Positions 1 through 25,557 of a stretch of DNA of 25,557 bases are shown here, piece after piece. The notes beneath the pieces were generated by a model that worked only from the letters and a program-made list of their open reading frames with translations, was not told the DNA's origin and made no database searches. The stretch covers positions 1 through 25,557 of IMG/VR virus record IMGVR_UViG_3300045280_000043. The stretch is one strand, 5' to 3'. The stretch comes from a virus. Its lineage: Duplodnaviria > Caudoviricetes. Position numbers and translations under genes: made by a program. How positions within the stretch are numbered: the first letter of the stretch is position 1; the number at the start of each line of letters is the position of its first letter.

Positions 1-1
1 C

Positions 2-859
2 CGCCGGCTCGCGGAGGAGGGCGGCCCCGTGCCGGCCGAGCGGGTCGCGGCAGCCCTGCGGGACAGCGGCCGGGTGCTCGGCAGCGCGGCGCTCGCGGAG
101 GTGGAGCCGGCCGTCCGCGCGGAGATCCTGGGCGCCGGACCCCTGCAACAGCTGCTCGACGACCCCGAGGTGACCGACGTCCTCGTGAACGGACCGGGCG
201 AGGTCTGGGCGGAGCGCGCCGGGCGGCTGGTGCGCGTCCCGGTCGACCTGGGCGACGCGGCGCGGGTCCGCGAGCTGGCCGTGCGGCTCGCGGCCGCGGG
301 CGGTCAGCGGCTCGACGACGCGCGCCCGGCCGCCGACGCCCGGCTGCCCGACGGCACCCGGCTGCACGCGGTGCTGCCGCCCGTGGCCGACGGCTGCACG
401 CTGCTGTCGCTGCGGGTCGTGCGGCACCGCGCCTTCACGCTCGGCGAGCTCGTCGGCAGCGGCACGCTGGCGCCGCAGGTCGCGGACGTCCTGCGCCGCC
501 TGGTGCGCGCCCGCGCGAACCTGCTGGTCTCCGGGGCGACCGGGACCGGGAAGACCACGCTCCTGTCCACCCTGCTGTCGTGCGCCGACCCCGGGGAGCG
601 CATCGTCTGCGTCGAGGAGGCCGGCGAGCTCGCACCCCGGCACCCGCACGTCGTCCGGCTGCTCGCCCGGCGCCCGAACGTCGAGGGTGCCGGCGGCGTG
701 GACCTCGCCGACCTGGTGCGGGAGTCGCTGCGGATGCGCCCCGACCGGGTGGTCCTCGGGGAGTGCCGCGGCGCCGAGGTCCGCGAGGTCCTCGGGGCAC
801 TCAACACGGGGCACGACGGCGGCTGCACCACCGTGCACGCGCGCAACCTCGGTATCTAG
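2..859 (+). pseudogene. tadA: TadA/CpaF family (Rv3659c-like) Flp/Tad pilus secretion ATPase, 5' fragment interrupted by prophage; true start lies upstream of the window
   Basis: Frame is open from base 2. Motifs: GAGPLQQLLDDPEVTDVLVNG, RLDDARPAADARLPDGTRLHAVLPP, Walker A GATGTGKTT, Asp box CVEEAGEL, LRMRPDRVVLGECRG (Walker B), His box NTGHDGGCTTVHA. Family similarity stops at TVHA (expected TVHAN…), followed by RNLGI-stop. Confidence 0.9.
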
Positions 860-865
860 TCCCGG
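815..865. other. Putative attL hybrid site; crossover probably within 836-841 (CACGCG)
   Basis: TadA homology ends at codon 839-841 and the integrase stop is at 856-858. Weak dyad TGCAC-GC-GCGCA at 834-845. The exact crossover cannot be fixed without attR/attB. Confidence 0.65.
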
Positions 866-2391
866 GGGATGGGCCGCGTCGGTTCCGGGCTCGGCGCCCA
901 CGCTCCGACGACGCGCACGTCGCACCCGCGCGCACCGTCGCGCCGGACGACCCACACCGTGCACAGGCCCCGCAGCATCGGCGCGAGGTCCTCGGCCGGC
1001 GCCGACCCCCACGTCTCGAGCAGGCGCGCCGCGGCCATGGCGTGATCCGCGCTCGCGGAGGCGCGCCGAGTGAGCCGCTCGAGCGTGGCCTGCGCTGCGC
1101 TCTGCTCGGCGACCAGCGCGTCGCGCGCCGCTTCGTAGGCGGAGGTCGGCACGATCCGCCGCGCGTGGTCCACGGTGAGCTGCGCCAGCGCCCGAGCGGC
1201 GTCCGTGACCGCCCGAGCCGCCCGATCGGCCTGCACCCGAGCCGCGGCGGACGATTGCTCGGCGCTCGCGGACGCGGCGCCCATCTGCGCCTCGACGGTC
1301 GGCAGCCACGCCACGACCGCGGCCTCGGCGACGGAGTACCTGACGGACGAGCGCCGGCACCCTGCGCGCAGGCACGAGAGCCTGGGCGCCTGGGTGCCCC
1401 GCTTGCGGGTCTTCTCCCGCTCGTAGGTCAGCGTGTACCCGCACGCCCCGCAGCGGGCGACCCCGGACAGCGGCGTCGACGCGCGCCGGTGCCGCGGCGC
1501 GACCGTGGTTCGGTCGGCCCGGGCGTCGAGGTAGGCGTCCCACGTCGCGGTGTCGATGACCGCCGGGTGCGCGCCGGGCAGGTAGGTCCGCTGCGGGCAG
1601 CGGCCGACGTCGGTCCCGGCGGGGTGGCGGGCGGTGCAGTCCGGGTCGTGCACGCGCAGCAGCCCGGCGCCGAAGCCGCTGTCGAGCATCCGGCCCAGGG
1701 TGTCGTGCGAGTACAGCCCGCCGCGGCTCGTGCGGATGCCGAGCGCGGTGAGCCACGTGCACAGCGCTCGCAGCCCGGCGCCGGCGACGTACCGGCGATA
1801 GGCCTCCGCCAGGATCGGCGCGGTCTCGGGGTCGGGCTCGAACCGGCCGTCGTCGCCCGGCCGGTACCCGAAGCGCTGCCCGCCCGAGTGCGGCAGTCCG
1901 GCCCGGCGCCGGCGGGCGATCGTGGCCTTCCATCCCTCGCCGATGGCCTCGGCCCGGTAGGCGTGCATCTCGGCGAGCATGCCGCGCTGGAACCGGCCCG
2001 CCGCCGTCGTCTGGTCGATCGGCTCGGTGGCCGACTCGATCCGCCCGCCCGCGGCCTCCACCTGGTCGAGCGCGACCGCCCACCGCAGGCGGTTGCGCGC
2101 GGTGCGCGACAGCTCCCAGACGACGATGACGTCGACCTCGCCGGCCACGACCCGCGCGATCGCGGCGTCGAGCCGCGGCCACCAGGCGGACCGAGCCCGC
2201 GACCCGGACTCGTCGATCCCCTCGATCGTGTCCACGACCTCGTACCCGCGCCGGGCGCAGTGCTCGCGCGTCGCGTCGCGCTGCAGCTCCGGCGCGATCA
2301 TCCCCTCGCGCTCCTTGGACACCCGGATCAGGAGCAGCGCCCGCTCGGCGCGCTCCGGCACCGCCCGGAGCCGAGCCTCAGCCCGCGACAC
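856..2391 (-). CDS. int: Large serine recombinase (phage integrase)
   Basis: N-terminal resolvase motif LLIRVS…PELQR, DVIVVWELSRTARN, recombinase domain (RFGY, HPAVIDTATW), zinc ribbon LSGVARCGACG…LSC…C, coiled coil. GTG 2391 chosen as the likely start (short overlap with immA); the ORF track extends to 2436. Confidence 0.93.
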   Translation of the reverse strand: MSRAEARLRAVPERAERALLLIRVSKEREGMIAPELQRDATREHCARRGYEVVDTIEGIDESGSRARSAWWPRLDAAIARVVAGEVDVIVVWELSRTARNRLRWAVALDQVEAAGGRIESATEPIDQTTAAGRFQRGMLAEMHAYRAEAIGEGWKATIARRRRAGLPHSGGQRFGYRPGDDGRFEPDPETAPILAEAYRRYVAGAGLRALCTWLTALGIRTSRGGLYSHDTLGRMLDSGFGAGLLRVHDPDCTARHPAGTDVGRCPQRTYLPGAHPAVIDTATWDAYLDARADRTTVAPRHRRASTPLSGVARCGACGYTLTYEREKTRKRGTQAPRLSCLRAGCRRSSVRYSVAEAAVVAWLPTVEAQMGAASASAEQSSAAARVQADRAARAVTDAARALAQLTVDHARRIVPTSAYEAARDALVAEQSAAQATLERLTRRASASADHAMAAARLLETWGSAPAEDLAPMLRGLCTVWVVRRDGARGCDVRVVGAWAPSPEPTRPIPRD

Positions 2392-2797
2392 GAAGATCCC
2401 GCCCCCGCTGCGTCGGGATCCCAGCCCGGAGCGCATCCGCCCGCCACGTCTCGACGACGCTCGCCGTCACCCCGAGCTCACGCGCCAGCGCCCCCGGGTG
2501 CGGCCCCACCAGCCGCTCCGCCGCGGCGTAGGCCGACGGCGAGATCAGCAGCCGCGCGCCGTGCCGGTCCGCGAGGCGCTCGCGGTGCTTGTGCTCGCGC
2601 GGGTCGTCCGTCCAGGTGTGCCCGTAGTGCGCGTGCCCGAGCTCGTGCGCGAGCGTGACGCGCTGGACGGTCTCGGTCCGGCGAGGGTTGAGCAGGATCA
2701 GCCCGCTCGAGTGGTACTCGCCGGCGCGCCGGCCGAGGTCCCGCCACGCGACCCGCACCCCTCGCTCCGTCGCGAGGGCGAGCAGCTCCTCCATCAC
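2378..2797 (-). CDS. ImmA/IrrE family Zn metallopeptidase (anti-repressor protease)
   Basis: QRVTLAHELGHAHYGH (HExxH), E-x-x-A-D-x-x-G-A-x-L-L-I, C-terminal LARELGVT. Located between repressor and integrase. Confidence 0.9.
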   Translation of the reverse strand: MMEELLALATERGVRVAWRDLGRRAGEYHSSGLILLNPRRTETVQRVTLAHELGHAHYGHTWTDDPREHKHRERLADRHGARLLISPSAYAAAERLVGPHPGALARELGVTASVVETWRADALRAGIPTQRGRDLRVAG

Positions 2798-2819
2798 GAC
2801 ACCGCCCCCTGAGCGACCA

Positions 2820-3191
2820 CTACGGCTGGTCCTGCTGCGCCTCGACCTCGGCGTCCGGGTCGTACCCCTCGGCCGGGTCGGACGCCGCCGGGTTCAGCGT
2901 GATGAGGTCGTCGATGTCGTCGTCGCGATCGCGCGTCGGGAACGCAACGATCGTGGCGGCGGTGGACCGCGCGCGGATCTCCTCGGCGCGCGCCATGAGC
3001 TGGTGCGGCGCGATCCCGAAGGCGTCGGCGACGAGCGCGAGCTGGTCGATCTTGATGTCGCGCTCGGCGAGGAGCATGCGCATCAGCGTGCGCTCGGGGA
3101 TGCCGGACGCGGCCGACAGCTCCTTGACGGTCATCCCGGAGATCGCCCGCTCAGCGGAGATCGCCTTGGCCATCGCCTCGTTCATGTCCAC
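2820..3191 (-). CDS. XRE-family HTH immunity repressor (ImmR/CI-like, no S24 peptidase domain)
   Basis: AERAISGMTVKELSAASGIPERTLMRML…IDQLALVADAFG HTH with an acidic C-terminal tail; divergent from the Cro-like gene. Confidence 0.88.
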   Translation of the reverse strand: MDMNEAMAKAISAERAISGMTVKELSAASGIPERTLMRMLLAERDIKIDQLALVADAFGIAPHQLMARAEEIRARSTAATIVAFPTRDRDDDIDDLITLNPAASDPAEGYDPDAEVEAQQDQP

Positions 3192-3197
3192 ATGGAC

Positions 3198-3226
3198 ACC
3201 CTAGCGACCTGCACGGACATCATCAA
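3198..3226 (-). promoter_or_regulatory. Leftward repressor promoter (-35 TTGATG, 17 bp, -10 TAGGGT), predicted leaderless mRNA
   Basis: The reverse complement of 3221-3226 is TTGATG and of 3198-3203 is TAGGGT, with a 17-nt spacer. GTG start 3191 sits 7 nt downstream of -10, with no SD. Confidence 0.65.
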
Positions 3227-3250
3227 TGCCCAAGTGGACAGTGGTTCGTC

Positions 3251-3279
3251 TTGACCACTGCCCAAACGGGCAGTACGTT
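3251..3279 (+). promoter_or_regulatory. Rightward early lytic promoter (-35 TTGACC, 17 bp, -10 TACGTT), predicted leaderless mRNA
   Basis: TTGACC 3251-3256, TACGTT 3274-3279, 17-nt spacer. ATG 3287 is 8 nt downstream, with no SD. Confidence 0.75.
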
Positions 3280-3286
3280 CGCCCAC

Positions 3287-3553
3287 ATGGACAGCACGCT
3301 GAACTACCAGCAGGCGCTCGCAGTCGAGGTGAACTCGGCCATCGAGCGTGCCGGGAAGTCCGCCCTCAGCGTCGCCGAGGGCACCAAGATCCCCCGCACC
3401 ACGCTCCTCCGTCGCCTCGCCGGCGACTCCCCGCTCACCGTCATCGAGCTCGCGAAGATCGCGACGTTCATCGGCGCCTCGCCCGTCGAGCTCCTCAGGG
3501 CCGTCGACGACACCCGCACCCCGAACGCGGCCGCGGAGCGGAGGGCGTCGTGA
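3287..3553 (+). CDS. Cro-like HTH DNA-binding protein
   Basis: SALSVAEGTKIPRTTLLRRLAGDSPLTVIELAKIATFIG XRE-type HTH; first gene of the rightward operon. Confidence 0.85.
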   Translation: MDSTLNYQQALAVEVNSAIERAGKSALSVAEGTKIPRTTLLRRLAGDSPLTVIELAKIATFIGASPVELLRAVDDTRTPNAAAERRAS

Positions 3554-3855
3554 GCCGCCGTCCGGCGTCCGCTGTGCCGCACCTCCCCACCCGCGACGAG
3601 GTCATTGCCCGCGCCGACGCCCGGTTCTCGGCGATCGTCCGCGAGCAGGACGCCCTCTCGATCGAGGACGCCGCCCGCGCCGCGCTCTGGCGCGGCGGCC
3701 CGTCGTTCGAGTCGATCGTCGAGCACCTGTCCGCGGTCCGCGACGCCCGGGCGCGCCGCGCTCGCGGCGAGCACGTGCCGCCGATCCCGCCGCTGTCGCT
3801 CGCCCGCGCCGCGCACCTGGACGCCGAGCGCGGCCGCCGCGCCTTCGCGGCCTGA
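3550..3855 (+). CDS. Hypothetical phage protein
   Basis: GTGA overlap with the upstream stop, GGAGG SD, phage-like GC3 codon usage. Confidence 0.65.
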   Translation: MSRRPASAVPHLPTRDEVIARADARFSAIVREQDALSIEDAARAALWRGGPSFESIVEHLSAVRDARARRARGEHVPPIPPLSLARAAHLDAERGRRAFAA

Positions 3856-3882
3856 CCGGCCGCAGCCCCGCGAACCCCCCGG

Positions 3883-3925
3883 ACACGACGAAGGCCGGCC
3901 CCTAGCCCGGACACCGGCCCCCGTC
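3883..3925 (-). terminator. Putative leftward intrinsic terminator
   Basis: On the minus strand, GACGGGGGCCGG…CCGGCCUUCGUC forms a 12-bp stem using G·U pairs that do not exist on the plus strand. The 3' end TTCGTCGTGT resembles the tail of the hairpin at 16091-16127. Confidence 0.45.
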
Positions 3926-3950
3926 GATCTACCGACAGGAGCAGCATCCC

Positions 3951-4145
3951 ATGAAGACCCTCGCCGGCGTCACCTACGCCGAGCCGTCGGACGCCACGAC
4001 CTTCCGCGCGCTCGCGGCGGAGTTCGGGCTGTCTCCCGCCGAGGCGCGCACCGCGCTCGAGCTGGGCCCCGACCACCTGGACGACCAGCCCCTCACGCCG
4101 GTGACCGCGACCGTGTACCGCCTCGTGCTCCGGAGCGCGTCGTGA
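3951..4145 (+). CDS. Hypothetical phage protein
   Basis: AGGAG SD, ATG, 64 aa, coupled to the next gene. Confidence 0.7.
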   Translation: MKTLAGVTYAEPSDATTFRALAAEFGLSPAEARTALELGPDHLDDQPLTPVTATVYRLVLRSAS

Positions 4146-4987
4146 CCGCGCTCGCCGCGGCGCTCGCGGCCCTGCTGGCGCTCGCGGTGCTCGTCGCGGT
4201 CCGGTTCCGCCGCCGGGCGCGTCGCGTCGAGGCCGCCTGGCGGGAGCAGCACTGGGAGCTGATCGTGCTGCGCGCAGCGCACGGCGCCCAGGCGCGACTC
4301 CGCTCGGCACTGGCTGCGTCCCGGCCCGCTCCGTCCACCCTCGGGGATGTAGCTGCCCATGTGTCGGGGATGACCTTCGACGAGGTCGCCGCCGCCACGC
4401 AGGGGCTGACCTACGAGGCGGCGGCGACCCGGCTCTGCTCAGGCGCCAGCGCGGAGCTCGGCGACCTGCCGCTCGAGGGCAGCGATGGCGGCGACGAGAC
4501 CCTCGGTCGACGCGATCGGATCGAACGTGACGTCGCCGAGCCGGGTGTGCACGCCGGGCACGAACCCGATCGCGCGGATCAGCTTGGTCGTGATCGGCAG
4601 GTCGGCGGACGCCGCGGCGGTCTCGACGATGTCCATGGTTCTTCTCCCTCGGTCGGACGGCCCCCGGTTGGCGCCGGGCCCGTCGGCGGTGCCGCGGCGC
4701 TCGACACGCCGCAGGCAGATGACCCGACCGTAGAGGAGACCACCGGCACCGGTACGGGGTTCTCGGTCCCCCAGGTGCAGGTGGACACCCCGCCCGGGGA
4801 CGGCGAGGCGTTCGCCCCGTCCCCGGGTGAGGGCACCGAGCGCCTCATGCCCCCTGCTCAGGGGTGGGGCTGCACCTGCGGAGCCTGGGGGCGCCTCCGT
4901 GCGGGCGCGTCCCCTAAGGAGATCGTCGACTTCGAGCAGCTCCGCGAGAACCACGACGCGGTGTGCCCCTCGGGCGGTGCCTGGTGA
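4142..4987 (+). CDS. Hypothetical protein with N-terminal TM helix and C-terminal CxC…H…C motif; contains a nested antisense gene
   Basis: GTGA overlaps at both ends (4142 and 4984); hydrophobic ALAAALAALLALAVLVAV followed by RFRRR. The middle section reads like a shadow of the antisense ORF. Confidence 0.5.
   Translation: MTALAAALAALLALAVLVAVRFRRRARRVEAAWREQHWELIVLRAAHGAQARLRSALAASRPAPSTLGDVAAHVSGMTFDEVAAATQGLTYEAAATRLCSGASAELGDLPLEGSDGGDETLGRRDRIERDVAEPGVHAGHEPDRADQLGRDRQVGGRRGGLDDVHGSSPSVGRPPVGAGPVGGAAALDTPQADDPTVEETTGTGTGFSVPQVQVDTPPGDGEAFAPSPGEGTERLMPPAQGWGCTCGAWGRLRAGASPKEIVDFEQLRENHDAVCPSGGAW
4439..4636 (-). CDS. Small leftward hypothetical protein (65 aa), candidate lysogeny-expressed gene
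   Basis: Strong SD GAGGGAGAAGAACC-ATG, GC3-biased codons, C-terminal coiled coil LVAAIAALERQVAELRA; -10-like TACGGT at 4727-4732 (minus). Confidence 0.65.
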   Translation of the reverse strand: MDIVETAAASADLPITTKLIRAIGFVPGVHTRLGDVTFDPIASTEGLVAAIAALERQVAELRAGA

Positions 4988-5298
4988 CCGCCCCCCTGAC
5001 GCGCTGGGCCGGGGAGGTCCTCCCCCCTGCGGCCGCCCCGGCCCGGCGTGACCGCGCGGCGCTGCGCGCCCGCTCGTGGCCGGCGCGCGTCCTCGCCGCG
5101 GTCCTCGACGTCATCCTCGCCGCGGTCGAGATCCAGGTGCTGCCGCTGCTGGACGCGCTGGCCGAGCGGGGCGGGGGCGGGCCGGTCTCGCGCCGCCCGC
5201 AGCACCGCGCCGTGTCCTACGTCGAGCAGCTCGAGCGCGACCTCGCCGCCGCCGACTTCTCCCTGCCCACGTACCTCGCTGGACGGAGCGCGCGATGA
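4984..5298 (+). CDS. Hypothetical phage protein
   Basis: GTGA/ATGA coupling at both ends. Confidence 0.6.
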   Translation: MTAPLTRWAGEVLPPAAAPARRDRAALRARSWPARVLAAVLDVILAAVEIQVLPLLDALAERGGGGPVSRRPQHRAVSYVEQLERDLAAADFSLPTYLAGRSAR

Positions 5299-5459
5299 GC
5301 CACGAGTACCCGAGCTACCACCGCGACTGGGCGCTGCCCGCCGCGGAGCCCCGTGAGCCCGCGGCGTCCCGCCCGGCCGTGAAGGCGGCGGTCCGCGCCG
5401 TCGTGCTCGTGGCGCTGGTGTCGGCCGGCGTGGCGTTCGTGCTGGCGGTGACCCGGTGA
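5295..5459 (+). CDS. Small membrane protein
   Basis: ATGA coupling; C-terminal hydrophobic AVVLVALVSAGVAFVLAV. Confidence 0.6.
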   Translation: MSHEYPSYHRDWALPAAEPREPAASRPAVKAAVRAVVLVALVSAGVAFVLAVTR

Positions 5460-5626
5460 TCCGCGTCCTCGTCGTGTGCCTCGTGGCCGCGCTCGTGCTG
5501 GTGGTGTGGGTCGTGCTGGACCCGTCGCCGTCGCTCGACGGCGCGGTCCTGCCGCCGGCGCTGCTGATCGTCGCGGTCACGCTCGTGGTGGCCGCGCACG
5601 CCGAGCGGACGCGGGGCCGGCCGTGA
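5456..5626 (+). CDS. Small 2-TM membrane protein (56 aa; not in the ORF track)
   Basis: GTGA coupling at both ends; VIRVLVVCLVAALVLVVWVVL…PPALLIVAVTLVVAAH. Confidence 0.6.
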   Translation: MIRVLVVCLVAALVLVVWVVLDPSPSLDGAVLPPALLIVAVTLVVAAHAERTRGRP

Positions 5627-5988
5627 GCGCCGCGACCGCGACCCGGGCGGCCGTCGTCGAGACGACGCTGCTCGACCTGACCGGCGACACCCCGGCGGCC
5701 CGGTTCCTCCACGTCATCGAGTCGATCCCGCCGCGGACCCGGTTCACGGTGAACGACATCCGGCACCGCCTCGACGCGGCCGACGTCCCGAACGCCGCAC
5801 GCGGCGGGCTGATCTCGGCGGCGAAGGCGGCCGGGCTCATCGAGCTGTCGACGATCTCGGCGTGGGGCCGGCACTACCCCGAGCGCGTCCCGTCGACCGG
5901 CGGGTCCGCGAAGCGCGCGACGGTCTGCGTCTACCGCCGCACCGGCGCCGCCCCCGAGCCTGACCCGACTCCCGGCGGTGCGTCGTGA
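5623..5988 (+). CDS. Hypothetical protein, possible winged-helix DNA-binding
   Basis: Coupled start; RFTVNDIRHRL…GGLISAAKAAGLIE…VCVYRR pattern. Confidence 0.65.
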   Translation: MSAATATRAAVVETTLLDLTGDTPAARFLHVIESIPPRTRFTVNDIRHRLDAADVPNAARGGLISAAKAAGLIELSTISAWGRHYPERVPSTGGSAKRATVCVYRRTGAAPEPDPTPGGAS

Positions 5989-6266
5989 AGGGCCAACGGT
6001 CGCGCTGCGCCGCGTGCGGCGCCGAGATCGTGCTGGTGCTCGTCATCCCCGAGCTCCCGTCCCGCTCCGGCCGCAGGCGCATCCCGCTCGACCCGACCCC
6101 CTACGACCCGGCGACCGCCGCCCAGCGCCCCTCGCACGCCCTGCCGATCGCGGGCACCACCTGCCGGCCGATCACCACCGACCACCCGCTCATGCCCCAC
6201 GAGCGCCCCGCCATGACCCACTTCGCGACCTGCCCGTCGCGCCACACCCCGGAGGTGACCCGATGA
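5985..6266 (+). CDS. Hypothetical Zn-binding phage protein
   Basis: CAACGAEI…IPLD…HFATCP motif; coupled. Confidence 0.7.
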   Translation: MKGQRSRCAACGAEIVLVLVIPELPSRSGRRRIPLDPTPYDPATAAQRPSHALPIAGTTCRPITTDHPLMPHERPAMTHFATCPSRHTPEVTR

Positions 6267-6841
6267 CCGCCCTGACGCGGCGAGAGCAGGTGCTGCTGCT
6301 CGACACCATCGGCCCGGGCTGGATGCTCACATGGATGCTGCTCGACGACGCAGGCATCGACCACGTCCGAGCGAGCTGGCTCGGCGGGCACGTCCGGTCG
6401 CTCCGCTCGGGGATCGCCGACGACGGCCGCACCTTCTTCCAGGTCGGCAAGCGCGGGGTCGCGATCGGGAAGATCGAGCCGGAGCCCGCGGGGTTCGTGG
6501 CAGCGGAGACCATCACCTGGGCGAGCATCCGTGCCCACCGGGCGTCGGTCCCGGCTCCCGTGATGGCGGAGATCGCCGCCGCGCGCCGGGCGAGCGCCGA
6601 GCACGCCTACACGTCGTACCCGAGGTTCGAGCCCCCGGCCGACCCGGCCGCGTACTCCGACGCCTACTTCGAGCACCAGCGCGAGTTCGCGGAGCCCTGG
6701 TACGCCGAGTCGAACCGCCTCACGCGCGCGCTCGCCGCCGCAGTGCTCTGCGCATTCCCCCTCGCTGCAGCCCCCGTGCCTGACGGCGAGCCGCTCGACC
6801 TTCTCGCGCTCCTCGCGCAGCTCGAGGCGGTACCCGCATGA
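6263..6841 (+). CDS. Hypothetical phage protein
   Basis: GGAGG SD, ATGA coupling, protein-like composition. Confidence 0.7.
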   Translation: MTALTRREQVLLLDTIGPGWMLTWMLLDDAGIDHVRASWLGGHVRSLRSGIADDGRTFFQVGKRGVAIGKIEPEPAGFVAAETITWASIRAHRASVPAPVMAEIAAARRASAEHAYTSYPRFEPPADPAAYSDAYFEHQREFAEPWYAESNRLTRALAAAVLCAFPLAAAPVPDGEPLDLLALLAQLEAVPA

Positions 6842-7815
6842 CCGCCCCGTACTTCGCCGACGACCAGGTCACGCTCTGGCACGGCGACGCACTCGCAGTG
6901 CTCCGCGACATGCCGGCTGCCTCGGTCGACTGCGTCGTGACGAGCCCGCCGTACTTCGGGCTCCGGGACTACGGCGTCGCCGGCCAGCTCGGTGCCGAGG
7001 AGACGCCGGCGCAGTACGTGGCCGCGCTGCTCGCCGTGCTTACCGAGGTGCACCGGGTGCTCACCGACGACGGCACGCTCTGGCTGAACCTCGGCGACAC
7101 CTACGCGGGCCGGGCGAACGCTGGGCGCGCGTTCACGAAGAACCGCGGCCGCAACGTGCAGCGGGTCGGGTACCCGGAGCAGCGGAACATGACCGCGCAC
7201 GCTCCGTACAAGTCGCTGCTCGGCATGCCCTGGCGCACCGCCCTCGCTCTGATCGATGCCGGGTGGGTGCTGCGGAACGAGGTCATCTGGGCCAAGCCGA
7301 ACGGCATGCCCGAGTCGGTCCCGGACCGCCTGGCGGCGAAGCACGAGCACGTGTTCCTGCTGACGAAGGGTCCGACCTACTGGTTCGACCTCGACGCGAT
7401 CAAGGTCCCGACCACGGGCGCGGTCCCCGGGAACTCCCCGCAGGCCCTCGCCCGGTACGGCGAGGCCGCCGTCGGCGAGGCCGGCCGGCGGTTCGGCGGC
7501 AACCCGGGCAGCACGCTCCTCGACCCGCATGACACCCGCAACCCCGGCGACGTCTGGACGATCCCGACACAGCCCTTCCCCGGGGCGCACTTCGCTGCGA
7601 TGCCGCTCGCGCTGGCCGAGCGGTGCGTGCAGGCGGGCTGCCGCCCCGGCGGCGTCGTGCTGGACCCGTTCTCTGGCTCCGGCACTACCGGTCTCGCAGC
7701 GGCACGCCACGGCCGCCGCTACGTCGGCATCGACCTGAACGCGGACTACCTCGACCTGTCGCTCCGGACCCGCCTGCGCGACCGGACGCTCGACTTCGGG
7801 GAGGCGTCCGCGTGA
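6838..7815 (+). CDS. DNA amino-methyltransferase, beta class (SPPY suggests N4-cytosine), orphan
   Basis: Catalytic motif VTSPPY precedes SAM-binding VLDPFSGSGTT; also GTLWLNLGDTY and HFAAMP. Confidence 0.93.
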   Translation: MTAPYFADDQVTLWHGDALAVLRDMPAASVDCVVTSPPYFGLRDYGVAGQLGAEETPAQYVAALLAVLTEVHRVLTDDGTLWLNLGDTYAGRANAGRAFTKNRGRNVQRVGYPEQRNMTAHAPYKSLLGMPWRTALALIDAGWVLRNEVIWAKPNGMPESVPDRLAAKHEHVFLLTKGPTYWFDLDAIKVPTTGAVPGNSPQALARYGEAAVGEAGRRFGGNPGSTLLDPHDTRNPGDVWTIPTQPFPGAHFAAMPLALAERCVQAGCRPGGVVLDPFSGSGTTGLAAARHGRRYVGIDLNADYLDLSLRTRLRDRTLDFGEASA

Positions 7816-8057
7816 CCGCCCTCCTGCCCGTGGGCCTCGACCCGCGCACCGTCGCACCGCTGCTGGACCTGCCCGGCCTGCTGCTCGCCCCGACCGGCGG
7901 CCCCGAGCACCAGCTCGCCCGCGTCGAGTCGTTCCCTGCAGCCGAGCCCGGCGCCGCGGACCTCGACCTCATCCGCTGCCGCTGCGCCGCCCTGCTGACC
8001 CCCGCGGCGTTCGAGTTGCACCGCGACGACCTCCACCCCGACGACGAGGAGCACTGA
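7812..8057 (+). CDS. Hypothetical phage protein
   Basis: GGGGAGG SD, GTGA coupling, CxC…H motif. Confidence 0.55.
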   Translation: MTALLPVGLDPRTVAPLLDLPGLLLAPTGGPEHQLARVESFPAAEPGAADLDLIRCRCAALLTPAAFELHRDDLHPDDEEH

Positions 8058-8060
8058 CCC

Positions 8061-8834
8061 ATGACCGCACCCCTGGTGTTCATCGACACCGAGACGACCT
8101 CCCTCGCGACCGACCGCCGCGCCTGGGAGATCGCGATGATCCGCGTCGAGCCCGACGACGTCGACCGCGTCGGTCGCGGCATCACCCTGTACGTCTCCGA
8201 CGTCGACCTCAGCCGCGCCGACGCCCAGGCCCTCGCGATCGGCCGCTTCTACGAGCGGCACCCCCGCTACGCGGACACCCCGAAGGACCCTCGGGTCCCG
8301 ATGCGAACCCCGGCGCTCGCGGCCGCGCGGCACGAGCGCTCGGTCGTCACGGCCCCCGAGCGGGAGGTCGCCCGGCTGGTCGAGCGGTGGACCCGCGGCG
8401 CGATCGTGATCGGCTCGAACCCCGGGTTCGACACGGGGGTCCTCGCGCCGATGCTCCGCCACCACGGGCTGACCCCGGCGTGGCACTACCGCCCGATCGA
8501 CGTCGCGACGCTCGCGGCCGGGTTCCTGTACGGCCGGTTCGGCGAGGTGCCGTTCGACGGCCCAAGCGTCCTGCCGGCGACGACCGTCGACGCGACGACC
8601 TACGCCGACGCCCGGCCGGTGCTCGAGGTCGTGCAGCCCTGGCAGCTCGACACCCCGTGGTCCTCCGAGGCGCTATCCCGCGCGGTCGGTCTCCCGCCGG
8701 CGCCGGAGTCCGAGCGGCACACCGCCATGGGCGACGCCCGGTGGGTGCAGCGCCTGTACAACCTGATCACGCTCGGCCGGGTCATCCCGGCCCTGCCGGC
8801 CGCTGAGGCCGAGCCCGTCGGCGGTGCGGCATGA
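8061..8834 (+). CDS. DEDDh/DnaQ-like 3'-5' exonuclease
   Basis: ExoI VFIDTETT, ExoII GSNPGFD, ExoIII HTAMGDA. Confidence 0.88.
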   Translation: MTAPLVFIDTETTSLATDRRAWEIAMIRVEPDDVDRVGRGITLYVSDVDLSRADAQALAIGRFYERHPRYADTPKDPRVPMRTPALAAARHERSVVTAPEREVARLVERWTRGAIVIGSNPGFDTGVLAPMLRHHGLTPAWHYRPIDVATLAAGFLYGRFGEVPFDGPSVLPATTVDATTYADARPVLEVVQPWQLDTPWSSEALSRAVGLPPAPESERHTAMGDARWVQRLYNLITLGRVIPALPAAEAEPVGGAA

Positions 8835-9136
8835 GCGCCGGCGGCACGATCGAGGTCCCGGTCTACCTGCAGGTCGAGCCCCGCGACCGCGGGTACAACT
8901 TCGAGACGGGGCGCCACGACGGCCCCGCACGGTCGGCCGCCGTCGTCGCCACGACGGCGAAGCGGCCCATGAAGCCCCGGGCCGGCACGGTCACGGTGAA
9001 GGTGACCCTCCGCATCCCCGCAGCGGCGTTCGAGCCACTGCGCCCCGAGGCGGTCGTCGTCATCCCGACCGACCTCACCGACCCGCACCCGGTCGAGGTC
9101 GAGGCGCAGGACGCCACGGACGGCGGTGCGGCGTGA
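8831..9136 (+). CDS. Hypothetical phage protein
   Basis: ATGA/GTGA coupling; 101 aa. Confidence 0.7.
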   Translation: MSAGGTIEVPVYLQVEPRDRGYNFETGRHDGPARSAAVVATTAKRPMKPRAGTVTVKVTLRIPAAAFEPLRPEAVVVIPTDLTDPHPVEVEAQDATDGGAA

Positions 9137-10005
9137 CCGCCCCGGCGACGGTGTGCACCCGCAAGCCCGGCTCGGTGCGCACGTCGTGCCGCTGCGCCCC
9201 GTGCCTGCGGCTGCGCGCCCGGATGTACAACCTCGCTCAGCTCGGCCGCCTGTCGGGCTCGCCGTCCCGGGAGGCGTGGAAGGTCCTCGTCGACCGGGTC
9301 TCCCGCGGCTGGTCCGCTGGCGCGATCGCGTCGGCCGCCGGCGTGCCGGCGCAGACCATCTACGGCCAGCTCGAGCGGTACGCCGCGACCGGTCACCAGG
9401 GGCCCCTGCACCACCAGACCGCCCGCGCCATCCTGACCATGGGCCGCCCGACCGAGGGCTTCGTCGGCACGCTCGGCGCGACGAGACGGCTGCAGGCGCT
9501 CGCGGCGGCAGGCTGGCCGATCGAGCCGCTGACCCGCCCGGGTCTGGCGACGGTGACCCTGTACGAGGTTCGCGCTGGTCGCCGTCCGACCGTGACGGTC
9601 GCGGTCCACGATGCGGTCGCGGACCTGTACGACGCGCTGGCGATGCGGCCGGGGCCGTCGGAACTCGCGCGCCGCCGGGCGCTCGCCGCCGGGTGGGCGC
9701 CTCCGATGGCGTGGGACGACGACGCCATGGACGACCCGGCCGCGGTTCCGCAGGGCATCGACGGCGCGACCGCTGACGGCGTGGACGAGCTCGCCGTCCA
9801 GCGGGCGGTCGACGGGATCCGCACCGACCTCACGCCGACCGAGCGGGATCTGGCGCTGCCCCGCATGGCGTCCGCCGGGATGTCCGACCCGGCGATCGCT
9901 CGCGTGCTCGGGATCAACGCCGAGACCGTCTACCGCAACCGGAGCCGCCTCGGCGTGCCGACCGCAGTGCCGTCGCCCACCGCCCGGACCCGGAGGGCGT
10001 CGTGA
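9133..10005 (+). CDS. Multi-HTH DNA-binding protein with N-terminal Cys cluster
   Basis: CRCAPC; GWSAGAIASAAGV; GATRRLQALAAAGW; GWAPPMAWDD; C-terminal GMSDPAIARVLGINAETVYRNR HTH. Confidence 0.75.
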   Translation: MTAPATVCTRKPGSVRTSCRCAPCLRLRARMYNLAQLGRLSGSPSREAWKVLVDRVSRGWSAGAIASAAGVPAQTIYGQLERYAATGHQGPLHHQTARAILTMGRPTEGFVGTLGATRRLQALAAAGWPIEPLTRPGLATVTLYEVRAGRRPTVTVAVHDAVADLYDALAMRPGPSELARRRALAAGWAPPMAWDDDAMDDPAAVPQGIDGATADGVDELAVQRAVDGIRTDLTPTERDLALPRMASAGMSDPAIARVLGINAETVYRNRSRLGVPTAVPSPTARTRRAS

Positions 10006-10172
10006 TCTTCGACGAGCCGATCCCGGTCGAGTGCGGGAAGTGCGCGCCGTCCACGGCGACCGGCGCCCGCCCGAAGTTCACCGACACCCCCGACGGCCGC
10101 CGCGCCCACGCGAGGGTCTTCGGCCACATGCCGGACCACGTCCACCACGACCCGAACGGAGCGACCCGGTGA
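10002..10172 (+). CDS. Small hypothetical protein (CxxC…HxxxxxH; not in the ORF track)
   Basis: GGAGG SD, GTGA coupling at both ends, 56 aa. Confidence 0.55.
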   Translation: MIFDEPIPVECGKCAPSTATGARPKFTDTPDGRRAHARVFGHMPDHVHHDPNGATR

Positions 10173-10462
10173 TCGGACACGACCTCGCGCCGATGGAGGC
10201 CTACGGCCGCCGCCTGTTCGGCATCGACACCCCCGACGACGAGCCGGCGACGACCCACACCTTGACCGTCCTCCTGCACGTGGACCTCACCGCGTTCGAG
10301 CGGGCCCTGGACGACGTCGCCCACGCGGCCGCCGTGGCCGGCCGCTCGTTCGCCCGGCTGGACCGTCGCCTGCGCCGCCACCGCACGCACGTCCACGAGA
10401 CGCCCGAGCGCTCGCGGATGCATGCCGCGTACCGCGCGAAGACCCGCCGGCGGCACCGGTGA
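10169..10462 (+). CDS. Hypothetical phage protein
   Basis: GTGA coupling; basic C-terminus. Confidence 0.6.
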   Translation: MIGHDLAPMEAYGRRLFGIDTPDDEPATTHTLTVLLHVDLTAFERALDDVAHAAAVAGRSFARLDRRLRRHRTHVHETPERSRMHAAYRAKTRRRHR

Positions 10463-10568
10463 CCGCCGCGCCGTCGCCCCTGCGCTGGTCGTGCTCGCAC
10501 CCGGGCTGCAGCGCGACGAGCCCCCTGCACACCCACACCCCGCGCCCGACCCCGAACAGGAGCCCCCG

Positions 10569-11051
10569 ATGCGAGTCCTGACCGTCCGCCAGCCCTGGGC
10601 GTGGGCGATCATCCACGCCGGCAAGGACGTCGAGAACCGGATCCAGACGCTCGGGCCCTACCGCGGTCCCGTGGCCATCCACGCGGGCCTCGGCGAGGTC
10701 GACCGGAACAACGACGCCAGCCGCGCACTCCGAGCCGCGCACGGCACCGAGACGCCGACGCAACTCCACTTCGGCGCGGTGATCGGCGTCATCGACCTCA
10801 CCGACGTGCACCACGACAACACGGTGCGAGGAGCGAGCCTGCACTGCTGCTCGGACAGCGACTGGCACGGGCGTGACCCGCGCTGCCCCGGCATGTGCTC
10901 GCCGTGGGCGATGGCCGACCACCACCACCTCGTGCTCGCGAACCCGCGTCCGCTCGCGCGCCCGATCCCTCACCGCGGCGGCCTCGGCCTCCGCCGTGCG
11001 CCGGCCGACCTCGTCGCCGCGATCACCGAGCAGCTCGGGGCGGTGGCGTGA
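10569..11051 (+). CDS. ASCH domain protein
   Basis: LTVRQPWAWAIIHAGKDVENR…YRGPVAIHAG…GAVIGVIDL…LANPRPL…RGGLGL; AGGAG SD. Confidence 0.9.
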   Translation: MRVLTVRQPWAWAIIHAGKDVENRIQTLGPYRGPVAIHAGLGEVDRNNDASRALRAAHGTETPTQLHFGAVIGVIDLTDVHHDNTVRGASLHCCSDSDWHGRDPRCPGMCSPWAMADHHHLVLANPRPLARPIPHRGGLGLRRAPADLVAAITEQLGAVA

Positions 11052-11530
11052 TGGCCTTGGTGGAGACCCTGAGCCGCAGCACGCCCGTGGCGCGCACCGA
11101 GCACCCGTGCTCGATGTGCGGCCGCACGATCCGCCCGGGCGAGCGCTACCACCGCTCGTCCCACGTCAACGACGGACACGCGTACACCTGGCGCAACTGC
11201 GCGCACTGCGAGGTGCTCTCGGAGCTGCTGTGGTGGCTCGACGTCCCGGACCAGGACTACGGCCTCGGCGCGGACGACGTCGGTGAGTGGGAGCCGGAGA
11301 CCGTCACCCACCTTCGCCTCAAGGCGCTGTGGAACCGCGGCTGGACCCGCGAGGACGGCGCCCTGCACCCGGTCCCGAGGATCGTGCGGTGCCGCGTGTT
11401 CCACCCCTGGCGCGAGATCCCGAGCTGGTTCCAGTGGCACCTGGACCAGGGCGCCGACGTGAGCCACTGGGTGCGTGGCACGTGGTCGCGCCCGGTGCTC
11501 GCCGTCATCTTCGACGAGGCGAGCGCCTGA
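11051..11530 (+). CDS. Hypothetical Zn-finger protein
   Basis: ARTEHPCSMCGRTIRPGERY…CAHC; TGATG coupling. Confidence 0.7.
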   Translation: MALVETLSRSTPVARTEHPCSMCGRTIRPGERYHRSSHVNDGHAYTWRNCAHCEVLSELLWWLDVPDQDYGLGADDVGEWEPETVTHLRLKALWNRGWTREDGALHPVPRIVRCRVFHPWREIPSWFQWHLDQGADVSHWVRGTWSRPVLAVIFDEASA

Positions 11531-11757
11531 TGGCCGGCGACCCGACCCTCGCGCACGCCTACGCCGAGGCGCTGCGCCTGTACGCGAAGGACGTCACGAC
11601 GATGGCGCTCGCGGCCGAGTGCGGCACCCGCGACGACCACGCCCGGGCGGCGCTGCGGACGACGGCGACGTGGCAGAACGAGGTCGAGCCGGCCCGCCGC
11701 GCGTGGGAGGTCACGGTCCCGGTCGACTACGAGATCAGCAAGGACCGTGAGGGCTGA
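11530..11757 (+). CDS. Hypothetical phage protein
   Basis: TGATG coupling at both ends. Confidence 0.6.
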   Translation: MAGDPTLAHAYAEALRLYAKDVTTMALAAECGTRDDHARAALRTTATWQNEVEPARRAWEVTVPVDYEISKDREG

Positions 11758-12167
11758 TGGCCGCGAGCGAGAACCGCGCCGCGGCGTTCCACCCGGGGTC
11801 TGGCCCGGGCGGCGCCCTGACGACCGCCGAGTACGCCGCGGTCCAGGCCGCCGGGATGCGCGAGGCCGACCTGCAGACCCGGGTCCTGGGCCACGCCCGA
11901 GCCCTGGGCTGGCTGGCGTACCACACGCACGACTCCCGGCGCTCGCAGCCGGGGTTCCCGGACCTGGTGCTCGTGAGCGAGCGCCGGGGCCGGGTGATGT
12001 TCCGCGAGCTGAAGACCGAGCGCGGGCGGCTGTCCGACGACCAGCGGACGTGGCTGCGGGCCCTGACCGCCGCCGGGATCGATGCCGCGGTCTGGCGCCC
12101 GGCTGACCTGCTCGCGGGGCGCGTCCTGCACGAGCTCACTCACGACACGAAGGAGTACCGAGCATGA
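11757..12167 (+). CDS. VRR-NUC domain nuclease (putative Holliday junction resolvase)
   Basis: EADLQ…GFPDLVLV…FRELKTERGRLSDDQRTW PD-(D/E)xK pattern. Confidence 0.88.
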   Translation: MAASENRAAAFHPGSGPGGALTTAEYAAVQAAGMREADLQTRVLGHARALGWLAYHTHDSRRSQPGFPDLVLVSERRGRVMFRELKTERGRLSDDQRTWLRALTAAGIDAAVWRPADLLAGRVLHELTHDTKEYRA

Positions 12168-12514
12168 GGACCGAGCACCCGAACCCGCCGCTTCCCCCGC
12201 TGACCGCCGAGGACTTCGACAGCGGCGCGGGCTACACGTTCCGCGGCGTGCCGATCGTCGAGGACGAGGACGGCAACTGGGTCTACGCCTACGGGCACGT
12301 CGACCCGGCGACGTTCGCCGGCGCCGTGAACGACTACGACGGTGAGGTCGCCGGCTGCCTCGACCCGGACGACCTGTGCGGCGCCGACGCCGTCGAGCAC
12401 TGCCACGCCATCACCCTCATCGGGCCGGACGAGCCCGACGGCTGGTGGATTACGTGGGGCGACGTGACCGCCGAGACCCCCGGCTCCTTCCCGATCACGG
12501 TGGTGTCCCGATGA
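12164..12514 (+). CDS. Hypothetical phage protein
   Basis: AAGGAG SD, ATGA coupling; acidic. Confidence 0.7.
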   Translation: MRTEHPNPPLPPLTAEDFDSGAGYTFRGVPIVEDEDGNWVYAYGHVDPATFAGAVNDYDGEVAGCLDPDDLCGADAVEHCHAITLIGPDEPDGWWITWGDVTAETPGSFPITVVSR

Positions 12515-13071
12515 CCGGCTCCGTGTCCTGGCAGCAGGAGTTCGCCGACCTCGCGGACGTGACGCTGCGGCACCCGCTGGTGGTCGACGTGATGGCCGAG
12601 CTCCGCGACAACCTCGGCGTGAGCGAGACCGGCCTGCCGGCCTACGGCATCGCGAAGGTCGCGCACTACGCGGCGCAGGTCGCCCGGGCTCAGGCGCTGG
12701 GCATCGACCCCGACCGGCTCCGCATGGGCGTCGACACGCTCACGGAGGACCCCGGCGGCGAGGTGTTCCGCCTTCACGTGGCCGTGCGCAGCGGTGGCGC
12801 CTCCTGGGGTGACTGGCGGTACTTCGAGGACCGCGACGAGCTGCGCATCGCGGTGCTCGAGGCTCACCTCGACGCGCTGGCGGTGGGTGAGCAGTCGCGC
12901 CGTGGCGGCCTCGTGACGCGCCTGGCCGCGCGGTGGCGCCGCGATCGCCCGACCGACCGGCACGTGCACCGGGTGTTCGCCGTCGAGCGGCACACCGACG
13001 CTGGCTGGGTCCCGGTTACGGTCCACGTGATCGAGCCGGCCGTACTGCTCGCCCCGGCGGTGGCCCGATGA
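12511..13071 (+). CDS. Hypothetical phage protein
   Basis: ATGA coupling at both ends. Confidence 0.65.
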   Translation: MTGSVSWQQEFADLADVTLRHPLVVDVMAELRDNLGVSETGLPAYGIAKVAHYAAQVARAQALGIDPDRLRMGVDTLTEDPGGEVFRLHVAVRSGGASWGDWRYFEDRDELRIAVLEAHLDALAVGEQSRRGGLVTRLAARWRRDRPTDRHVHRVFAVERHTDAGWVPVTVHVIEPAVLLAPAVAR

Positions 13072-13499
13072 CCGAGGACAGCGAGCGACTGGCCCGGGAC
13101 CTCTGGGACGCGGACGTGGACGCCTGCCTGACCGACATCGAGGAGGCCGGCCACACCGTCGAGCACGACGAGGACGGGCAGCCGGTCGAGTGCGTGGACG
13201 CGTGCCCCGCCTGCGCCGCGGGACGCCTCCGCGGGCTCCTCGCGGGCCGCGAGGAGCCGACCCCGCCCGCCCCGACGATCCGCGACGCGGTGGAGGCCTG
13301 GTACACCGACGGCTTCGAGGGCCAGGCGGTCCTCACCGGCTGGTACCTGATTGCCCACGGCACGGGCTTCGCCGGCGACGGCGGGAAGCTCGCGCACATC
13401 GCCCAGGACTGGGGCGACACGGACATCGTCGCCCAGATCGGCCTCACCGAGTACGCGCGCCAGCGGGTGCTCGACCGGATGCGGGAGGAGACTCGATGA
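13068..13499 (+). CDS. Hypothetical phage protein
   Basis: ATGA coupling; CxxxCxxC followed by an AVLTGWYLIAHG…QIGL domain. Confidence 0.65.
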   Translation: MTEDSERLARDLWDADVDACLTDIEEAGHTVEHDEDGQPVECVDACPACAAGRLRGLLAGREEPTPPAPTIRDAVEAWYTDGFEGQAVLTGWYLIAHGTGFAGDGGKLAHIAQDWGDTDIVAQIGLTEYARQRVLDRMREETR

Positions 13500-14125
13500 C
13501 CGCCGACGGCACGCCCACCCCGCGCACGGGCGAGACCATCACTGTGCCGCGGCCGCACGTCCCGACCGGCCCGAAGGACGTCGACCGCGACATCGCGGAC
13601 GTCGCGTACCTGCGCTCGGCCGTGCGCAACATCGAGTACGCCGCGAGCCATGGTCGCAGCCTGTGGGGCTCGGGCGTCACCATGATGCTGATCCGACTGC
13701 TCACCGACGCTGCTGACGCGATCACGGGCCTGGACGCCCCGCCGCCGGCCACGACGGACAAGGCGCTGTGCGCGCGGTGCGCGGTCGGCGTCGACGCGGA
13801 GCGGGTCGCCGAGGTGACCGCGGTCCTGTCCGCCGCCACGCAGCTCGTCCTGGTGAGCGCGATGCGCCCCGAGGAGGCCATCCGGTCGACCGTGGCCGCC
13901 CTCGCTGTCATGTCAGGGGCGCACAAGGCGGCTGCCTTGTACGACGCCGCACAAGGCCGCGACCTGGTCCGCGAGCGCCTCGCCACCGCCGAGGAGCTGC
14001 GCCAGGACATCGGCCGCATCTCGGCCCGGAGCGCTGACGGCGTGCCGACCTCGGCTCTGGCCGTGGCGCTCGCGGACGCGGGCTGGGTGAAGGTCCCGCT
14101 CGCTGAGACCTCCGGGGGGAGGTGA
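13496..14125 (+). CDS. Hypothetical phage protein
   Basis: GGAGGAG SD, ATGA coupling. Confidence 0.65.
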   Translation: MTADGTPTPRTGETITVPRPHVPTGPKDVDRDIADVAYLRSAVRNIEYAASHGRSLWGSGVTMMLIRLLTDAADAITGLDAPPPATTDKALCARCAVGVDAERVAEVTAVLSAATQLVLVSAMRPEEAIRSTVAALAVMSGAHKAAALYDAAQGRDLVRERLATAEELRQDIGRISARSADGVPTSALAVALADAGWVKVPLAETSGGR

Positions 14126-14235
14126 GCGAGATGCCCAAGGACGAGACGAGCGACCGCCCGCGGGGCCCGCAGCGGTGCGGGTCGTGCGACGGCGTGATCA
14201 ACCTGGCGACCGGCGAGTGCCGGTGCTCCGACTGA
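14122..14235 (+). CDS. Very small Cys-rich protein (37 aa, CxxC…CxC)
   Basis: GTGA coupling; RCGSCDGVINLATGECRCSD. Confidence 0.5.
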   Translation: MSEMPKDETSDRPRGPQRCGSCDGVINLATGECRCSD

Positions 14236-14250
14236 ACGGAAGGTGTGCCG

Positions 14251-16011
14251 GTGGCCTCGGTGGTGATCCCGGAGCGCGCGATGACCTACGCGGTGGTGTG
14301 GGACGACCTGGGGCTGCTGAAGATCGGGCGTGCGTGGAAGATGCACCGGCTGCGGCGCCTGACGGCCTCTGGCGGGCGGGTGGTGATGCTCTGGCGCGAC
14401 ACCCCGGCGGGGTTCGAGCGGTACGCGCTGCGCGAGGTCGGGCGGCACTTCGAGCGGGCGTTCGCGAGCGCGGACGAGTCGCTCGGGGTGCTACCGCACG
14501 GGCGGGGCTGGACAGAGGTGTTCCGGGTGACCGCGGGGTCGCTCGGGCACGCGATGAAGATGATCTTTCGAGGAGTGGCGCGGTATGAGCGTGACCAGCA
14601 GGCACCGCAGCGTGCCGCCGACGATGTTCGCGGACGAGCTGCTGATGGAGCTGCCGGCGGCGGTGCGGCTGACGGGGGTGGGCCTGCACTTCTACGCGGA
14701 CGACGAGGGGCGGGCGCCGGCGAACCCGGCGCTGCTCAAGGGGCAGCTGTGGCCGCTGGACGACGAGGTGACCCTCGACGTGATCGACGAGCACCTGGTG
14801 GCGCTCGAGGACGCCGGCTACATCCAGCTCTACACCGCGGGTGGTCGGACGCTGCTGGCGGTCGCGGAGTGGCCGGCGACGGACCGCGGGAAGCCGTCGC
14901 GGCTGCCGCCGCCCCCGCCTCGCGAGGGTGTCGCGACGTCCTCGCGAGGCTCTCGCGAATCTCTCGCGGTAGTGGAGGAGAGGAAGGAGAGAGGAGGGGG
15001 TGCAGGAGTGCAGGGGGGTGCAGGAGGAGGCGGGGAGAGCGCGGGAGGGGCGCCCGCCGCGACCACCGACGAGCCCCGACCGTTCTGCGCCAAGCACATG
15101 CCCTACGGGACCGACACCCCCTGCGGTCCCTGCGGTGGGGCCAGGAAGCGACACGACCTCTGGCTGCAGGACCAGGTGACCGCAGCAGTAGCCGACCTCG
15201 ACGGGAGCGCCGACCGATGACCACGTTCGACCACTGGGCCGTCGACCGGGAGGACCTGTACCGCTCGGTCCGCGAGCTCGTGGACCTGCTGCCCGAGCTC
15301 GTCGCGCTCGTGCCGGAGCAGGCCGCCGCGCTCGAGTCCGAGCCGGGTCTGAGCGGCACGACCCGGATCGCCCCGCCGATGCCGTGGAACGCGGCCGCGG
15401 CGCTGATGTTCTACGAGATCCACGGCGACGCCCGTCGGTTCGAGTCGCTCCTGACGATCCGGCTGTCCCGCACGGCGAAGTTCCGCGGCGGGTCAGGCAG
15501 GCACACCGTGGAGTGCCTGCAGGGATTGCCCCTGCTCGTCGAGCACGGCCGCGCGAGCGGCTTGCCCGACCTCGACCTCGTGGACGTCACGCAGGCGCTG
15601 CTGACTTGGCCGAAGCGGGTGCGGGTGCTGCTCGGCCAGGAGCGTGACGGTGACGCCCGACCGACCCCGGTGCCCGGCGGGGCGTGCTGCCCGGAGTGCA
15701 GCCGGGACCTGGTGCTGTCGGCCGGCTGGCGCGCGCTCGAGGCGAACGCGTCCGCCGAGTGCCCGTCGTGCCGCGACGACGAGACCGGCCGGCCGCTGCG
15801 GTGGCCGGTCACCGAGCTGGTCGGTCTGCCGCAGCACGAGGAGCTGCTGACCGCCGAGGACGCACGGCACCGGTTCGACCTGTCGACATCGGTCCTGCGG
15901 GTGTGGAAGCACCGCGGCCGGATCCACCCCTACGGCCGGAACGACGCCGGTCGTCCCCTGTTCCGGGTCAGCGACATCCGCGCGCTCATGACCGCCGCCG
16001 AGCAGCCGTGA
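14251..16011 (+). CDS. GIY-YIG/T5orf172-like N-terminal domain (~14251-14590) whose frame reads through to 16011
   Basis: TYAVVW…LLKIGRA…R…E…GWTEVF pattern; GGAAGG SD fits GTG 14251. No in-frame stop before 16009. Confidence 0.4.
   Translation: MASVVIPERAMTYAVVWDDLGLLKIGRAWKMHRLRRLTASGGRVVMLWRDTPAGFERYALREVGRHFERAFASADESLGVLPHGRGWTEVFRVTAGSLGHAMKMIFRGVARYERDQQAPQRAADDVRGRAADGAAGGGAADGGGPALLRGRRGAGAGEPGAAQGAAVAAGRRGDPRRDRRAPGGARGRRLHPALHRGWSDAAGGRGVAGDGPREAVAAAAAPASRGCRDVLARLSRISRGSGGEEGERRGCRSAGGCRRRRGERGRGARRDHRRAPTVLRQAHALRDRHPLRSLRWGQEATRPLAAGPGDRSSSRPRRERRPMTTFDHWAVDREDLYRSVRELVDLLPELVALVPEQAAALESEPGLSGTTRIAPPMPWNAAAALMFYEIHGDARRFESLLTIRLSRTAKFRGGSGRHTVECLQGLPLLVEHGRASGLPDLDLVDVTQALLTWPKRVRVLLGQERDGDARPTPVPGGACCPECSRDLVLSAGWRALEANASAECPSCRDDETGRPLRWPVTELVGLPQHEELLTAEDARHRFDLSTSVLRVWKHRGRIHPYGRNDAGRPLFRVSDIRALMTAAEQP
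14585..15220 (+). CDS. Phage replication initiator / replisome organiser (winged-helix N-terminus, lambda O-like layout)
   Basis: RSVPPTMF…RLTGVGLHFYADDEGR…LLKGQLWPLD…LEDAGYIQLY; GAGGAG SD; internal iterons; C-terminal CxxH…CxxC. Confidence 0.8.
   Translation: MSVTSRHRSVPPTMFADELLMELPAAVRLTGVGLHFYADDEGRAPANPALLKGQLWPLDDEVTLDVIDEHLVALEDAGYIQLYTAGGRTLLAVAEWPATDRGKPSRLPPPPPREGVATSSRGSRESLAVVEERKERGGGAGVQGGAGGGGESAGGAPAATTDEPRPFCAKHMPYGTDTPCGPCGGARKRHDLWLQDQVTAAVADLDGSADR
14918..14970. repeat. Iteron-like array: five TCGCGR cores at 11-bp period (putative phage origin)
   Basis: TCGCGA at 14920, 14931, 14942, 14953 and TCGCGG at 14964, followed by a purine-rich tract at 14971-15050. Confidence 0.75.
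15217..16011 (+). CDS. Zn-ribbon plus C-terminal MerR-like HTH protein, probable late-gene regulator
   Basis: GGGAG SD, ATGA coupling; CPEC…CPSC; LLTAEDARHRFDLSTSVLRVWKHRGRI…PLFRVSDI. Last early gene before the late promoter. Confidence 0.78.
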   Translation: MTTFDHWAVDREDLYRSVRELVDLLPELVALVPEQAAALESEPGLSGTTRIAPPMPWNAAAALMFYEIHGDARRFESLLTIRLSRTAKFRGGSGRHTVECLQGLPLLVEHGRASGLPDLDLVDVTQALLTWPKRVRVLLGQERDGDARPTPVPGGACCPECSRDLVLSAGWRALEANASAECPSCRDDETGRPLRWPVTELVGLPQHEELLTAEDARHRFDLSTSVLRVWKHRGRIHPYGRNDAGRPLFRVSDIRALMTAAEQP

Positions 16012-16041
16012 CCTGGTGAGTCTGGGCCTGTCGCGGCCGCG

Positions 16042-16070
16042 TTGACGACGGAACCACAGCCGTGTAACTT
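16042..16070 (+). promoter_or_regulatory. Putative late promoter (-35 TTGACG, 17 bp, -10 TAACTT)
   Basis: TTGACG 16042-16047 and TAACTT 16065-16070, in the intergenic gap before HNH. Confidence 0.7.
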
Positions 16071-16090
16071 TCCGGGTGCAGAGGTATGCC

Positions 16091-16127
16091 AAGGCCCGGA
16101 CCGACACGGTTCGGGCCTTCGTCATGT
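16091..16127 (+). terminator. Hairpin/terminator in the late leader
   Basis: AAGGCCCGGACCG-ACA-CGGTTCGGGCCTT (13-bp stem, one G·U), followed by CGTCATGT. Confidence 0.65.
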
Positions 16128-16141
16128 CGGGGGGCGCGCAG

Positions 16142-16471
16142 ATGGTCGCCAGCCGCACGGGCAGCACGGCGTACCTCCGGTCTCGCCGGATCGTGCTGAC
16201 GAGGGCGCGCCGGCAGGGCCTGACGCACTGCCCGGGCTACACGGACGAGGCCGGGGTCTACCACCCGTGCGGGGTCGAGCTCGACTACGTCACGCCGCTG
16301 CTGGACAACTCGGCCGAGACCGACCACATCGTCGAGTACCGGCACGGCGGGACGGACGACCCCAGCAACCTCCGGGTCCTGTGTCGCCGGCAGAACCGCG
16401 AACGCAGCCGTGAGCGCGCGCCGGTTGCCGTCGCCCCGCCGACCGACTTCCCCGTCTCGCAGGACTGGTGA
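16142..16471 (+). CDS. HNH endonuclease (packaging-associated)
   Basis: ETDHIVEYRHGGTDDPSNLRVLCRRQN; immediately upstream of the terminase module. Confidence 0.88.
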   Translation: MVASRTGSTAYLRSRRIVLTRARRQGLTHCPGYTDEAGVYHPCGVELDYVTPLLDNSAETDHIVEYRHGGTDDPSNLRVLCRRQNRERSRERAPVAVAPPTDFPVSQDW

Positions 16472-16585
16472 CCCCCCGCCGCCGGCCGCGCCGGCGGCGG
16501 GGGTGGGGAGGGTCCCCCCTCGGGGCCCAGGGGGCCCGCCCCCCCGGGGATAGCGGGATCTCTCCCCGCGGGCCGTGGGGGGTTG
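16471..16585. other. Candidate cos/packaging region with a 14-bp perfect inverted repeat and G/C runs
   Basis: Non-coding gap after HNH. CCCCCGCCGCCGGC (16473-16486) / GCCGGCGGCGGGGG (16490-16503); GGGGATAGCGGGATCTCTCCCC. The cos assignment is positional inference. Confidence 0.45.
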
Positions 16586-16666
16586 CGTCCGCGTTTCGTC
16601 CGCGTTCTTCCAGGTCAGGTCGCATGCGGTCTGGTCAGCGGCTTCGGTGCGAGGGGGGGCGAGCAC

Positions 16667-17002
16667 GTGGACGACGGGGAGCGCGCGGAGCGCAGGTTCC
16701 GACGTAAGGTCGGTCAGGCGCTGATGGCGGCGCTCGAGGCGGTGCCGGAGATTCGGCCGCTGCGGTGCACGATCCACGACCAGGCCCTGTCGGACTGCAC
16801 GGCCGAGGACCACGGGTGCACGGTGCTCGACGCCGAGCCGTACCCGACGGCGCTGCTGACGGGGTTCGTCGTCACCGTCCAGTTCAACGTCCCGAAGCCG
16901 GACCCTGACCACGATCCGACGGAGGGTGCTGCGTTCGTCGCGCCGGACCAGCCCCGCGCGACCACGCTCGGCCTGCTGGCGCTCGCGGGTGAGGCGCTGT
17001 GA
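16667..17002 (+). CDS. Hypothetical phage protein
   Basis: GAGGGGG SD, GTG start; ALLTGFVVTVQF…DQPRATTLGLL. Confidence 0.65.
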   Translation: MDDGERAERRFRRKVGQALMAALEAVPEIRPLRCTIHDQALSDCTAEDHGCTVLDAEPYPTALLTGFVVTVQFNVPKPDPDHDPTEGAAFVAPDQPRATTLGLLALAGEAL

Positions 17003-17021
17003 GGCGCTGAGGAGGTGCCCG

Positions 17022-17474
17022 GTGTCACGGACTCCGCCGCCTCGTCGGTGTGCGCTGTGCGGCGGGCCGATGCCGGCGCCGAAGGGCACGGGCCGGATGG
17101 CGAAGTACTGCTCGGTCGACTGCCGACGCCGCGCGAACCGCGGGGCCCCGCCGCGCAACCCTGCGACCGAGGCCGCCCGGGCGCCCGCACAGCCCGCCGA
17201 GGCGGTCCCCGCGATCTCCGCCCCGCTCGAGGTCCCGGGCACCGGCCGGCGCCTGGACTACCTGCAGCGCCACCGCGACCGGCTCGACCGGCTGCTCGAG
17301 AACTGCCCCGCCGACAAGATCGTCCCGGTCTCCAAGGAGTTCCGCGACGTGCTGAACGAGATCGAGACGCTCACGGCCACGGCGCCGCCCGAGGCAGGGA
17401 GGCGCGATGAGCAGCCCGGCGCTCGCGGAGGCGGCGGAGGGCCACGTCGATCGTTCGACGCTGCCGCTATCTGA
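17022..17474 (+). CDS. Terminase small subunit with N-terminal Zn finger
   Basis: GGAGG SD; CALCG…GR…YCSVDCR; helical LQRHRDRLDRLL…SKEFRDVLNEIETL; ends FDAAAI; directly precedes and overlaps the large terminase. Confidence 0.7.
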   Translation: MSRTPPPRRCALCGGPMPAPKGTGRMAKYCSVDCRRRANRGAPPRNPATEAARAPAQPAEAVPAISAPLEVPGTGRRLDYLQRHRDRLDRLLENCPADKIVPVSKEFRDVLNEIETLTATAPPEAGRRDEQPGARGGGGGPRRSFDAAAI

Positions 17475-19017
17475 GGTCGCCCGCCACGTGGTCATCCCCG
17501 AGGGGATCGTCGACACCCTGTGGTTCCAGGTCGAGGAGCGGTGCCGGGAGTTCGGCGACACCTTCGACACCTGGCAGGACGGCCTGGGGCAGATCATCCT
17601 GGGGGTGCGCGAGGACGGGACGTGGGCCGCGACGGTCGGCGGGGTGGTCATCGCGATCCCGCGGCAGGTCGCCAAGACGTTCATCGTGGGCCGGATCGTG
17701 GTGGCCCTGTGCACGATCTTCCCGAACCTCACCGTGCTGTGGACCGCGCACCGCGGACGCACGTCGACCAAGACGTTCGAGTCGCTCAAGGCGATGGTGC
17801 GCCGGCGAGCGGTCAAGCAGCACCTGCAGCCGAGCCGCAACGACGGCATCCGGGGCACGAACGGCGAGCAGGAGATCCGGTTCCGCAACGGGTCGGTGAT
17901 CATGTTCGGGGCCCGCGAGCAGGGCTTCGGGCGCGGCTTCGACGAGGTCGACATCGAGGTGTTCGACGAGGCGCAGATCCTCACCGAGAGCGCCCTCGAG
18001 GACATGGTCCCGGCCACGAACCAGTCACGGTGGCGCCACGGCGCGCTGCTGTTCTTCATGGGCACCCCGCCGCGTCCGCGCGACCCGGGCGAGGAGTTCG
18101 CGAACCGCCGCAAGGACGCGCTCGCCACCAAGCCGGACGGCGTCGTGGTCGCCGAGGCCGGCAACACCCTGTACGTCGAGTGCTCCGCGGACCCGGACGT
18201 CGGCAAGCCTGGCGGCCCGAGCCTGGACGACCCTGAGCAGATCAAGAAGGCGAACCCGTCCTACCCGCACCGCACGCCGCCGATGTCGGTGGCGCGGCTG
18301 CGCGCGCAGCTCAAGTCCGACGACTCGTGGCGCCGCGAGGGCCTGGGCGTCTGGGACGAGGACACCGCGGCGACGGTCATCAAGTCCTCGCAGTGGGGCG
18401 ACCTCGCGATCGACGCCGACATCGCGCCGACCGAGGGGCCGGTCGCCTACGGCGTGAAGTTCTCCGCCGACGGCGAGCGGGTGGGGTGCGGTGTCGCCCG
18501 CCTGGCGGAGGACGGCAGCGAGCACGTCGAGGCCCTCGGGGTCGCGCGCACGTCTGACGGCACCGCGGCGCTGGTCGCGTGGCTCGCGGCGCGGGCTCAC
18601 CTCGGGCGGATCCTGATCGACGGCAAGGCCGGCGCCGGGGACCTGCTGAACGAGCTGCGCACCGCGGGGGTGCCCCGCCGGCGGGTGGCCGTCATGACCA
18701 CCGACGAGGCGATCACCGCGCACACCGGGTTCCTGCGGGCGGTGCACGAGGGGTCGCTGACCCACATCGCGCAGCCGGGCCTCGACGCCGCGGTCAAGAT
18801 CGCCGGCAAGCGGAAGATCGGGCAGGCCGGCGGCTGGGGTTGGCAGGCCGTCACCTCGGACGGCGACGTGACGGCCCTGGACGCGGTGACGATCGCCCGG
18901 CACGCGGTGGTGACCGACAAGCGCGCCACCGGCGCGGGTCGCACCCCGGGCGGCGGGCGCACTGCCGGCGGCAACAGGACATCGAGCGGACGACGGGCGG
19001 GGGTGGTGGTGTCGTGA
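17407..19017 (+). CDS. terL: Terminase large subunit
   Basis: Walker A variant IPRQVAKT, VLWTAH, Walker B IEVFDEAQ, coupling motif MGTPP, ANPS, RREGLGVW. Start codon uncertain. Confidence 0.92.
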   Translation: MSSPALAEAAEGHVDRSTLPLSEVARHVVIPEGIVDTLWFQVEERCREFGDTFDTWQDGLGQIILGVREDGTWAATVGGVVIAIPRQVAKTFIVGRIVVALCTIFPNLTVLWTAHRGRTSTKTFESLKAMVRRRAVKQHLQPSRNDGIRGTNGEQEIRFRNGSVIMFGAREQGFGRGFDEVDIEVFDEAQILTESALEDMVPATNQSRWRHGALLFFMGTPPRPRDPGEEFANRRKDALATKPDGVVVAEAGNTLYVECSADPDVGKPGGPSLDDPEQIKKANPSYPHRTPPMSVARLRAQLKSDDSWRREGLGVWDEDTAATVIKSSQWGDLAIDADIAPTEGPVAYGVKFSADGERVGCGVARLAEDGSEHVEALGVARTSDGTAALVAWLAARAHLGRILIDGKAGAGDLLNELRTAGVPRRRVAVMTTDEAITAHTGFLRAVHEGSLTHIAQPGLDAAVKIAGKRKIGQAGGWGWQAVTSDGDVTALDAVTIARHAVVTDKRATGAGRTPGGGRTAGGNRTSSGRRAGVVVS

Positions 19018-20444
19018 CCTCGCAGACGATCCGGCTCCCCGGCCTGGACGAGGACGACGAGCGCACGCTGAACCACCTGGTGGAGCAGCTCGACCGGCAC
19101 CAGGGCACGAACCGGCTGCTCGACGCGTACTACGACGCCGAGCGGAACATGCGCAAGATGTTCGGCGGCGTCGTCCCGCAGCAGTACTACCGGCTCGGCC
19201 TGGCGCTGGGCTGGTCGTCCAAGGGCGTCGACGCCCTGGGGCGGCGCTGCAACCTCGAGCGGATGGTCTGGGCCGATGGCGACCTCGACTCCTCCGGGTT
19301 CCGCGAGGTCTGGGACGGCAACCGTGTCGAGTCCGAGGTCGACCAAGCCATCACCGACACCCTGGTGCACGGGCTGTCGTTCGGTGTCGCCTCCAAGGGC
19401 GGGGAGCGCGAGCCCGGCGGGCTGCTGCACTTCTACTCCGCGGTCGACGCCACCGGCGACCGGAACCCCGTCACGCGCCGGCTCGACAACCTGCTGATCG
19501 CGCGCGAGCGCGGGGAGCAGAACCGGATCACCGCGCTGTCGCTGCTACTGCCCGGCCGCACGATCGCCGCAGCGATCGACGGCGGCAAGTGGGAGATCCT
19601 GGACGAGTCGGAGCACAAGTTCGGGGTGCCGGCCGCTCCGCTGGTCTACCGCCCCCGCCTGCGCCGCCCGATGGGCCGCTCCCGGCTCACCCGCCCCGTG
19701 CGGGGCCTGCAGGACGCCGGCGTGCGCGCCCTGGTGCGTCTCGAGGGGCACATGGACATCTACGCCTACCCCGAGTTCTGGATGCTCGGTGCGGACCCGT
19801 CGATCTTCAAGAACCCCGACGGCACCGCGATGGCCGAGTGGATGCAGCGCCTCGGTCGGATCAAGGGCATCCCCGACGACCAGGACCTCCTCAAGGACGA
19901 GAACCCCCTGGCCCGGGCGGACGTGAAGAAGTTCGACGCGGCATCCCCGGCGCCGCACCTGTCGGCGCTGAACGTGTACGCCAAGGCCTTCGCCCGCGAG
20001 CTGTCGCTGCCGGACTGGTCGGTCGCCCTGACCGACGTCGCGAACCCGACCAGCGCCGAGGCCTACGACGCCGGCCAGCACGAGCTCATCGCCGAGGCCG
20101 AGGGCACGATCCGCGAGCTCACCCCCGCGCTGCGCCGGCTGGTGCCGATCGCGATGGCGATGCAGTCCAACATGGACACCGTCCCGACGCAGTGGTCGTC
20201 GATCGACGCGCAGTGGCGCGACCCGCGCTACCAGTCCCGCGCCGCGCAGGCCGACGCGGGGTCGAAGGCGCTCGCGGCGGTCCCCGAGCTCGCGCAGACC
20301 GAGGTCGGGCTCGAGCTGCTCGGCCTGACCCCGCAGCAGATCGAGCGGTTCCAGTCCGAGCGGCGCCGGGCGCGCGGCACCGCCACGATCGACGCGCTGC
20401 TCGCCGCGGCCCGGCAGGGCGGCACCGGTGGTCTCGCCGGCTGA
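19014..20444 (+). CDS. Portal protein (SPP1 gp6-like)
   Basis: Follows TerL; YYD, GWSSKGVDALGRR, RPMGRSR, NPTSAEA, WRDPRYQSRAAQADA, LELLGL. Confidence 0.9.
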   Translation: MTSQTIRLPGLDEDDERTLNHLVEQLDRHQGTNRLLDAYYDAERNMRKMFGGVVPQQYYRLGLALGWSSKGVDALGRRCNLERMVWADGDLDSSGFREVWDGNRVESEVDQAITDTLVHGLSFGVASKGGEREPGGLLHFYSAVDATGDRNPVTRRLDNLLIARERGEQNRITALSLLLPGRTIAAAIDGGKWEILDESEHKFGVPAAPLVYRPRLRRPMGRSRLTRPVRGLQDAGVRALVRLEGHMDIYAYPEFWMLGADPSIFKNPDGTAMAEWMQRLGRIKGIPDDQDLLKDENPLARADVKKFDAASPAPHLSALNVYAKAFARELSLPDWSVALTDVANPTSAEAYDAGQHELIAEAEGTIRELTPALRRLVPIAMAMQSNMDTVPTQWSSIDAQWRDPRYQSRAAQADAGSKALAAVPELAQTEVGLELLGLTPQQIERFQSERRRARGTATIDALLAAARQGGTGGLAG

Positions 20445-21168
20445 CGCTGAGCGGCTCCGGCAGGTCCAGATCGCCGTCCGCAAGCTCGTGCGCCGCGAGC
20501 TGACGGCGTTCTTCGACTACCTGAACCTCTCGCGCCCCGAGGCCGCGCGGGACGCGCTGCTCGAGTTCGTGCCCTACCTGGTCGAGAAGTACGGCGACTC
20601 GGCCGCCGCGATGGCCGCCGACTGGTACGACGAGCTGCGCGCCGCGGAGAACGTCCCAGGACGGTTCCGGGCCCTGGCGCAGCCCTCGCCGTACCTCGAC
20701 GGCGTCGAGGGCACCGTGCGTCGTGCGGCCGGCTCGCTGTTCACCGACACCCCCACGGCCGCCCTGGGTGTCCTGCTCGGCACCACCGAGAAGTACGTCC
20801 TGGCCGCCGCTCGGCAGACCGTCACGACGTCCGCCGACCGGGACCCGCGCGCGAGCGGGTGGCGGCGGATCACCCGCGCCGGCGCCTGCGACTTCTGCGT
20901 GCTGCTCGCCGGGCGCGGTGCGGTCTACAAGGAGCACACCGTGCACTTCGCGGCGCACGGCGGTGCCACTGGCGGGGAGTGCAACTGTGCGGCCGTCCCG
21001 GACTGGGACCCCGATGCCCCCGAGGTCGACGTGAAGCTCTACGAGGCCTCCGTGCGCACCACGGCGTGGCGTCTGGCGGCAGCCCGCGGCGACCAGCGCG
21101 CCGTCGAACGTCTCGCGCAGCACAACGCGCTCATCCAGCGCGCGATCGCCGAGTACGTCACCCACTGA
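20428..21168 (+). CDS. MuF-like minor head / capsid maturation protein
   Basis: YGDSAAAMAADWYD; WRRI…ACDFCVLLAGRGAVY…H…CNC; located after portal. Confidence 0.8.
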   Translation: MVSPADAERLRQVQIAVRKLVRRELTAFFDYLNLSRPEAARDALLEFVPYLVEKYGDSAAAMAADWYDELRAAENVPGRFRALAQPSPYLDGVEGTVRRAAGSLFTDTPTAALGVLLGTTEKYVLAAARQTVTTSADRDPRASGWRRITRAGACDFCVLLAGRGAVYKEHTVHFAAHGGATGGECNCAAVPDWDPDAPEVDVKLYEASVRTTAWRLAAARGDQRAVERLAQHNALIQRAIAEYVTH

Positions 21169-21238
21169 CCTCCCCGCGCTCGTGCGGGGGTACGCCCACG
21201 CGTGGCGGTCAACACGCGGTCACTAGGAGGTAGCAGCG

Positions 21239-21739
21239 ATGCCCGATCTCGACAACCCCGAGGGCGGCGACGAGGGCGCCAAGGCCTACGTCCCGCCGGC
21301 CACCCAGGCCGACCTCGACGCGATCATCGGCAAGCGGCTCGCGCGCGTCGAGGCCAAGTTCGGCGACTACGACGACCTCAAGGCCAAGGCGGCCCGCCTC
21401 GACGAGATCGAGGAGGCCAACAAGACCGAGGCCCAGAAGGCCGCCGACCGGATCTCCGCCGCGGAGGCCGAGGCGGCGTCGGTCCCGGCCAAGGTCGCCG
21501 ACGGCCTGCGGTCGGCGCTCGTGTCGCTCGGCGTGGTCCCCGAGGACCGCAAGGTGCTGCTCACCGCCACCGACCCCGATGCCCTGCTCGAGCAGGTCAA
21601 GGCGATCCAGGGCATCGCGTCGGACCGCATCAAGAAGACCGGCGGACGCGACGCGCTCGCCGGGCGTACCCCTTCCACCCCCGGCGGGGCGGACCCGAAG
21701 CGTGAGTGGCTTCGCGGCCTGACCGGCCGGGACGACTGA
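21239..21739 (+). CDS. Head scaffolding protein
   Basis: AGGAGG SD; TQADLDAIIGKRLAR…DYDDLKAKA…EEANKTEAQK coiled coil; precedes the capsid gene. Confidence 0.88.
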   Translation: MPDLDNPEGGDEGAKAYVPPATQADLDAIIGKRLARVEAKFGDYDDLKAKAARLDEIEEANKTEAQKAADRISAAEAEAASVPAKVADGLRSALVSLGVVPEDRKVLLTATDPDALLEQVKAIQGIASDRIKKTGGRDALAGRTPSTPGGADPKREWLRGLTGRDD

Positions 21740-21763
21740 CACCAGAGCCCTGAGGAGGCAGCC

Positions 21764-22678
21764 GTGGCAACCCTGACCACGAGCGACGTCACCCTGCCCA
21801 CGCAGATCGTGGACGGGATCGTCACGAAGACCAAGACCGGATCGACCATCGCAGCGCTGTCGGGCCAGGAGCCCATGCGGTTCGGTGACGTCACGATCGT
21901 GACGTTCGACGACGACCTGACTGCGGAGTTCGTCGAGCAGGGCGGGGCGAAGTCCGAGGACGACGCCAAGCCGTCGAGCGTGGTCGCGAGCCCGCACAAG
22001 GCCGTCGTGAACTTCCGCACCAGCGACGAGTTCCTGATCGCCGACGAGGACTACCAGCTCAAGATCCTGGACGAGTTCGAGGACAAGTGCGCGCTCGCCC
22101 TGGCCCGCGGCCTGGACCTGGGTGCGTACTTCCGGATCAACCCGCGCACGGGCACCGCGATCACCTCGTGGACCAACTACCTCAACGCGACCACGAACCG
22201 CGTCGAGATCACCGCCGACTCCAAGCCGGACCTCGACTTCGAGGCCGCCGCGGGTCTGGTCATCGGCGACGGGTACCGCCCGACCGGTGCGGCGTTCGAC
22301 CCGTCCTACGCCTGGACCCTGTCGACCGCCCGCTACAACGACGGCCGCAAGAAGTACCCCGAGCTCGGCCTCGGGGTCGACCTGTCCGCGTTCGAGGGAC
22401 TGGCGGCCTCGGTGTCCAGCACCGTGTCCGGCAAGGCCAAGGACGGCGACGCGACCGACAACAAGGTCCGGGCGATCGTCGGGAACTACCAGCAGGGCAT
22501 CCGCTGGGGCGTGCAGCGCACGTTCCCGTTCCGGATGCTCGAGTACGGCGACCCGGACAACACCGGGCGCGACCTGGCCGGCCACAACGAGGTCCTGTTC
22601 CGTGCGGAGGTCATCTTCGCCTGGCACGTCTTCGTCGACCAGTTCGCGGTCATCGAGGACAAGGTGGCGAACGCCTGA
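21764..22678 (+). CDS. Major capsid protein (HK97 fold)
   Basis: GAGGAGG SD; AEFVEQGGAK, SDEFL, LARGLDLG, DLAGHNEVLFRAE; 304 aa, after scaffold. Confidence 0.92.
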   Translation: MATLTTSDVTLPTQIVDGIVTKTKTGSTIAALSGQEPMRFGDVTIVTFDDDLTAEFVEQGGAKSEDDAKPSSVVASPHKAVVNFRTSDEFLIADEDYQLKILDEFEDKCALALARGLDLGAYFRINPRTGTAITSWTNYLNATTNRVEITADSKPDLDFEAAAGLVIGDGYRPTGAAFDPSYAWTLSTARYNDGRKKYPELGLGVDLSAFEGLAASVSSTVSGKAKDGDATDNKVRAIVGNYQQGIRWGVQRTFPFRMLEYGDPDNTGRDLAGHNEVLFRAEVIFAWHVFVDQFAVIEDKVANA

Positions 22679-22968
22679 TGGTCCGCCTGATCGCGCCGAA
22701 CGGCGCCACCGTCAACGTCTCCGACGACAAGGCCAAGCGCCTGCTCGCGGGCAGCGGCTACAAGAAGCCGACCGCCCGCAAGAGCCCCGAGAAGACCGAC
22801 GGCACCTCGCCGCACAGCACGCTCAAGGTCGCGGACCTCAAGGCGGAGATCGCACGCCGCAACGAGGGCCGCGAGCCGGACGCCCTGCTGTCCGCCGAGG
22901 GCACCAAGCCCGAGCTCGTCGCGGTGCTCGACGCCGACGACGCGGCCACCGCCGGCTCCGGCGACTGA
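22678..22968 (+). CDS. Small virion-associated protein with SAP/HeH-like C-terminal domain
   Basis: TGATG coupling; LKVADLKAEIARR…GTKPELVAVL. Confidence 0.7.
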   Translation: MVRLIAPNGATVNVSDDKAKRLLAGSGYKKPTARKSPEKTDGTSPHSTLKVADLKAEIARRNEGREPDALLSAEGTKPELVAVLDADDAATAGSGD

Positions 22969-22983
22969 CAGGAGGCGGTGAGG

Positions 22984-23478
22984 ATGGGCAAGTTCATCAC
23001 CCCCGACGACCTCGTCCCGTTCGCGACCATCGGCCAGGCGAAGGCCGAGCAGATGATCGCGGACGCCGAGGCCCAGGCCATCCTCACCGCCCCCTGCATC
23101 CCCGAGTTGACCGTCGCACCGGCGGGCGAGCCCGACCCGGACAAGGCCGTGCGCGAGGCGAAGCTCGCCGCCGTCAAGGGCATCTTGCGTGGGGCGATCC
23201 TGCGCTGGAACGAGGCCGGCAGCGGGGCGATCCAGACGCAGATCGCAGGGCCGTTCTCCCAGACCACCCAGTACCAGGGCCGCCGGGCGATGTTCTGGCC
23301 GACCGAGATCACCGACCTGCAGAAGGTCTGCGCGACCGGCGAGAAGGCGAAGGCCTTCGTCGTCGACACCGCTCCGGCCGCAGGCGGGCACCCGCCGTGG
23401 TGCTCGCTGATGTTCGGCGGGGTGACGTGCTCCTGCGGCGTCAGCATCGCCCGCGAGCCCATCTACGAGCCCTGGTGA
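22984..23478 (+). CDS. Head-to-tail adaptor
   Basis: MIADAEAQAILTAPC…AILRW…QTQIAGPFSQT…MFWPTEITDLQ; position after capsid. Confidence 0.82.
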   Translation: MGKFITPDDLVPFATIGQAKAEQMIADAEAQAILTAPCIPELTVAPAGEPDPDKAVREAKLAAVKGILRGAILRWNEAGSGAIQTQIAGPFSQTTQYQGRRAMFWPTEITDLQKVCATGEKAKAFVVDTAPAAGGHPPWCSLMFGGVTCSCGVSIAREPIYEPW

Positions 23479-23813
23479 CCGCCATGGACTTCACCCCGCT
23501 GCCGGACTGGGCCGCCCCGCACACCGTGCGGATCCGCCCCTACCTCGGCCGCTCCTCCACCGGCCCGGTCTACGGCCCCGCACGCGACGTGCGGGCGTTC
23601 GCCATGGACGAGCGCAAGGTCGTGCGCGACCGCACCGGCGCCGAGGTCGTGTCCGAGGCCGAGGTCCACGTCGACTTCGACCAGGAGGTCCCGACCGACT
23701 CCCTGGTCACCGTGTGGCCCGGCACGGGCCACGAACGCGAAGCCCGGGTCATCACCACGTCCCGGCACCACCACCCGACGATCTGGTCGTACCAGACCCT
23801 CTCGCTGACGTAG
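23475..23813 (+). CDS. Head-to-tail stopper / head closure protein
   Basis: HTVRIRPYLG…GPVYG…KVVRDRTGAEVVS; GTGA coupling (alternative ATG 23484). Confidence 0.75.
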   Translation: MTAMDFTPLPDWAAPHTVRIRPYLGRSSTGPVYGPARDVRAFAMDERKVVRDRTGAEVVSEAEVHVDFDQEVPTDSLVTVWPGTGHEREARVITTSRHHHPTIWSYQTLSLT

Positions 23814-23821
23814 GGGGCGCT

Positions 23822-24172
23822 GTGGCCGACGACGTCCGGATCACCTGGAACGGGGCGCAGGCCAAGCAGCAGATCGGCCGCGGCGCCGCCCGCGGGGTCC
23901 GGCGCGCCGGACAGGACGTGCTCGACGCGTCCCTGCGCGTCGTCCCGCGCGAGGACGAGCAGCTCGCGGGGTCCGCCGCCCTCGACGTCGACGAGACCGA
24001 CCTGGTCGCGGCGGTCTCCTACGACACCCCCTACGCCGTGCGCCAGCACGAGGTCGTGCGCCTGCGCCACGACAAGGGCGAGAGCGCGAAGTACCTCGAG
24101 CGGCCGTGGCGGGCGTCGCGGCGCACGACAGCCGAGACGATCGCCGCCGAGATCCGCAAGGAGACGCAGTGA
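23822..24172 (+). CDS. HK97 gp10-like tail completion / neck protein
   Basis: VP…L…S; VSYDTPYAVRQHE…H…AKYLERP. Confidence 0.8.
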   Translation: MADDVRITWNGAQAKQQIGRGAARGVRRAGQDVLDASLRVVPREDEQLAGSAALDVDETDLVAAVSYDTPYAVRQHEVVRLRHDKGESAKYLERPWRASRRTTAETIAAEIRKETQ

Positions 24173-24606
24173 GCACCGTCCGGGTCCGCGACGTCCTGCG
24201 CGGCATCGCCGCCCACCTGACCGCCGCAGGGACCGGCGTCTGGGCCGGGCCCGACGAGGTCGTCACCGCGGACCAGACCCTCATCGCGCTCAAGCGGCTG
24301 CCCGAGTCACCGGACCGGGCCATCGCGATCAGCGTCTACGACCTCGACCTCGACGTCGAGCTCCCGAGCACCGGGGTCATGGTCCAGATCCTCACCCGCG
24401 CGCCCGGCCCGGCCGACGAGGTCGACGACCTCGCCGACGACGTCATCGACGCGATGCACGCCGTCCACCACGCCACCTGGGGCTCGCTGCGCGTCGCCAG
24501 GTGCGCGCACCAGTCGACCGCTCCGCTCGGCGCGGACGACAGCGGCCGTGAGGAGCGGTCGGACAACTTCCGCATCGTCACCCAACGCCCCGGAGGCACC
24601 CCGTGA
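24169..24606 (+). CDS. Tail terminator protein
   Basis: LPESPDRAIAISVY…VQILTR…PLGADDSGREERSDNF. Confidence 0.8.
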   Translation: MSTVRVRDVLRGIAAHLTAAGTGVWAGPDEVVTADQTLIALKRLPESPDRAIAISVYDLDLDVELPSTGVMVQILTRAPGPADEVDDLADDVIDAMHAVHHATWGSLRVARCAHQSTAPLGADDSGREERSDNFRIVTQRPGGTP

Positions 24607-24980
24607 AGGTCACGCACCCCGACCCCAGCTTCTCCGGTCCCGTCGTCATCGGGCCGCTCTCGCTCGACTTCCGCGCCGGCGCGGCGTCGACCGGCGACAT
24701 CAGCCCGGCGCTGCAGTCCTACCTGCAGGTCGCCGGCTACACCCTGACGGCCGACCCGGCCCCCGAGGCCCGCGCGTACCCCGACGGCCCGGTGACCGCC
24801 GACTGGACGGGCAAGCAGCTCGACGCCTACGCGGCCGAGCACGGCATCGACCTGGCGGGCGCGACCCGCAAGGCCGACAAGGTCGCGGCGATCGGCGCCG
24901 CGGCCTCGAGCACCGTCCCCGACGGCAGCACCGGCGCGGTCGTCGACCTCGCCACCAACCCGACCGACGACCCGGCCTGA
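24603..24980 (+). CDS. Hypothetical structural-region protein with HeH/LEM-like domain
   Basis: GGAGG SD, GTGA coupling; WTGKQLDAYAAEHGIDLAGATRKADKVAAI. Confidence 0.7.
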   Translation: MKVTHPDPSFSGPVVIGPLSLDFRAGAASTGDISPALQSYLQVAGYTLTADPAPEARAYPDGPVTADWTGKQLDAYAAEHGIDLAGATRKADKVAAIGAAASSTVPDGSTGAVVDLATNPTDDPA

Positions 24981-25000
24981 CCTGCCCCAGGAGGCACCTC

Positions 25001-25516
25001 ATGAGCGAGACCCCCGTCGAGACCGAGCTCGCGTTCTCCTACGAGTACGCGATCGACGTCAACCTCGGCACCAAGGCTGCCCCGGTGTGGCAGCAGATCC
25101 GCTTCGGCTCCGCCTACGACCCGCAGGCCACGCCCGTCACCCAGGACGGCGCGACCTACGACGACAAGGGCGCCCCGAACCAGAAGAAGACCTCGGAGTC
25201 GTGGACCCTCGCGGGGACGATCCAGGGCCACCGCCTGCCGACCTCGGGGCTTTTCCTGCCCGAGGTCGAGCGGATGCTCGAGCTCGCAGGCCCCGAGGCG
25301 GTCGGCAACGCCGCGACCGGGCACTTCCGCTGGTACGACAACCCCGCCGACGCCGTGCCGAACCCGAACGAGGCCTACGAGGGCGACGGCACCGTGCAGA
25401 TGAACCGGCAGAACACCGGCAACGACCAGATCAGCGGCTGGTCGTTCACCATCACCGGCCAGGGCCGCCGTCGCCGCCTCGCCACCAACCCGGCCGCCGA
25501 GGACGAGACGCCCTGA
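25001..25516 (+). CDS. Major tail (tube) protein
   Basis: AGGAGG SD; QDGATYD…KTSESWTL…FRWYD…AYEG…WSFTITGQG; position after the terminator. Confidence 0.85.
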   Translation: MSETPVETELAFSYEYAIDVNLGTKAAPVWQQIRFGSAYDPQATPVTQDGATYDDKGAPNQKKTSESWTLAGTIQGHRLPTSGLFLPEVERMLELAGPEAVGNAATGHFRWYDNPADAVPNPNEAYEGDGTVQMNRQNTGNDQISGWSFTITGQGRRRRLATNPAAEDETP

Positions 25517-25557
25517 CCCCCGCCCCCTGATCGCGCGCGGGGCCGGCACAGCCGGGT

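Follow-up and report, generated by a model that had tools for sequence, protein, structure and literature searches.

Sequence analysis revealed that the window (the whole 25,557-nt stretch of viral DNA analysed) begins inside a host tadA gene of the ssd-tad locus, which is cut by a prophage carrying a large serine integrase. At the sequence level, the insertion site, the crossover, two complementary in-frame gene halves and a full set of virion genes could be demonstrated, and the best reading of the window element is an ordinary temperate siphophage-type prophage with a large serine integrase. We favour, with a probability of about 0.55, the explanation that its integrase lineage has been selected to disable DNA uptake, like the prophages found in comGA, comYC and comM. 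The integrase inserts the prophage at a near-palindrome of the tadA His-box codons, presumably leaving a lysogen without full-length TadA and hence without a Tad/Flp pilus. Selection would favour such a site since the integrase lineage profits when DNA uptake and recombination are shut off; otherwise the host could delete the prophage using DNA from prophage-free relatives. With the pilus disabled, the prophage would thus resist deletion by transformation, and tadA would become whole again only upon excision, normally en route to lysis. Precedents for prophages or other elements in comGA, comYC, comM and ssbB are described in the accessible text of PMC12378983 and PMC12637031.

In the window, frame 2-859 codes for a TadA/CpaF ATPase (PF00437, E 3e-49) and ends with GGCTTVHA-RNLGI-stop. 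This confirms the statement of an earlier note on this DNA that the TadA frame is broken, closes 5 codons past TTVHA and receives no replacement 3′ end. A natural end of TadA at this point, which that note had named as an alternative, is ruled out, as about 92 residues follow TTVHA in 10/10 aligned full-length homologues and the six full-length members of the 90% cluster of the window's TadA (identity 278-279/280) also run on. Besides these six, the 15 members listed for the cluster comprise five 5′ parts with a phage-derived ending, three 95-aa 3′ stubs and one member cut by its contig. The phage-derived ending is identical in four other cluster members and differs by a single change in one more. 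A split tadA of the cluster, P0261, ends with TVRARNLGI and has an altered His codon in its att core, which could influence excision. The proteins closest to those of the window come from Cellulomonas, and wherever a member of either 90% cluster carries a species name, it is C. hominis. For the window's own strain, a 95-aa 3′ stub (P0249) was found on a similar contig set as an identical integrase (P0243), and we infer that in this strain the element is flanked by attL and attR and by complementary tadA halves.

A family-wide TadA search of 301 genomes found, among the best 150 of 992 matches, the top match truncated in one genome, G293, in which two tadA halves lie 39,708 bp apart with a related prophage at the same site. 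The earlier note had predicted that the right prophage end would carry attR, the 3′ half of tadA and then further tad genes, and that the halves could be joined and aligned to an intact tadA; both predictions were borne out in G293. Its element is flanked by attL and attR, and the complementary, undecayed host halves join in frame to 396 residues, 391/395 of which are identical to the intact relative P0123 (TIGR03819 score 459.6, cut-off 373). With ssd upstream of tadA, and tadB, tadC, flp (DUF4244), tadE and an Rv3654c-like gene beyond attR, the locus has the ssd-tad order of the Rv3654c-Rv3660c type. Family matches were obtained to TIGR03819, PF00482 (tadC), PF14029, NF041390 and TIGR03816, and a match to TIGR03815 came from a partial piece and scored below the cut-off; tadB, without a family match, was assigned by position. 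No second intact TadA that could cover the function was found in G293, where the other ATPase matches are 31-36% identical. These comparisons support an insertion that is clean, precise and in principle reversible.

The G293 prophage is a mosaic relative of that in the window: 17,762 of the 24,728 window prophage bases could be aligned, for the most part with 86-97% identity. Identity over the att-plus-integrase part is 95.9%, versus 99.3% nucleotide identity for the host-derived 5′ part of tadA. The last phage gene of the G293 prophage is directed toward tadB, and no sigma-70 promoter or terminator was found near attR by a scan that suits high-GC hosts poorly. The tad genes past the prophage may, as the earlier note proposed, have been cut off from their promoter. 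At this prophage end (L173:15051-17686), an unnamed 130-aa ORF pointing at tadB and an ANTAR protein were observed beside attR, together with a DUF433/PIN toxin-antitoxin-like pair and an RHH protein.

The attachment site was located by comparison of the window with G293, the left limit of attL being assumed by symmetry. The attL phage arm of the window is identical in G293, and an 11-bp core is common to both G293 prophage junctions and the host site. The attP rebuilt from G293 is a palindrome of about 50 bp that adjoins the integrase and is symmetric at 24/26 positions around the central dinucleotide AC, equivalent to window 830-831. Therefore, the crossover falls in the second Thr codon, 10 nt ahead of the point where the frame seems to break; the break reported in the earlier note stands, but its position after 841 does not, and the VHA codons in the window derive from the attL phage arm. 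In 80 kb of G293 the 26-nt phage arm has a single inverted match of at least 19 letters (24/26), located precisely where the 3′ tadA half begins, and on this comparison a chance origin of the att match is excluded. A resemblance of the phage arm to a host gene, which we take to be altronate-dehydratase-like, was at chance level and was rejected.

Of 337 family genomes, G293 alone yielded exact matches to the att arms, and the 32 further matches in this set, with 3 mismatches each, lay in conserved genes. No match to the att-arm pattern was obtained in viral contigs or in metagenome contigs, sets that possibly do not cover the records closest to the window. The His-box site in tadA, used in 1/337 family genomes, seems to be restricted to a single species cluster. 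The stretch is present in 24 sequencing runs, all of them possible sources, and the assembled contigs of four were examined. In 4/4 of these runs, the contigs, which drop rare variants and so could miss an excised form, include one 43,950-nt contig that starts from window 812 and is unbroken across 830, the position at which such a form would be joined. The window record itself stops inside the prophage at 25557, and the contig of the four runs extends past this point.

The features of the window are listed in Table 1. The integrase has Resolvase, Recombinase and Zn-ribbon domains, and its stop codon shares bases with the terminal part of the attL phage arm. PHROG matches identified terminase, portal, protease, scaffold and capsid genes in the window; the G293 prophage has a tape measure gene, and its endolysin was picked out by eye, the scanned piece having no PHROG match. 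A phage N6/N4 DNA methyltransferase was observed at window 6838-7815. The small ORFs near the prophage ends had no family match, and a scan of the window and G293 showed no SOS-box-like motif.

Table 1. Coordinates of the features identified in the window
Feature	Position	Strand	Evidence or remark
tadA 5′ part, host-derived (ssd-tad locus, TIGR03819 type)	2..829	+	PF00437; start upstream of window
attL (host arm, central AC 830-831, 11-bp core 830-840, phage arm 832-857)	804..857		G293 comparison
TadA frame end, phage-derived (VHA, 5 more codons, stop 857-859)	832..859	+	Junction comparison
Large serine integrase, 511 aa from GTG 2391 (ORF open to ATG 2436)	856..2391	-	PF00239, PF07508, PF13408; phrog_95
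ImmA/IrrE-like metalloprotease (putative anti-repressor)	2378..2797	-	PF06114; phrog_87
ImmR/CI-like HTH repressor	2820..3191	-	PF13443; phrog_4583
Cro-like HTH protein, divergent from repressor	3251..3553	+	phrog_4583
Replication initiation protein	14585..15220	+	phrog_2149
Terminase large subunit	17407..19017	+	phrog_9
Portal protein (ORF bounds; true start probably downstream)	18579..20444	+	PF05133; phrog_104
Major capsid protein	21764..22678	+	phrog_10

Loci of related integrases were collected with a 37-integrase alignment, which yielded 80 genome and 80 viral loci, and with a closer 15-integrase alignment, which yielded 73 metagenome loci; a direct integrase scan of viral contigs found nothing. 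Target genes were counted in the 75/80 genome loci in which 250 nt or more follow the integrase stop, the 5 without downstream DNA being dropped, and these 75 are non-independent, with three genomes giving 2-3 loci each and kin sharing sites. A Tad or competence gene adjoins the integrase in 41/75 loci, at no fewer than 10 different positions. By gene order and pilin motifs, by which loci were matched to the M. luteus clusters, 21 loci lie in the second tad cluster at the pilin, the tadC end or tadE and 6 in the tadA of that cluster, while in the ssd locus flp is the target in 6 and tadA in 1; comM accounts for 4 and cpaE of the SAF-cpaE locus for 3. The remaining 34/75 loci adjoin other genes, among them xth, methylpurine glycosylase, napA, glutaredoxin and acyl-CoA ligase, or have no assignment. 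When the same query set, here without a cpaE query, was applied to the metagenome loci that continue for 300 nt or more downstream, 12/45 matched, duplicates being kept. The target-hitting integrases belong to Micrococcaceae, Microbacteriaceae, Nocardioidaceae, Promicromonosporaceae and others.

Both prophage ends were found in 12 genomes besides G293, 33-51 kb apart and with complementary host halves. The att finder was weak alone, since a wide search window gave top matches that were mostly chance. A narrow search placed a convincing tad or comM pair in the top two for 11/27 composites besides G293 (L013 by eye), pointed to a non-tad gene in G218 and G238 and gave none in the rest; the L036 pair came from the wide search. 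Head or packaging genes were present in 14/14 sampled elements besides G293, 13 of them with a terminase match, in a virion-gene scan covering 86/140 candidate ORF pieces and one extra. No sampled element is a domesticated remnant.

A quick tree of 74 integrases (SH-aLRT only), leaving out 7/80 loci (5 without downstream DNA and 2 extra G005 copies), required 20 changes among 8 target groups, with a minimum of 7 and a shuffled mean of 33.7. The pilin-region label requires 10 changes, 8 of them forced by starred branches; in this labelling the 3 cpaE loci stand as ‘other’ and L013 as pilin though it lies in the tadC end, and L033 adjoins tadE. The tree indicates that targets cluster by kinship yet have switched many times, and the scattered labels may perhaps reflect fewer gains with losses. 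Because the window's integrase shares no more than 48% identity with any other member of the tree, the clade argument reaches the tadA site only indirectly. The earlier note had proposed a search of integrase homologues for the same target codon; none was found to use it, and other sites are used instead. Within the genus, 4/110 genomes have a related integrase.

Actinobacterial natural transformation has been studied mainly in M. luteus, in which both tad clusters are needed (PMC4322843), as is, in the accessible text of PMC8467076, the SAF gene beside cpaE, whose loss drops transformation ~10,000-fold. The integrase targets include all three loci required for M. luteus transformation, and recurrent targeting of one pathway, the mark of competence-disrupting elements, is seen in the 41/75 loci. 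ComM is a cytoplasmic protein, and therefore the common theme of the targets is DNA uptake, not surface exposure. In G293 and 4 close relatives one TadE hit each was obtained, indicating a single tad locus versus the two needed in M. luteus; comEC was found in 5/5 of these genomes, with one or two other PilC/T2SSF loci. In view of the latter, this host may be able to take up DNA independently of Tad, and another type IV pilus could import DNA. Thus the suggestion of the earlier note that the prophage blocks DNA uptake gains comparative support from the related targets, but the single tad locus and the other pilus loci of the host weigh against it.

Disruption of competence genes by mobile DNA is a known habit, and on our analysis the window's case appears to fit it. 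Table 2 of a 2025 review (PMC12378983, accessible text) includes prophages in comGA, comYC, comFA, ssbB and comK and elements in comM; the review states that Flp/Tad systems are outside its coverage. Prophages in comGA (Staphylococcus pseudintermedius) and comYC (streptococci, Lactococcus) likewise cut a pilus assembly ATPase or a pilin, and relatives of the window's prophage also target comM, like the known comM elements; in contrast to the comGA and comYC prophages, the target here is the actinobacterial Tad/Flp system, and its role in host competence is putative. According to the accessible part of Durrant et al. 2022 (PMC10083194), T2SSE (PF00437) is enriched among the targets of large serine recombinases (15/1069 vs 2/908) and competence is the top GO term among targets. 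The supplement rows available from that study make no mention of TadA, CpaF or pilus, and TadA may be among its 15 T2SSE target clusters. Our literature search, with subscription papers mostly outside its scope, found no paper on tadA- or flp-targeting actinophages; PMC12482185 deals with Flp pilins encoded by prophages, and tad goes unmentioned in PMC10023795. The case is less novel than suggested earlier, since a prophage in a competence pilus ATPase gene, comGA, is already published (PMC12378983, accessible text) and T2SSE-family genes are known to be enriched targets (PMC10083194).

The interest of the finding lies mostly in the clade-wide match of integrase targets to actinobacterial competence loci. 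That one integrase group repeatedly lands in the same three loci and in comM suggests, indirectly, that many members of the phylum use Tad/Flp for DNA uptake, and it may explain the apparent non-transformability of some lysogenic strains. The data also provide a new integrase-att pair and point to environmental strains in which the idea could be tested directly, such as the Arthrobacter, Ruania and Klenkia strains of L048, L036 and L013.

The site might instead be a neutral landing pad, conserved, non-essential and slightly palindromic, with pilus loss incidental and tolerated. In keeping with this, the host site is symmetric at 5/6 bases beside the crossover, tadA is conserved (the best 150 of 992 matches from the 301 family genomes are near full-length except in G293), and 34/75 loci adjoin other genes or have no assignment. 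The characterised integrase of Streptomyces phage SV1, of the same group as the window's (41.5% identity over 57% of the query), has a similar arrangement, with attP directly downstream of the integrase and inverted repeats around a short core, but it integrates in SCO4383, a 4-coumarate-CoA ligase gene and not a pilus gene (accessible text of PMC4068962). However, the host site is symmetric at only 9/24 positions overall, and the related integrases use at least 10 unrelated target sequences in four loci of one pathway, which by our estimate make up ~0.3% of a 4-Mb genome, so we consider incidental loss unlikely. Less probable still is the proposal that lysogeny removes a receptor, the Tad pilus being that of the phage itself or of its competitors. 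Pili act as phage receptors elsewhere, e.g. in Caulobacter, and pilus-building genes, with both pilin genes included, make up 37/41 of the pathway loci. But this option of the earlier note fails to explain the 4 comM loci, comM not being a surface gene, and the elements at these sites have differing terminase, portal and capsid families, so that a shared receptor is not implied.

The earlier note also offered an excision-controlled switch. On such a model, the prophage would leave without lysis under some signal, allowing pilus assembly, and would later return to its site. Such active lysogeny is known from the Listeria comK prophage and the Bacillus elements skin (sigK) and SPbeta (spsM), serine-integrase elements with both gene halves intact, for which excision has been demonstrated to be regulated and to spare the lineage from lysis. 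The window's prophage likewise has a serine integrase and interrupts a gene with both halves intact, undecayed and in frame, but its regulated excision is hypothetical. It also has an ImmA/ImmR-type control module, and a sister element at a non-tad site is both circular (36 kb) and chromosomal in one Promicromonospora assembly (L007/L010). Against a switch, the 14/14 other sampled elements with head or packaging genes include no cryptic remnant, and intact and split tadA occur side by side in one species cluster, so the element is not fixed, unlike a domesticated switch. Neither a cryptic element nor fixation in a lineage, the signs of domestication, was found, although this is non-decisive, the phage in Listeria comK being full-size as well. 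None of the small ORFs near the ends, which lack family matches, was identified as a recombination directionality factor. Pneumococcal ImmAR prophages, like the window's, carry an ImmA-like protease and a repressor beside the integrase and excise transiently as pseudolysogens, but they prevail at sites sparing competence genes, whereas the window's prophage sits in a pilus ATPase gene (PMC12637031, accessible text). Gene-disrupting sites in pneumococci are dominated by C1-type rather than ImmAR-type prophages; the same text argues that ImmAR prophages are scarce there because transient restoration defeats the block. With no positive evidence for it and all sampled elements being virion-encoding prophages, we regard the switch as the least probable of these accounts, and equally improbable its extension, that ImmA/ImmR-type prophages are lysis-free on/off switches of Tad-pilus DNA uptake across actinobacteria. 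If it were true, the sites would trace a phylum-wide competence machine of both tad clusters, SAF-cpaE and comM, possibly also the neighbouring Rv3235-family gene and a second ssb.

Several further loci were observed during the comparison. The Promicromonospora sp. NFX87 assembly contains a 36,452-bp ‘plasmid’ that is 99.98% identical over 12 kb to a chromosomal prophage (L007/L010) and is probably its excised circle. In five viral records (L254-L258), all fragmentary, an ssd-type tadA is cut in Walker A and no serine recombinase domain is present; this is a second tadA site, used by another kind of element. Genome G005 has three copies of the integrase region (L072, L074, L076), two of them followed by the 3′ part of tadA, representing either a tandem prophage or an assembly artefact. 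The integrases of L020 and L023, outside the count of 41, adjoin a DUF6459 gene, in L020 beside the SAF-cpaE-HTH cluster, which in M. luteus has an effect on competence; the DUF6459 gene is a candidate competence gene. DNA repair forms a second target theme (L017, L055, L051, L037, G218 and G238), comprising xth, methylpurine glycosylase, ssb and a gene that, from its motif, we take to be LigD-polymerase-like.
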